Counted from the whole stretch's first letter, positions 1 to 63,995 are shown. The stretch is 63,995 bases of DNA, filler included, from an uncultured Myxococcia bacterium (GCA_964617105.1; 14 parts of 14 records of this genome joined end to end with filler, not necessarily neighbours in it); one strand, 5' to 3'. The notes: generated from the sequence alone by a model not told the origin. Program-made: numbers and translations.

Positions 1-1
1 A

Positions 2-1687
2 AAAAATAATCAGCCGCTGCCGGTACTAATTATGAACTTGATGAGCACTTATGAAGGAAATGCTCATTGGGATGAGTTTTTGGAGTTTTTTGAAAAAGAG
101 CCGGAGATAATTGATACTTTTTTGGCTGAGATGGATAATTGTCAGCAAGATGCAGACCAGATAATTGACGATTATATTCAAATGATGATCAAAGATGCCC
201 CCATTTTGGTCGACTTTTTGATGTTGTTGGGTCAGGCGGGGCGGCGGCGAAAAGATTTTAATATGGTAAACCGTTTTATCAATGCCACTGTCACCCAATT
301 GATGTCCAATAAACAAGCCAGAGAAAATTTTGCCAACCTTTTTTATTACTACACCATCGATATCCACAAATTTATCAAGTCGCTTAACTTTAGAAATGTG
401 ATCAAGTTCATGGATATTTTCAGTGTCTTTGGCCAGGATGAACAACTCTATTTCGCCATCACCAAAAAATTGACCTCCCTGTTGAATATCTACAATGTCA
501 GTTCCAACTACATAAAACGCTATTTTGCCAATGTGCTGGACAACTACCCCCGTTTTACCGCTTACGCCGATGATTTTCAGGAGATGAACCGTATCACCAA
601 AATGATTCTGCAGGAATCATATCAGATAAAAGATACCAAACTCTGTGAACAAAAATTGCGGGATTATTTTAACATTGAGTTATGCCGTCTCAGCCTGATG
701 ATGTTGAATTTGGAAGATCACCAGCAAATATGTCGTGAATTCAGGCAGATGGTGGACCGGTTTATCAGGGAGATGTATCTCAACACCTGGCACCAACTCT
801 CCAGGGAGATGCCCGAATCTTTTGGTAATTTAAAACCTTTTAATGGAATTGGTATCTTTGCTTCTGGAGGTAATGCCCGGGAAGAAGCCTTTGACAACGA
901 TTACGACATGTTTGTGCTGGTTATGCCAGAGGTGTATCAAAGCCAGTCCAATTTGGCTCATTTCGCATTCAACAAGTTGACTGCCCGCCTGGCGTCAGCC
1001 TTGAGCAGAAGTGGCATTTCCCCTCATAACCGTTTTATCGAACATTGCGGCAGTTATATTATTACCATTGAAGAGATGGAAAAATTCTTTCAACAGACGG
1101 GACCCACCGATTTTATCGATAAGACCGAAATCCTAAATTCCCGGTTGGTTATCGGCGATGCTCGTCTGGAGGGACAGCTATACAAAAAAATAATCTCCCC
1201 TTTTATATTCAAGGATTACTCCAATTTTATCTTTTGCCTGCAAAACGAGATGAAATCCCGCCATCAACACTGTAAGGAGTCCGATGCTGGCCTGGATTTG
1301 AAAGAAGATATCGGCGGCCTAAGGGATATCCACCTGTTCTTGAGTATACTCAAAGCCTTTTTTGGAATAAGAACGCCCATTACCTGGAAAGTTTTCCAGA
1401 TGTTGCGAAACAAGATGCCCACCCACTTTCGGCAATTGAAAGATATCGAAAAATCTTTGTTTTTCATTAAAAAGGTGCGAGATATCTATCGCCTTACTGT
1501 AGCCAATGATGATCTGATTGATCAGGATTACCTGGAGAAAACCGCTGTTTTTATGGGATATTCGGGAAGGCCTTCAAAAAAAGGCGATATGCTGCTTAAC
1601 GATCTGACCCGTGCCAAGGGAAGAGCAATACGCAATATTAATAATATATTGGATTATTATCAGGCCCAGCTTGACAAAAAGGGATAA
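2..1687 (+). CDS. GlnD/GlnE-like (Pol-beta superfamily) nucleotidyltransferase with long helical N-terminal region; 5' partial
   Basis: Frame is open from base 2. Motif FASGGNAREEAFDNDYDMFVL resembles the GG..R.E...SDxD nucleotidyltransferase signature, and DLKEDIGGLRDIH resembles the GlnD/GlnE substrate-binding motif. Confidence 0.7.
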   Translation, partial: KNNQPLPVLIMNLMSTYEGNAHWDEFLEFFEKEPEIIDTFLAEMDNCQQDADQIIDDYIQMMIKDAPILVDFLMLLGQAGRRRKDFNMVNRFINATVTQLMSNKQARENFANLFYYYTIDIHKFIKSLNFRNVIKFMDIFSVFGQDEQLYFAITKKLTSLLNIYNVSSNYIKRYFANVLDNYPRFTAYADDFQEMNRITKMILQESYQIKDTKLCEQKLRDYFNIELCRLSLMMLNLEDHQQICREFRQMVDRFIREMYLNTWHQLSREMPESFGNLKPFNGIGIFASGGNAREEAFDNDYDMFVLVMPEVYQSQSNLAHFAFNKLTARLASALSRSGISPHNRFIEHCGSYIITIEEMEKFFQQTGPTDFIDKTEILNSRLVIGDARLEGQLYKKIISPFIFKDYSNFIFCLQNEMKSRHQHCKESDAGLDLKEDIGGLRDIHLFLSILKAFFGIRTPITWKVFQMLRNKMPTHFRQLKDIEKSLFFIKKVRDIYRLTVANDDLIDQDYLEKTAVFMGYSGRPSKKGDMLLNDLTRAKGRAIRNINNILDYYQAQLDKKG

Positions 1688-1744
1688 AACATAGATGATA
1701 ATTCCGTTTCCTTCGGGAAACAGGCACCATGGCGAGGAAAGATC

Positions 1745-2290
1745 ATGTCTATTGTGATTTTAGTTGACCGTCTCACATCGGAAGATACTGTTATTGAGAA
1801 GAAGTTTCCTGCCCAGTGGATGGCAAACCTGATAGATTTTCAAACCCAGGGATGTGCAGAAAAGGGAGCAGTTTTTCTGCAGGCGAAAGTGAAAAAAATC
1901 GAGGATTGCATCATCTTTGCCGGACATTTTAACACCATTTTAGCGGTAGAATGCTCCAGGTGCCTACAGGTAGTTGATCGGGATTTTGAACTCGATTTTA
2001 TTCAAACCCTTTTTAAAGATAAAGGTTTTACCGAGAAAACTGAGGATGAAGATCTTGGCGAGGAAGAAGATCTCTCTCACGGAACTTACAACGGGGCAGA
2101 GATCGATCTGGAATCGATTTTTATCGAGCAGTTTTTTTTAAATGTACCGCGTTTTCCCGTATGTCGGGAAGATTGCCGCGGGCTTTGTCAGCAATGCGGC
2201 GCTAATTTAAACACTGATGCGTGCTCTTGCGCGGGTAAACCTATAGATCCCCGCTGGGAAGCGTTGAAAAACATGAAGACAGGAGGGTAA
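1745..2290 (+). CDS. yceD: YceD/DUF177 family protein (23S rRNA accumulation)
   Basis: ECSRCL and CREDCRGLCQQCGANLN..C.C...IDPRWEALK motifs; lies directly upstream of rpmF. Confidence 0.93.
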   Translation: MSIVILVDRLTSEDTVIEKKFPAQWMANLIDFQTQGCAEKGAVFLQAKVKKIEDCIIFAGHFNTILAVECSRCLQVVDRDFELDFIQTLFKDKGFTEKTEDEDLGEEEDLSHGTYNGAEIDLESIFIEQFFLNVPRFPVCREDCRGLCQQCGANLNTDACSCAGKPIDPRWEALKNMKTGG

Positions 2291-2294
2291 TTCA

Positions 2295-2477
2295 ATGCCA
2301 GTCCCCAAAAAGAAAAAATCGAAAGCAAGAAGAGATACCAGAAGAAGTCATGACCATCTAACTCCTCCAAGTTCGGTAATAGAATGCCCCAACTGTGGCG
2401 AAGCAACCTTACTGCATCACGCTTGCGCCAGTTGCGGCACCTACAAGGGCCGGGAAGTCTTTCAGATCAAAGACTAG
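2295..2477 (+). CDS. rpmF: 50S ribosomal protein L32
   Basis: MPVPKKKKSKARRDTRRSH...CPNCG...HHAC..CGTYKGR; RBS GGAGG upstream. Confidence 0.98.
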   Translation: MPVPKKKKSKARRDTRRSHDHLTPPSSVIECPNCGEATLLHHACASCGTYKGREVFQIKD

Positions 2478-2607
2478 TGCCCTGTCAAGCAACATTTGCC
2501 GCATCTTGCTCGTCCTTTAGCGTGCCTGCTGAGGCCGAAGGTCATCCTTGACGGCACACTAAATTACTTCGCAATCTTGTGGCATCAGTCACTTGACATG
2601 ACACTAG
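2474..2607. mobile_element. 134-bp CTAG-bounded palindromic miniature element (MITE/REP-like)
   Basis: Ends CTAGTGCCCTGTCAAG and CTTGACATGACACTAG are a 14/16 inverted match. Inner arms TTTAGCGTGCC/GGCACACTAAA also pair. The element overlaps the rpmF TAG stop. Confidence 0.7.
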
Positions 2608-2638
2608 CCCAACCTGATTCTACAGGTGATTCTACAGA

Positions 2639-3625
2639 ATGAAAGTCAACAAAGCTGAGATAATCTCAACCGGCTCCTATTTGCCTGCCCGCAGGTTGAC
2701 CAATAGAGAATTGGCTGCCAGGTTTGATGTAACTGAACAGTGGATAGTGGAGAGGTGCGGGATCAATGAACGGCGGGTGGCTTCTCCGGATGAGTCTACA
2801 TCTGATCTGGCTGCCAAAGCGGCAAAGAAAGCTTTACGGGTTGCCTCCTGTTCCGCCAGGGATCTTGACCTGATCATTGTAGCCACGGTATCTTCAGATA
2901 TGCCTATGCCCAGCACCGCAGTTCATGTGCAGCGCAAAATCGGCGCTGAGAGGGCCTTTGCCTTTGATGTAGGTGCGGCTTGTTCAGGTTTTCTTTACAG
3001 TCTGGTCATAGCCGATCAATTTATCCGGGCGGGTAATGTAAAAAAAGTGATGGTAGTGGCGGCTGAGTTGTTGAGTCGCTTTGTCAATCCGAATAATATC
3101 AACGGCTCTATTCTGTTTGGTGATGGAGCCGGCTGTGCTATCCTGTCAGCCGGAGACGGCCAAAGCGGCATCATGGACAGCCAGTTATACAGCGATGGCA
3201 ACAAGTGGGATCTGCTCTATATCCCTGGAGGAGGGACTTGCCATCCTGCCACCCTTGAAACTTTGGAGAAAGACCTGCACACCGGCCGCATGAATGGAAA
3301 AGAACTTTATAAGAACGCAGTTAAACTGCTCTCTGACGCCACCCAAAAAATTTTAACTGATAATGGTTTAAACAGTGACCAGTTAAAATTTGTGATCCCT
3401 CACCAGGCCAATATCAGGATTATTAATTCCATGATATCCCGCTTAAAAATAGATCCGAAAAGGGTGGTAGTAAATCTGGATCTGGTAGGCAATACTTCGG
3501 CAGCCTCGATTCCTATTGCCCTGGATCAACTGGTACAAGATGGGCGGATACAAAAAGGGGATCTGTTGCTGTTAAATGCTATTGGCGCGGGTCTCACCTG
3601 GGGGGCCATCTTGTTTAGATGGTAG
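2639..3625 (+). CDS. fabH: 3-oxoacyl-ACP synthase III
   Basis: Catalytic motifs AACSGF, PHQAN and GNTSAAS; C-terminal GAGLTWG. Confidence 0.97.
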   Translation: MKVNKAEIISTGSYLPARRLTNRELAARFDVTEQWIVERCGINERRVASPDESTSDLAAKAAKKALRVASCSARDLDLIIVATVSSDMPMPSTAVHVQRKIGAERAFAFDVGAACSGFLYSLVIADQFIRAGNVKKVMVVAAELLSRFVNPNNINGSILFGDGAGCAILSAGDGQSGIMDSQLYSDGNKWDLLYIPGGGTCHPATLETLEKDLHTGRMNGKELYKNAVKLLSDATQKILTDNGLNSDQLKFVIPHQANIRIINSMISRLKIDPKRVVVNLDLVGNTSAASIPIALDQLVQDGRIQKGDLLLLNAIGAGLTWGAILFRW

Positions 3626-3656
3626 CCGGTGCGTTATATATATACGGAGGGATAAA

Positions 3657-4436
3657 GTGACCAATTTACCAGCGCCCCAAAAATCTAATTATCTGAAAAG
3701 CAAAGTTGCTTTGGTCACGGGTGGGTCGGGTGCTATTGGCGGTGCCGTAGCCCTTGAATTGGCCCGGCAGGGAGCCCGGGTAATAGCTCACTATCATCAG
3801 GGAGAAGAGAGAATCACCGACCTTCGAAAAAGAGCGGACCAGGAGGAGTTGCACTTGGGAACCTGTTGCTTCGACCTATGCAATAGCCAACAGGTAAAAG
3901 AGGTTCTTCAGCAGGTGGTCAAGCAGCATGGCGCCATCGATATTTTGGTCAATAACAGTGGCATCACCTATAACAACTTGATATTCGCCACTCCAGAAGA
4001 AACTTTGGAGCAGTTGATTGCTACCAATTTTAATGGCCACTACCTTTGCTGTAAAATAGCCGCCCGTTCCATGTTGAGAAAAAAATGGGGACGGATAATC
4101 AATATATCTTCCATTGTGGCGTCCACCGGTAATCCAGGCCAGACCGCCTATGCCGCTTCCAAGGGTGCGGTTGAAGGCTTGACCCGCTCATTAGCCCTGG
4201 AGTTGGCTAGCCGAAACATCACTGTCAATACGGTGGAGCCTGGCCTGATCAATACCGGTATGGCTCAAGGGATCGACCATGAAAGCAGGGAGAAGTTGAT
4301 AGAGCAAATTCCGGTAAAACGGGCAGGTGAGGCCAGGGAAGTGGGGTGGTTGGTGGCTTTTTTAGCCAGCCCCAATGCCGCCTATATAACCGGACAGGTA
4401 ATCGGTGTAAATGGGGGACTGCTTCCGCATAAATAA
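3657..4436 (+). CDS. fabG: 3-oxoacyl-ACP reductase (SDR)
   Basis: TGGSGAIG, NNSG, GNPGQTAYAASK and YITGQVIGVNGG motifs; GTG start at 3657 after GGAGG; fab operon context. Confidence 0.92.
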   Translation: MTNLPAPQKSNYLKSKVALVTGGSGAIGGAVALELARQGARVIAHYHQGEERITDLRKRADQEELHLGTCCFDLCNSQQVKEVLQQVVKQHGAIDILVNNSGITYNNLIFATPEETLEQLIATNFNGHYLCCKIAARSMLRKKWGRIINISSIVASTGNPGQTAYAASKGAVEGLTRSLALELASRNITVNTVEPGLINTGMAQGIDHESREKLIEQIPVKRAGEAREVGWLVAFLASPNAAYITGQVIGVNGGLLPHK

Positions 4437-4466
4437 AAACAATGTTATTAATCAGGAGGATTATCC

Positions 4467-4697
4467 ATGTCAGTACAAGAAAAAGTTGTTAATATTATTT
4501 CTGAACAGCTCCAGGTGGATAAGGATAAAATCACCCCGACTTTGAGCCTCAAGGATGTGGGAGCCGATTCCCTGGCCATTATGGATCTGGTTTTGGCCGT
4601 TGAAGATGAATTTGATCTACAGTTGGATGAGAGTGATCAGTTGAATTTTAACACAGTGGAAGATATTATTAAATTTTTAGAGGAAAAGGGTAAATAG
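4467..4697 (+). CDS. acpP: acyl carrier protein
   Basis: GADSL phosphopantetheine site, acidic 76-aa protein, AGGAGG RBS. Confidence 0.96.
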   Translation: MSVQEKVVNIISEQLQVDKDKITPTLSLKDVGADSLAIMDLVLAVEDEFDLQLDESDQLNFNTVEDIIKFLEEKGK

Positions 4698-4748
4698 TGT
4701 ATGGCCGTGTTGTGGTTACCGGCGCCGGGGCGGTTACATCCTTAGGTA
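4697..4748 (+). CDS. fabF: beta-ketoacyl-ACP synthase II, N-terminal fragment cut by contig end
   Basis: GTG start then YGRVVVTGAGAVTSLG, the canonical FabF N-terminus, directly after acpP. Confidence 0.8.
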
Positions 4749-4848
4749 NNNNNNNNNNNNNNNNNNNNNNNNNNNNNNNNNNNNNNNNNNNNTTAATTAA
4801 TTAANNNNNNNNNNNNNNNNNNNNNNNNNNNNNNNNNNNNNNNNNNNN
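4749..4848. other. artificial contig spacer (N-run + TTAATTAATTAA + N-run), 13 copies in the window
   Basis: The same spacer, with stops in all six frames, recurs every ~4.6-4.8 kb and interrupts genes. Confidence 0.99.
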
Positions 4849-5208
4849 CATCTGTTCTAATGTAGATATCCATCGCCTTATTGTGTCAACTGATACATTA
4901 ATATCATTTGCCAATGAACTATAATTTACGCTCTGCCCGCTTAGACACCTTATCAATTCCGCCAAAATCTCTAATTGGCCTATTTGCTGAATATTGGTAA
5001 GATCACGTAAATCTTCATGAAAAAATTGCTCCAACCTGAGTCGTTTCCAGCGGTTATAGAATCTCGTATTCGCTTTGATAAATGGTTCAGGAAATCCGCC
5101 AAAGACAAGAAGTTGTTGAAAAATGTCCACGTTAATTTTTGTTGGTTTTCTGATTTCGGTGCCAAATATTTCCGAAGTGTTTATTTCTGCTACTGACAAT
5201 GGATGCAT
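4849..5208 (-). pseudogene. internal fragment of an AAA_14/DUF4143-type ATPase; 5' half missing at a chimeric junction
   Basis: MHPLSVAE...FGGFPEPF....RFYNRW...EDLRDL...VNYSSLANDINVSVDTIRRWISTLE. No Walker A region upstream; similarity stops at about 5208. Confidence 0.75.
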
Positions 5209-5635
5209 AGACAAATTTATCGGCGATGCCATCATGATAATCTTTGGCGCCCCGGTGGAGATGATACCAACCCGGCAGGCCAGGCTGGCTCTCCAGTGTG
5301 CGCTTAAAATGCAGGAGACTATGAAGGAGTTGAATAGAGAATGGAGCCAAGCCGGAGTGGATGAGATCAGGATGCGTATAGGCATCCACCATGGCCCGGT
5401 GGTAGTGGGCAATTTTGGCAGTGAGTTGCGCTCCGATTACACTGCCATTGGCCCAATGGTAAACAAGGCCTCCAGGATTGAAACCGCCTGCACGCCCGGA
5501 GAGATATTTCTTTCCGGCGAATTGTGCGATTATTTGGAGGAGAAATGGTTCGAAGAGGCCGGTCTGTTCGAGATGAAGGGCATCAAAGGAAAAACTATGT
5601 TATACCGGGCCAAATCAGGAGAAGTAACTGTCTAG
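5207..5635 (+). pseudogene. C-terminal fragment of a class III adenylate/guanylate cyclase
   Basis: IDKFIGDAIM..FGAP, RIGIHHG.VVVGNFGS..RSDYTAIG..VNKASRIE, MKG motifs. The first catalytic (FxDI) strand is absent. Confidence 0.8.
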
Positions 5636-5697
5636 TGTCCGTCCGAAAATCCCCTTCTGGAGACGCCGACGCCGACGCCGAAGGGAAAGGTGATCCC
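5632..5697. repeat. CTAG-initiated miniature element copy with internal (GACGCC)3 expansion
   Basis: CTAGTGTCCGTCCGAAAATCCCCTTCTGGAGACG matches the reverse complement of 26377-26436 (CTAGTTCCTGTCCGAAAACCCCCTTCTGCGACG). Confidence 0.7.
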
Positions 5698-5698
5698 T

Positions 5699-6108
5699 TT
5701 ATTTATCAACCTCCGACTGTAACTTGATAACTTCGAGAATTGCCTGCTTAAGTTTAAGGTTGTCAATTTTACCGAAATATTTTAGTAAGTTCACTTCAGC
5801 GGCTGATAAATATGGCGTGGATGGTTCTGCGACCATTTTTAGGTTATAATCCAGGTTGTCTTCTTTGCTGTATTCAAATGAGGCCATTCTCTCCCGAAAA
5901 AAAATATTACTGGTACGCTTAAGGCGAAGGCGATTTTTTGAAGAGTTTCTACATTTAATTTGGTAAAACCGTTTTCATATCGTTGAATGGTAAAATAGGT
6001 AACACCAAGACTTTCCGCCAGTTTCTCCTGAGATATTTTTAACTCGCGCCGCCTTTTTTTTATTTGAAGACCGATTTCTTTGCTGGATAAAATATTTTTT
6101 TCATACAT
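5699..6108 (-). pseudogene. XRE-family HTH regulator split by a frameshift in a T8 run (5897-5904)
   Basis: HTH IGLQIKKRRRELKISQEKLAESLGVTYFTIQRYENG. One extra T joins it in frame to the ORF VAEPSTPYLSAAEVNLLKYFGKI. Confidence 0.75.
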
Positions 6109-6216
6109 ATTTAGTATTATATCCGGACTGACTTCCAGATTGCTACTGCAAAAAATGCTCAAACAGCAAAAACAATATACTGCAAAAAAAGGCAATATAG
6201 TGTGTGTGTCGGGATT

Positions 6217-9200
6217 TCAAAACCCCTGACCCACCACCAGATAGTAGTTATCTATTCCCGGGCCGTAGATTCCCCGGGCGTATCCAAGCCTGACATTGGT
6301 AAAGATTTGGTAACCCAGGTGCAACTCCAGGCGGAGTTCAAAGCCAGTGCCAATATAGAGAGGATGAAAGGATAGTTCATGCTCAAAGGCATTGCCCCCA
6401 TCCAGAAATAGGACCAGATGAGTCCGTCCCAAATAGATAGGCAGGGTGGAGATCCCCCGCTCTAATTCCAGCAGGGGAAAACGGTATTCACCTTTGAGCA
6501 GCAGAAAAGACATACCGGAAAAGGCGTTTAGGGGAAAACCGCGCAAATAGTGGTTTCCCACCCAGATTTCTTCCATTAGATCCCGAATAATGTCCCGGCT
6601 AGGCAGCCCGCCTAGGTTGTATAGAGGCCGGTATCGATAGCCGCCCATCCCCAGACCGGCGGAAATTTTTCCTGCCAGAATGTGATGGGGAAAATAGGGC
6701 AGAGGTTGGTACATAGAGAGGGAGCCAAAACTCTCCAGGGTTAAAAAATCACCTCCCAGATAGGGAGTGTTGAGGCCCAGTCCAAAATTGGCGGCAAACC
6801 CCTTTTCATAGGAGAAAGAGAAGTAGTAACTCTCCAGGTTGCTGATGCTCCAGCGGGCGTAAAGGCCGGATTTAATACCGGTTTGGGGGATTTTGGGCTT
6901 GATATCCAGAGGGTGGAAGCGAAGTTTGGTTAATCCCCTCATCCTTTTTAGATGGTAAAACAGAGAAAATCCATAGTTATACCCAGAGAAAAGATAGTCC
7001 ATTCTGAATCCTGCCGCCGCACTCCACCGTTCCTCCAAATAGGGCATGGGATAGTAGTTACGTTCAAACAGGCCCCGGGCATTGACAATATCCCGGGCAG
7101 AGTAGAGGTAAAGTGTAGGAAAAAATGAGCGGTTAAAATAGTTGATTCTATAGAGCAGATCGTTTTGCTGGATACCAGTGGCTAGTTCAGCTTCAAATTG
7201 GTGTTTGGCCAGAACATCGGCGCCGCTGAGCAGGAAATTTATGCTGTCACCGCGGCCGTACATACTTACAAAGGGGAGCACAGCCTGGGGCCAAATTGTA
7301 TCCAGAGGTTGGTAGCGGCGAGGAGCAAGAGGCAGTTTGTCCGCATGAATGGGAGCAGAGCGGGTGGTAGCCGAGCGGGGAATCCCCAGAGAGATCTTCT
7401 GGTTTTGGCGCTTTTGCGGCAGGGTTGAATCCGGGCGCCAGTTGGAGCTATCAAGCGGGAGCCAGGCCAGGTCATACCCTTTTTCTGAGTAAGTGGTAAA
7501 GAGTATCTTTTTTCCATCCAGAGTGACTTCCGGCATAAAAGCGCCTTCTAAAAGGTTGGTTATTTGGAAGAATTGCCGTTTTTTCAGGTCAAAGGCATGG
7601 AGATTATACACTCCACTGCGATCAGATGAAAAAATCAGGTACCTGCCGCTTTTATCCCAGGTTGGATCCAGGTCTATTGCCCGGTCCACCCTCAGGGGCG
7701 TCAGGCTCTTTTGGGTCAAATGATAGATATAGATATCCCGCATTCCCCCTGGTTTCCAAAGAGAGAGGGCGATTTTATCTCCTTGCGGAGAGAAGGCCGG
7801 TGAGGCCAGATGAGTTTGCTGGTCGCCTTGAATTAGGGTTTGCAACGAGCCATCGGCAACATCCATGAGCATCAAAGAGTATTTGCCCTCAACCTCCTGG
7901 ATGGCGGCAATTTTTTTTCCATCCGGAGAGAAATCGGGCTGGCGCAACCTTTGTCCCCTGGTAATTTGCCGGGTTTGCCTTTTTTCCAGATTGTAACTAT
8001 AGAGGTCGTAAAGGTGGTAGTAGTGGTTGTGGACCCGCTGATCTTCAAAAATAATCTGCCCGCCATCAGGGGAAAAGGTGAGGGCGCTACCAGAATAGAG
8101 CCGCAGCAATTTATTACCTTTTCTGTCTTCGGGCATTGTATGATTAATTGTGGTTGTTGGTTGGCGGTCATAGTTTTTTATTACCCGCAATTGGGGGTGG
8201 CTGTGGCCATCATAAGAGAAATAGGCCAGGTGGTGGCGGGAAGAGATCCGAGGATGAAAATTATTCATTCCCTGTTTGGTTAGCGGATAGATAGGGGTCA
8301 AGACCTGGGCTTTTATCTCCTGGACTTGTTGGAAGATTTGGTTTTTTGTTTCTGCTTCAAACTCTTTCCACAGATCTATAAAACTCTTTCCAGTTGCTTC
8401 CTGGGCAGTAATATTCAGGGAATAGGGCACCACTTTCCGGCCGTAACTATAGATAAAGTCCGCAAAGAAATCATCACCATGGTTTTGTAAAATATAGTTG
8501 ACAAAGTAACTGCCCAGCAGATAGGGGAGGGCTCCTTTGGGCCAGCGGTGCGGCCTGCCGGTTATCTGGTCCAGGGAGGGGAAATTGCCGGCCAGCACCA
8601 TGGCTCTGATATACATGTTATACATGGAGTTACCCACTCTGCCGCCAGAGGAGATTTTGGTTTCCACCAGAGTGGCCAGACCCTCTATGAACCAGGTGGG
8701 CAGCAAATGGTTCGGCGCCACTAGTTTACCAAACAGGGTATTGATAACAGCGGGGATACCGCCCACTGTATTCAGATGGATGATATGAGCATACTCGTGG
8801 GCCGCCAATATGCGGTACCAGTTGTCGTGGTCGTTGAGCACCGAAAATGGTTGGGGCCTGGATACATTCAGATGGATTACATCGTAGGGTATAGTGGAGG
8901 CGGAACCGTTGGCACTTTGCACCTCGTCACTTATCACCACCTGCACCCGGTTTGTTTTGCCGTGGTTGCGCGCCTGCTTCTGCAAAAAAGCATCTACGGT
9001 GACAGCCACCTCCTCCAGGTAATTAGCCACTTTGCCCGCCAAATTTTGGTATGGAGCGGGAAAGGTGATCACAAAGTGTTGGGTCTCCAGGCTTTGCCAG
9101 TCAATTTTCGGGTCATGGCTGTGTGCCGGGCCAATATTCGAGAATAAAAATAGCAAAACTAACCCAAAAAATATCACAGTGCGGGCTGGTATTATATTTA

Positions 9201-9315
9201 TTATGTTATATTGCCAATCATGGCGCAAAATATCAAACCTCTTTGGCAGTTGGCGTCTGCAGACCCACCTGCTGCCAAGTGAATTCTCGGACGGGAACTT
9301 GATCCACAGTGGCAA
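6217..9315 (-). CDS. outer-membrane protein: zinc peptidase-like domain + TolB/PD40 propeller + Omp85/BamA-type barrel (true start probably ~9180-9200)
   Basis: Signal-like segment before HSHDP; HEYAH..H and WFIEGLAT; repeated P.FSPDG; LRGFP and GEYRFP barrel motifs; terminal Phe. Confidence 0.85.
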   Translation of the reverse strand: MPLWIKFPSENSLGSRWVCRRQLPKRFDILRHDWQYNIINIIPARTVIFFGLVLLFLFSNIGPAHSHDPKIDWQSLETQHFVITFPAPYQNLAGKVANYLEEVAVTVDAFLQKQARNHGKTNRVQVVISDEVQSANGSASTIPYDVIHLNVSRPQPFSVLNDHDNWYRILAAHEYAHIIHLNTVGGIPAVINTLFGKLVAPNHLLPTWFIEGLATLVETKISSGGRVGNSMYNMYIRAMVLAGNFPSLDQITGRPHRWPKGALPYLLGSYFVNYILQNHGDDFFADFIYSYGRKVVPYSLNITAQEATGKSFIDLWKEFEAETKNQIFQQVQEIKAQVLTPIYPLTKQGMNNFHPRISSRHHLAYFSYDGHSHPQLRVIKNYDRQPTTTINHTMPEDRKGNKLLRLYSGSALTFSPDGGQIIFEDQRVHNHYYHLYDLYSYNLEKRQTRQITRGQRLRQPDFSPDGKKIAAIQEVEGKYSLMLMDVADGSLQTLIQGDQQTHLASPAFSPQGDKIALSLWKPGGMRDIYIYHLTQKSLTPLRVDRAIDLDPTWDKSGRYLIFSSDRSGVYNLHAFDLKKRQFFQITNLLEGAFMPEVTLDGKKILFTTYSEKGYDLAWLPLDSSNWRPDSTLPQKRQNQKISLGIPRSATTRSAPIHADKLPLAPRRYQPLDTIWPQAVLPFVSMYGRGDSINFLLSGADVLAKHQFEAELATGIQQNDLLYRINYFNRSFFPTLYLYSARDIVNARGLFERNYYPMPYLEERWSAAAGFRMDYLFSGYNYGFSLFYHLKRMRGLTKLRFHPLDIKPKIPQTGIKSGLYARWSISNLESYYFSFSYEKGFAANFGLGLNTPYLGGDFLTLESFGSLSMYQPLPYFPHHILAGKISAGLGMGGYRYRPLYNLGGLPSRDIIRDLMEEIWVGNHYLRGFPLNAFSGMSFLLLKGEYRFPLLELERGISTLPIYLGRTHLVLFLDGGNAFEHELSFHPLYIGTGFELRLELHLGYQIFTNVRLGYARGIYGPGIDNYYLVVGQGF

Positions 9316-9805
9316 AATGCCAACATAGAGAACAATATTATATTAATGTAATTGTAGATTTTTGAAAAGCTTAGTTTTTTATCTTCTCTTCCGGGAAGGG
9401 TGAGAGTTTTCCAAACTAGAAGATACCAAAACAAAATCCTGCATTAGATTATCAAAAAGATGGTCAGAGTCCAAAGAGAATGTAAGGCAAAAGCGCTGTC
9501 CCAGATGTAATCGATTAGTTTCAGTCAAGACCTATGATGTATCCAGAACAATAATAACCCGTATGGGAGAAGTGACTTANNNNNNNNNNNNNNNNNNNNN
9601 NNNNNNNNNNNNNNNNNNNNNNNTTAATTAATTAANNNNNNNNNNNNNNNNNNNNNNNNNNNNNNNNNNNNNNNNNNNNATCCATTACTTTTTTACGAAA
9701 AAACATGGTCTATTTTCCCTTTTTATGGCAAAATTTAGAGTACTTGTAGAGATTGAGCATCTATGAAGCCATGAAAAAACCGGGTAAAACCAGAGGGGGT
9801 TGACA

Positions 9806-11407
9806 ATGAAGTTAATTTCCAGACGGAAACTAACTAGTAATCCAATTGCCGCTTTCAAATCAATTGTTCTATGGATAATGTTGATTTGGCTGCTAATTCC
9901 AACATTCAGCACCCAGGCTCAACACCTGAGATATGCCGAGGACCGGGCCCCAAGTACACTAAACCCGGTGTACGCCGATGATATGTATTCCACCAGAATC
10001 ACGGAATTGATCTTTAGTCCCCTAATTGGTGTGGATAAAGAACAAAATCCCATGCCGGTTTTAGCCAACAGATTCGAAATTTCTAAGGATAGCAAACAGA
10101 TTGTAGTTTTCCTTAAAAACGGTATTAAGTGGCATGACGGACGCAATTTTACCGCAGATGACGTGATTTTTACGGTTGCCGCTATGAAACACCCGAAAAC
10201 CACAACCTCTGACAAAGCCCTGCTGATGCTAATTAAAAAGGTGGAAAAACTGGGAGAATTTGTGCTGAAATTCCATTTTACCAGGAGCCTGAGTAACCCG
10301 GCTCGCTACTTGAGTTTCAAAATTCTGCCCAAACACCTATTTGACAAGCCCTATATCAAACGGGACAATTTTTTTGGACGTAAACCAGTTGGTACTGGTC
10401 CGTTTAAATTTATCCGCTGGTATGGCAACAACAAGATCGAACTGGAAAAAAATCCCTATTATTTTGCCCCTTTATTTTTACCGGGCGTTGATTTCCAGGA
10501 GATCACCGACAAAAATATCCAAATGAACGTGCTAAAATACGGGGGCTTGGATATCATTATCCGGGTCAGGCCCAAAGATATCCCGATTTTTGAAAAAATC
10601 GACAGTACTGACCTTTTCCCCTATTCCACTCTAAGTTGGTGGTATTTAGCTTTTAATCACAAAAAGTCACCCTTTAAAAACAAATATCTTAAGAGAGCTC
10701 TGATTTTCGCGCTGGATAGAGAAAAACTTCGTGAAGCCCACCTGGGTGACGGTGATACCATCTCCGGTCCCTACTCTCCCTCCAGCCCTTTTTATAATTT
10801 CCAGGTGGAACCACGAGCATATGATCCTCAAATGGCTAAAAAACTACTGGCCAAGGCGGGATATAAACTAAAAGGTGGAGTACTGAAGAAGGGAAAGCGC
10901 CAGTTGGCTTTTACCATTACCGTTGATAAATCTCTGGCTATATATAAAAACGTCTGCCTGGATATCCAAAGTCAGTGGAACGCTCTTGGAATAAAAGTAG
11001 ATATCATCTGGATGGATACAGCAGAAGTAAAGTTAAAAGTATTCCGCCAGAAAAAATACGATATCTACCTGGATTCATGGAGTTTTGATGAACTTTCCAA
11101 TGTCTATCCACTTTTTCACTCCCAAGGTTCTCTCAACTTTATCAACTATAAAAACCGAAAAGTTGATAAACTGCTCCTGAGCAGTAAAAAAATAAGTGAC
11201 CCAGACCGGCTGCGAAGCCACTTTATGGAGTTACACTCTATTCTCCACCAGGACGTACCCTACATATTTCTCTGGTCTCTCATCGGTTATTCCGCTATCA
11301 ACCGCCGAGTCGAAAGCGTTTNNNNNNNNNNNNNNNNNNNNNNNNNNATTCATCCCTTTTATTACTTTACCTATGCGGAAGAATGGAAATTAAAAAAGCC
11401 CCAGTAG
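9806..11407 (+). CDS. ABC peptide transporter substrate-binding protein (family 5); contains an internal N gap
   Basis: TLNPV, KWHDGRNFTADDVIFT and PVGTGPFKF motifs; signal peptide. Confidence 0.92.
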   Translation: MKLISRRKLTSNPIAAFKSIVLWIMLIWLLIPTFSTQAQHLRYAEDRAPSTLNPVYADDMYSTRITELIFSPLIGVDKEQNPMPVLANRFEISKDSKQIVVFLKNGIKWHDGRNFTADDVIFTVAAMKHPKTTTSDKALLMLIKKVEKLGEFVLKFHFTRSLSNPARYLSFKILPKHLFDKPYIKRDNFFGRKPVGTGPFKFIRWYGNNKIELEKNPYYFAPLFLPGVDFQEITDKNIQMNVLKYGGLDIIIRVRPKDIPIFEKIDSTDLFPYSTLSWWYLAFNHKKSPFKNKYLKRALIFALDREKLREAHLGDGDTISGPYSPSSPFYNFQVEPRAYDPQMAKKLLAKAGYKLKGGVLKKGKRQLAFTITVDKSLAIYKNVCLDIQSQWNALGIKVDIIWMDTAEVKLKVFRQKKYDIYLDSWSFDELSNVYPLFHSQGSLNFINYKNRKVDKLLLSSKKISDPDRLRSHFMELHSILHQDVPYIFLWSLIGYSAINRRVESVXXXXXXXXXIHPFYYFTYAEEWKLKKPQ

Positions 11408-11443
11408 GGCCTGGTGCAATATAGATAGGCATTTTGCTGAAAT

Positions 11444-12397
11444 ATGGCTAACATATTAAAAAAATTATCTTTTTTTTTACTCATCCTTTTTGGTTCCAGC
11501 CTGGTTATCTTCTCGCTAATCTATATGGCTCCAGGAGATGCCACCGATATACTGATCCCCCCTGGGGTCAGCGACAAGGTCAGACAACGTTTGGCCCAAG
11601 AATTGGGTATGGACCGTAACTTCTTTCAGCAATACAGCAGTTGGGCCGGAGGTATTGTAACCCTTGATTTTGGAATTTCCAGCACCATTCGACAGGGGGA
11701 AAAAGTTAATAATCTGGTGTTGCCCGCTTTAAAGAAATCGCTGTCGCTTATTTTTATTGCCATTATCCTTTCATCCTCTATCTCTCTTATTATGGTCTAT
11801 TTTTTCCTGGCTATGGGGTTTAAAACCTGCCAAAGAGCGACCTCTTTAGGATTATACCTGCTGTCTGCCGCCCCGGTTTTTGTGCTGGGTTATTGGTGTT
11901 TATACCTGGGAAACCAAACTGTTTATGCTATGATTCAAAGAGATCTTATCAGCAGGCCGGAATGGTTCCCATTGCCTATGAACAGTAATGGTCTTTTCCC
12001 CTTTTTCTGTGCCGCTTTTATCCTGGCCCTGGGTGACGGCAATTTACTGGACTTGATACGCAATATTAAAGGCAGCCTCACTGAAATCATCAGGAAGGAA
12101 TATATTAAAGCGGCTCGAGCAAAAGGAGCAAATATTATCAAGCATATTTTACGGGCCTTTTTTCCAACCTTTTTTTCTATCGCCAGCAGTAAGATCTCTT
12201 TTCTTTTAGGTTCTGTGGTAGTTATTGAGGTTGTTTTCAACATGAGTGGGGCTGGACGCCTTTTATGGGAGGCGGCCTTAAACCGTGATTACAATGTGGT
12301 AATTGCCATAACCTTTATCTCGGCCGCTATGGTTGGGTTTTTCCAGATGATGGATGAAATTATCACCTACATTTTTGATCCGCGACTTCATAAATGA
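11444..12397 (+). CDS. ABC peptide transporter permease (OppB/DppB-like)
   Basis: APGD, LDFGIS, EYIKAARAKG, VVIEVVF...G.GRL and FDPRL motifs. Confidence 0.92.
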   Translation: MANILKKLSFFLLILFGSSLVIFSLIYMAPGDATDILIPPGVSDKVRQRLAQELGMDRNFFQQYSSWAGGIVTLDFGISSTIRQGEKVNNLVLPALKKSLSLIFIAIILSSSISLIMVYFFLAMGFKTCQRATSLGLYLLSAAPVFVLGYWCLYLGNQTVYAMIQRDLISRPEWFPLPMNSNGLFPFFCAAFILALGDGNLLDLIRNIKGSLTEIIRKEYIKAARAKGANIIKHILRAFFPTFFSIASSKISFLLGSVVVIEVVFNMSGAGRLLWEAALNRDYNVVIAITFISAAMVGFFQMMDEIITYIFDPRLHK

Positions 12398-13236
12398 AAA
12401 CTATTATTAACCTTTTTTACAACTTATTTTTAAAGCGGTGGGACCTGGTTCTCGGCCTGTTCATTTTTCTCATCCTGTGTGTTGGAAGTGTATACTCCCT
12501 ATTTTTTATGAATTACAATCCCGTGGATGAAGTCAACATGGCCATAAGTTTCTCTTCGCCATCATCCAATCACTGGCTGGGTACCGACGAGTTGGGCCGG
12601 GACATGTTGAGGAGGATTATCAAGGGGATAGATGCGTTTTTCCTGCCCGGATTGGTGGCCTGTCTGGTGGCTTTGGTGCTGGGAATACTTTTAGGGGGCT
12701 TGATAAGTTATCAGGGCGGCTATATAGAATCGGCCGGTTTTTTTCTTATCTCCCTGATAAACTGTTTTCCCCGTTTTGTGCTGATCCTGCTGATATGCTC
12801 CATATTTGACAGCCATATTTTTCTGATGGCGGTTATTATAGGACTTACTTTTGTCCCCCCCCTGTCTATCTCTATCCGCCATCTGGTACAAAAATTAAAA
12901 GAAGAAGAATTTATAGAGGCTAGCCGCGCACATGGGCTTGGACACGCCAGAATCCTTTTCTACCATATTTTATGGCTGCACTGTAAACAGGTGATAATCA
13001 GACACCTGTCATATATTTTTAGTTACATGATCCTGGTGGAAACCTGCCTTAGTTTCCTTGGCGGCTTTGGGATGGAAGAACCCTGGCCAAGTTGGGGAAA
13101 CATGCTGGCCATGGGAAAAGACTATATTTTCAGGGGAATTATCTGGCCCTCGTTAATCCCCACTTTTGCTATTATTATTACCGTTTGTGCTTTTAACCTT
13201 TTAGGTGACGCCCTGGGCAAACAAAAAAATTGGTAA
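12394..13236 (+). CDS. ABC peptide transporter permease (OppC/DppC-like)
   Basis: HWLGTDELGRD, EFIEASRAHG, PSWGNML and FNLLGDAL motifs. Confidence 0.93.
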   Translation: MKTIINLFYNLFLKRWDLVLGLFIFLILCVGSVYSLFFMNYNPVDEVNMAISFSSPSSNHWLGTDELGRDMLRRIIKGIDAFFLPGLVACLVALVLGILLGGLISYQGGYIESAGFFLISLINCFPRFVLILLICSIFDSHIFLMAVIIGLTFVPPLSISIRHLVQKLKEEEFIEASRAHGLGHARILFYHILWLHCKQVIIRHLSYIFSYMILVETCLSFLGGFGMEEPWPSWGNMLAMGKDYIFRGIIWPSLIPTFAIIITVCAFNLLGDALGKQKNW

Positions 13237-14331
13237 ATGTCGATACTGCAAATTAAAAATCTGGATGTGCACCTGGGTGACAACCTGGGGCAACATTCTA
13301 TTATCAAAGGATTGGATCTGAATATCCAAAAAGGGGAGACCTTTTGCCTGGTAGGACAGAGTGGAAGCGGTAAAACGGTTACCATGAAGTCGATTATGGG
13401 GTTAATCGACTTCAAGCCCGGAATAATCGGCGGTGAAATTTGGCTTCACCCTGAGGGGGAAGAACGGGTGAATCTTTTACAGGGACTTTCTGATAATATT
13501 GGGCAATACCAAAACATGAAAGGAGAGGTCTGTTATCAGGTTTTAAAAAAATGGAAAATAAAGAGAGCCAAGATAATGACTCCATTTTTAGGCAGGGTAT
13601 TGGGAATGATCTTTCAAAATCCCAAATCTTGTTTAAACCCATATTGGAATGTAAAAAAACATTTAATGGAGTCGCTAAAGATCTCTGGAATGGCTAAAAA
13701 GGAACGGGATAAAAACTGCCTAAAACTTCTGGAACGGATGCATATCCACCATCCCCAGGGAGTTCTTTATACTTACCCCCATCAATTAAGCGGTGGTATG
13801 GCCCAACGGGTGATGATTGCCCAGGCCATGGCTCTAAAACCGGCTCTGCTTATAGCCGATGAACCGACCACCGGCTTAGACGTAACGATACAGGCTCAAA
13901 TAGTTCAATTGTTCCTGGAATTAAAACAGCGTTATAATACCACTGTCATTTTGATCACTCACGACTTTGGCCTGGCCAATCGCCTGGCCGACCGGATCGG
14001 AGTGATGTACCAGGGACAACTGCTGGAAGTGGGTGACCGGCTGACGATTTTAACAGATAAAACCAGAAAACATCCCTACACCAAGTTTCTACTGAATTCG
14101 GTTAGACAGATGGCAGGCCCGGTAAAAGATAAGGATATCTGCCAGGCTGAAACCATACCCATGTTTCAGGGACGTGGTTGTGCTTACTATCCCAATTGTG
14201 ATCAGACCGATAGTCCTGCTTTTCAAACCAGGTGTGATTACGAACAACCAAACATGATTTCTCTTGACGAAGGCAATCACTTGATCAGGTGCTTTAATTA
14301 TGAACGTGCTAGAGGTAAACAATCTCTATAA
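13237..14331 (+). CDS. ABC peptide transporter ATPase (OppD/DppD-like)
   Basis: [27 protein letters not shown] and HPYT motifs; Cys-rich C-terminus. Confidence 0.94.
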
Positions 14332-14367
14332 ATATTTTACCAGCCAGAAAAAAGGACTGCTTTTCAT
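14300..14367 (+). CDS. second ABC ATPase (OppF-like), N-terminal fragment
   Basis: [13 protein letters not shown]..., overlapping the end of the OppD-like gene and cut by the contig end. Confidence 0.7.
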
Positions 14368-14606
14368 NNNNNNNNNNNNNNNNNNNNNNNNNNNNNNNNN
14401 NNNNNNNNNNNTTAATTAATTAANNNNNNNNNNNNNNNNNNNNNNNNNNNNNNNNNNNNNNNNNNNNCGGCTTGGCCTTGATAGTGATGTTATCCATGGC
14501 AGTCGGCCACATAAGGGCTGGCCTCGAGGTTGAAATTTGCCACATGTCGAAAGGCTCCAATCGATATCCTCTTTTCATAAATCTATGCAGATGTTATGTG
14601 TTAGTA

Positions 14607-16922
14607 ATGAATATTCTGCTTATAAATCCACCGGTTTTAACAGTTGATCCCTTCCAGACCTGCATGTATGCCGAGGCTATACCCTACGGCCTGATTAAAA
14701 TCGCCACCTGGCTAAAAAGCCAGGGAAACAATATCCTTTTTTATGACATGATGGGGTATTGGGATGATAATTTTGAAAACTCTTGCCATCCAGAACACTA
14801 TTATGGCCATAAACCAGCTGGCGATAATAGGGTAAAAGATTTTCATTTGCCGGTTTATCTTTATGGAGACAACTTTGCCAATCTGGAACAATTCCTGTCA
14901 ACCTGCCCTACCCTGGATGAAATCTATTTAACCAACTGCCTATCCTATAATTATGAAATAGCCCTTAAGATTATCGCTATCTGCAAAAACTATTTTCCAG
15001 AGGTTTTTATTCGATTTGGCGGGTTTTATCCCACCACTTTTCCGGAACATGCTGCTAAGTCGGGGGCGGATCAAATATTTTCCGGCTTTCACCAGCAATC
15101 GGAAACCATTAGTCCTGATCTTTCCATTTTGGAAGAAACTCCGTCTATTTGGATCTTTCAATTGTCAAGAGGTTGTAAATACCGGTGCTCATATTGTCTT
15201 AACTACCCTTCTAGCCGGAAGAAAGTCTATTCTGCCGAACAAGCAGTGGATGAGATTGAAGAAATTTATCAACAATATGGGATCACCACTTTTTCCAACT
15301 GGGATCCAAATGTTCTGCTCAGCATAAATACGCTAAACCAGTTCCTGGACTGCCTGCTGGAGCGGAAACTGCCCATCAGGCTTAAGTTTGAGATGGGGAT
15401 TCAGCCCAACTTGTTGACCAGAGAGTTGGCCAACAAAATGTTGCAGGCAGGATGCCGGGCTATGACAATTCCTTTTGAAAGTGCCCTCCCTTCTATGCTA
15501 AAACGTTTTGGCAAACCCTATTCGGTAGAGGCGCCCATAGAAGCCATGAGTTTTTGCAAAGAACTTGGCTTTGATACTAACCATTTTCACTGTACCTTTG
15601 TGGTGGGGATAGATGGCGAAGGATTTGAGCATATATTTTCTACCTATTTTACCATAATCAAAGCGGGAGGATGGCCTACCCCTTTTCCCCTTACCCTGAC
15701 ACCGGGCACCCGGGAGATGGAGCGTCATAAACATTACCTCTTTGGCAAGGGGCTGGATCAACTCAATGGCCATTTATGGCCTTGTTTAGGGTCAAAAGAG
15801 GAGATCCAACTGTATCAACTGATAATGAAGATTATCACCCGCCAACCAGATCGGGAACAGGAGAGATTAGTTGGCCAACTGCCCGCCAGGGTAGCGAAAA
15901 TATATGATGATTATCGCAACCATAATCATCAAAATAACACTGATATTCAACCCTTAATTCAAACCAAATATTCTGGTCAACAACAACGGCAGGAGACTCC
16001 CGGAGGAGTCTTAGCCAAATGGTTTGATTTGGCTGGTAACACTTTAAAAACACAAGGTTTTGATGATTCGCCAGACCTTAAACATTTGGAGAAATATATT
16101 GGAGAGCAGTTGGTTTTGGATCAAAAACTTTACTCATTTATATTTGAACCATCCATAAAAATGAGTGGTAATACTGCCAGTGCCTATAGGTTCTCCTATA
16201 GTTGGCCTTTTTATCAAGAACCAGAACGGCGACAACAGGCAGATAGAGCGCTAAAGCAGTTTGTTTCCTGTTTTGCAGGTGAGTTTAGAGACTATTTTGA
16301 TCAGGCAATCTCTTTGGCTAAGATGCCGGTTGTGCAGCAGATTATCTTTGGTTTTGAGTTTAGATCTCATCTTGATTTTCGGCTTAAACTCTATTTTCAA
16401 TTTGATCCCGGCCTTGAAACCGAAAAAGAAAAAATGTTGCGGGCACTTGGAATCAATCAGGCGGACAGGTTTAAGAAAATACCTCTATCTACACTGCATC
16501 TGGTGGGCATGGATTTAAAAAAAGGGGGGATTAGCGGCCTTAAGCTCTATTTTTTACAGGAGCAGATATCTCTGATTGAGTTGCCCAGCCAATCTCTGAG
16601 CCAAAATTGTTTGCTTCAGTTTTTACGCTCCAAGGGATATAAATCTCTAACCGATTTTTTAATGATCATGCGTATCAATAATCCTGATAATCCTGAACAA
16701 TATACTTGTAGAGAAATAGATTTTTCCCTTTTTAATAATGGGATAACCTTTGATTTGTTAAAGGAGTTTTTGCAAACTCAGGCCCCTGAAAGTGGTGGGG
16801 CTGAAATTTTTAATATGCAACTATTTGACCTTTTTAAATCGCAACTACCATTGCAGGAAAATCGGATTTCGATTCCAATTCAGGATATTACGGAGATGAC
16901 CATCTATTACCGGCTTTTTTAA
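14607..16922 (+). CDS. cobalamin-binding radical SAM enzyme fused to a C-terminal LynF/TruF/PatF-like (ABBA prenyltransferase-like) domain
   Basis: MNILLINPP...PYGLIKIATWL...GGFYPT (B12-binding fold); SRGCKYRCSYC; Q/N-rich linker. C-terminal FEPSIK...YRFSY...QIIFGFEFR...RLKLYF...LVGMDL...GLKLYF resembles the PatF-family repeated strands. The rSAM call is firm; the C-domain call is tentative. Confidence 0.75.
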   Translation: MNILLINPPVLTVDPFQTCMYAEAIPYGLIKIATWLKSQGNNILFYDMMGYWDDNFENSCHPEHYYGHKPAGDNRVKDFHLPVYLYGDNFANLEQFLSTCPTLDEIYLTNCLSYNYEIALKIIAICKNYFPEVFIRFGGFYPTTFPEHAAKSGADQIFSGFHQQSETISPDLSILEETPSIWIFQLSRGCKYRCSYCLNYPSSRKKVYSAEQAVDEIEEIYQQYGITTFSNWDPNVLLSINTLNQFLDCLLERKLPIRLKFEMGIQPNLLTRELANKMLQAGCRAMTIPFESALPSMLKRFGKPYSVEAPIEAMSFCKELGFDTNHFHCTFVVGIDGEGFEHIFSTYFTIIKAGGWPTPFPLTLTPGTREMERHKHYLFGKGLDQLNGHLWPCLGSKEEIQLYQLIMKIITRQPDREQERLVGQLPARVAKIYDDYRNHNHQNNTDIQPLIQTKYSGQQQRQETPGGVLAKWFDLAGNTLKTQGFDDSPDLKHLEKYIGEQLVLDQKLYSFIFEPSIKMSGNTASAYRFSYSWPFYQEPERRQQADRALKQFVSCFAGEFRDYFDQAISLAKMPVVQQIIFGFEFRSHLDFRLKLYFQFDPGLETEKEKMLRALGINQADRFKKIPLSTLHLVGMDLKKGGISGLKLYFLQEQISLIELPSQSLSQNCLLQFLRSKGYKSLTDFLMIMRINNPDNPEQYTCREIDFSLFNNGITFDLLKEFLQTQAPESGGAEIFNMQLFDLFKSQLPLQENRISIPIQDITEMTIYYRLF

Positions 16923-16924
16923 CC

Positions 16925-19154
16925 ATGAATAAAACTATTCTGATCATCAATCCTCCCCTTAAAGTAGAAAAACCCTATGTGGATAATCCGGTTTTTTCTT
17001 TCCATGTAGCATATACCTTTTATTTATCAGTTAAAAATAAGTTCCAGGATAAAGAGATAAATTTTTTAGATGCTTTTCTATTAGCACCACCCCAAAATTT
17101 AGAAAAATCGATCAAAATTGGACCATCTCCGGAAGATTTTGCCGATCAGGTAAATAACCTGAAATGGGATCTGCTAATTATTAATTTCCCCTCATTTTTT
17201 CGGGCATCACCAATAAATTTTACCTATTTTCTCCGCTTTTTTCAGGCATTGAAACCAATTGGCAGGGAGATCTATTTCAGCGATTTTTACGATACCTCAA
17301 CCCTTTATATTGATTACGAAACTCAAAATTTATCTGCAGCTTTTTCTACCTTTGGAGGTAAGCAAAAGATATTTCGGAGAGACCATATGCCGCTGGGCAT
17401 CAATTTGGTCAACCTTTTGGAGGTTGAACAAGGTGCTGGAGAGTTAGAGTCTGATTACCTGGCCTTTATTCAACAGTGTCTCTCACTGGATTTAATCAAA
17501 GATATCAAAAACATTGGCGACCATACCAGATTATTTCCCTACCTTACCTCCATTGGCTGTCCTCAAAAGTGTATTTTTTGTTCCGCCCGGGCAACTCGAT
17601 GGCAGGGAAAATCATTAGAGCAGATTAGTCGAGATGTTGAGTATTTTTCTCATCAAAAAATAGATTACCTGGTTATCCTGGACCAAAATTGCAACTATCA
17701 AAAAGCGCATTGTCTGGGGCTGCTAAAACTGCTGAAACAAAAGAGAATTAAAGCCCATTTTGCCAATGGTATCAGCCTGGCCAGTATTGATGAACAACTG
17801 GCCCAGCATTTGGCTTGTAGTGGTGATTTTCTATATATCTCTCCAGAATCAGGATCGGATAAGCAATTGAAGATATTAAAAAAACCGCTATCCAGAGAGG
17901 AGATTGAGCAAAAAATATCCCTGTTAAGTCTATCTGGGGCGAAATTGCGGGCCCACTATATACTCAATACTCCTGGGGAGGAAAAAGAGGATACCTTTCA
18001 GACTCTTGATACTGCCTGGATATGGTATTTGGAGTATGGGGTTCTACCTTTTTTTCAAAGGTTTGTTTCTCTGAAAAGTCTTAAAAAATGTGCCAGTGTC
18101 AATCAAAGTGACCAGAAAACCTCTACCAAAAATATTTTTAAACTTTTTAGCCCAGCCCATAAGTCTTCACAACCAAACTGGATTAGTGTTGCCTACAGAT
18201 GTTTTCAGCAAAAACTGCTTTTGCCAGAACACCGAAAATTGATTATCAATGTTAGTTATTGCTGCAACAACAACTGTATTTTTTGTTCTGTGGCAGACAG
18301 AGAACGGATAGATGGAAAACTGGAGCAGCAAAAAGAGCATATTGACCAGGCGGCCCAAAAAGGGATTACCAGTTTGGATATTGATGGCGGCGAACCATTG
18401 CTCTATCCCCATTTGTTTGAGTTAATCGGATATGCCAGAGCCCAGGGATTTGACCGTATCAACCTCACCACCAACGGCCGGTTACTTATATATAATAGTA
18501 TAGTAAAAAAATTGGCCTGCCAGCCGGGATTATCAGTGCTGGTTTCTCTCCATGCTGCTCAGGCAGAAGTTCACGATCAACTTACTCGAGTTAAGGGAAG
18601 TTTTGATCAGACTTTAGAAGGGTTGAAAAATGCCCAAGGTGTTATTGGCAATTTGGGGGTTAATTTTACTATCATCTCTAAGAATTATCAGCAGTTGCCA
18701 TTTTTTATCAACCTGATGCAAAAATTGGGAATAGATATTGTAAATATTCAATATTATACCCCCTTTGGCCGCAAGGAGAACCATCTGACACCCCCTGAGA
18801 AAGCCATAGATCAGGTGAAAACAGCCCTCCAAATGGCCATTAACAGCAACAAGATTAGAGTCAATCTGGTAAACTTTTTACCCTGTATGGCTCCAGAATT
18901 GGCTCAGTATATGGGGGGAGATTATTTTAAGGAATCCCGGTACATGGTGTTTGTTGATAACCGGCGGGTAAATTTGGCCCGGTTTCTGGGTGAAAAACGC
19001 TATTATGGAGAAGCCTGCGCTCAATGCGCCTATCGCTGTACCTGCCGTGGTTTTTGGGATTTTGGGGAGGCCGGACAGGATTCTGCGCCAAAAAAAGTGC
19101 GATATTTTACTGCTGAAGAAGAACAGCCTATTCAGAGGCAGGCTGCAACGGATA
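16925..19154 (+). CDS. tandem double radical SAM protein (B12-type rSAM + HxsC-like rSAM with C-terminal Cys cluster); 3' partial
   Basis: ILIINPP N-terminus; TSIGCPQKCIFC; second motif CNNNCIFC with GGEPLL, TTNGRLL and VSLH; terminal CAQCAYRCTCRG. Confidence 0.85.
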
Positions 19155-19254
19155 NNNNNNNNNNNNNNNNNNNNNNNNNNNNNNNNNNNNNNNNNNNNTT
19201 AATTAATTAANNNNNNNNNNNNNNNNNNNNNNNNNNNNNNNNNNNNNNNNNNNN

Positions 19255-20225
19255 ATTCCATGGGAAGAGCCCGACCGGGTAAAGAGTGCCCTATCAGGCC
19301 GGCCTTTCAACATGATCGCGACAAAATTATCCACTGTAAAAGTTTCCGCCGTCTCAAACATAAAACCCAAGTTTTTCTCTCTCCCGAGGGAGATCACTAC
19401 CGCACCCGCCTGACACATACCCTGGAGGTTTCTCAAATTGCCCGCACTATCGCCCGCTCCCTCTTTCTGAATGAACATTTAACTGAAGCCATTGCCATGG
19501 GACACGACCTGGGTCATACTCCTTTTGGACATGCCGGCGAAACAGTTCTAAACGAACTTTGTCCAGGCGGCTTTCAACATTGGCGACAGAGTCTCAGGGT
19601 AGTGGATAGATTGGAAAAAGATGGCAAAGGCCTCAACCTCACTTATGAAGTAAGGGATGGGATATTCAAACACTCAAAAGGAAAAGGTGACTTATTTAGT
19701 TCTGACCCACAATATCAACCCCACACCCTGGAGGGCCAGGTTGTCCGGCTCTCAGATATTATCGCCTATGTAAATCATGACCTGGACGATGCCACCAGAG
19801 CCGGTGTAATTTCGGCAGACAACATACCCACCTCTATCTCGGCAATTCTGGGCACCACCTATTCTAAACGCTTAAACACCATGATCATTGATGTTATCCA
19901 CTCGAGCCTGGATTGCGAATTAAAACGGATATCTATGGGCGACCAGGTACACCAGGCTATTCTGGAATTGCGAACTTTTCTCTACGATAATCTCTACGAC
20001 AACTTGGCCGTACACGGAGATTTTATCAAGGCCAAAAAAATTCTAAAAGAGTTGTGGGAGTATATTATCGATAAGCCGCAAAATTATTTTCCGGAAACAA
20101 AGTTGCCGGATGTAGATGATAAAGCCTTGAGCCAACTGACCACCGATTTTATTGCCGGTATGACCGACCGCTATGCCCTAAACCTATACAACCAGATTTT
20201 TATGCCCTCCCCCTGGATAGGATAA
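19255..20225 (+). CDS. dgt: deoxyguanosinetriphosphate triphosphohydrolase (HD family); 5' partial
   Basis: FQHDRDKIIH..SFRRLKHKTQVF, RTRLTHTLEV, HDLGHTPFGHAGE and DFIAGMTDRYA motifs. Confidence 0.95.
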
Positions 20226-20251
20226 CGGTGAAGTGATAGAGGTGGTTATTA

Positions 20252-21148
20252 TTAATCCAACTCCAGGTTTGGCAGGATATAAGTTGGCTTGAAAGAGGAG
20301 ATCCATTGAAAATCCTCGGCCCGGTTAAGTCCGGTCTGCACCATGGCGGAATCGATACCAAAATCGTAAGCGCCTTTAATATCGGTCCAAACCTGATCGC
20401 CAATCATTACCATCTTTTTTTGAACCTGCTGCCGGGAAAATCCGCACCTTGAAACTACTTCGGCAAAGATAGGAGCATAGGGTTTGCCCAAACGGACAAA
20501 CTTCAAATCGGATCGGCCCGGATACCTGATCTGCAAAGCTTTTTCCAACATCAAGGCCATGCTGCCGCTGGTGAATCCAAACTCCTGGCTACTCTTGGGA
20601 TAGATAAAGTCTGGATTGGGCAAGAGCATAACCAGCGATTCTGAGCGATCAAATTTGGCAAACAACAAACTTAAAACCTGGTCCATTACCTCTAAAAAGG
20701 GGAAACCCATCTCATCACATACAATCAGCGCATCAACCGCAGCCGGGTCGATCTTGCCGGCCATCTCAGGAGAAATCACCTCACCACCGGCCTCTTTAAC
20801 ATAACCAAGGGAGTCTTCCGGACCCAACACCAGGCTGCGGCAGCCTTGAAGATTATGACTCTGAAAGTACCCTTTTATCAATGAACCGGTGGTTATAATT
20901 CGTTCCGGGCATATATCTATATTAAAATCTCTAAAACGGCGGGTAACGGCATCTTGAAGTTTAGAGGCATCATTAGTAAGAATATAATACTCTTTATCAC
21001 GCTGATTTAATTCCTGGATAAATTGGCGGGCAGTGGGCAGTGGGCCTTGTATGGTCATTAGTACACCGTAGGAATCTAGCAGGATCACCTGATAAGTGTC
21101 GATAATTTCCCTGGCAGAAATACTCGGTATTGATAAAGATTTTTCCAT
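20252..21148 (-). CDS. HAD-IIA family hydrolase (NagD-like)
   Basis: LLDSYGVL, LTNDAS, NPD, GKPYAPIF and MIGDQVWTDIKGA motifs. Confidence 0.9.
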   Translation of the reverse strand: MEKSLSIPSISAREIIDTYQVILLDSYGVLMTIQGPLPTARQFIQELNQRDKEYYILTNDASKLQDAVTRRFRDFNIDICPERIITTGSLIKGYFQSHNLQGCRSLVLGPEDSLGYVKEAGGEVISPEMAGKIDPAAVDALIVCDEMGFPFLEVMDQVLSLLFAKFDRSESLVMLLPNPDFIYPKSSQEFGFTSGSMALMLEKALQIRYPGRSDLKFVRLGKPYAPIFAEVVSRCGFSRQQVQKKMVMIGDQVWTDIKGAYDFGIDSAMVQTGLNRAEDFQWISSFKPTYILPNLELD

Positions 21149-21223
21149 TTAAGGGCTCGCTAAAAAATAGGTTTACATTTCCTCTTTTGACTAATTGCTT
21201 ATATTGCCATATAATCTCTTGCC

Positions 21224-21721
21224 ATGAAACAAAAAAATATCTTCATATCCATGGGTTCAAATATAGGAGACCCATCAGAAAACTGCCTCCAGGCCCTGAA
21301 ACGTTTGGAGCATCAGGAGGATATGAATATAAATAGGGTATCATCTTTATATCAAAGCCCACCCTGGGGAAAGACCGGCCAACCACCTTTTGTCAACCTG
21401 GTCCTGGAGATTGAAACCCAACTTAATCCCCATCAGCTTCTACGATGTTTGCAACGGCAGGAAAAGGAGATGGGCAGAGAACGAAAAGAGAGATGGGGTC
21501 CTCGAATAATCGACCTGGATATTATTTTTTTCAATCAATGTATTATTGCCACCGAAGATTTAACCATCCCTCATCCTTTGGCTGATCAACGCAATTTTGT
21601 GCTGACCCCGTTAAAAGAAATAGCCCAAAATTTTGTCCACCCTCTACTATCTATGACCGTCAGCCAGTTACTGAAAAATTGTCCCGACACCTCTATAGTG
21701 ATCAAAAAGGATTTATTGTGA
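21224..21721 (+). CDS. folK: 2-amino-4-hydroxy-6-hydroxymethyldihydropteridine diphosphokinase
   Basis: SMGSNIG, SSLY.S.PWG, RWGPRIIDLDII and IPHP...RNFVL.PL motifs. Confidence 0.97.
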   Translation: MKQKNIFISMGSNIGDPSENCLQALKRLEHQEDMNINRVSSLYQSPPWGKTGQPPFVNLVLEIETQLNPHQLLRCLQRQEKEMGRERKERWGPRIIDLDIIFFNQCIIATEDLTIPHPLADQRNFVLTPLKEIAQNFVHPLLSMTVSQLLKNCPDTSIVIKKDLL

Positions 21722-23202
21722 AAACCGACCAAAACCAGGACACTTTTACCCTAACTTACTGGATGCTCAACCTTATCGAGATGTTTGAACGGCTGGCCTA
21801 TTTTAGCATGCGGGCGGTAGTTCCCGTTTATGTCATGCAGGCAGATGACCCAGGCGGACTACACTTTACCGCTGCCATGAAAGGCACTATCTACGCCTGG
21901 TGGTTTATCTTCCAATCGATTCTACCCACCTTTACCGGCGGGTATGCTGATAGGTACGGTTATAAGAAAACTCTGGCTTTTGCCATCACTCTCAACATTA
22001 TCGGCTATGTTATGATGGCCTATTTACGCACCTATGTGGAATTTTTTGCCGCAGTTTTGGTATTGGCCACTGGCACCGCCTTTTTTAAACCAAGCCTGCA
22101 GGGTTCTTTGGCTCAAAACCTAACCAAAAAGACCTCCTCTATAGGATGGGGAATATTTTACTGGGTGGTAAATATCGGCGCTGCTATCGGCCCCTTTCTC
22201 GCCACCGCTATTTTGGGAGATCCTCACTCCATGAAAACCTGGCGTTGGCTTTTTTTGACCTCTGCTATCATCACCTCCCTTAACTACCTGGTTCTATTTA
22301 CTTTTAAAGATGTACCCTCCGGCGCCTCCAAAGTAGAAAATGCCCTACAAGTGTTTAAAAGGACTATCACCAACATTGTGGAGCCGCGGCTGGTGGCTTT
22401 TTTACTAATCATGTCCTGTTTTTGGTTGATGATGTATCAACTATGGGATTTACACCCCAATTTTATCGCAGACTGGGTGGACTCCTCCTCAATCGCTGCT
22501 CTTTTGCCCGTTGATGGCTGGAAAATGAACACCGAACGGGGGATTATGGTTCCTCAGCAGATTTTACTCAATTTAAATGCCCTGTTTATAATTATCTTTA
22601 TGGTGCCACTTTCCTGGCTGGTACGCCGCATGAAAACTCTTAGTTGCATGTTAATCGGTATGTCGGTTGCCACCATGGGCATATTGATTGCGGGTTTGAC
22701 TGGAAGCGGTTGGATTTTGCTTTTAGGAATAATATTTTTCTCCAGTGGCGAAATGCTCACCGGTCCCAAGAAGAACGAATATCTGGGCCTGATAGCACCC
22801 CCGGGCAAAAAAGGACTCTATTTGGGTTATGTCAACATTCCGGTGGGAATCGGCGGTTTTATTGGAGCCAAATTAGCCGGCTATCTGTATGGCAATTTTG
22901 GTGAAAAAGCCACTTTGGCCTTAAAATATATTGCTCAGCATACCCCCTATGGCCAGGGAAAAAACTGGGACGGTCGACTCTCCACTCTGGAGAACAGCCT
23001 GGGAATCTCCCGCATCGAGGCTATGACCCAATTACAACAGATGCTAGATTTGGACGCTGTGCAGGCAACCCAACTACTCTGGAATACCTACAACCCCCAA
23101 TACACGGTTTGGCTCCCCTTTGCCGCCATCGGTATCGGTGCTATTGTAGCCCTGGTGATTTTTAATCAGATGGCAAAAAAATGGAAAGACATGAATGTTT
23201 GA
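21718..23202 (+). CDS. MFS transporter (POT/peptide-like)
   Basis: EMFERLAY, GGYADRYG and FYWVVNIG motifs; many TM segments; GTG start overlaps the folK stop. Confidence 0.88.
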   Translation: MKTDQNQDTFTLTYWMLNLIEMFERLAYFSMRAVVPVYVMQADDPGGLHFTAAMKGTIYAWWFIFQSILPTFTGGYADRYGYKKTLAFAITLNIIGYVMMAYLRTYVEFFAAVLVLATGTAFFKPSLQGSLAQNLTKKTSSIGWGIFYWVVNIGAAIGPFLATAILGDPHSMKTWRWLFLTSAIITSLNYLVLFTFKDVPSGASKVENALQVFKRTITNIVEPRLVAFLLIMSCFWLMMYQLWDLHPNFIADWVDSSSIAALLPVDGWKMNTERGIMVPQQILLNLNALFIIIFMVPLSWLVRRMKTLSCMLIGMSVATMGILIAGLTGSGWILLLGIIFFSSGEMLTGPKKNEYLGLIAPPGKKGLYLGYVNIPVGIGGFIGAKLAGYLYGNFGEKATLALKYIAQHTPYGQGKNWDGRLSTLENSLGISRIEAMTQLQQMLDLDAVQATQLLWNTYNPQYTVWLPFAAIGIGAIVALVIFNQMAKKWKDMNV

Positions 23203-23247
23203 TAAATAGTCAACCCGGGAATGAAATCCCAGGTATTCTTTTCGTTC

Positions 23248-23838
23248 TTATAGCCTGAGACCCTCTACCGGGTTAACGCTGGCTGCCTGGCGGGCGGGAT
23301 ATATGGTGGCTAGAAAACTTATCAACACCGCGGCCAGAGAAACCGCCGCCACTTCTAAAGGTTTGGTTTTGGTGTTCAGGCTGGCTAAAAAATAGATCTC
23401 CTCATCCAGAGATATTCCATAGTTAGAGATAATAAAACAGAGCAAAAGGCCGCAAATATTCCCCAGTACAGTGCCGATAATACCTATGACCAACCCCTCG
23501 TAAATAAAAATCCGCAAAACACCTCCCCTGGTGGCGCCCAGGGAGATGAGCATGGATATCTCCCGCTCTTTTTCCATTACAATCATAGTCAGGGAACTGA
23601 TTATGCTAAAAGAGGCCACCAGAATAATAAAGGTCAAAATAATGCTCAAAACTATTTTTTGCAGCCTTAATGCACTGAATAAATTCCGGTTCAATTGAGC
23701 CCAGTCCCGGGTTCGATAGGGAAAATTGTCTAATTTTTCTAAAACCTGATTACAAATTTGTTTACTTTGATATATGTCGGCCAATTTCAATTCAATGCCA
23801 GTGACGGTCTTAGGCAGATGAAAGAAGTTTTGGGCATT
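23248..23838 (-). CDS. LolC/E-type lipoprotein-releasing ABC permease; 5' partial
   Basis: DW..LNRNLFSAL...K, IVMEKEREI..L.SLGA and ATIYPARQAA..NPVEGLR motifs. Confidence 0.9.
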   Translation of the reverse strand, partial: NAQNFFHLPKTVTGIELKLADIYQSKQICNQVLEKLDNFPYRTRDWAQLNRNLFSALRLQKIVLSIILTFIILVASFSIISSLTMIVMEKEREISMLISLGATRGGVLRIFIYEGLVIGIIGTVLGNICGLLLCFIISNYGISLDEEIYFLASLNTKTKPLEVAAVSLAAVLISFLATIYPARQAASVNPVEGLRL

Positions 23839-23938
23839 NNNNNNNNNNNNNNNNNNNNNNNNNNNNNNNNNNNNNNNNNNNNTTAATTAATTAANNNNNN
23901 NNNNNNNNNNNNNNNNNNNNNNNNNNNNNNNNNNNNNN

Positions 23939-24526
23939 TTTGTTTGGATCCGGGCAATGTACGATTGGGTGCTGCACTGGGCGGAAACCCCTTATGGTGT
24001 GCCGGCTCTGGTAATTTTGTCATTTGCGGAGTCCTCTTTTTTTCCGGTGCCGCCAGACGTGTTGCTCATCGCTCTGGCAATCGGCGCCCGCCGAAAGAGT
24101 TTCCTTTTGGCTTTCTACTGCTCCATAGCCTCGGTAATCGGAGGTATGCTGGGTTACTTTATTGGCTGGGGAGCCTATGAAACTGTGGGTCGCCCAATTG
24201 TCGATTTCTACCACGGCCAGGAGGTGATGGAAAAAATCAGACTTCTTTACGGAGAATATGGTTTTTGGGGCGTTCTCTGGGCGGCAATAACCCCCATACC
24301 ATATAAAATATTCACCATCTCCTCTGGTATATTCAATTTCAATTTCACCACTTTTATGGCGGCCTCCGTAATCGGTCGTTCTTTTCGTTTCTTTTTAGTA
24401 GCCGGTTTAATCTATATGTTTGGCGCTGGAATCAAGAAGTTTATTGACCGTTATTTTAACCTGCTCACTATTGTATTTATGATTCTGCTGGTGGGTGGTT
24501 TTGTGGTGGTAAAATGGCTAGTTTAG
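23939..24526 (+). CDS. YqaA/DedA (VTT domain) membrane protein; 5' end at contig edge
   Basis: SFAESSFFPVPPDVLL, TPIPYKIFTI and GRSFRFF motifs. Confidence 0.92.
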   Translation, partial: FVWIRAMYDWVLHWAETPYGVPALVILSFAESSFFPVPPDVLLIALAIGARRKSFLLAFYCSIASVIGGMLGYFIGWGAYETVGRPIVDFYHGQEVMEKIRLLYGEYGFWGVLWAAITPIPYKIFTISSGIFNFNFTTFMAASVIGRSFRFFLVAGLIYMFGAGIKKFIDRYFNLLTIVFMILLVGGFVVVKWLV

Positions 24527-25311
24527 TACCTTTTCGAAAAACTAACCGTCGCTGTCCAGTCAGTGAAGTCAACTCCAAGACCGGGGATGGATGGAAACTG
24601 GCATTGATGGTGTTGCTGACAATTTTACTGTTCGGCAATCTCTCGTGCCAGCGTCATATCAAGGCTTCCCTGGCGGAAATCACAGCCCGGGGTGTTTTTC
24701 ACAAAGTGAACAGCGGTGAAAATCTCTGGAGTATCTGCCAGCGCTATCGGGCCGACATAGAAGAGGTGTCCCGGTTAAATCAAATTCAGGAACCAACTAC
24801 CATCAAACCGGGACTGGTAATTTTTATCCCAAATGTAACTCGAAATTCAAAGGCTAATAAACCAAAGCCTCCTAAAAAACGGTACCAGCGGCCTAGAAAA
24901 GTCAGATGGAAAAATTCTCCACCCAACTATACCGGCCGCAAACTGTCCTGGCCGGTGCGCGGAATTATCACCAGTCGTTATGGGGTCAGAAGAGGCAGAA
25001 GGCACGATGGAATAGATATCGCCTGCCCGGAAGGAACCCCCATCAAAGCGGTGGCTAACGGAGAGGTGACCTATAGTTCTAATGGTTTCAGAGGTTACGG
25101 TAATATCATCATTATCCAGCACAGCAAAACCATCTCAACCATTTATGCTCACAACCAGGTAAACAGGGTTAATAAAGGGGAGTTGGTAAAAAGAGGGGAA
25201 ATAATCGGCCGGGTCGGAAAAACCGGCCGGGTTAGAGGTAAGGGGGCGCATCTCCATTTTGAAGTGAGGGCAAGAGGAAAAGCCCAGAATCCACTCCGTT
25301 ATCTGAAGTGA
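24514..25311 (+). CDS. LysM + M23 peptidase lipoprotein (NlpD-like); start uncertain
   Basis: Lipobox LSC; LysM HKVNSGENLWSI; WPVRG, HDGIDI, YAH and HLHFEVR motifs. Confidence 0.92.
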   Translation: MASLVPFRKTNRRCPVSEVNSKTGDGWKLALMVLLTILLFGNLSCQRHIKASLAEITARGVFHKVNSGENLWSICQRYRADIEEVSRLNQIQEPTTIKPGLVIFIPNVTRNSKANKPKPPKKRYQRPRKVRWKNSPPNYTGRKLSWPVRGIITSRYGVRRGRRHDGIDIACPEGTPIKAVANGEVTYSSNGFRGYGNIIIIQHSKTISTIYAHNQVNRVNKGELVKRGEIIGRVGKTGRVRGKGAHLHFEVRARGKAQNPLRYLK

Positions 25312-25370
25312 AACAAATTGAAAAAAAATTACTCGTGCCTGATTTTAAGGCAGATTTGGTCGCAACGATT

Positions 25371-25727
25371 TTAATATTTTTGTTCGCATTCAGCCACTAA
25401 CCTATCAACCTCGCTGGGATCAATATAGGTAAGTTTGTAATTTTTAAGGGTGGAGAGGGTATCGTATTTGACTCCTCTGAATTTATACCGTTCTATTTCG
25501 GTTTTCATCCTGATTATCCGAGTCAATTTACCCATCTTGATATTAACCGCAGAGTATATTTTTTGATAACACCGGTACAATTTATACAAATCTTTTTCTG
25601 ACCGCTCTTTTTGCACTCCGCCCTGCATGCCGGAAGAGTTTGATTGGCTATACAAATAACAACCGCTAACAGTAGTCAACACCAGGCTGAAAAAAACAAA
25701 AAAAATGGTCGCTTTTGTCATTTGCAT
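25371..25727 (-). CDS. hypothetical lipoprotein
   Basis: Hydrophobic signal ending VSGC; AAGGAG RBS; no recognised domain. Confidence 0.6.
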   Translation of the reverse strand: MQMTKATIFFVFFSLVLTTVSGCYLYSQSNSSGMQGGVQKERSEKDLYKLYRCYQKIYSAVNIKMGKLTRIIRMKTEIERYKFRGVKYDTLSTLKNYKLTYIDPSEVDRLVAECEQKY

Positions 25728-25785
25728 CTATTAACTCCTTTGTCTTTGAGACTATTGATGGCTCCTGATAAATCATTATCAATTA

Positions 25786-26196
25786 TCAGCCAGCGGTATA
25801 ATTTTCCTTTACCTCTTCTAACAATTCATCGATCATGGTAATTAGTACAATATCTTCAAATGGTTTGACGCAGAAATAAGAAGCACCCAATTGGTGAGCT
25901 TTAAAAAAGACGTCTTTGGTTAAAGCACCGCTGATGATAATAAAAGGCAGATTCTTGTTTTTTTTGGTTAAAACCCGCAGCATAGAGAGCCCGTCCATCA
26001 TAGGCATATCGGTATCCAAAGTGATAAAAGTGGGACTATGCTGGTAATATAACCGCATCCCTTGAGCCCCATTTTCCGCTTCTGCCAACACCTGTATACC
26101 ACATGCTTCACAGACTCGCTTTATCTCGGCTCTTGTCTGGAGATCATTGTCAATAATTATTGTAGTGCCTCTAATATTTTTATTCATAATAGTCAA
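25786..26196 (-). CDS. single-domain response regulator (CheY-like receiver)
   Basis: IIIDND, EAENG, LDTDMPMMDG, IIISG and KPF motifs. Confidence 0.9.
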   Translation of the reverse strand: MTIMNKNIRGTTIIIDNDLQTRAEIKRVCEACGIQVLAEAENGAQGMRLYYQHSPTFITLDTDMPMMDGLSMLRVLTKKNKNLPFIIISGALTKDVFFKAHQLGASYFCVKPFEDIVLITMIDELLEEVKENYTAG

Positions 26197-26376
26197 GAGA
26201 AAATGATTAAGTCATTGATAGAGTCCAAAATTATTATTATATTATATGATAATCACTCATTAATCACCAACTTTTATTATAATATTTTTTACGGAAGATC
26301 AAAATCTTTTTATAATCCTGGCAGCAATTTTCAAAAAAAACTGGAAAGTAAAAGTGAAAATAGTATAATGCCCTAA

Positions 26377-26436
26377 CTAGAGTGTCCGTCCGGGAATCAA
26401 CTTCGTCGCAGAAGGGGGTTTTCGGACAGGAACTAG
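26377..26436. repeat. 60-bp CTAG-flanked palindromic miniature element in the thrS leader region
   Basis: CTAGAGTGTCCGTCCG...TCGGACAGGAACTAG with imperfect inverted ends; homologous to the copies at 5632 and 38828. Confidence 0.75.
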
Positions 26437-26499
26437 ATTGATGCAACTGAACCAATAGAAATCAAGCACTTTACCGCCACTGATAGAAAGGTATATCGA

Positions 26500-28248
26500 A
26501 TGACTGAAAAAACTGCATTGCCCTCATTGGAAACTATCCGGCACTCTACCGCTCATATTATGGCTAGCGCGGTGTTAGAGATGTTCCCCGATGCAAAAAT
26601 AGGGATTGGTCCATCCATAGATGATGGTTTTTACTATGATTTCGATTTGCCCAGGAGCCTCACTGATGAGGATTTGAAAGTTCTGGAAAAACGCACCCGG
26701 AAATTGATTAAGAATAAAATCAAATTTGAACGGCAGGTGATTTCCAGAAAGGAAGCGCAGCAACTCTTTCAAGAACAAGAGTATAAACAGGAGTTAATTG
26801 AGGAGTTGCCAGAGAACGAGGAGATAACGATTTATAAAAGCGGAGAATTTATTGACCTGTGCCGCGGCCCCCATGTGGCCCACAGCGCCAAGATAAAGGC
26901 TAATGCAGTCAAACTTCTCAGCGTGGCTGGAGCCTACTGGCGTGGCGATGAAAACCGAAAAATGCTGCAACGTATTTATGGCACTGCCTTTAATAATGTG
27001 GAAGAGTTGAACCTTCACCTAAAAAAGTTGGAAGATATTAAAAAGCGGGACCATCGCAATCTTGGTCGGGATATGGACCTCTTTTCCATCCATCCCGATG
27101 CTGGATCGGGTCTAATCTACTGGCATCCCAAAGGGGCCAGAATCAGAACGATTATAGAAAGTTTTTGGAAGGATGAACATATCAAATCTGGTTACCAACT
27201 GGTGATCAGTCCTCATATAGGCCGTTCCTGGCTGTGGGAAAAATCTGGGCATTTGGACTGTTTTAAAGAATTGATGTACTCTCCCATGGAAATAGATGGA
27301 GAGGACTACTATCTAAAACCGATGAACTGTCCTTTCCACATATTGATCTATAAATCACGCAAATATTCCTACCGCAACCTGCCCGTTCGCTGGGCTGAAT
27401 TGGGTACGGTTTACCGTTACGAGCGCTCCGGCGTGCTTCATGGTTTGCTGCGGGTTAGAGGTTTTACCCAGGATGACGCCCATATCATTTGTACTCCGGA
27501 ACAGATCGAGGAGGAGATTCTCCAAGTCATCAAATTCTCCCTATCGATGTGGAAAAATTTTGGTTTTACTGAGATTAAAGGTTATTTAGCCACCCGGCCC
27601 GATAAAAGTGTGGGTGACCATCAACGCTGGGACCAGGCTATCTCATCTTTGCAAAAAGCCGCCCAGGCTGTAAATCTGGATCTGGAGATCGATGAGGGCG
27701 GCGGCGCATTTTATGGGCCAAAAATCGACCTGAAAATAAAAGACGCCTTGGGACGAGAATGGCAGATGACAACTATCCAGTTTGACTTCAACCTGCCGGA
27801 ACGGTTCGAGATGTCTTATATTGGCGATGACGGGAAAAAGCACCGGCCCTACATGGTTCACCGAGCCCTTTTGGGTTCGCTGGAGCGGTTCATGGGAGTT
27901 TTAATCGAGCACTATGGCGGTGCTTTTCCTGTGTGGCTGATGCCCACCCAGGCTATGGTTATCCCCATCATGCCTGAATGCAACGATTATGCAGAAAAGA
28001 TTGAATTAAAACTACAAGAAGCCGGGATCAGAGTAGAGGCAGATTATTCTCGGGAAAGATTCAACGCCAAAATACGAGATGCCCAAATCCAAAAAATACC
28101 CTATATGCTTATTTTAGGTAAAAACGAAAAAGAGCAGGGATTGGTATCTATGCGATTAAGAAAAAATCAGAAAATAAATGATATCAGCCTGGATAAAGCC
28201 ATTGAATTAATTAAACGCGCCGATGCAGAAAAAACATGGGGCGCCTAA
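26500..28248 (+). CDS. thrS: threonine--tRNA ligase (short form lacking the N-terminal TGS domain)
   Basis: RHSTAH, DLCRGPH, KRDHR, KPMNCP, RVRGFTQDDAH, AFYGPK and VHRA..GS.ERF motifs. Confidence 0.98.
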   Translation: MTEKTALPSLETIRHSTAHIMASAVLEMFPDAKIGIGPSIDDGFYYDFDLPRSLTDEDLKVLEKRTRKLIKNKIKFERQVISRKEAQQLFQEQEYKQELIEELPENEEITIYKSGEFIDLCRGPHVAHSAKIKANAVKLLSVAGAYWRGDENRKMLQRIYGTAFNNVEELNLHLKKLEDIKKRDHRNLGRDMDLFSIHPDAGSGLIYWHPKGARIRTIIESFWKDEHIKSGYQLVISPHIGRSWLWEKSGHLDCFKELMYSPMEIDGEDYYLKPMNCPFHILIYKSRKYSYRNLPVRWAELGTVYRYERSGVLHGLLRVRGFTQDDAHIICTPEQIEEEILQVIKFSLSMWKNFGFTEIKGYLATRPDKSVGDHQRWDQAISSLQKAAQAVNLDLEIDEGGGAFYGPKIDLKIKDALGREWQMTTIQFDFNLPERFEMSYIGDDGKKHRPYMVHRALLGSLERFMGVLIEHYGGAFPVWLMPTQAMVIPIMPECNDYAEKIELKLQEAGIRVEADYSRERFNAKIRDAQIQKIPYMLILGKNEKEQGLVSMRLRKNQKINDISLDKAIELIKRADAEKTWGA

Positions 28249-28305
28249 CTGGTGAAGATGCATCCGAATACAATCAAGAATTTGGATGAATCGCCTCCGA
28301 ATTCT

Positions 28306-28520
28306 TTAACGTTGGAAGAAGTGGAGTGAACAACGCCGCTTGCGCAACTCTGCTACCGAAGGATTCAATTTGATCAATCCGATAACTTCGGAACTCTTTC
28401 CTCGCTCCACATTGACGATTAAACTATTTAAGGCCTTGACCGTTTCGTAGATGCCCAGTCCAGCCCCCTTGGTGTTCATACTGACTTTTCCCCTGCCCCG
28501 ACTGCCACATTTTTTCAACT
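28306..28520 (-). CDS. C-terminal fragment of a histidine-kinase-like ATPase (HATPase) domain protein
   Basis: GAGLG G-box followed by IVNVERGKSSEVIGLI...SLHFF; cut by the contig end. Confidence 0.55.
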
Positions 28521-28620
28521 NNNNNNNNNNNNNNNNNNNNNNNNNNNNNNNNNNNNNNNNNNNNTTAATTAATTAANNNNNNNNNNNNNNNNNNNNNNNN
28601 NNNNNNNNNNNNNNNNNNNN

Positions 28621-29670
28621 GCCCACCTGAGGTGTAAAACCCCTGACCTCAGCGAATCTTTTATCCTTTTGAACAATTTTATTCACCAATTGTGCAAGCC
28701 GGGTGGGCACTGGCATAGGAGTGACTTCACCTTCTATATCAAGATAGTTAAGGTCACCATTTCCCAGGCATTCAAGTCCAACAATTACTGTAGATTCTCG
28801 GTCCCAAACCTTTTTTTTAGCCCGGGCCAAAGCATCGCTGCCCCCCATGCCGGCTTCTTCTGCTCCGGTGGCTACAAAAACCAATTCCACCTCTGGATGT
28901 TTTCGTTTTAAAAAGCGGGAAGCCAACACCAGCAGGCCGGCAACTGCACTCAGGTCGTCATTAGCGCCCGGAACCAGCCGCTTACTCAATACCGTTTCCA
29001 GAGTCATGGCAAAGGCTAGGAAGGTGGGGATAGATACCAACATCTCCAGCGGCCGTAAGGGCCAGCTCAAAGGTCCGGTTAAACAGCGCAACAGGTCGCT
29101 GGCAGCCAGGGCAAATTGAGACTGAACGGCAAACCTGAGAGGCCGTTCCATAATCTTGCTTATAACCGGCAGTTCTACCCCCATCAAGGCTTTTATAACT
29201 TTTGGATTAAACATCAGTCCGGTAAAGGCGGCATCCACATGAGCGCACACCACAATTCGCAATCGGGGTTTGTTTTTAGCGGGCAAAGTGGCAATAACAT
29301 TCTGAGACTTTTTAAAGGGAAAAATTCGCCTGAGAATATAGGCTTTTCGATTGGAATCAGCCCAGTAAGAGATGCCGCAAAGGGTATGCAGAAAAAAAGC
29401 GGCCAGGGGGGCTACCCCGGAAATCAACGTTCCCAGGGAGCCGGCGCCAAAGTGCAAGACTATATTGGCATAGAGATTATCATTAAATAAGAACTCCTCA
29501 ACCCGGGTGGAAAGACCCAGTTTGGCAAATTCATCCCGCACCATCATAGAGGCACGATATTCATCAAGGCTGGTGGCCTGGCGCTCAGGACACTGCTCCA
29601 AAATCTGCTTTATAAACTCTTCTATGTAAGAAGACTCCTGAGATATAGTTGGTAACTTGTTTTTTTTCAA
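28621..29670 (-). CDS. M28 family membrane-associated peptidase; 3' partial
   Basis: NVIA, AHVDA, PGANDDLSAV and GAEEAG motifs. Confidence 0.88.
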
Positions 29671-29804
29671 CTTGCACCTGACTTTTCATATTGCAAAATA
29701 ATACTACAACACAATAATTGCGTTTGCTCAAGAATTAAGGTAACTCCTGCTGCCAAGTTTGCAGCGATCTTGCCTCTTTTGATTAGACATGATAATTTTT
29801 TAAC

Positions 29805-30584
29805 ATGATTGCCACCAACCAAATCCATCTCTGGTATCTCTTTCCCCATTTGGTACAACACTCAGAATTAAAAAATAACTATTTCTCAATTTTAAGTGCT
29901 GATGAACAAAAAAAGTATCTCTCTTTCTCTACTCTGAAGACCAGAACCAGCCCAAAAAAACAATATTTTCTCTCCCGTCTTTTTCTTAGGCAGGTGCTGG
30001 CCCCCTATTGCCACCTTTCGCCCGGAGAGTTGGAATTTATAACCAATAGCCACGGCCGGCCGGAACTGAACCAGGATTCAAGACAAAATCTGCCGGTTCG
30101 GTTCAATCTCTCCCACACTTTTCAAAGAGTGGGGGATAGAATGGATGAAACAATGGGTATCATGGTCTGCGCTGTAACCCTGAATAATGATATTGGCGTT
30201 GATGTGGAATATCTATACCGGCAGGTTGACCACCTGGCCCTGGCCCAACGTTTTTTTACCTTTCAGGAGGCCGAGATACTTGCAGCACTGCCGGCAGATG
30301 AACGAGCAAAAAGATTCTTTTTCTATTGGACCCTGAAAGAGGCTTACTTGAAAGCCAGGGGACAGGGGATTTCATTGGGACTGGATCATATCTCTATCCA
30401 CAATATTTCTATTTCAGATAACTCAGCCACTCAAAATTTTACCAAAAAAAATCATATAGATACCTGGGATTTCTTTATCCCTTTTGTTAACCCTGATTAC
30501 CAGGTGGCAGTGGCTATAAAAAACAATTATAGAGAGCCAAAAATATTAACCTGTCATCAATTTACCTTCACAGAACCGGAATAA
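29805..30584 (+). CDS. Sfp/HetI-type 4'-phosphopantetheinyl transferase
   Basis: HGRP, FNLSHT, IGVDVE and FFFYWTLKEAYLKARG.G motifs. Confidence 0.94.
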   Translation: MIATNQIHLWYLFPHLVQHSELKNNYFSILSADEQKKYLSFSTLKTRTSPKKQYFLSRLFLRQVLAPYCHLSPGELEFITNSHGRPELNQDSRQNLPVRFNLSHTFQRVGDRMDETMGIMVCAVTLNNDIGVDVEYLYRQVDHLALAQRFFTFQEAEILAALPADERAKRFFFYWTLKEAYLKARGQGISLGLDHISIHNISISDNSATQNFTKKNHIDTWDFFIPFVNPDYQVAVAIKNNYREPKILTCHQFTFTEPE

Positions 30585-30701
30585 CTGCCAACGGTTGACC
30601 AGAACCAGGAATAGTTGCTGATTCTCCATCCTTCGGCAGCAGTTAGAATAGCAGGAAAAGTTAATTTTTCTAGAGGTTTAGCGAAGCATAAAATATTCTG
30701 A

Positions 30702-30730
30702 TTGCTGTTAACCGTTCCTTTGCGTATAAT
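30702..30730 (+). promoter_or_regulatory. putative sigma70 promoter for the endonuclease gene
   Basis: TTGCTG-17 bp-TATAAT. Confidence 0.5.
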
Positions 30731-30879
30731 AGATCATTGAGGTTAACCAGTGAGATTGATTAACCTATCAATAACGCTGTGAAATCCTGGCCCTGTCAGG
30801 AATAAAATTATCTCTTTTGGTAAATTTGTCAAGAATCCTAATACTTTAGTTTAAATTCCTATACTTTAGTTTAAACAGT

Positions 30880-31956
30880 ATGCAATCAACTATAAAAGAA
30901 TTAATCCCGGCAAAATTCCCGGCCAATATATGGATAAAGTTTATTAAAGGATTAACCTTTATAAGCCTTCTGTTTCTGCTTTTAAGTTGTGGTGTTGAAC
31001 CTTCTGGCAAGGATATAGACGGTGGAGCGGATACTCCATTGTTTGATGGTGGTATCAACCAAGATCTATTTCCAAATGATAACCAAAGTTCTTCCTTTGA
31101 GAACAACAGCAATTCAGAAAATATTATTGGCGATCAGATTAACTCTTTAGACGGCGGTGATTTAACTGTAGATGAAGAGGAAAATACTGATCCAATCCTT
31201 CAATCACCTTGCCAGGAAGATTATATTACCAAAGGTGCATGCAAAGAGGGTGACCGGGTGATTGCCTGCGTAAAAGGAAAATACACCCAAACCTATTGCC
31301 GGACATGGACTTTGACAGGTCCCAAAATATACGCGCCTTGCGAGGGAAAAACTGATCTAAGCCTGAAAGATTGCCTGTATAACCTGGTAAAAAGCCACTC
31401 TGCACTTGGCTATGAAACCGCCAAAGACAAACTGTTTAGTACTATTAGCAATGACAACGGTTATGTTGAATGTGTCTATACAGGCAGAAGAATAAAGACT
31501 CGAAACAAACCCAACAATACCGATATGAACTGCGAACATACCTGGCCTAAATCCCGGGGGGCTGGTTCGGGAGCTGCCAAGGCTGATCTGCACCACCTGT
31601 TTCCCACTGACTCCAACACTAACTCCAGGCGCAGCAGTCTAGAATTTGGCGTAGTGGACCAGAATAATTGGTCCGAAGGCGGCAGCAAGCGCGGAATTTG
31701 CCAACCATCAGGCACCTACTGCTTTGAACCCCGCGACCAGCATAAAGGTGACGCTGCCCGGGCTATTTTTTATATGGCTATCCGCTACAAACTGTATATC
31801 AACCAGAATGAGGAGATGCATCTACAGAAGTGGAACCAGCAAGACCCGCCTGATCAATGGGAAAAAGATCGGCATGAACGAATTGTCAAATACCAAAAAA
31901 AACGTAATCCCTTTATTGATGTCCCTGACCTGGCCGCTTATATCCGCGATTTTTAG
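30880..31956 (+). CDS. endonuclease I family lipoprotein
   Basis: Lipobox LSC; CVYTG, NCEHTWPKS, DLHHLFP, N..RS, KGDAARAIFYM and RNPFID motifs. Confidence 0.92.
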   Translation: MQSTIKELIPAKFPANIWIKFIKGLTFISLLFLLLSCGVEPSGKDIDGGADTPLFDGGINQDLFPNDNQSSSFENNSNSENIIGDQINSLDGGDLTVDEEENTDPILQSPCQEDYITKGACKEGDRVIACVKGKYTQTYCRTWTLTGPKIYAPCEGKTDLSLKDCLYNLVKSHSALGYETAKDKLFSTISNDNGYVECVYTGRRIKTRNKPNNTDMNCEHTWPKSRGAGSGAAKADLHHLFPTDSNTNSRRSSLEFGVVDQNNWSEGGSKRGICQPSGTYCFEPRDQHKGDAARAIFYMAIRYKLYINQNEEMHLQKWNQQDPPDQWEKDRHERIVKYQKKRNPFIDVPDLAAYIRDF

Positions 31957-31991
31957 AGTCAACCTGCCAAGGAGTGGGTGTTGTACTTGGC

Positions 31992-32372
31992 TCAAGCCAT
32001 CAGCAGTTTGGTCACTGACCTGCCCAGCCAGATTGCTCCCAGACCCAACAGCATATTAGCCCCAATATTGAGGAAAGCCAGAAAGATTTGTTGATTTTTC
32101 AACAACTCAAAGGTGGCATAACCAAAGGTGGAAAAGGTGGTGAGAGCACCCAGCAAACCGGTAATTATAAATATTTTCAAAGCCGGAGACATACCGATTT
32201 GCTCTTCAATCAAAAAGATAATAACTCCCATGGCCAAACAGCCAATCACATTGACCACCAAAGTTCCCAGAGGAAATGTCTTGCCAAACAGATGAATAAA
32301 CAGGTCTGATATCCAGTGGCGAAATAGAGCACCAATAAAACCACCACAACCGATACAGATTATTTCTTTCAA
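31992..32372 (-). CDS. crcB: fluoride efflux channel Fluc/CrcB
   Basis: GGFIGALFR, FPLGTLVVNVIG and GALTTFSTF motifs. Confidence 0.96.
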   Translation of the reverse strand: MKEIICIGCGGFIGALFRHWISDLFIHLFGKTFPLGTLVVNVIGCLAMGVIIFLIEEQIGMSPALKIFIITGLLGALTTFSTFGYATFELLKNQQIFLAFLNIGANMLLGLGAIWLGRSVTKLLMA

Positions 32373-32403
32373 TTGTATCTCCTTCTCTGCCAGACAAAAA
32401 ATT

Positions 32404-33177
32404 CTAGCGTTTGGATTTCAATCTCTCTAGTCTAAAAAATTCTCGGGACAGTTTAACGGAAAAATCTATCTTCTGCCAGAAAACCTCGGTGTATTCATGG
32501 GCTTCGTCAAGAGGGGTCATCCTCATTTTCATTGGCATCACCCTGCCCTGCAACTTTTGGTGCTGAAAAAATTGCAAAATCCGCACCGCTTTTCCATCCT
32601 CATCGTAAAAAACCTGGCGCAAAGGCTGTAAATCGTGCTGGCGCACTTCGGTTTCTATTTTTCCCCATACAATGGGGGCATCCGGTTTGGGAATCAAGCG
32701 AAAACGATAAATCTCCTCCTCTTTCTGGAGGCCGCTAAAAAGTAGCTTCACCGTGTAGTCCTCTGAAAAACGGGTGTGCTTGACCAGGTCGTCATTGGTA
32801 AAGTGGCTGCCCATCCAGGATCCACCCATCCGTTCGGCGGTAACCTTTAGAGTCCGACCCGTCTTGTTCNNNNNNNNNNAAATAAATGAAGAGATTATCT
32901 TTCACCTTCAGGGTGGCGGTACCCTTCTCTTTTTTGGGCTTTATGATCCGCACCAGAGAATATTCGCTGCCCAGCGACCAGGACTCCAGAGTAATAGATC
33001 GTTGCCAATATTTGGTCTTCACCTTCATGGTCATAAGTCCCTGGCTACTGGCTCCCCGGTACATTTCATCGATCTTCTGCATCACATAGGTGATAAAAGC
33101 GGGTGAGGAGGGATCTGGTTTTCCCTGGGGTTTACCGTTATTATCAGCCCAGGAAAAGTTAAAAAACGCCAGGAATA
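32404..33177 (-). CDS. outer-membrane lipoprotein-sorting (LolA-like) protein; split by a 10-N gap, 5' partial
   Basis: KIDEMYRG...P.KEKGTATLK, then SWMGSHFTNDDLV and FYDEDG; the two ORF pieces flank the gap at 32870-32879. Confidence 0.85.
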
Positions 33178-33278
33178 NNNNNNNNNNNNNNNNNNNNNNN
33201 NNNNNNNNNNNNNNNNNNNNNTTAATTAATTAANNNNNNNNNNNNNNNNNNNNNNNNNNNNNNNNNNNNNNNNNNNNA

Positions 33279-33344
33279 AAGGACAACATCTCGGTTATTC
33301 TGATTAAATTTTCAGAAGAGGATAAAACTGAAGGGGAGTTTTAG
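33279..33344 (+). CDS. C-terminal tail of a probable PP2C-family Ser/Thr phosphatase
   Basis: KDNISVILIKF...stop; DNISV matches the PP2C terminal motif, but only 21 codons are visible. Confidence 0.5.
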   Translation, partial: KDNISVILIKFSEEDKTEGEF

Positions 33345-34366
33345 GCGCCAACTCTTTGTTTTTTAACAATTATTTTCCGATCAATTTGACATCCTGATTC
33401 GATTTTACTATTTTTGTATAAAATCGAATTGGTAACTTTTACCTTCTGCGACAAATTACACCCTTCGCCAATAATAGTAAAAGGGCCCAATCTGACATTA
33501 TCTGATATTTTACAGCCATCGCCAATTAGTAATGGCGGATAGAGTTCAACCCCCTGCCCCATCTTGACATCATCGCCAATCCTGATCACTTGCTCAATCT
33601 CTTTTTGAGGACAATATTTATACTGATCCAAGGGATTGATATAGGAAAGTTTTATCTGGTTTTGTAAAAAATCGATATTGGTTTTAAAATAACTCTCTAT
33701 TGTTCCCACATCGGACCAGAATCCATCGTTAATATACCCGTAGGTCGGTATATTGTTAGAAAGCAGTTTTGGATAAACGTATTGATTTATGCAGCAAAAA
33801 GTATCTGGAGGTATATATTCGAGTATTTCAGGTTCAAGCATGTGGATACCGGTAAACATGGTTTTGGTTTCCACTTTTTCCCCATTGGAGAATTTATCTA
33901 TAAATTTACAAATTTTACTCTGAAGATCAAGACCGATAACCCCATAGGTTTCACAGTCTTTGTTCTGGCGCAACACCATGGTAGCGCAACTTCCCTTCTC
34001 TTTGTGAAAAGCCAGTAACCTGTCGAGATTCAAATCGATAATGGTATCGCTGTTTAATACCAAAAAAGTCTTGTTATCTAAATAAGTTGCCGCTTTTTTG
34101 ATTCCTCCGCCGGTCCCTAGAATTTCCGCCTCGTGAGAATAGGTAATGTTCATTCCAAATTTTTTTCCATTACCCAGTTCCGCCTCCAAAACTTTGCCCA
34201 GATGATGCAGGTTAATAACCACCTCGGTGATCCCATAGTGCCGCAATAAAAACAGATTGTATTTTATAATAGAAAAATTACAAATAGGCATCAGTGCCTT
34301 TGGGAGATCATCGGTCAACGGTTGTAATCTGGTGCCGAATCCGGCAGCAAGAAGTATGGCTTTCAT
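33341..34366 (-). CDS. sugar-1-phosphate nucleotidyltransferase (MurU-like) with C-terminal hexapeptide repeats
   Basis: ILLAAGFGTRLQPLT...PKAL, LGTGGG and WSDVGT motifs; coupled to the AmgK-like kinase gene. Confidence 0.88.
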   Translation of the reverse strand: MKAILLAAGFGTRLQPLTDDLPKALMPICNFSIIKYNLFLLRHYGITEVVINLHHLGKVLEAELGNGKKFGMNITYSHEAEILGTGGGIKKAATYLDNKTFLVLNSDTIIDLNLDRLLAFHKEKGSCATMVLRQNKDCETYGVIGLDLQSKICKFIDKFSNGEKVETKTMFTGIHMLEPEILEYIPPDTFCCINQYVYPKLLSNNIPTYGYINDGFWSDVGTIESYFKTNIDFLQNQIKLSYINPLDQYKYCPQKEIEQVIRIGDDVKMGQGVELYPPLLIGDGCKISDNVRLGPFTIIGEGCNLSQKVKVTNSILYKNSKIESGCQIDRKIIVKKQRVGA

Positions 34367-35463
34367 CTATTCTCACCTCCTTTGGGCTCAAGGGCTTCGG
34401 ACATTATTGGAATATATTTCTCTAACACGTCAGTTACTGCCGAAAATTGGGGATTGCGGCCTAGAGCCTGCGCCACGTAATTCAAGGAGGGGAACATGGA
34501 CGGCATGAAGGAGGGATTGTTTTTTTCGGTGTCTATAAAAACAAAGCGGCCGGCATCCTTTAATTTACGCTGAATAGTCAGAAAGTCGAACGCCTTTTTC
34601 AATTCATCTATGTTGGTAAAATATTGGTGGTCCCAATTTACTATTTGCTGATAATAATACTCGATTAACTCTTCAACCATAGGCCAGGGCAATTGTATAT
34701 ATGAATCGCGCAGTAAAGCCACCAAATCGTATTGAGGCGGGGCCATCAAGGCATCTTGAAAGTCAATTAAAGCCAAGTTGTCATCATCTAACCACAACAG
34801 ATTTCTACTCTGGAAATCCCTATGGCAAAAAATATATTTCTGTCCGGTTAAATATTCGACAATTTGGTCAAAGCCCTGTTTCAAATGTTTCATCTCCTCT
34901 TTTGAAGGCTTGGCGTCAAAATATTTCAACAGGCAATATTCAATAAAATGCTGAAATTCCCATTGAAAAAGTTTAGCATTGAAACTGCGCTGAAAAACCG
35001 GGCAATAATCCCGGGGGCCATATTTAAGGGTATTTTTCTGGATTTTAACCAGCAGGTCCACCGCTTTTTTGTATAGAGCAATTCTATGGTCATTAGACGG
35101 TGTATTACAATAGCGGGTATAAAACAGTTGGTCTCCCATATCTTCCAACAGTAAAATCCCATCGAGTTGGTTATAGTAATAGATTTGGGGTACTCTCAAA
35201 CCGCACTGATGTAAATAACGCTGAACACTCACAAAGGGATATTCCATAATCTTAACCGAACCATCGGTAACCTCTTCAGAAATCTCCTTTTTACCTAACT
35301 GCATCACTAAGAGTGACCCATTTTTTTCATCTGACCTGGTTATTCGATAATAAACTCTATAGGAGGCGTCACCGGCTAATCTGGTCAGGTTCAGGCTGGA
35401 AGCAGAAATATCTTCAAAGCCTTTTATGGTTTTTACCCCTGCCACAATTTTTGGAAAAAGCAT
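34363..35463 (-). CDS. AmgK-like MurNAc/GlcNAc kinase (APH family)
   Basis: LAGDASYRVYYR, LLEDMGD, HRDFQSRNL, IDFQDA, YDLVALLRD and QRKLK..GRF motifs. Confidence 0.9.
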   Translation of the reverse strand: MLFPKIVAGVKTIKGFEDISASSLNLTRLAGDASYRVYYRITRSDEKNGSLLVMQLGKKEISEEVTDGSVKIMEYPFVSVQRYLHQCGLRVPQIYYYNQLDGILLLEDMGDQLFYTRYCNTPSNDHRIALYKKAVDLLVKIQKNTLKYGPRDYCPVFQRSFNAKLFQWEFQHFIEYCLLKYFDAKPSKEEMKHLKQGFDQIVEYLTGQKYIFCHRDFQSRNLLWLDDDNLALIDFQDALMAPPQYDLVALLRDSYIQLPWPMVEELIEYYYQQIVNWDHQYFTNIDELKKAFDFLTIQRKLKDAGRFVFIDTEKNNPSFMPSMFPSLNYVAQALGRNPQFSAVTDVLEKYIPIMSEALEPKGGENR

Positions 35464-35552
35464 CTTGTCAACTCCAGATTGATAATTTACAATGGTATCT
35501 CATAAACCTTGGAATTATATAACTACAAAATAAAATTGCAAGAGGGTTCAAT

Positions 35553-36413
35553 ATGATTTTTGGAGATTTTTCAGTAAGAACTATTGAGGGGAACAGATTT
35601 GCGCTGGATGGTGGAGCCATGTTTGGTATTGTGCCAAAACCGCTATGGGAAAAAAAAATACCTGCTGACCAGGCCAACCGGATTGAAATGGCCTCCCGCT
35701 CACTATTAATTGAAACCAACAGTCGAAAAATTCTAATTGATACAGGTATTGGCTCTAAATTTGATCCCAAGCAATCGGATATTTACAAGATAATTTACCC
35801 AGATATGGAAACCAATACCGGAGATTTTTTACTTCAGGGTTTAAAAAACTTTTCAATAACTTTGGAAGAGATCACCGATGTGATCATTACCCATCTCCAC
35901 TTTGACCATTGCGGTGGCGGAGTTGAAAAGATTAATGGCGAATTGAAGCCTGTTTTCCCTAATGCCACCTACCACATCCAAAGACGAAATTGGGATTGGG
36001 CCCATCACCCTTCTCAAAAAGATGGCGGCAGTTATTTAACCGAAAATTTCCTTTGTCTGGAAACCAGTGGACAACTACATCTAATGGATGGTTGCGGTAC
36101 TCTCTTGCCGTCAGTAGAGGTGATAATTTCAGAAGGTCATACCGTAGGTCAGCAACTGGTAAAAATAAACGGGGGCGCCAGGACTATGGTTTTTCTTGGA
36201 GATTTAATCCCCACCTCGGCTCACCTGAAACTACCCTGGTTAATGGCTTATGATCTCTACCCTATCACCACTATTGAGGAGAAAAAGATGCTCCTGGCCC
36301 AGGCTCTGGAAGAGAATTGGATCCTTTGCTTTGAGCACGATCCACTGGTTAAAGGCGGAACCTTGAAAGAGAAAAAAGGTAAGGTTATTCTAGGAGAAGA
36401 ATTGGTTTTTTAG
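35553..36413 (+). CDS. MBL-fold metallo-hydrolase (YtnP-like)
   Basis: LDGGAMFGIVPK, THLHFDHCGG, GHT, GDLIP and FEHD motifs. Confidence 0.93.
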   Translation: MIFGDFSVRTIEGNRFALDGGAMFGIVPKPLWEKKIPADQANRIEMASRSLLIETNSRKILIDTGIGSKFDPKQSDIYKIIYPDMETNTGDFLLQGLKNFSITLEEITDVIITHLHFDHCGGGVEKINGELKPVFPNATYHIQRRNWDWAHHPSQKDGGSYLTENFLCLETSGQLHLMDGCGTLLPSVEVIISEGHTVGQQLVKINGGARTMVFLGDLIPTSAHLKLPWLMAYDLYPITTIEEKKMLLAQALEENWILCFEHDPLVKGGTLKEKKGKVILGEELVF

Positions 36414-37409
36414 CAGCAACACCTCTTCAATCCTGTCTCTCTCAGTCAAACACATCACCAGTCTATCCACTCCCACCGCTATACCGGCCGCTTTTTTTGC
36501 GGTTAAATCAATATGGTCAAGCGCTTTTAAAAGTTCCCGGTCCAGGGGATAGAGTTCCTTGCCAAGTTTTTCCCGTTGAATCATCTCATGCTTAAAACGG
36601 GCCTCTTGTTCTTTGCTGTCGGTTAATTCACTAAAGGCATTGGCCAGTTCATATCCGCCAATATACAGTTCAAAGCGCTCACATACTCGCGAGTCCATCT
36701 CTGAAATCTTTGAAAGTGCCGCCATAGAGGCTGGATATTGGTAAACAAAAACCGGCTTTTCACATCCCAAATGTGGTTCAATTTTATCCAAAAATAGTTG
36801 GTAAAAAATATCATCATAAGTCCAAAAATTTCCATCAGGAATATCACATCCCTTTTGGCGGGCTTTTTGGAGAAAGTGCTTAGCATCTCTTATCTGAAAA
36901 AGATCAATGTCGATATAACGCCGGAACAACTCCCTTACCGTTACCCTTTCAAAGGGAGGATGCAGGTCAATACGATGACCGTTGCATTTAATGTACCTTT
37001 TATTCAACACTTCAGAGGCTACCAGAGGAAGCCACTGTTCTATTTCATTCATAATATGAAAATAATCTTCGCCCAGGCAATACCATTCCAGCATGGTAAA
37101 CTCGGGATTATGAGTGCTGGATAGAGGTTCATCGCGAAAAACTTTACAGAACTGAAAAATCCGGTTAAAGCCCAGAGCCAAAAGTTTCTTCATGGCGTAT
37201 TCCGGAGAGGTATGTAAATAGAGTTGGGTAGATGTGGCCTGTTTGGGCGGATCGATTTTAAAAGCATCCAAATGAATTTCCATTCCTGGAGATGGAACTA
37301 AAATAGGAGTCTCTACTTCCAAATATTGATGGGAATTTAAATAGTTGCGGATACAATTGATGATATCGGCTCTTAACCGGAACCGGTTTTTGGTTTGAAT
37401 TGACAACAC
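36390..37409 (-). CDS. epmA: EF-P lysine aminoacylase EpmA/GenX
   Basis: EVETP, LHTSPEYAMKKLL, HNPEFTMLEWY, ERFELY..G.ELANAFSEL and G.DRL motifs; no anticodon-binding domain. Confidence 0.95.
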   Translation of the reverse strand: MLSIQTKNRFRLRADIINCIRNYLNSHQYLEVETPILVPSPGMEIHLDAFKIDPPKQATSTQLYLHTSPEYAMKKLLALGFNRIFQFCKVFRDEPLSSTHNPEFTMLEWYCLGEDYFHIMNEIEQWLPLVASEVLNKRYIKCNGHRIDLHPPFERVTVRELFRRYIDIDLFQIRDAKHFLQKARQKGCDIPDGNFWTYDDIFYQLFLDKIEPHLGCEKPVFVYQYPASMAALSKISEMDSRVCERFELYIGGYELANAFSELTDSKEQEARFKHEMIQREKLGKELYPLDRELLKALDHIDLTAKKAAGIAVGVDRLVMCLTERDRIEEVLLLKNQFFS

Positions 37410-37415
37410 TTGAAA

Positions 37416-37821
37416 CTAACTTTTACCTCCACCTTTTAGAACCCGGACAACTTCCCTGGTGATTATCTCTTCCAGATCCTTTTCCTCCAGGCGTTTTTCT
37501 GTTTTAGCATCTATACAGGTTGAGTTGGCAATTATGCCTCCTCTTTTGGGAGTTGTTTCACGATTTCTGGCTTCCGGTCCCAGTCCGGCTTGATACCTTT
37601 TGGATAACAACACCTGCACATCTTCGGGCGGTAAGGTTTTGGACCCGCCTAATTGCCGCGCCACCAGGGCGATTTTGGCCAGGTGTTCAACCAATTCAAT
37701 TCGCAAAAAAGCCTGTTCCAAGTCATCTCCCCAACTAATGACGCCGTGATTTTCCATCAATACTGCGTCATAGTCAACTGCCAGACGGCCCAGGTCTTGT
37801 TCTGTCTCTTTGGCTCCAGGA
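37416..37821 (-). CDS. class II aldolase/adducin family protein, C-terminal part, with amphipathic tail
   Basis: ENHGVISWGDDLEQAFLRIELVEHLAKI, then a linker and DLEEIITREVVRVL. Confidence 0.85.
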
Positions 37822-37921
37822 NNNNNNNNNNNNNNNNNNNNNNNNNNNNNNNNNNNNNNNNNNNNTTAATTAATTAANNNNNNNNNNNNNNNNNNNNNNN
37901 NNNNNNNNNNNNNNNNNNNNN

Positions 37922-38478
37922 CAGTGGTTGCGGCAGCGGCAATGATGCCACCTGGCTGGCTGCATACCGAGGTTGATGATTCAAAAAAAATCAAAGCCAG
38001 CACTCGTGAAAGACTCTATAGCATAATTACCACAGAAGCCCTCTGTTTTGGAGTAGGCCAGATAGACAACCGAGAGATAGACCGAATAAATATATTACAG
38101 GCTACTTTAAAAGCTATGCGACAGGCGGTAAATGATGCCACCTCATTAATCGCTCCAAAATCTCCGGAATTGCTGCTGGTTGACGGAAATATAGAGATTC
38201 CCAATCTTGCACTGGTTCAAAAAGCATATCCTAAAGGAGATCAACTGAGTATCAATATTGCTGCAGCATCAATCATTGCCAAGGTCTATCGCGATAAAAT
38301 GATGCACGAGTTTCACCAATTGTACCCGGTATACAATTTTAGAAAAAATAAAGGATATGGTACCAAAGAGCACCTGGATGCACTAAAAAAACACGGCCCC
38401 TGCCCTATTCACCGTAAATCTTTTAAGGGGGTTATAACAGGTACCAGAGAAATGATTTATGAGCCAAAAAGTCAGTAG
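37922..38478 (+). CDS. rnhB: ribonuclease HII; 5' partial
   Basis: VVAAA, DSKK, EIDRINILQAT, VDGN, KGD..S..IAAASIIAKV.RD and KGYGT..H motifs. Confidence 0.96.
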
Positions 38479-38830
38479 TAAACAGAAAGGTGATTTGGCT
38501 GAGAGAGAAGCGGAGCAATTTCTGCTGGACAATGGCTACAAACTGGTGGTCCGCAATTACCGTATCCACCAGGGAGAGATTGATTTGGTTGTAGAACAAG
38601 ATGAACTAATAGTCTTTGTAGAGGTCCGTTATCGTCGAAATCAGAGTTATCTCAGTCCGGTTTTTAGTGTTAACGAAAAAAAACGTAAAAAACTACGCAA
38701 AGCTGCTCTGGCTTTTATCAACCATTATAGACAGTATGCAAATTACTCTTTTCGCTTTGATATTGTCGGGGTTTATGAGGATGAAGGAAAACTAAAGATG
38801 GATCACCTGGAAAATGCCTTCCAGATATAG
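38459..38830 (+). CDS. YraN/UPF0102 family nuclease
   Basis: G..AE..A..FL...GY....RNYR...GEIDL...FVEVR.R and RFDIV motifs; follows rnhB. Confidence 0.94.
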   Translation: MSQKVSSKQKGDLAEREAEQFLLDNGYKLVVRNYRIHQGEIDLVVEQDELIVFVEVRYRRNQSYLSPVFSVNEKKRKKLRKAALAFINHYRQYANYSFRFDIVGVYEDEGKLKMDHLENAFQI

Positions 38831-38870
38831 TGTCCGAATTTTCGCCAGGAAGTTGATTTCCGGATTGACC
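38828..38870. repeat. degenerate copy of the 60-bp miniature element
   Basis: TAGTGTCCGAA...GAAGTTGATTTCCGGA versus GAAGTTGATTCCCGGA in the 26377 copy; sits at the YraN TAG stop. Confidence 0.55.
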
Positions 38871-38886
38871 TAATTCCACCTTAATA

Positions 38887-39471
38887 TCAGGAACCTTTCC
38901 AACCAAGCCCTAAGAGATACATCTCAGCCGAAGATTTTCTGGTGGAATCCAGTTTGATTATTTTATTCTGATTGAACGCCTGGCGAAATTGAGCGGTTAA
39001 CTCTTTTAATTGGGGTGATTGAAACACTTTGCATAATAGTTTACCCCCGGGCTTAAGCACTGAGTGAGAAAAATCAAGAACCGCTTTTATCAGGCGATAG
39101 TGATTATGCTGATCAGTTATTTTATTGCCGGACAAATTGGGAGCAGCATCGCATAAGAGCAGGTCAAAAGATTCGCGTATTGCAATGATCTTTTGGTGCA
39201 CTACCTGGTCGTGGATATCGCCTGATATCAGGTGCACTCCATCTATGGGATCGAGTGGCAGGAGATCGACCCCCACCATAGTTCCCCTTGATTTGGTAAT
39301 AATCTTAACAACTTCTAGCCAACTGCCAGGAGCGCACCCAATGTCGAGTATCTGATTTCCAGGTTTAATAATCCTATATTTATTTTGGATCTCCATCAAT
39401 TTATAGGCTGCCCTTGAACGATAGCCTTCTTTTTTTGCTTTGGTGTAAAAGTGGTCTTTTCTTTTATACAT
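38887..39471 (-). CDS. rlmE: 23S rRNA (Um2552) methyltransferase
   Basis: AKKEGYRSRAAYKL, DIGCAPGSW, DAAPNLSG, KVF and STR..S.E.Y motifs. Confidence 0.96.
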   Translation of the reverse strand: MYKRKDHFYTKAKKEGYRSRAAYKLMEIQNKYRIIKPGNQILDIGCAPGSWLEVVKIITKSRGTMVGVDLLPLDPIDGVHLISGDIHDQVVHQKIIAIRESFDLLLCDAAPNLSGNKITDQHNHYRLIKAVLDFSHSVLKPGGKLLCKVFQSPQLKELTAQFRQAFNQNKIIKLDSTRKSSAEMYLLGLGWKGS

Positions 39472-39494
39472 AATAGAAATGGTTATCTTTTTGC

Positions 39495-39522
39495 TTGACA
39501 ACAACTTGAATTTAATTATTAT
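39495..39522 (+). promoter_or_regulatory. putative sigma70 promoter for rplC
   Basis: TTGACA-16 bp-TATTAT. Confidence 0.45.
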
Positions 39523-39631
39523 ATGATACTCTTATCTTGAAATACAACCTTTTTTAACATAAGTATTCCCTGACCTGTTAAATTGGTCCGGGAAAAAGGT
39601 TATTCAAACCCTTCTACTGCAGGAGCATAAA

Positions 39632-40270
39632 ATGACACTGGGATTAATTGGAAAAAAATTGGGCACTACCAAAATATTCGATACAGAAGGAAATGCCATT
39701 CCCGTTAGCGTAATTGCACTGGGACCATGTTATGTTATCCAGATTCGGACTGAAGAAAAAGACAAATACACCGCTCTTCAATTAGGATTTGAGCCCACTA
39801 AACCCAAACGGAAAACCAAACCAGAGTTGCGCCATCTGAACAAGGCCAAAGTTGGGCCCTTGAAGATACTAAAAGAATTTAGGGTAAACCAGGAAGAAGC
39901 GGCCAAATTCGAGGCCGGCCAGGAGATCACAGTTGACCTGTTCAAAGAGGTGAAGTATGTGGATATTGCGGGGAGAACCAAGGGAAAAGGTTTTGCCGGG
40001 GTAATGAAACGGCACCATTTTCACGGATTTCCCGCGACCAGAGGCACTCATGAGTCCAAACGCCATGCCGGTTCCATTGGTTGTCGTTATCCCCAGCATG
40101 TTCTCAAGGGACACAAAATGCCGGGACAATTAGGAAATCAAAACCGAACCGTCCAGAATCTACAAGTAGTGGAGATAAGGAAAGAAGACAACCTGATGCT
40201 GGTCAAGGGCGCAGTTCCAGGCTGGAAAAATGGTTATCTTTTTGTTGAACCTGCTATTAAAAAGCATTAA
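39632..40270 (+). CDS. rplC: 50S ribosomal protein L3 (outside the S10 operon)
   Basis: GKKLG, YTALQLG, KGKGFAGVMKRH, GSIG, KG.KMPG..G and VKGAVPG motifs. Confidence 0.97.
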   Translation: MTLGLIGKKLGTTKIFDTEGNAIPVSVIALGPCYVIQIRTEEKDKYTALQLGFEPTKPKRKTKPELRHLNKAKVGPLKILKEFRVNQEEAAKFEAGQEITVDLFKEVKYVDIAGRTKGKGFAGVMKRHHFHGFPATRGTHESKRHAGSIGCRYPQHVLKGHKMPGQLGNQNRTVQNLQVVEIRKEDNLMLVKGAVPGWKNGYLFVEPAIKKH

Positions 40271-40287
40271 AAAATAACTGACTTGAG

Positions 40288-41760
40288 ATGGTTAGCAAAT
40301 TAACCGTATCAAATATTGACCAAAACCTTCCCCAATGGTCTAACAATTTCCAACAGAATCTATTCCGGATAAAATCGACTAATCTTTTATCTACTCTATA
40401 TAACCGCCATTTAAATCAACCCGCTATCGTTGTAACTCCCGGACCAGGTCTGGATAAAAATATCTATCTATTAAAAAGATTTAAGCACCGTTTTAAGATT
40501 ATCTGCTCCGATATGGCCCTGTCAGCTCTTTTAGCAAGGGGAATAATTCCCGATTATGTGGTCACCGTGGATGGCGGTAATCAGATAAAAGAACTTTATC
40601 GCTATCATTATGAAACCGTAAATATTGCCCTCATTGCCATAGCTCATATATCCCCGGAGGTTTTGTCAATGTTCAGGGGACGAGAATATTTTTACCATAT
40701 ACCAATAAACCGTAGCCAATATGTTGAGTTGGTTAACCAGGTGCCGGGACTGACAAAAGTTCCAGGTGGCGGTAGCGTTACTCACACCGCCCTCTACTCA
40801 GCCCTTTTTATGGGTTGCCAACCAATTGTTCTGTTGGGTTTCAATTTTGCTTTTGATAATTATCGTTATTATGCCAGAGGAACCTATTTTGATCGACTCT
40901 ATGGCGCTGAAGATGAACAAACTTTTCAAAAGATGTTAAAGGGGGAATATCTATGGAAAGGATTAGTTCCGCAAAAAAATCTCCTCAGTCTTTCCAACCT
41001 ACCGGAAGAATATATCGCCAATCTGGCAGGATTGGACCGAATCCACTTTGAGGCTTGCCGTTCTGCCTGCGATGCAACTGTGCACTCCAGTAAAGTTCCC
41101 ACTTCTACCAAGATGATTTTTTTTAGAAAATGTGTACAGAACTTAATTGATCAATTTAAAGAGCAGAGAACGATAATCAATTCAACTGAAGGTGGGATTT
41201 TGTCTGAAGGAGAGAATAGTTCTTTTGAATCGCTCCCCTTTATCCAGGCGGTTTATCATTATGGTCTGAATCACCAGGAGTTATCTCTATACCAGGAAGC
41301 CCGGCGGGAGTTGGCAAAAAATGTCGACCGGGGAGCAGAAAAACTTGATCAACTATATCAGAGCAGTCCCGATTTGGTTGATCTGCCTTTAATGGTAGCC
41401 ATGGCCTATAAAGATAAGGGAAACCCGGAGAAGTTCCGGAAATATTTAGAGAAGATAATTGCCGAAAACCCTTATTTACCTGAGAGTTACCTGATGGCTG
41501 GCAAATATTATCTGGAGCAGGGAATGACCAGTGAGGCTTTGGCAAGTTTCCGCCGCTGCCTGGAGATTGAACCAGATTTTTACCCGGTTTATAAACATTT
41601 AGGATTTTTACTTATCGAAGAATATGCCGAATATGCTTTTGGCGTTGATTGCCTGTGCCGCTATTTGCAGTGTTGCCATAAATTTGAGGAGAGAAAAGCG
41701 ATAAATCAATTGATTGGCAAGATAAATCAAATGTTTAGAAATTCTGATCCAGTAGCTTGA
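40288..41760 (+). CDS. Maf/DUF115 (motility-associated factor glycosyltransferase-like) protein with C-terminal TPRs
   Basis: PGPGLDKN, GIIPDYVVTVD, GGSV....A..MGCQPIVLLG and INSTEGG motifs; TPR-like helices after about aa 330. Confidence 0.8.
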   Translation: MVSKLTVSNIDQNLPQWSNNFQQNLFRIKSTNLLSTLYNRHLNQPAIVVTPGPGLDKNIYLLKRFKHRFKIICSDMALSALLARGIIPDYVVTVDGGNQIKELYRYHYETVNIALIAIAHISPEVLSMFRGREYFYHIPINRSQYVELVNQVPGLTKVPGGGSVTHTALYSALFMGCQPIVLLGFNFAFDNYRYYARGTYFDRLYGAEDEQTFQKMLKGEYLWKGLVPQKNLLSLSNLPEEYIANLAGLDRIHFEACRSACDATVHSSKVPTSTKMIFFRKCVQNLIDQFKEQRTIINSTEGGILSEGENSSFESLPFIQAVYHYGLNHQELSLYQEARRELAKNVDRGAEKLDQLYQSSPDLVDLPLMVAMAYKDKGNPEKFRKYLEKIIAENPYLPESYLMAGKYYLEQGMTSEALASFRRCLEIEPDFYPVYKHLGFLLIEEYAEYAFGVDCLCRYLQCCHKFEERKAINQLIGKINQMFRNSDPVA

Positions 41761-42459
41761 GCATCTTTTCACCTTTTTCTTTTATCCCTGATGCCAATGG
41801 AATAACTCTATCTTTCAGGCTTGCTTTTTTATCAATATGTAAGAATCGATGCACTTCGAATTTAAAGGTTTGTTGACTAAATTGGCAAGAGTCGATGAAT
41901 TTGAGCAAGGCAACGGCTTTTGGTTTCACATTGAAAGATTGTTTTGAAGGTTGGGGTGCTTCAAAGTAATCCAATAGTTCTGAGGAGGATTTTATAATTT
42001 CCGACAGTCGGGAGGCAAACACTTGACGACTTTTCAAAACTGCAGCAGAATGACCTTTTGGCAAAAATGACTTTTCTGGTTTTTTTATACGCTCTACATT
42101 ATGAAGGGGGTTGATTCTGTAAATATATTTATCCACCACTTCCGCTAGTTTCATATGCAAAGCATTTTTAATGAGCGCACCGTCCTCGGTAGCATTGATA
42201 ACCAGAAGGTCTTGGAGTTGTTTTTTGATGGTGAAAAAGGCATTTTCAAACCAGCCATGGTATGACTTAAGCGCTCTTGAAGTAAATAGTTTCTCACAAA
42301 AGAGTCCTGGAACGGTAAAAGCGCTTTCCTTTTCGGAGAGATTGCCATTTTGGTCAAAGTAGAGCAAATCGAAATCATCTTGATTAAAGTCAAATTGTAT
42401 ATCACCCCGGTAAGTGCCAGATGCATAGGTGCGGCCTCCTGAATAGGCCAAATCTTGTC
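41735..42459 (-). CDS. second Maf/DUF115-family protein, C-terminal part
   Basis: QDLAYSGGRTYASGT and VINATEDGALI motifs. Confidence 0.75.
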
Positions 42460-42559
42460 NNNNNNNNNNNNNNNNNNNNNNNNNNNNNNNNNNNNNNNNN
42501 NNNTTAATTAATTAANNNNNNNNNNNNNNNNNNNNNNNNNNNNNNNNNNNNNNNNNNNN

Positions 42560-43008
42560 CTCTGATTGCCCAGATGGCCTTGATTGCCTTGATCACCTTG
42601 GCTAGTATTACTATTCCCAGGTTTAACCAGTTTCATCTCCTCCTTGGGCAAAGGCACTTTATCAACCAATCCTGTCTCATGAGCCCAGACCAGAAATTGC
42701 CTGGTCACCCGGCGGATTTGCAACCTGGTGGGTTCAGCCATGGGGCGGTCCTTCACCTTGTTGGCCAGGTCGCTTTTGAAAAAACCGGCGATATGGGTGG
42801 GCAGGATTTTACTCATCTGCTTTTGCTCTCCCAGGTGTTTGATAACCAGTTTCAAAAGCCGGCCAATGGTGTTTATGGTGGACTCTTTTTTGCTTTGGCC
42901 TTTCAGGTATTCAAGATACTCGGGCAAGGCCTGGGTGATGGTTTTAGGGGCTGCTGTTTCAGTAATCGTGGTTTCAATAGTTGTGGATTCGATGGTCGTT
43001 TCGTTCAT
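42560..43008 (-). CDS. small phage protein resembling an integrase N-terminal SAM-like/core-binding domain; 3' partial
   Basis: TITQALPEYLEYL....KKESTINT...L.....G......I....I..F...RRVTRQFLVWA..GL, followed by a low-complexity tail rather than a catalytic domain. Confidence 0.65.
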
Positions 43009-43187
43009 GGCTCATCTCCTTTACTGGTAAGGGTTTTATGTCATCGACGTGTCCATGAATGCTTCCCTTTTGAAACAAGTCAAGTGATTAAAGTCGAAAT
43101 CGCAAATAAATTTTAACTAGTTAGCGGGGCTAGAGGAAATAAAGAAGTTAAAGGATTAACTGATTTGGAGAAGTAGGAGTTAAAAAA

Positions 43188-44741
43188 ATGTCAAGACCAA
43201 GAATGCCAATACACGAAATGGATAGAAGTAAAGTGACGGCCATATTAAAGGACCCGGTCAAGTGGGGGGAGTTCTTTTTGCTCAACCGGGACAAGTCCAG
43301 GCGCAAATACTGGGACCATCAAAAAAAGGATTTACAGTCCAATGCCAGTTTTATTGTCCACCGGGACGGTAGAGACACGGGAAAGACGGTTTCTTTGATC
43401 ACCCATCTCCTTCACTATTCCTTTACCACCAGGGGAGGCTCCGCTCTGGTAGCGGCGCCACACCAGGCCCAACTTGATACCCTGGTGGATGAGTTCGAGT
43501 TCCAACTGGAGAACTGTCCTGACTTACAGGCCAGTATCGCCAAAAACAAAACCGGTGTTCCCAAGGTGTTCAGAAAACCCTATTTCAAAGTGGAATTTGC
43601 CAATGGCACAGTTATCCACTTCAGACCGGGCGGCCCTTATGGAGAGGCATTTCGTTCATTACATGTGCAGATGCTCTATGTGGATGAGGCGGCTTTTATA
43701 ACGGACAAAGCCTGGAAAGCCCTGCGGATGTGCCTTTTGGGAGATGGCAGTATGAGGGTCTATTCCACTCCCAATGGTCTCCGGGGCTCGTATTACTACA
43801 AAGTAACCAAGTCTCCTGACTGGTATCTTTTTCATTGGCCTACCTGGATAACGCCCCATTGGAACAAGGAACGGGAGAGACATCTTTTGAGTTTCTACGG
43901 TGGCAAAGACACGGTTGACTGGCAGCATGAAATCGCTGGGGAACATGGCAAGCCCAGTTTTGGGGTTTTTAACATGGAGCAGTATTACCGCTGCATGGCA
44001 GAGGTAGTGGAGTATGGGCGGATTTTTATAACTGGCGAGCAGTTCAAGGATTGTGACAGTGAGAAAGAGATAAGGGAGCGGGTGGATACTCTGTTAAACC
44101 TGGCGGAACACACCGGCACCTATTACCTTGGCGGAGATCTGGGCTATACTTCCGATCCGACGGAACTGGTGCTGTTTGCATTGACTGGGGAGACTAATGA
44201 CATTTTGCGGATGGTATTGAGAGTCCATGCTGAGCATGTGTCCTACCCCATAATCAGTGAGTTGATAGCAGCGATAGACAGGAATTATCAGCCGATGGCT
44301 ATTGGCATTGACAAGGGAGGGAATGGCCTGGCGGTGATGCAGGAGTTACTCACTCTGGACAAGTTTGCCGATAATCGATTGGTCGACAAACTCCAGGGCT
44401 TTGACTTTGGCAGCACCACTATTATCGGTCAAAATGAATACGGCGCTCCGATTAAGAAACGGACCAAAGAGTATATGACCCAACTTATCAACTTTGCCCT
44501 GGCTAAACGGCTGGTGGTATTGCCTGGTGATGATAATGAGATAGAGGACCAATTTGCTGACCATACCTATCACATCGGCGAGCGGGGGATAATCTATTCC
44601 AAAGGTAAAGACCACATTATCGATGCTGTTAGGTGTGCCTTTTTGGCCCGAGACACCAATAGGCTGAAAGAGTTTACCGATAATGTTGAGGAAGTTTATG
44701 TCCCCTGTATGGCCACCGATCCAATCTTTCGGGGGAGATAG
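43188..44741 (+). CDS. phage terminase large subunit
   Basis: Walker A GRDTGKT, Walker B LYVDEAA, STPNG; RNase H-like nuclease GGDLG..SDPT, IGIDKGGNG, DHIIDAVRC. Confidence 0.9.
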   Translation: MSRPRMPIHEMDRSKVTAILKDPVKWGEFFLLNRDKSRRKYWDHQKKDLQSNASFIVHRDGRDTGKTVSLITHLLHYSFTTRGGSALVAAPHQAQLDTLVDEFEFQLENCPDLQASIAKNKTGVPKVFRKPYFKVEFANGTVIHFRPGGPYGEAFRSLHVQMLYVDEAAFITDKAWKALRMCLLGDGSMRVYSTPNGLRGSYYYKVTKSPDWYLFHWPTWITPHWNKERERHLLSFYGGKDTVDWQHEIAGEHGKPSFGVFNMEQYYRCMAEVVEYGRIFITGEQFKDCDSEKEIRERVDTLLNLAEHTGTYYLGGDLGYTSDPTELVLFALTGETNDILRMVLRVHAEHVSYPIISELIAAIDRNYQPMAIGIDKGGNGLAVMQELLTLDKFADNRLVDKLQGFDFGSTTIIGQNEYGAPIKKRTKEYMTQLINFALAKRLVVLPGDDNEIEDQFADHTYHIGERGIIYSKGKDHIIDAVRCAFLARDTNRLKEFTDNVEEVYVPCMATDPIFRGR

Positions 44742-44836
44742 AACTGGCAGACAGGGGCAATAGTGTAATAGTGCCAGATGTGAATGCACTGGTGTGTGGA
44801 GTTTGAGTAATTTTTTATTTTCATGGGAGGATAATC

Positions 44837-46288
44837 ATGACAACAATGAAGAGAACAGGCAGAAGAAATAGAACTAACGGCGCCAACCATCAAAATCAAA
44901 GACAGATGATGACGGCCGCAGCCCTGGACCCGGGGGTGTTTAGCCAGCAAACTGCTGGAGCGACCGTGCCGGAAAGGTGGATAGATGTGGCCCGTAAGGC
45001 GTGGGAATACTACCAAACTGAGCCGATAGTCTCCAATGCCATCAATTCCTGGCGGGTGTTTGCCCTGGGCGATGAGATCCAGGTCTCCTGCCAGGATGAA
45101 GATATTGAAAAGGAGGCAATGGAGATGTTCGGTCGGCTAAATCTGAATCGATTTGTCAAGGACATGGTGCTGCAACTCCTGGTCAAGGGTGATGCTATTG
45201 GCTATTTTAACCGCACCAATGATGGGACTGACATTGAGAAGGTGACCTGTGTAAATCCTATCTCAGTGGAGATGAAATTCGATAATGATGTTCTTCTAAA
45301 GGCTGTGCAAAAGCCTGGGCTAACTGCTTCTGGTTCAGGTTTAGGTTTGGGTTCCAGCTCTGGCGCTGGCTCTGGCTCAGGTTCCGGTGCCATAGTGACT
45401 GACCAGAATCAAAAGGAGATCAACCTGCTCCTCGACCAGTTGATCCATCAAAAGTGGAATGCCACCGAGTTTTGTTTGCGGGGCCATTCGATGATCCTGC
45501 CCGCCTTTGACTCCATAGAATTATTGCGGGACTACCGACGGGCGGAGCGGGCTATTGCCAAGAGATGGGCCACCCCTTTGCGCTTTATCCAGGTGGGTGG
45601 CTACTATGGCGACAAGTTAATCAAGCCTACAACCAGGATGATCGATGATATCCGCCAGGAGATGAACAAGTTGGATTTGGACTCGGGTTTGGTGGTGCCC
45701 TTTTTTGTCAAGGCGGAGACCTACGGCACTGACGGCGCTCTTGATACGGAGGGCAAGGTCAAACAGATTAAAGAGGACATCCTGGTGGCTCTGGGTATGG
45801 CGAGAAGCATTATCTCCGGAGATGGTCCCAACTTTGCCACTGCCAATATATCTATGCAGAAGATGGTTATAGGTTTAAAGGAGATAAAACAGAGAGTCCG
45901 GGAACTTTTGGACTGGGTATTTGGCGAGTGGAAAAGGCTGAAGGGATACGATGATGCTGAGATCAAATACCATTTCAACGACCTGGATCTGCACAATGAA
46001 ACCGATATCAAGAAGTTGTTTGTGGAAATGTATGACCGGGGGCTGATGTCTAAAAAGACGCTGCAGACCAAAATAGGTCTTGATCCGGCGGTAGAAGATA
46101 ATGGTAAAAGCCAGGAGAACGTAATCCTCGATACCAATTGGAGTGTGCAGGATATTGTCCAATTGGTTTCGCTGGGGATACTGACATCCTCGGAGGCCCG
46201 GCGGATGCTGGGATTGAAAGGGGATGGTGAAATAGAGGATGAAGCCGGCGCCACTGAGGCGATTTACCAGCAGGCGGGGAATCAATAA
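44837..46288 (+). CDS. phage portal protein
   Basis: Directly after the terminase; typical size; EPIVSNAIN, LLVKGDAIGY and RGHSMI portal-like segments. Confidence 0.75.
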   Translation: MTTMKRTGRRNRTNGANHQNQRQMMTAAALDPGVFSQQTAGATVPERWIDVARKAWEYYQTEPIVSNAINSWRVFALGDEIQVSCQDEDIEKEAMEMFGRLNLNRFVKDMVLQLLVKGDAIGYFNRTNDGTDIEKVTCVNPISVEMKFDNDVLLKAVQKPGLTASGSGLGLGSSSGAGSGSGSGAIVTDQNQKEINLLLDQLIHQKWNATEFCLRGHSMILPAFDSIELLRDYRRAERAIAKRWATPLRFIQVGGYYGDKLIKPTTRMIDDIRQEMNKLDLDSGLVVPFFVKAETYGTDGALDTEGKVKQIKEDILVALGMARSIISGDGPNFATANISMQKMVIGLKEIKQRVRELLDWVFGEWKRLKGYDDAEIKYHFNDLDLHNETDIKKLFVEMYDRGLMSKKTLQTKIGLDPAVEDNGKSQENVILDTNWSVQDIVQLVSLGILTSSEARRMLGLKGDGEIEDEAGATEAIYQQAGNQ

Positions 46289-46300
46289 AGGAACATTTTG

Positions 46301-47094
46301 ATGCAGATACAAAGGGCAGCGGCAAAACTAAAGACCCAGGCCCGGACCAGGGAATTGGGTGAGATAGTAGAAAAAATCAGAGCCGGTCAGGACAGGTTGA
46401 CCAAAAAGCAGGTAAAAGAACTGGAAGCCTTCCTGGCCCTGGCTGCTCAAAAAATCAAGGAGCAGATCTATCACTTTGAGGAAATGGCCCTGGTGGCGGC
46501 GCCATCTCCCTTATCGCAGAACCAGGCTGTGCCAATGCGGCTGGCCTATTTGCCGACCCTAAAGGAGGTTGTTGACCAGGTGGCCAGCGAACTATCGGGA
46601 GAACTGGCCACCATAACCCCGGTCCAGACCGAAGAGGTTATCAAATCGGGGATTGCCAGTGGCATTATGGAGTTCAAACATCACCGGGTCTCCGGGTTTA
46701 CCGGGCTGAAAACTGATGAAATCATCGGCCTGGTGGAGAGCCTGCTTCCCGGAGTGGATACCGATGCGCTGCTATTCTTGCAGAACTACCGGATCCAACT
46801 TATGGGTAACCTGTCGGAGCAACTTTGTCATGATATCAAGATGCGGATATCTGGTGGAATGATAAGCGGCAAAAACACTCCCCAGGTAGTGCGGGTGATC
46901 GGCCGGGTGATAAAGGACAAGGAGGCTTTCCGGCGGGCGGGCAAGACCGTGTTCAAAAGCGCCCAGCAGCGGCTGATGCTGATCTGCCGGACTGAAATCA
47001 ACCGGGCCCACAACAACGGCCGCCTGCACTTTTACAAAGAGGCCGGGGTCAAGAAAGTCAAGTGGTGGGCGGCCCTGGACAGGCGTTGCTGCCC
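46301..47094 (+). CDS. phage minor head protein (SPP1 gp7/Mu F-like); 3' partial
   Basis: RLMLICRTEINRAHNNG...GVKKVKWWAALDRRCC motif; follows the portal gene. Confidence 0.85.
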
Positions 47095-47195
47095 NNNNNN
47101 NNNNNNNNNNNNNNNNNNNNNNNNNNNNNNNNNNNNNNTTAATTAATTAANNNNNNNNNNNNNNNNNNNNNNNNNNNNNNNNNNNNNNNNNNNNC

Positions 47196-47627
47196 CAACT
47201 TAACTGCGACCCTTTTCATGAGGCATCCAACTTACCGGATCTGCTGGGTCTGCGCCTTATAGGTTTCTATACTGTAAATAATGTTCGGGGCCTACTGCCT
47301 CGGATTGGACAACGAGAAATTCTTGAACTTTTTGGTGCTGATCTGAATTCTCCAATACTGTCTTGTGATAATCTTCTTGAAGCTGCTGCTGCGGCTGGAG
47401 GACTGCCAAATCTGGAGGGAAGTTCCAAAGAAATAATTGCAGTCCGTTGTGCAGCATTGCAAGTGATAGGTAATAATTTTAATCTCACCAACGCCAAAGT
47501 GGGAAAGTTGCTTGGACTCAGCCAGCGAACCGTATTTAGATTACGCAAACAGACTGTTTCCCCAAATTTAGTTCGGGCAGTTGAACTTCAACTTCGTATC
47601 CGCCAAAACTCGGGAGAAGGGGATTGA
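47196..47627 (+). CDS. 5'-partial protein ending in a helix-turn-helix, possibly the tail of a REP-associated (Y1/RAYT-like) transposase; not in the ORF track
   Basis: 143 open codons from the contig edge: ...DPFHEASNLPDLLGLR...LTNAKVGKLLGLSQRTVFRLRK...; the TGA overlaps the next start codon. Confidence 0.5.
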   Translation, partial: QLNCDPFHEASNLPDLLGLRLIGFYTVNNVRGLLPRIGQREILELFGADLNSPILSCDNLLEAAAAAGGLPNLEGSSKEIIAVRCAALQVIGNNFNLTNAKVGKLLGLSQRTVFRLRKQTVSPNLVRAVELQLRIRQNSGEGD

Positions 47628-49567
47628 AAAAAATAATAATCAGACTGGCTATATCCTTAACTATTGTATCAATGCTTATTTTTTTGGTAACCAGGCTGGA
47701 GCCCAATCAGGATTACCTTAGGGGCAAGGCCTATGACAACGCCCAGAAGCAACTTGCCAAATATGCCCAAAAAGAGGGCATCGAAACTATTGTCGATTTT
47801 TGTTCCCAGCATAAACCGGGTCGATTTGGTTTAAAATCAACTGATCAGATAAAATTTATCCCTCCGGGCTGGGCGCAGGAATTGCCCTCCATCGGCTCTA
47901 CTCTTTATTCCCTTTATTGCCAGCAATTGGAGGATGGTATTCAACTTCAATTGAAACCAACAAGTATAGAGAGTGAGCCTGCCATAAACATCAAAGGCCG
48001 GATGGCAAATATCTATTCTATCCTGCCTCCTTTGGCCGCTATCGTGGTGGCTTTGGTTTTCCACAAACTCCTTTGGGCCCTTCTGTTCGCCATTTGGCTG
48101 GGAGCAGTTATCTCTCACGGTATCAACCCCCTTCACTTCTTGCCGGCCATGGCGGTTGATTATATCTGGGAATCAGTGGCAGATGAGTTTAAGATCCATA
48201 TTTTTATTTTCACCACCTCTTTAATCGGCATGGTAAATGTGATCTCCCGTTGCGGTGGCACCAGGGGATTGGTGGATCTGGTAACCCGTTTTGCGTCTAC
48301 CAGGCGTAGCACCAGGGTAGCCACCGTGTTGATGGGCTTTTTGGTATTTTTTGATGATTACGCCAATACCATAATAGTTGGAACCACTGTTAGACCTTTA
48401 ACCGATAAAATGTCCATTTCCCGGGAAAAATTAGCCTATCTGGTGGATTCCACTGCTGCTCCAGTGGCGGGATTGGCCATTATCAGCACCTGGATCGGTT
48501 ATGAAGTGAGCCTGTTTGCCGATGTCTCCGCCCAACTGGGGCTTAACCAAAGCGGTTATTCCCTGTTTTTCAGCGCACTTCCCTTTAGGTTCTACTGTAT
48601 ATTCACCCTGTTTTTTATTTTGTATATGCAAATAATAAGACGGGATTACGGCCCCATGTACCGAGCGGAAAAACGGGCCCAGCAGGGCCAGTTGATGGCC
48701 CCAGGCGCAGTACCCCTGACCTCTGCAACCTTTACCAATATTAGTATCAAAGATGGCGCTCCCTGCCGCTGGTACAATGCCATCATCCCAGTGGCGGTGA
48801 CCCTGGTCGGCACTGTGCTGGGCATGCTGTACAGCGGTGAAGGATTTACCCGGCTGGTTGAAACTCCTATGGCGTTTTTTACTCTGGACTTATGGCAGCA
48901 GAGTTTTTCTGAGGCTGACAATGCCAAAGTGATGGCCTATTGTGCCCTGTTGGGATCTGCCCTGGCCATAGGCCTGGCAGTTGGCCAAAAGATCCTGACC
49001 GTGGGCGAAAGCCTCAAAGCCTGGGCAGCCGGGGTTCGAGCCATGTCGCTGGCAGTGGCAATTTTGACTCTGGCCTGGTCTATGGGGTCGGTATGCAGCC
49101 AGTTGCAGACCGCTCATTTTTTAGTAGCCCTTTTGCAGGACAATGTTCCTTTGGTAGTTTTGCCCCTGGCTATTTTTATCCTGGCCGGCCTGGTGGCTTT
49201 TTCCACCGGCACCTCCTGGGGAACCATGGCAATTTTGATCCCCACCGCCATCCCCCTGGTTTACGCCATCTCTGGCGTTGAAAACCAGGCCGTAATCTTT
49301 CTCAGCCTGGCCGCGGTTTTAGATGGGGCCATTTTTGGTGATCACTGCTCCCCTATCTCCGATACCACCATCATGTCTTCCATCGCTACCTCGTGTGACC
49401 ATTTGGATCACGTCCGAACCCAAATCCCCTATGCCATGACCTGCATGATTGCTGCGGCTTTGTGCGGTTATCTTTGCTTTGCTCTCACCAGTCAGGGGGT
49501 ACTCTCCTATGTTCTGGGATTTACTTTATTGGCAGGTACAGGATTGATTCTGGGAAAGAAGGTGTAG
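47624..49567 (+). CDS. Na+/H+ antiporter NhaC family protein
   Basis: FFDDYAN, ISREKLAYLVDSTAAP, FSTGTSWGT and FGDHCSPISDTT motifs. Confidence 0.93.
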   Translation: MKKIIIRLAISLTIVSMLIFLVTRLEPNQDYLRGKAYDNAQKQLAKYAQKEGIETIVDFCSQHKPGRFGLKSTDQIKFIPPGWAQELPSIGSTLYSLYCQQLEDGIQLQLKPTSIESEPAINIKGRMANIYSILPPLAAIVVALVFHKLLWALLFAIWLGAVISHGINPLHFLPAMAVDYIWESVADEFKIHIFIFTTSLIGMVNVISRCGGTRGLVDLVTRFASTRRSTRVATVLMGFLVFFDDYANTIIVGTTVRPLTDKMSISREKLAYLVDSTAAPVAGLAIISTWIGYEVSLFADVSAQLGLNQSGYSLFFSALPFRFYCIFTLFFILYMQIIRRDYGPMYRAEKRAQQGQLMAPGAVPLTSATFTNISIKDGAPCRWYNAIIPVAVTLVGTVLGMLYSGEGFTRLVETPMAFFTLDLWQQSFSEADNAKVMAYCALLGSALAIGLAVGQKILTVGESLKAWAAGVRAMSLAVAILTLAWSMGSVCSQLQTAHFLVALLQDNVPLVVLPLAIFILAGLVAFSTGTSWGTMAILIPTAIPLVYAISGVENQAVIFLSLAAVLDGAIFGDHCSPISDTTIMSSIATSCDHLDHVRTQIPYAMTCMIAAALCGYLCFALTSQGVLSYVLGFTLLAGTGLILGKKV

Positions 49568-49611
49568 GGGTGAATAACAGTTGAGAGAGATCTCAAATCC
49601 ACCCATTTTTC
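49568..49611 (+). terminator. putative intrinsic terminator between convergent genes
   Basis: GGGTG...TTGAGA-GAGA-TCTCAA...CACCC followed by a T-run. Confidence 0.4.
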
Positions 49612-49632
49612 TTGGGATTTCAGGAGGAAAAT

Positions 49633-50457
49633 CTATTCGCTTTTAGATAGGTCAATATCTGGATAGAGTTCTTTAACACATTCAGGACAGATGCTGTGGG
49701 TAAAATCCTGGTTGGCGTGTTTGGAAAAATATTCTTCAACTTTTTCCCAAAGACCCTGATCAGAACGGATATTTTTACAGTGCGCACAAATAGGCAAAAG
49801 ACCCTGGAGAGTATTAATCTCTTCATAAGCCTCTTTTAGTTTACTGTGGATAAGACTATTTTTTACTGCCATCCCCACCTGTTCACCGATCATTTCAAAA
49901 AAATAGATAAGATCTTCGGTAAACATATTTTTTCTTAAATCGTTAAACTGAATCAGTCCAATAATTTCTCCCGCTGTTTTAATGGGGAAAAGCCCAACTG
50001 ACTCATAACCGCAGGAATTGCAATAATTTCTAGTATGGGTTTGGCGATCTTCATCAGAGGTTGAGGCCAATAAGGCGGTGGTGTGATTGGACCAGAAGCT
50101 CCCGTTTTCAGTAAAAAATGGAAAACTTGGGTCAAATCTTCCCTTGATGATATTGCCGCACATACATTCTAAAAGAGGTTCCGAACTATTGGGCTCAGTT
50201 ATAATTTCACCATGTTTATCTTTTGAGCACAGGCTGTTTTCATGCTTAATAAAGGATTCTGGAAAACCATCATAGGTAAAATAGGGATAGTCGCCATCAT
50301 CGTGCAGCCGGATACTTATCGCCTGAAAATCGGTATAGGTTTTCAAATGGTCAAGGATGGTGATTAAAACCGGCCTAAGATCGGTGAAGTTATTGAGTTC
50401 TGAACAAATAATCCTGGCCATTATTTCCCGCTCTATTAATCGGTCTAATTTTTCCAT
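49633..50457 (-). CDS. GAF-domain sensor with C-terminal Cys motif (LPICxxCKxIR...THSICPEC)
   Basis: ECMCGNII.GRFDP..PFFT..GSFW.N and GYESVGLFPI motifs; no kinase or cyclase output domain. Confidence 0.8.
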   Translation of the reverse strand: MEKLDRLIEREIMARIICSELNNFTDLRPVLITILDHLKTYTDFQAISIRLHDDGDYPYFTYDGFPESFIKHENSLCSKDKHGEIITEPNSSEPLLECMCGNIIKGRFDPSFPFFTENGSFWSNHTTALLASTSDEDRQTHTRNYCNSCGYESVGLFPIKTAGEIIGLIQFNDLRKNMFTEDLIYFFEMIGEQVGMAVKNSLIHSKLKEAYEEINTLQGLLPICAHCKNIRSDQGLWEKVEEYFSKHANQDFTHSICPECVKELYPDIDLSKSE

Positions 50458-50555
50458 TTTGGTTACTCCGTTTTAAAACCTAAGGGCGCGCTCAGAACCG
50501 GTAAGTAGATAATGATATTTAGATTGGCAATATTATTTTTGTTAATTTAGTTGAT

Positions 50556-50586
50556 ATTATATCACACAGAATTGTTTTTATGTCAA
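50556..50586 (-). promoter_or_regulatory. putative extended -10 promoter for the GAF gene
   Basis: Minus strand TTGACA, then a 19-bp spacer ending in TGA, then TATAAT. Confidence 0.45.
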
Positions 50587-50776
50587 GAGCATTAGGGTTG
50601 CAAATGCGCTCAAAATGGTAATGAGAGGGGGGCCTGAACCGGGTAAATCTTCGGGCTAATTTAATAGTTGCTATAAATGCTTGCAGGCAACCGATTAAGC
50701 GGATATGGTATATTGGTTTTCATGAATATAGGCTGGAGATTAGTTCCGGACTTACTTAGTTATAGGAGGTATAAAA

Positions 50777-51722
50777 TTGCAGAAACCAGAAAATGGATTT
50801 AATCCTTCGGTCATATCTCAAGTAAAAGGGATGAAATGGAACTTTTGGATAGCCAATATAATAGAGGCTGGTGAACGGATGGCCTTTTTTGGGGTTCGAG
50901 CGGTTTTACCCCTGTATATGGTGGGCACTGGCAGCGCTGACCTGGGTCTTACCTATTCAGAAAAAGGGATTATCTATATGGTTTGGGCCTTGCTACAGTG
51001 CCTGATTCCCATGATCTCCGGCGGGTACACCGATTCTTATGGTTATAAAAAAAGTCTCTATACAGCCTTTACCATCAATATCATCGGTTATTCCCTAATG
51101 GCCAATGTCACTGGATTTTGGACCATGATGCTGTCCGGTATTTTGGTGGGAACCGGCACCGCAATTTTCAAGCCCCCGGTTCAGGGAGCAGTGGCTCAAT
51201 CTTTAGATGACAAAAATTCTGGGTTGGGGTTTGGCATTTTTTATTGGGTAGTCAATATCGGCGGTTTTATGGCGCCCATGGTAGCAGCCTGGGCTCGGGG
51301 TAATGAAGCCAACCCCACCTGGCACTACGTTTTTTATGGAGCCGCCATTGTTACTGCCATTAATTTTTTACCCACCATTTTTCTGTTTAAAGAGCCTGAA
51401 ATTGATCCCAGGGCCAAAGAGAAAAAATCGTGGCAGGTTTTTTGCGATACCCTCAAAGTTTTATGGCAAGACCAGGCTATGCTCAGGTTTTTGCTGATTG
51501 TATCCGGTTTTTGGTTCATGTTTATGCAACTGTGGGATCTTTTGCCCAACTTTATTGATGAATGGATCGACACCAGAGATGTAGGCAATTTCCTCTCCAG
51601 CCTGTTGGGCGATGGGGCCAAACCATTTTTAACAGCCCAGGGAGCGGCCAAACCGGAAATCTTAATAAATATCGACTCCTTTACCATTATCCTGTTTGTT
51701 TTACCCCTCTCCTGGCTTTTTT
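50777..51722 (+). CDS. MFS transporter, paralog of 21718-23202; 3' partial
   Basis: EAGERMAF, GGYTDSYGYKK, GIFYWVVNIG and QLWDLLPNFI motifs are shared with the other copy. Confidence 0.88.
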
Positions 51723-51822
51723 NNNNNNNNNNNNNNNNNNNNNNNNNNNNNNNNNNNNNNNNNNNNTTAATTAATTAANNNNNNNNNNNNNNNNNNNNNN
51801 NNNNNNNNNNNNNNNNNNNNNN

Positions 51823-53373
51823 TTCCACAAATTGTCGGCAAACATTTTTCAATAAAAAGCGCGGTTTGTCAACAATTCCACCAAACCTGGCCAGATTGCA
51901 CGGATCATGGTAAGTGACTGGAAAACTATTCGCTTCAGGGTTGAAACAAATATTTTTTTGAGAGACCAACCGAGCCAGAGTTTCAACTATACTTTCAACC
52001 TTATTAACTAATTTACCTCTACTCGCCCCCACCATCTCTCTTATTAATGTTATATAACCATGGCCGCACTCTGTCACCACGATTTTACCGATTTGTAGCT
52101 TTTGGGCTTGCTCGATAACTAAACCGCTTATACTCGATTGGAGTTGATCATCTCCGGAAAAATAGCCAAAGTTGCTATTATCCCATCCGGTTGAAGGCAA
52201 AGTCCAATCGACTTTGGCCTGGGTAAGAAGTTTGAAAACTGCTAACAGGGTACGGGGATCGTATTTGATCTCCCGCGGGTGGATGGTAAGCAGCACTTCA
52301 GCATTTTGTTTGTCCAGAGGAATCTTCAGTTTATCGTTGCCAAGATCATCTTTCAACTCCTGTTCCAGCCAATCAATGGTTTCAAAATATTCCTGGCTAG
52401 AGATACCTAGATGATTGCCTTTTTGGCGCTGGAAATTGCAGGCTTTGACAATCTGTTGAGGAGCGTTATTTTGCCTGGTCAATATGCCTCTGGTATGGCG
52501 ATGCAATGAGGCTGCGTCTATACCCATGGGGCAATTTATAGAACAGCGGCCGCAGAGAGAGCAGGCACCATAGGATATATCTCTCATCTCATCTACCGAC
52601 AAATCCTTAGTTGTTTGGCAAAAAAGTTTATAAGGGGTGGAAATTTTGATATCCCGGTTGGCCTGGTAATAGTGACATGCTTCAAGGCAAAGACCACAGC
52701 GAAGACAGTTTTGTTTATGATAATCAAGATATATTCCGCTTCGATTACCTAAATAGCAATCCGCATACAGGCGTCCTACCGGCCAGGTCAGACAGTGCTT
52801 AAATTTGCCAAAAGGGAGAGATAGGAAAACAGCGATGCCAAATAGATAAAACACCATAACTGCAACTTCATTCTGGATTGAAAGGAGAATTACAGCGCTA
52901 AATATCCATAAACCCACTATGGCCAGATAAAAAATATCATCTCGGTTACTAAAAACAGCCTTTTTATCTGAATCGATACGTTGGTAGAGTCTTATGGCAA
53001 CAGCGCCCAATCCAAACAACAAAACCATTCGCAAAGGGATATTTATCCCTCTGGCCAACAGGATATTGCTTAACAGTGGAAAAATCAGTGAGATCAGTAT
53101 AGTGACCCCAATACTGAGATGAAACAGGATATAAGTGATATACTGGCCAGAAGCATCTTTATGGCCTTCAACAGAATCAATGCTTATTATATTTTTAAAA
53201 TCTGCACTAAAACGGCTAAAAATACTCCTGAAGGAAACTAAATTTCCACTCATGGCAGCAGCCTTGAGATAATGTTTAATTTTGAAATAACAGAGCAGGC
53301 CAGCGGTCAGGATAGATAACCACAATACTATGGTGCTCAATATTTTGGTAAAAAGGCTAAGTTCTGAATACAT
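51823..53373 (-). CDS. membrane-anchored (Fe-S)/CCG-domain oxidoreductase (NarI/DsrM-like TM region + DsrK/HdrD-like region); 3' partial
   Basis: About 5 N-terminal TMs ending LPFGKFKH; CLRCGLCLEAC and CSLCGRCSINCP; TECGHGY; TYHDPCNLAR. Confidence 0.85.
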
Positions 53374-53377
53374 CTAA

Positions 53378-54844
53378 TCACCACCTGTTTAAACCTATGT
53401 AATTTTCCTTTTCTGCCGTAAGTAGAGACACAATAATCGAGGCCAATAAACTGAGAAAAAAACCAGGCACCAGTTCGTAGATTTGCTGGTCCAACCCTAG
53501 TAGCTTCCAGGCGATAATTACCAGAGGGCCGCATATCAGGCTGGCCAGGGCGCCCCAACGATTGTAGTTTTTCCAATAAAGAGTGAGGATTACCACCGGA
53601 GTAAAGGCGGCTCCCAGGGCGCCCCAGGCAAAAAGCACAAAAGTATAGATTACTTTGGGCTCAATAAGGGCTATCATCATGGCTATCAGGGCCAACAACC
53701 CCACCACCACCCTCATACTGCGCACTTTGCTCTTTTCGTGGGCCTGCTGGTCAACCGAATTTTCCGGCTTGACAAAACGATAGTAGATATCGTGGATTAC
53801 CGAGGTAGCGGAGATCATCAACTGGGAGTCGGCGGTGGACATAATAGCGGCAGTAATGGCGGCCAACACCAGTCCGGCGATGACCGGGTGGAAAAAACTG
53901 GCGGTAAAGGCGGGCAATATTTTTTCGGGATCGGATAGTTCCGGCAAAAGGGTGCGGCCGATGATCCCCAGGCTCACCGAGCCAAAAAGCACAATTAGTC
54001 CCCAAATTACTGTAAGAAAAGCCGCTTTTTTAGCCTCTTTGTCGTTTTTAACTGTTATGTAGCGGATTAGAGAATGGGGCATGCCAGGATAGCCCAGCCC
54101 GATGCCCAACTGGCCGATGATAAAACCGATTGAAAGCCAGGTGAATGCTTCGCCCCCCACAAAAAAGGTGAGATTGTGCTGCTCCAGGGTGGTCAGCACC
54201 GGCCCAAAACCTCCAGCTTTGATCAGGGCAAAGATGGGGAAAAACAGCATCACCAGAGCCATCAGGATTCCCTGCACCAGGTCTGTCCAGCAGACCGCTG
54301 CGTACCCACCAATCACCACATATATACCAATTATCAGCCCTCCCAACAGCACTCCCTGCTGGTAAGTCATCAACTGCATACCAGACATCTGCTTGCCGGA
54401 ACCAACAAACTGAGCCACCACATAACACATCAGAAAAAAGACAATGATAAGAGAGGATAACAGTCGCAGAATTTTGCTCTTGTCGCCCAACCGCCGTTCG
54501 AAAAAGTCGGTTACTGTCAGGGCGTTCATCTCCTGGGAAGATCGCCTGGTCTGGACAATAATAAAGATAGCGGTAAACACAAAACCCAGCACACAGCCCA
54601 AAGCAGCCCAATATCCGGCCGGTCCCTTGGAATAGCCCAGCCCAGACAACCCCAGCATCACCCAGGCGCTCTCGGAACTGGCCGCAGCACTGATAGCGGT
54701 CACCCATCCCCCCAAAGATTTATCCGCCGCTACAAAACCCTGGTAACTCTTGCCAAATTTACGGTCGCCTATTACTCCAATGGTAAAAAGCAGGACCATA
54801 TATCCGCCAAAAGTGGCTAAAATGGTAATTTGTTCGGCTGACAT
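53378..54844 (-). CDS. putP: sodium/proline symporter (SSS family)
   Basis: SAAASSESAW..LG, GGY.AV.WTD..QG, GLGYPGMPH and AAIMSTADSQL motifs. Confidence 0.88.
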   Translation of the reverse strand: MSAEQITILATFGGYMVLLFTIGVIGDRKFGKSYQGFVAADKSLGGWVTAISAAASSESAWVMLGLSGLGYSKGPAGYWAALGCVLGFVFTAIFIIVQTRRSSQEMNALTVTDFFERRLGDKSKILRLLSSLIIVFFLMCYVVAQFVGSGKQMSGMQLMTYQQGVLLGGLIIGIYVVIGGYAAVCWTDLVQGILMALVMLFFPIFALIKAGGFGPVLTTLEQHNLTFFVGGEAFTWLSIGFIIGQLGIGLGYPGMPHSLIRYITVKNDKEAKKAAFLTVIWGLIVLFGSVSLGIIGRTLLPELSDPEKILPAFTASFFHPVIAGLVLAAITAAIMSTADSQLMISATSVIHDIYYRFVKPENSVDQQAHEKSKVRSMRVVVGLLALIAMMIALIEPKVIYTFVLFAWGALGAAFTPVVILTLYWKNYNRWGALASLICGPLVIIAWKLLGLDQQIYELVPGFFLSLLASIIVSLLTAEKENYIGLNRW

Positions 54845-55044
54845 GGTTAATTCCTCCTCCTATTTTGCTACGAATTCGCAATAATATTTTAACCATATCA
54901 CCAGTCCATAATTTTTCCAGGAAAATTTGCCCGGAATAACCTGCGATTATGACCTCTGCCAATCCCGTCAACCAGGCATTAAAATGCCTGATTGACCGAT
55001 TTGAGGTAGTAGTACTGGCCAGGCGTAGTTTGGAGCCAAAACTC

Positions 55045-55980
55045 CTAGCGCAAAACTCTGATATTTTCCAGGCCAATCACTGCTGCGGGACTCCCCAATT
55101 TTTGGGCCCGCAGATAGTGATGTTCTGCCCGGAAGTAGAGTTTCTCTTCAAAGGCGATGTTTCCAGCCAGCAACGACAGTTGGGCAAAATCGGGGAACAG
55201 TTCCAAAGCGGACTCAGCCTCAGATAGGGCTACCAGGGCATGACCGGTTCTGTTTAGCAGCATCACCAGTTGATATAAGGCCCATCGCTTTCCCTTATCA
55301 GCCTCATACACTTTTCTCAGATAGTATATGGCCCGATCCAAATCACCCTGTTCTTGGTAAATCTCAGCCAGTATCTGCAGCACCTGGATATGGTGTTTAC
55401 CTTCGGCAGGATAGCGCAAAAGCCATCGAGTTGCTTCAACCGGATCATCCAGATCCCGGTAGATCTCACCCAAAGATAGGCAGATCTCAATCTTTTTTTG
55501 GTTATCTAGGAATATTCGTTCAAACAGGACTGCTGCTTTGGGAAGATCGCCAGCCCGCTGATAGGAAGCGGCCAAAATCATGTGAGCTTTGAGATGATTG
55601 GGTTTCAATTCTAAAGCCCGCTTGAGCAGAGCGATGCAGTCGCCAATCTCATCCAGCATATAGTAGGTGATGGCCAGGTTCAGATGACTCATAAAGAAAT
55701 CGGGAGCAGCATCGATACTGGCCCCATAGTAAACAATGGCCCGGGAGAGAAGATTCATTTGAAAATAGGTGTTGGCCATATTGAAGTAGCATAGAGCGGG
55801 ATTTTCTCCTTTGACCACCGCCTTTTTATAGATGGTGATGGCCTGCTTATATTGGTTGTTTTTATAGAGTTGATTGGCCTCTTTTAAAAACTGGGCCTTG
55901 GAGTCCAAGGGTGAAATAATCAGCAGTAAAAGGAGAATTATTTTCATGGCTACACTTTTTTTAGTCCAGTTTAAACTCAA
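55045..55980 (-). CDS. exported TPR-repeat protein (start may be ~55947)
   Basis: Signal peptide MKIILLLLLII...SKA; successive TPR helices; downstream of tonB. Confidence 0.85.
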   Translation of the reverse strand: MSLNWTKKSVAMKIILLLLLIISPLDSKAQFLKEANQLYKNNQYKQAITIYKKAVVKGENPALCYFNMANTYFQMNLLSRAIVYYGASIDAAPDFFMSHLNLAITYYMLDEIGDCIALLKRALELKPNHLKAHMILAASYQRAGDLPKAAVLFERIFLDNQKKIEICLSLGEIYRDLDDPVEATRWLLRYPAEGKHHIQVLQILAEIYQEQGDLDRAIYYLRKVYEADKGKRWALYQLVMLLNRTGHALVALSEAESALELFPDFAQLSLLAGNIAFEEKLYFRAEHHYLRAQKLGSPAAVIGLENIRVLR

Positions 55981-56317
55981 TTACTTTGCGGGCCCGCACC
56001 CGTACCGGGACTCCCTTGTTTCTTCCAGGTTTAAATTTCCACCCCATAACGATCTTTCTGGCTTCAGCAGAAAATGATGAGTGGGGAGATTTTATTATCT
56101 TCATTGACTCCACCTGACCTTTGCGGCCGATAACAATCTCGATGATCAATTCCCCGCTAATTCCCAGGGCCTTGGCCCGTTTGGGATAGGGGATAGGGGT
56201 TATGCGCATAGGGGTTGGCTGCTCATCGGTCTCCCCCTCCTGAAAAATAACCGCCTCCATCTCCTGGGCTGCCACCCCTACCCCCTGGCCGCCAATTGAA
56301 CCAAGATTGGGGGCGAA
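55961..56317 (-). CDS. tonB: energy transducer TonB, C-terminal domain; 5' partial
   Basis: PYPKRAKALGISG....I...G.V......S and WKFKPG..KG.PV motifs. Confidence 0.9.
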   Translation of the reverse strand, partial: FAPNLGSIGGQGVGVAAQEMEAVIFQEGETDEQPTPMRITPIPYPKRAKALGISGELIIEIVIGRKGQVESMKIIKSPHSSFSAEARKIVMGWKFKPGRNKGVPVRVRARKVIEFKLD

Positions 56318-56417
56318 NNNNNNNNNNNNNNNNNNNNNNNNNNNNNNNNNNNNNNNNNNNNTTAATTAATTAANNNNNNNNNNNNNNNNNNNNNNNNNNN
56401 NNNNNNNNNNNNNNNNN

Positions 56418-57441
56418 CATCCCGTCCATATTGTCACTTTCAGAGTCCAATTCAGCAAAAATGTCCTGACTGCGGCGCTGTATTTTGCGTTTGTTCCACT
56501 CAGACATACCGTGAAAGAGCACCAGGTGGGCCAATTCATGCCCCAGCAGGGCGGCCAGTTCATCATCGTTTTTTGCGCTCTCCACCAAACCTTTGGTGAT
56601 AAAGACAAAACCACCGGGCAGGGCAAATGAACTCTGCCCTTTGTCAGCCAGCACGGCAAAAACGGTATTCCAAATCGTATCGAGGTGAATTAGTGGCCAA
56701 CAGGGTGCCAATCAGGTTAATCTTTTTGGTCAACTCTGCATCATTGACAACCCCCTGGGCAATCATCCTGAGGGCCAGGGCTTTGCCAATGGCACTCTCC
56801 ATCTCTTCTGAGATATTTGCCGGCTCATGCGGTTGGGGCAAAAATGGTGCCATCTTTTGGGCCATGTTTGTGGCTTTCCCATCATTTTTGTGGTTGTTTT
56901 TTTGAGTAGCCCTCTTATTTCTATCTTTTTGAAAGGCCAAAAATTCCTGGGGAGTAAATTGTGGTTTTATAAGGGCGGCCAAGACTTTTTTCGCTTTAGG
57001 GTTCGCCTTTTTAAACTCGAGATCAAAGAGGCCTTTGGAGGCTGCCACAATATCGGTCTTAGAGACTTTTCCCACCCCTTTTCCTTTCATCAGGCTGGCA
57101 AAATGGTCTCTCTTTTTCTTTTTGCCCAAAAGGGCCCGTTTGGGTATCCACCCTTCTTTACCCTTTTTGGTGCGAACCAAAATCCACTTTTTCTGTTCTT
57201 TAATTTTGCTGACTTTCACCCCTTTTTGCATGGTTTCGACCACTTTGAAAAAAGTTCCAGCCCCATTACGGAGGTGCACTTTGCGCTGGATGATGATTTG
57301 GTTCGCCTCTTTTATTTGAGTCCCTTCTTTGTTTTTTGTCTTATCAGCCCCGGTCAATAGCAGGAAAAATAAGGAGATAGAGATTGCCATTAAAAAAGGT
57401 TTAAATCGTTTAGATTCAATCGGGTATTTTTGGGCACTCAA
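56418..57441 (-). pseudogene. exported SH3 + M48 metallopeptidase, frameshifted at a T5 run (56658-56662); 3' partial
   Basis: SH3 HLRNGAG.F...W..V...G.EGWI. Removing one T gives YRFAVL...FALPGGFVFITKGL...ELAALLGHELAH. Confidence 0.8.
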
Positions 57442-57454
57442 AAGATAATTCTCC

Positions 57455-57881
57455 TTAAAAATCTACCTGATCCCGTAAGTTGATGTCTACCTCAAGATTG
57501 GCACCTTGTCCTAAAACGCTGTGATATCGTAGAGACCATTTGCCTCCCGCATGCTGCTCTTTAGGACTTCTTCTAATTGCATAGCCCTCCTGTTTGAAAA
57601 CGGACTTAACTGCTTTTGCAATTGTGGGACGTTCTTTCTGCATTAACTCCCGCTCAACCGCACCAATATAATTTAAATCAATATCTACAGATAATCGAGG
57701 CAATTTGAAAATAAACAGATTCAGGGCTGTCCCACCTTTTAGAACCAATTTTTTTCTTTAATAAGGGATGACGTTGTAAAGCGTCCAATAATCCTAATAA
57801 GTTTGCAACTTTTTCTAACACATCTGGCCTAAATCCACTTGACTCAGATTCTGTTGTCAGCCTGGCAGCGGAAATTTTCAT
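57455..57881 (-). pseudogene. AbiEii/AbiGii nucleotidyltransferase toxin, frameshifted (A7 run at 57749-57755) and truncated
   Basis: FRPDVLEKV..L, then LVLKGGTALNLF...PRLSVDIDLNY after the shift; ends after about 140 codons. Confidence 0.85.
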
Positions 57882-58684
57882 AAGATTTCCTCCCACGTCC
57901 GCTCAATTATCTCGGTGGGTATAACAAGGTTCCACTCCGAAATCAATCGACAAGATAAGTTTTTTTGCCGCTTTAAGTAATGTGGTTGTTTTGGACGAAG
58001 TTCGCGGAGAGATTTTAGATATTTATCCTCCACCATTAAAGATTCACGGTGCTGTTCTAAATAAAATCCCACTTTGGCAGCTGTAGTTGCTTTTTTCAAC
58101 AAATGAACATATTCAACCAATTTATCAAGGTCAAAAAATTCCACTGACTCCAACGAACGCCATATCTCTTCCCAACCTCCAGAAATGTCAGGACGATTTA
58201 ATACATCGACCATTGTTCGCTCTAGGCTTGTTACCCGGACATCTATACCAGAACGGTCGACTGTATTAACACCATAGTTTTGCTTTTTTAGGCTACGGAG
58301 TGCTTCAGGGCTTCTTACGCCACAAAAAATATTGTTACGGAATGTCAAAGGAGATAAAGGACGGGATGCGGTATAAGTAAATCGCTCATGGACAGAATAA
58401 GAATTCCCGTGGATTTCGAGAGCAGTGTGGTGGGACAAAACTGCGTCTTTAGTCAATTTTGCTGTTATCAAAAAAGGGTCAATGGGATATCTATCAGGAG
58501 TGGAACCATTTGGTATAACAGCATATAATCCCCGCCGCACAGTGATTAGATGCCCTGCTTTTTTATGATAACCTAACAAAGATTCCACTGTCCGGGAGTC
58601 GACATCCTGGTGGGATGAGAGGTATTGTTCCATTTCTACTCTGGTAAATACCGGATGTCGGCGAAAAAAAATATGATGCTTCAT
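57878..58684 (-). CDS. AbiEi-family type IV antitoxin / transcriptional regulator
   Basis: VRRGLYAV, LSHHTALE.HG and VTSLERTMVD.L.RP...GG.EE motifs; ATGA-coupled to the toxin gene. Confidence 0.9.
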   Translation of the reverse strand: MKHHIFFRRHPVFTRVEMEQYLSSHQDVDSRTVESLLGYHKKAGHLITVRRGLYAVIPNGSTPDRYPIDPFLITAKLTKDAVLSHHTALEIHGNSYSVHERFTYTASRPLSPLTFRNNIFCGVRSPEALRSLKKQNYGVNTVDRSGIDVRVTSLERTMVDVLNRPDISGGWEEIWRSLESVEFFDLDKLVEYVHLLKKATTAAKVGFYLEQHRESLMVEDKYLKSLRELRPKQPHYLKRQKNLSCRLISEWNLVIPTEIIERTWEEIL

Positions 58685-58835
58685 TGCCAACCTACTTGAT
58701 AAATATCCTCATTACACATAAGTATTATATGGGTATCTTGAATGTTTTTCAAGTTGAAATTGCTGATAAACTATTAGCGTTCTCACTTAACGATTTTTGG
58801 TCGCCCCATGACTTGTTTTATGCAATAATCCCAAG

Positions 58836-60909
58836 TTATTTGACAGATAGCCGGTGCACTCCATCCCAGTCATCTGAAGGAGGATTATCAATATATTGCC
58901 GGCACCGCTCCAAATATACCCGGGCAGGGCCATCATTGGGAAATTGCTCTGCCGCCTCCTCAAAAACCGCCAGAGCCCGGATCCATTCCCTCTGTTGATA
59001 TAATTGCCGGCCCTGGTTGTAAATCTTTAAAAGTTTACTGTTAAAGTCACTAAACAAAAGTTCAAAGATTTTCACCGGCCTGGTCTTCCCCTTTACAGCC
59101 ACCAAATCGAGTTCCCTGGTAGCAAAAGAGTTTGAAAGTTGTCTTTTAGTTGTTTCATCAATAATGATATTGGTGTCAAACTGCTTGTTCACACCCTCCA
59201 GTCGGGCCCCCAGATTAACAGTATCGCCAATCACCGTGTAGTCCATTCGGGAGTGGCAGCCAATATTGCCAACTACCATCTCACCCGTACTGATGCCGAT
59301 GCGGATATTGAAATCAGCAGACTCCTCTCCCCAATCTTTTTTCAACTCTTCCAGCCGCCGAATATTATCCAGGGCGGCCTGGCAAGCCTGGTCCGCCGCT
59401 TGTTTCTGGTGGGCCGGTGCCCCGAAAACAGCCATGATGGCATCGCCAATATACTTATCCAGATAACCGCCGCAATCCATGATAATCGAGGACATCTCAC
59501 CCAAATATTCGTTTAAAAACTCCACCAGCCGCTCGGGGGCCATATTTTCACTCAACGTGGTAAATCCGGCAATGTCGGAGAAGAATACGGTCAACTCTTT
59601 CCGTTCCCCCCCCAACTTAAGGGCATTGGGATTTTTCAGCAAATGGCTGACCACGGTGGAGTCAAGATAGTGATCAAACATCTTTTTGAGTTGTCGTTTT
59701 TTCTTACCTTCTCCCAAATAATAGGTGGTCTGGGTGGCTACAAAAACCAGAAAAAGAGCGCTAAAAGGCAAAACCACCGGCATGAGCAGACCATAAAAAG
59801 TGTAGGCAAAACAGATTACCAGAGTGTAGAGAGCGCCAAATCCCATTAGCATAGTAATATGCCAATAGACCTTTTTAGTCATTTGGAGCACCAGGGCCAA
59901 TAAAAAGATTAAAACCACTATCAACAGGGTGCCGCCGGTGGCCGCTGGCTTCAACCAGTGGCCGTGGATCAAATTCTCAGTCAGAGTGGCCAGCACCTCC
60001 ACTCCGGGAATAATCGCTTTATGGGGAGTTGTCTTCAAGTCGAAAAGGGCAGGGGCATTAGAGCCGATAAACACTACTTTGTCTTTAAACCTCTCCACAG
60101 GCACCAGCGGTTTTACCCCGGCCGACAATTGCACCGTCGATTGGATTACATCTGCAGCCGGAACAGTGTCAAAGGCTGACTTATACCAATGGACTGTATG
60201 GTTGACTGGGACTTTGACCGCTTTCTCTTTACTCGGGTCATTTATATGGTTTCCATCAATGACAAGACGGCCAAAATTACCGCCATTGCTCACCAGCAAA
60301 CCCATGTGGGGCAAGGTTTTACCGCTGTAATTTGCAGCTAAAGATATCCGCCGGACAACCCCATCTCCATCTGGAGTGACATTGACCATCCCTAAACCCT
60401 GGGCAGTTTTAAAGAGCGGCTCTATGGGCAAAGTGATCCCATGGTAAAGAGGTATGTCCTCAGAAGGGGTCCCGTCAATTTGTGGTAAACCGTGTAGATT
60501 TAAAGGAGGGGACAAATTTTTATCTTTTCGCAGGATAACAGCCTGAAAGACCGCTTTCATCTTTTCACAGGCTTTAGCAAAAGCGGAGTCCGATTCTTCA
60601 CCGGAGATATCGAGTCGATCAATGTCCTCTTCGGAAAAATAGAGGTCAAAAACCACTTGCTTAGCGCCAGATGCCTTTAAATAATCAACCATTTTACCGT
60701 AATACTCTCGCGGCCATGGCCAGAGAATATGGGCCTGTTGGCGAAAATAGTCGATACTATTTTGATCAATTAAGATGATTACACTCTCTACCTGGTGCTC
60801 AAAAGGTTGGGGCAATTGCCGAATGAGAGAGTCGGTAAACTTCTTGTCAAAAGAGGAGGCAATATTGGACAACTGGGCCGGGACAAATAAAAGAGAAATT
60901 ACCAGGCCT
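58836..60909 (-). CDS. CHASE2-domain class III adenylate/guanylate cyclase; 5' partial
   Basis: WPWPR, DGDGVVRR and PGVEV (CHASE2); 3 TMs; LGGERKELTVFFSDIAGFT, DKYIGDAIMA, DYTVIGDTVNLGARLE; C-terminal WDGV. Confidence 0.95.
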
Positions 60910-61009
60910 NNNNNNNNNNNNNNNNNNNNNNNNNNNNNNNNNNNNNNNNNNNNTTAATTAATTAANNNNNNNNNNNNNNNNNNNNNNNNNNNNNNNNNNN
61001 NNNNNNNNN

Positions 61010-63995
61010 TTGAAGGGGGAGAATTAAGCCGGTTATCAACTACAAATGTGTTGGTGCACCCCTCAGTTCCTTTATCCAGGTCGCTTATTTTAATACAGAT
61101 TTGGGCATTTTCGTAACGCTCAGACCCCAGATCGGTTATACTACTCCAGGAAAATTTCCATAAAATTCCGGAGGTTGATGATGGTAATGATTTGGCCAGG
61201 TTTACTCCGCTCTTCTGAGTGGCCTCCTTCCAGGTACCATCTCCTGTAGTGTATGCCACTTCCCAGTTTACCAAATCATCCTGATTGTCATAGAGTTTGA
61301 AAAAAATATCCACTGTTTCCCGTTGTACGCCCTGAGGTGTTTCAACCGTAACTGTGGGCGGGGTGTTGGCGCGGTTATTAACCCAAAATGGGGAACTAAC
61401 CTGGGGAAGACCATTTGAGGTATCAGAAGGGGTAATCTGGAAAATAACCTGAGAATTGTTGGCTCCCAAATCGTTAAGACTATCCCATTTAAATATATGG
61501 CTCTCTCCGGTTGGAGAGGAACTCAATCCCTTAGTCAGGTTATCACTGGAGGTGGCGGGGAAAAACTGATTACCACCGTCCAAAGAAAACTCCACCTTGA
61601 TTTCCACCGGAGATGACTCCAGGTCTTTTAAAACAAACTCTATCTCAACCAGAAAACGGAGCAGAGAACCAGGTTGTTTTATCTCAACTTGAGGTGGCGT
61701 GTTGGGACGGTTGTCTACCTGAAAAGGGTCGGTTATGCCTGGTGTCCCTTTTTGCAGATCAAATGGAGTCACTCTTACCAGTACCTGCCCCACATAGTTG
61801 GCAGGAAGATCGGCATCAGAACGCCAGATAAATTTGTAATCCTCTCCTTGTGGAGAACTATTTTGGGCCAGTAATACCTGAGAATACGGAGAGGCGGTGG
61901 CAGCCTTAAAACTGCTTCCATTATCAGTTGAATATTCCACCTCTGTCTTAATCTGGTCGCTGTCCAGGTCTATTACTTTATAGAGGATGTCAATATCCCG
62001 GCCTTGAATTGCCTCAGGAGTTTCAACTTCTACCAGAGGTGGACTATTGGGAGTATTGTCCACAACAAATATATTGCTAAGCACCACTTTTCCAGCGCTT
62101 AACGAGTCTGAAGGTATTATCTTAAGCAATACTCCTTCAACCCGTCTGGGTCCCAGGTCTTTCATGGTATCCCACCAATATTGATATTCAATACCATTAT
62201 CTGACGAACTCAATCCCTGAGTGCCATCTCCACCAGTTCCTTTGCTGGTTGGCATAAAACTCAAACCCCTATCCTCAGAATAGTATACGGTGATATCAAC
62301 CGGATCAAAGGCCAAATCTTTTAATTTATAAATTACCTTAACCTGATCCCTCACCAAAGAGGAAACGGGTTCTATAATAACCTGGGGCAAAGTGGCAAAA
62401 TTTGCCAACTCCAGGTCAAAAGGAGCGGTCTGATCCGGCTCTCCTTTATTAGCATCGCTGGGTGTTATCCTGACAATCACTCCTTTATGATCCTGGCGGC
62501 CGATATCACGCAAAGCATTCCATAAAAAATGGTATTGCTCTCCCCTGGCGGTTGTGGGAATATCTTTCAGCGGATCGGGTAGCAATTTAAAGTGTATTTT
62601 ATCTACCCAGACAAAACTGGCACTCTTAAAAGAGGTGCCATCATCCAGGCTGTATTCAACCAAAAGGTTAACTGGATCCGATTCGCGATCTGCCAGCAGA
62701 TAAGGAATATCCACCACTCCATGTAAATCGAGCCATTCTGGAGTAGATATCCTGACCATTGGCGGTGAATTATCAGTGCTGTTGTCCACCATAAAAGGGG
62801 TGGATTTAGCCTCAGGTCCATCATCTTCGTCAGAAGGTTCAATTCTAAAAATAACCATGGGAAACACATTTGTACCCAAATCGGCATCTGTATTCCAAAT
62901 AAATTGATATGATTTTCCTTGTGAAGTGGAGGCTACCTTACCGCTGAAATCATATCCTCCGGCGTTTTGCGTAGCCGGATTAAAACTTAAACCTTTGTCA
63001 GTTGAATATGAAAAGAGTAGGTTTACATCTGAGTTCTCCTGATCTTTTAAGATAAAATTCACCTTTACCGGTCCGCTGTAGATACCCTGCATAGATTCGA
63101 TTTCAACCTCTGGTGGAGTATTCATTGCACTCTGACGATTATCCACCACAAAATCGGCGGAATCACCGGCAACCCCGGTTTCGCTGTCAGAAGGAGTCAC
63201 TCTAATCCGCACCGTCTCTTCCCGTTTGCCTATTATATCCGCATCGGAGATCCAGTTTATCCGGTGAATTTTTCCGGTAAAAGAGGTGGCCAGCCCTTTT
63301 AGATTACCATCCATTGAGGCGGGTTGATACACTTTGCCCTGGTCCAAAGAATATTGCACCAGCAAATCTACCGAATCTTCCTCCGGGTCACTAAGCAGCA
63401 CCTCCAGTTCAACTCTCTCTTTTTGCTCATCCTTTGGAGTGGTAATACTGGCTACTGGTTTACTGTTTTGGGGATTGTCATTTAGTCGATTATCAACGCT
63501 AAAAGACTGTGAATTTACAAATATTTTATTGGTTCCATCGTCTGCTCCAATTCTAAAGATAACTCTATCCTCTTTGACATCGCCTAAATCCCCTTTGCTG
63601 TCCCAAATATAAGTATAATCTTTTCCGGTTAAAGAAGTTTGAGCAGGGTTGGTGGCAAATGGAGTTGCCGGGGATGCAATCAAAAAAATCTTACCTCCAG
63701 CAGAAAATTGAAACTGCAGCGTAACGTTGGCATTTCGATCATCCTGCAGTTTAAACTTGATGGGCACATCTCCCTTGGCTGGGCTGCTTGGTAAAATTAA
63801 AGTTACTTGAGGAGGCAAGTTCCCCTTGGTGTCCACGATAAAGGAGTTGCTGGTTCCGGCTGTTCCTTGACGCTTATCGGATGGAGTTATCCGAAAGAGC
63901 ACCTTTTTATGTAAATCGGCCAACAAATCGCGATGGGCTTGCCAGGTTATCTTATGGGTTATTCCCATAGGTGATGAGGTTAAAGTCTTGATTTT
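61010..63995 (-). CDS. large protein of tandem ~120-aa beta-rich repeats (probable surface/extracellular protein); partial at both ends
   Basis: At least 8 full units of N.PP.V.I..P......V.I.Y.L.D.E.D.V...VEYS.D.G.SF..A...SS..G..Y.F.W....DLG.....V..RITPSD...G....S..F.VD. Confidence 0.85.

Follow-up and report, generated by a model that had tools for sequence, protein, structure and literature searches.

Two adjacent genes on a short contig from an uncultured Myxococcia bacterium appear to encode four radical SAM modules, the last of them deduced from the continuation of the second gene in protein P0064, together with a domain of the ABBA prenyltransferase fold. We tentatively propose, with somewhat less than even confidence, that the contig is a piece of a large and rare gene cluster rich in radical SAM enzymes, whose product is more likely to be a tailored small molecule, perhaps a cofactor, than a peptide made on ribosomes. 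The analysis establishes the domain architecture of the two proteins, their folds, the coupling of prenyltransferase-like and radical SAM domains by fusion or adjacency, and the clusters in which relatives carry these genes.

Gene pair and contig context

The window, meaning the whole stretch of 63,995 nucleotides that was analyzed, is a series of contigs of ~4.6 kb with N linkers in between. The contig of interest (14468..19154, 4687 bp, no strand assigned) is bounded by linkers of the form N44-TTAATTAATTAA-N44 at 14368-14467 and 19155-19254, and genes past these linkers are therefore not neighbors of the pair. Because the window consists of linker-joined contigs, genes 1 and 2 are the sole genes on this one, which is their only true genomic context.

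Gene 1 (14607..16922, + strand) encodes 771 amino acids, in which a B12-type radical SAM enzyme is fused to an ABBA prenyltransferase-fold domain; its ATG at 14607 matches the N-termini in an alignment of 12 homologs. Gene 2 (16925..19154, + strand) has 743 visible codons and loses its 3' end at the contig edge, as position 19154 is the end of the contig and not of the gene. A sequence-only reading of this DNA had placed the two genes 2 bp apart and had seen no precursor peptide, and both observations hold: the gene 1 stop lies at 16922 and the gene 2 start at 16925, and no precursor was found on the 4.7-kb contig. Protein P0064 is identical to gene 2 over the final 288 residues and then continues for 328 residues more, an extension that adds CNSGCIFC as the fourth motif of the radical SAM kind and also repeats CxxCx5C. 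Judging from P0064, the complete gene 2 product would be 1071 amino acids long.

Radical SAM modules

The gene 1 protein begins with a Rossmann/B12-binding-type domain (14607..15140, + strand; residues ~1-178) that includes ILLINPP at 14613-14633. Its radical SAM core (15162..15641, + strand; Pfam residues 186-345) contains the cluster motif CKYRCSYC (15174-15197, + strand; residue 190) and scores 68.1 bits with Pfam Radical_SAM (PF04055), for which the curated gathering cut-off is 29.5 bits. The only PDB sequence match of gene 1 is TsrM (E 5.9e-5). The B12-binding family PF02310 is absent from both genes at E<=0.1 in the Pfam scan, and it is recorded in many gene 1 homologs and in the fused relatives P0086, P0094, and P0175. 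Gene 1 appears by sequence to encode a B12-type radical SAM enzyme with putative cobalamin binding. Membership in TIGR03975 was rejected (44.7 bits versus a cut-off of 281.85 in NCBIfam), and further NCBIfam rows, including a lipid-biosynthesis B12/radical SAM family and HpnJ, also lie far under their cut-offs.

In gene 2, the N-terminus carries ILIINPP, and the Pfam Radical_SAM match reaches 101.4 bits over two stretches (cut-off 29.5) with one CxxxCxxC motif inside each. Module 1 (16925..18124, + strand), assigned from a structural model and a fold search, joins a Rossmann-like N-domain to a radical SAM core with CPQKCIFC (17558-17581, + strand; residue 212). Its predicted structure (pLDDT 78.8) best matches the two-domain enzymes MiaB, AprD4, MgmA, OxsB, TsrM, CysS, and TokK, and MiaB and AprD4 match it as well as the B12 enzymes do. 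AprD4 and MiaB share this two-domain fold yet are not known to use B12. Module 1 is taken here as B12-type, with cobalamin use putative.

Module 2 of gene 2 (18245..19153, + strand) is a MoaA/HxsC/NirJ-like radical SAM domain according to Pfam, NCBIfam, and its motifs. It contains CNNNCIFC (18263-18286, + strand; residue 447), the conserved C654 (18884-18886, + strand), and the CxxCx5C motif CAQCAYRCTC (19016-19045, + strand; residue 698). Its auxiliary motif thus comprises four conserved cysteines, C654, C698, C701, and C707, a pattern that we take to be twitch-like. A SPASM assignment, defined by a C-terminal domain with ~7 cysteines for two auxiliary clusters, was rejected given these four residues and the lack of a PF13186 match in gene 2 at E<=0.1. 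HxsC is the top NCBIfam row of gene 2, far under its cut-off, and membership in that family (TIGR03977) was likewise rejected at 100.3 bits versus a curated 267.9. The partners HxsA, HxsB, and HxsD are named in none of the best 25 of 73 NCBIfam families matching gene 2, and none is encoded on the two-gene contig. The homolog P0065 has PDB sequence matches to BlsE, viperin, SuiB, MoaA, and GDGT-MAS.

The motifs named in the sequence-only reading (CKYRCSYC, CPQKCIFC, CNNNCIFC, a terminal CxxCxxxxxC cluster, and two N-terminal ILxINPP stretches) are all where it had placed them, and its three radical SAM domains are borne out, as each CxxxCxxC motif falls inside a Pfam match above the cut-off. 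Its statement that the two N-terminal domains are related was only partly upheld. ILxINPP occurs in both, but the profile-profile comparison of the two genes aligns their radical SAM cores (98.9%, E 1e-17) and leaves the N-domains outside, so that any relatedness is loose.

The prenyltransferase-fold domain

The C-terminal domain of gene 1 (16017..16919, + strand; residues 471-771) is built of five alpha-alpha-beta-beta units. The AF2 model (pLDDT 86.8) has 10 strands arranged as five pairs with helix pairs in between, and on this basis the domain has the ABBA prenyltransferase fold. VIA-align superposes it on solved prenyltransferases with Z of 20.1-16.4 over 251-288 of its 301 residues, and among the matches listed 50 of 50 are prenyltransferases. 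In Foldseek the top ranks are KgpF, PagF, LimF, DciF, and PatF (E ~1e-10). The prenyltransferase-like domain proposed earlier is thus real at the level of fold.

Sequence profiles searched against the PDB recover a LynF/TruF/PatF-type enzyme (9vtd, E 1.5e-5), SmiF (1.2e-3), and LimF (0.16), and enzymes of this type are the only solved relatives detectable in this way. An alignment of 12 sequences at 23-33% identity has 22 invariant columns. The family-invariant residues include, in domain numbering, E44, S46, R58, K124, Y126, Q128, D166, K176, Y178, R219, E233, D235, R283, and Y297. The alignment and model together place the invariant Glu and the repeated Arg/Lys-x-Tyr residues on barrel strands, a pattern expected of the diphosphate-binding active site in ABBA enzymes and an indirect indication of the predicted prenyl diphosphate binding and transfer. 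Two curated families were tried and rejected: TIGR04445 (cut-off 140 bits) gave no match at E<=0.01 to the domain or to its close relatives P0078 and P0081, and Trp_DMAT (PF11991) gave 13.5 bits versus a gathering cut-off of 25. Many relatives also carry a Cys-rich stretch (CxxCx5C...C) ahead of the barrel.

Relatives and their gene clusters

The prenyltransferase-like family is small, with 169 representatives at E<=0.001 among 1.84 billion proteins. All four long fused representatives that have a Pfam match include Radical_SAM, with both domain orders seen, and three of the four also have a B12-binding domain. Among 17 orthologous loci, 13 have the prenyltransferase-like gene fused to, adjoining, or near a B12-type radical SAM partner (two fused, 10 directly upstream of the partner gene, and one at a distance of 5.3 kb). 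We found no description of a radical SAM-prenyltransferase fusion in the published literature searched, main texts rather than supplements.

For gene 1 and gene 2 alike, the closest ortholog comes from a Desulfobacter MAG (53% identity to gene 1, 40-47% to the modules of gene 2), where a gene 2-type gene lies directly upstream of a gene 1-type gene. The surrounding cluster spans ~32 kb on one strand and holds 13 radical SAM genes together with NifH-, NifD-, and NifK-like genes, the reductase genes being embedded among the radical SAM genes. At the edge of this locus (L001), an ABC-transporter ATPase gene adjoins a ROK kinase gene. Co-conservation of the exact pair, on which the earlier proposal partly turned, is confirmed as adjacency in one of the 17 gene 1-type loci, that of this closest relative, and does not extend to adjacency in the other loci.

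Nitrogenase-like genes are found in five of the 17 orthologous loci (L001 with L161, L004, L005, L007, and L012) and were not seen in the available sequence of the other 12. A check of four genomes (G002-G005) placed the NifH-like genes at a distance from the prenyltransferase locus or on another contig. The contig itself has no reductase or further cluster gene, and the window's other contigs gave no NifH/D/K-like or methyltransferase match. The NifH-like proteins score under all curated NifH, CfbC, BchL, and BchX cut-offs, and the named proteins related to them are few, all of them from Myxococcota or 'Deltaproteobacteria'. Distribution is patchy, with two of 161 genomes in the family of the Desulfobacter MAG. 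Pfam scans of the clusters revealed no tetrapyrrole genes (HemN_C, chelatase, or uroporphyrinogen enzymes).

According to the available text of one preprint, nitrogenase paralogs can adjoin as many as 13 radical SAM genes, B12 domains being present in some of these, 14 Myxococcales genomes are among the carriers of such clusters, and a cofactor product is a prediction only (Meheust et al. 2020, bioRxiv 10.1101/765248). Homologs of the pair do belong to clusters in which many radical SAM genes accompany nitrogenase-like reductases, as a non-peptide pathway would have it, while the cofactor that would complete this picture is itself predicted. The earlier inference of tailoring in several steps, by a pathway with no counterpart among described and characterized clusters, still stands.

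Alternative explanations

A RiPP maturation unit, acting on a ribosomal precursor peptide encoded off the contig, seems unlikely to us. The F-type-like domain would prenylate this peptide, the B12-type modules would C-methylate it, and the HxsC-like modules would cross-link or epimerize it. The PDB sequence matches of the prenyltransferase profile are RiPP prenyltransferases only, and since these peptide prenyltransferases are the sole solved relatives detectable by sequence, a peptide substrate is favored on this point. The top Foldseek ranks (KgpF, PagF, LimF, DciF, and PatF) agree, as do the top NCBIfam rows, 'RiPP maturation radical SAM C-methyltransferase' for gene 1 and HxsC for gene 2, both far under cut-off, and a contig this short could not reveal a precursor gene. 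Against it, no small ORF (25-110 aa) is common to diverged loci among 240 from 14 loci, shared ORFs being limited to the near-identical L093/L098/L099 and the close pair L015/L016, although this absence is weak evidence because precursors diverge fast. Neither gene has a PqqD/RRE or SPASM match, and Pfam detected no PqqD/RRE, leader protease, or exporter in the cluster genes of nine scanned loci (L001, L161, L005, L007, L012, L081, L082, L093, and L102). The curated models argue in the same direction (TIGR03977 at 100.3 versus 267.9 bits, TIGR03975 at 44.7 versus 281.85, TIGR04445 without a match at E<=0.01), and structural Z is slightly closer to free-tryptophan/indole prenyltransferases (20) than to RiPP ones (17-18). 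Also counting against this explanation, we know of no nitrogenase-like reductase in a RiPP pathway. With conserved small ORF, PqqD/RRE, SPASM, protease, and exporter all undetected in the genes and loci scanned, and with HxsC and LynF/TruF/PatF models giving scores below threshold or no match, we consider the RiPP-type label of the sequence-only reading unsupported.

Another explanation that we rate as rather improbable is a pathway that involves no nitrogenase-like enzyme and makes a lipid or a secondary metabolite, either a prenylated aromatic or an isoprenoid. The ABBA domain would prenylate a small aromatic or amino acid acceptor and the radical SAM modules would methylate or cyclize the isoprenoid chain, by analogy with GDGT ring synthases and hopanoid methylases that act on isoprenoids. 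Such a role would fit the top structural matches, which are DMATS-type enzymes for free tryptophan or indoles, the 12 of 17 loci with no nitrogenase-like gene in view, the rare and patchy distribution typical of accessory metabolism (two of 161 genomes), and the lipid-biosynthesis and HpnJ rows of NCBIfam, though these are far under cut-off. It fits poorly with the scanned clusters, which showed no gene for a polyprenyl synthase, a terpene cyclase, or lipids, and with the closest orthologous cluster, which has a same-strand reductase among its radical SAM genes. It is very unlikely that the barrel has ceased to transfer prenyl groups and now holds the substrate or acts as a scaffold for its radical SAM partner. 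PatF, said to be an inactive cyanobactin protein, offers a parallel, and the curated prenyltransferase results (PF11991 at 13.5 versus 25 bits, TIGR04445 without a match) and the extra Cys-rich stretch in many relatives are compatible with such a loss, but the 22 columns invariant in 12 sequences, including the Glu and Arg/Lys-x-Tyr residues on barrel strands, argue against it. Several observations also weigh against our preferred explanation. The solved relatives detectable by sequence are all peptide prenyltransferases, 12 of the 17 loci show no nitrogenase-like gene in the available sequence, the NifH-like genes of G002-G005 are not near the prenyltransferase locus, the contig has no reductase gene, the cluster scans gave no tetrapyrrole gene, and cobalamin binding is putative.

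Proposed pathway and its significance

Under the preferred explanation of a tailored small molecule, the ABBA barrel of gene 1 would use a prenyl diphosphate to place an isoprenyl group on a pathway intermediate. The B12-type radical SAM domain of the same protein might then alter an unactivated carbon of the prenylated product, with C-methylation the likeliest change and cyclization the alternative. Gene 2 would contribute three more modules on one chain, one of B12 type and two MoaA/HxsC/NirJ-like with auxiliary Fe-S motifs, which could modify the same scaffold in a series of radical reactions. A NifH/D/K-like, ATP-driven reductase, encoded in the same-strand cluster of the closest relative, may supply a reduction step. 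We infer every chemical step, the substrate, and any presence of the reductase in the window's own genome.

A bolder version, which is speculative and unlikely, is that a few anaerobic Desulfobacterota and Myxococcota use this pathway and its nitrogenase-like reductase to make a new prenylated, radical-SAM-tailored cofactor, possibly derived from a tetrapyrrole. The fusion would then be a new type of enzyme in which prenyl transfer and the subsequent radical methylation or cyclization of the prenyl group occur in one protein.

The available portion of a recent review counts the function of nitrogenase-like enzymes among the greatest challenges of the field and states that group VI has no characterized member (Chem Rev 2026, PMC13474568). 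Relative to the available text of such accounts, a new chemical clue to these clusters would be the ABBA prenyltransferase family dedicated to them, which fusion or adjacency links to B12-type radical SAM enzymes. It also provides a testable way in, as a soluble enzyme might be assayed aerobically on candidate acceptors. If the substrate were a peptide, the four radical SAM modules of the pair would belong to a new class of RiPP.

Comparison with known systems

The domain resembles F-type peptide prenyltransferases (PagF, KgpF, LimF, DciF, and PatF) in its ABBA barrel of ~300 residues, with structural Z of 16.4-17.9 at 12-15% identity, and their 'E-x-S', 'R-F', 'K-L', and 'L-H-L-G-x-D' positions line up with it. 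Unlike those enzymes, it occurs in fusion with a B12-type radical SAM enzyme or beside one, and no protease, precursor, or heterocyclase of the cyanobactin systems accompanies it. Structural scores are highest for bacterial DMATS-type indole prenyltransferases (5-DMATS of S. coelicolor, 6zrz; IptA; PriB; CymD), with Z of 19.3-20.1 and an rmsd of 3.2-3.6 over 276-288 residues, whereas they are stand-alone enzymes of ~350 residues with 12-14% identity to the domain.

Class B radical SAM enzymes (TsrM, CysS, TokK, OxsB, and MgmA) likewise have a Rossmann-like N-domain followed by a CxxxCxxC core, but the proteins of the gene pair fall into no curated subfamily (best 44.7 bits versus cut-offs of 281-600). 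Modules 2 and 3 of gene 2, each with one 4-Cys auxiliary motif, are similar to HxsC, NirJ/AhbC/AhbD, MoaA, and BlsE at 65-100 bits, all far short of the cut-offs. In contrast to HxsC-type enzymes, these modules are fused in tandem, C-terminal to a B12-type module, and the same arrangement occurs in 45 of 80 metagenome loci.

The orthologous clusters hold NifH-like and very divergent NifD/K-like genes amid radical SAM genes, a gene content that agrees with accounts of 'group VI' clusters and makes their reductases candidate members of that group. A prenyltransferase goes unmentioned in the available text of the two papers cited above, in either of which 'prenyl' occurs 0 times. As far as that text goes, those clusters and the orthologous clusters described here both occur in Myxococcota and relatives, and both reach 13 radical SAM genes, a number of which include B12 domains.

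Contig boundaries and gene neighborhood

Contigs of approximately 4.6 kb, arranged in decreasing length and chained via N44-TTAATTAATTAA-N44 linkers, make up the 63,995 bases of the window. These linkers occupy positions 4749-4848, 9580-9679, 14368-14467, 19155-19254, and ten further sites, and genes on either side of a linker are neighbors only as an artifact of this joining. The contig at 14468-19154 contains only gene 1 and gene 2. Genes for an Opp-type transporter (before) and a dGTPase (after) lie on other contigs, and therefore are not neighbors of the pair. An Rfam scan of this contig revealed no riboswitch, just two chance matches below threshold.

Runs of 26 and 10 N bases (11322-11347 and 32870-32879) also occur within contigs, the first of which breaks an OppA-like gene. 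They resemble gaps left by scaffolding or masked sequence more than junctions between contigs. On a separate contig, the minus strand at 51823-53373 carries a gene for a TmcB/DsrK/HmcF-like iron-sulfur protein, which hints at a sulfate-reducer-like organism. Taken together with the best relatives, which come from Desulfobacter and Myxococcota MAGs, this gene may point to an anaerobic source resembling Desulfobacterota.

A unit of four radical SAM modules

A sequence-only reading of this DNA had described two coupled genes encoding three radical SAM modules and a prenyltransferase-like domain, and this domain reading proved right. Every motif it listed is present at the sequence level: CKYRCSYC in gene 1 (15174-15197); CPQKCIFC (17558-17581), CNNNCIFC (18263-18286), and CAQCAYRCTC (19016-19045) in gene 2; and ILLINPP and ILIINPP at the N-termini of gene 1 and gene 2, respectively. 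Each CxxxCxxC motif is enclosed by a Pfam Radical_SAM match (cut-off 29.5 bits), scoring 68.1 bits in gene 1 and 101.4 bits over two stretches in gene 2. Gene 1 begins at ATG 14607, in agreement with the start of 12 homologues, and ends at 16922, whereas gene 2 begins at 16925 and is interrupted by the contig end. The protein P0064 is identical to the final 288 residues of gene 2 and continues for 328 more, which include a fourth CxxxCxxC motif (CNSGCIFC) and a second CxxCx5C; full-length gene 2 homologues span 998-1015 residues. Thus, the three modules are all present, but the unit comprises four.

The first 400 residues of gene 2 were modeled with a pLDDT of 78.8, and the model matches the two-domain enzymes MiaB, AprD4, MgmA, OxsB, TsrM, CysS, and TokK, all of which likewise have a Rossmann-like domain N-terminal to their radical SAM core. 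The predicted fold therefore makes this module B12-type, with putative use of cobalamin. Profile-profile comparison of the two genes aligned their radical SAM cores (98.9%), but not their N-terminal domains. The later gene 2 modules are about equally similar to HxsC, NirJ, AhbD, MoaA, and BlsE and reached the cut-off of no curated model. Four conserved cysteines suggest one auxiliary cluster in each, and neither SPASM nor PqqD domains were detected in gene 2.

The three-module layout of gene 2 is colinear in 45 of the 80 metagenome loci, with just two modules in line in 25 more, at times owing to a contig end. In 22 of these 80, a gene for a class I methyltransferase is found no more than 4 kb away. 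In the ESM Atlas, clusters are named merely "radical SAM" or "hypothetical", and the gene 2 family, mostly from Myxococcota, carries the latter name. The two HxsC-like modules also occur fused by themselves, as a stand-alone 611-aa protein (44% and 42% identity to those of gene 2), on low-GC metagenome contigs that carry no other cluster gene (L118:1054-2889 and L119:7518-9353).

Gene 1 and its prenyltransferase-fold barrel

Residues 1-450 of gene 1 are assigned by sequence to a B12-type radical SAM enzyme. Their NCBIfam matches are all class B enzymes, at ~20-45 bits and far under the cut-offs. PDB sequence searches with the radical SAM parts returned only generic core matches, TsrM being the sole match for that of gene 1. 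Homologues of gene 1 carry the Pfam B12-binding domain, but the protein itself gave no match to it at E<=0.1.

A structure model of residues 471-771, built from an alignment of 12 relatives, has a mean pLDDT of 86.8 and contains five alpha-alpha-beta-beta units. Foldseek retrieved KgpF, PagF, LimF, DciF, and PatF (E about 1e-10). With VIA-align, Z scores were 20.1-19.3 against bacterial DMATS-type enzymes and 17.9-16.4 against peptide (F-type) prenyltransferases, and all of the best 50 matches listed were prenyltransferases. The only solved relatives found with the barrel sequence profile are F-type enzymes (9vtd, E 1.5e-5; SmiF, E 1.2e-3). The curated LynF/TruF/PatF model did not match the barrel, and Pfam Trp_DMAT remained under its cut-off. 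The 12 barrel sequences (23-33% identity) share 22 invariant columns, including one Glu and repeated Arg/Lys-x-Tyr residues sited on the barrel strands.

In the majority of Myxococcota relatives, the barrel is directly preceded by a stretch with four Cys (CxxCx5C, with one more Cys 11-16 residues on). This stretch is found at L003, L005, L007, L009, L010, L013, L015, and L016 and in the fused forms P0006-P0009, P0018, and P0019, and is absent from gene 1 and from the Desulfobacter MAG locus (L001). It could form a zinc or Fe-S site.

Coupling of the barrel to radical SAM enzymes

The coupling of barrel and radical SAM enzyme is the firmest new result. Among 1.84 billion proteins, the barrel family is small, with 169 representatives at E<=0.001, falling to 111 at E<=1e-30. 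When six long representatives were scanned with Pfam, four gave matches, each to Radical_SAM and three additionally to B12-binding; P0130 and P0216 gave none. The radical SAM domain precedes the barrel in P0086, P0094, and P0175 and follows it in P0141.

A barrel gene was found in 13 of 17 gene-1-type loci from reference genomes (L001-L017), where it is fused in two, immediately precedes the B12-type radical SAM gene in ten, and lies 5.3 kb downstream in one. Among the rest, a contig end cuts the relevant side at L012 and L014, no barrel gene is in view at L011, and in L017 it is sited elsewhere in the genome. Only two of 161 genomes in the family of the Desulfobacter MAG carry the gene, which is therefore a rare accessory trait. 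At the locus L081, a 375-aa unknown protein encoded upstream of the gene-1-like gene, a candidate divergent prenyltransferase, gave an hhalign probability of 11%.

Clusters with nitrogenase-like genes

The best relatives come from Desulfobacter and Myxococcota MAGs, and both genes have their closest orthologue in L001 (53% identity to the gene 1 radical SAM part and 40-47% to the later gene 2 modules). At this locus, the gene-1-type gene comes immediately after a gene-2-type gene that has one frame break, and the barrel gene is found 5.3 kb beyond them. The gene-2-type gene (6999-9972) is split between two frames that overlap, 6999-8909 and 8689-9972, reflecting either a long-read assembly frameshift or a broken gene. 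Together with the upstream DNA (L161), this locus forms a cluster of ~32 kb encoding, in order, three unknown proteins, four radical SAM proteins, NifH-like, NifD-like, and NifK-like proteins, nine radical SAM proteins, and the barrel. All genes share one strand save the last of the nine, a radical SAM-methyltransferase fusion on the opposite strand after the barrel gene.

Directly after the NifK-like gene lies a 601-aa protein (L001:922-2727; G001:C1:2576462-2576974) without a Pfam or NCBIfam match. Its weak match to the prenyltransferase-family profile (E 7.8e-4) raises the possibility of a second barrel that has diverged strongly. Large proteins (477-957 aa) that lack such matches, save one weak DUF483, also occur at L005:4281-7567, L007:5255-8163, L012:5541-10429, and L161:1342-6509 and are kept between close loci only.

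With L004, L005, L007, and L012, nitrogenase-like genes are present in five of the 17 gene-1-type loci, and they occur in four of the 80 gene-2-type loci. They fall under every curated NifH, CfbC, BchL, BchX, and NifD/K cut-off. In four other genomes, NifH-like genes are far from the barrel locus or on a different contig, which counts against a universal link. Eleven of the 17 loci contain one or more HxsC-like radical SAM genes. The complete gene 2 architecture adjoins a gene-1-type gene in L001 and, more distantly, in L081 and L082, but nowhere else.

Possible products of the gene pair

The reading tentatively favored, at somewhat below even chances, is a non-peptide, cofactor-type pathway of the nitrogenase-paralogue kind. 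Gene 1 would first prenylate an intermediate and then tailor it radically, and gene 2 would add three radical steps. Since no tetrapyrrole gene was found in any scanned cluster, the cofactor idea remains a prediction. The RiPP label of the sequence-only reading would instead call for a peptide substrate. In its favor, the barrel's sequence-level relatives are all peptide prenyltransferases, and on so short a contig a precursor gene may simply lie out of view. However, 240 small ORFs from 14 loci yielded none common to diverged loci, with matches only between near-identical or closely related ones, and the scanned cluster genes gave no match to a recognition element or to a protease or exporter family. 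The cut-offs of the curated RiPP maturase models were not reached either, and we know of no RiPP precedent for a nitrogenase-like reductase context. The label is unsupported, and a RiPP pathway is considered unlikely.

An independent pathway to a prenylated metabolite or lipid is given the same low probability. For lipids of the GDGT/brGDGT type, a candidate that was set aside, the accessible parts of the literature name Tes, Mss, Grs, and Gms and draw no link to these proteins. A non-catalytic barrel is less probable still; the invariant barrel residues are read as a predicted intact active site, in which they presumably have the roles known from ABBA enzymes.

Comparison with known systems

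Searches of the full-text literature (main texts; supplements may list such loci) found no paper describing either a radical SAM-prenyltransferase fusion or a cluster of nitrogenase-like, radical SAM, and prenyltransferase genes, and those for SmiF/FjoF gave nothing relevant. In its accessible text, Meheust et al. 2020 (bioRxiv 10.1101/765248) report nitrogenase paralogues that form a new group, with members in Elusimicrobia, two Gracilibacteria, and fourteen Myxococcales genomes; their predicted role is tetrapyrrole reduction leading to a novel cofactor. According to the portions available of a 2026 review (PMC13474568), group VI, a nitrogenase-paralogue group with many adjacent radical SAM genes, is still without a characterized member. 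The word "prenyl" is absent from these texts as accessible. The clusters found here fit the description by Meheust et al. 2020, as far as its accessible text extends, by gene content. The components, unlike their coupling and the cluster product, are of known kinds.
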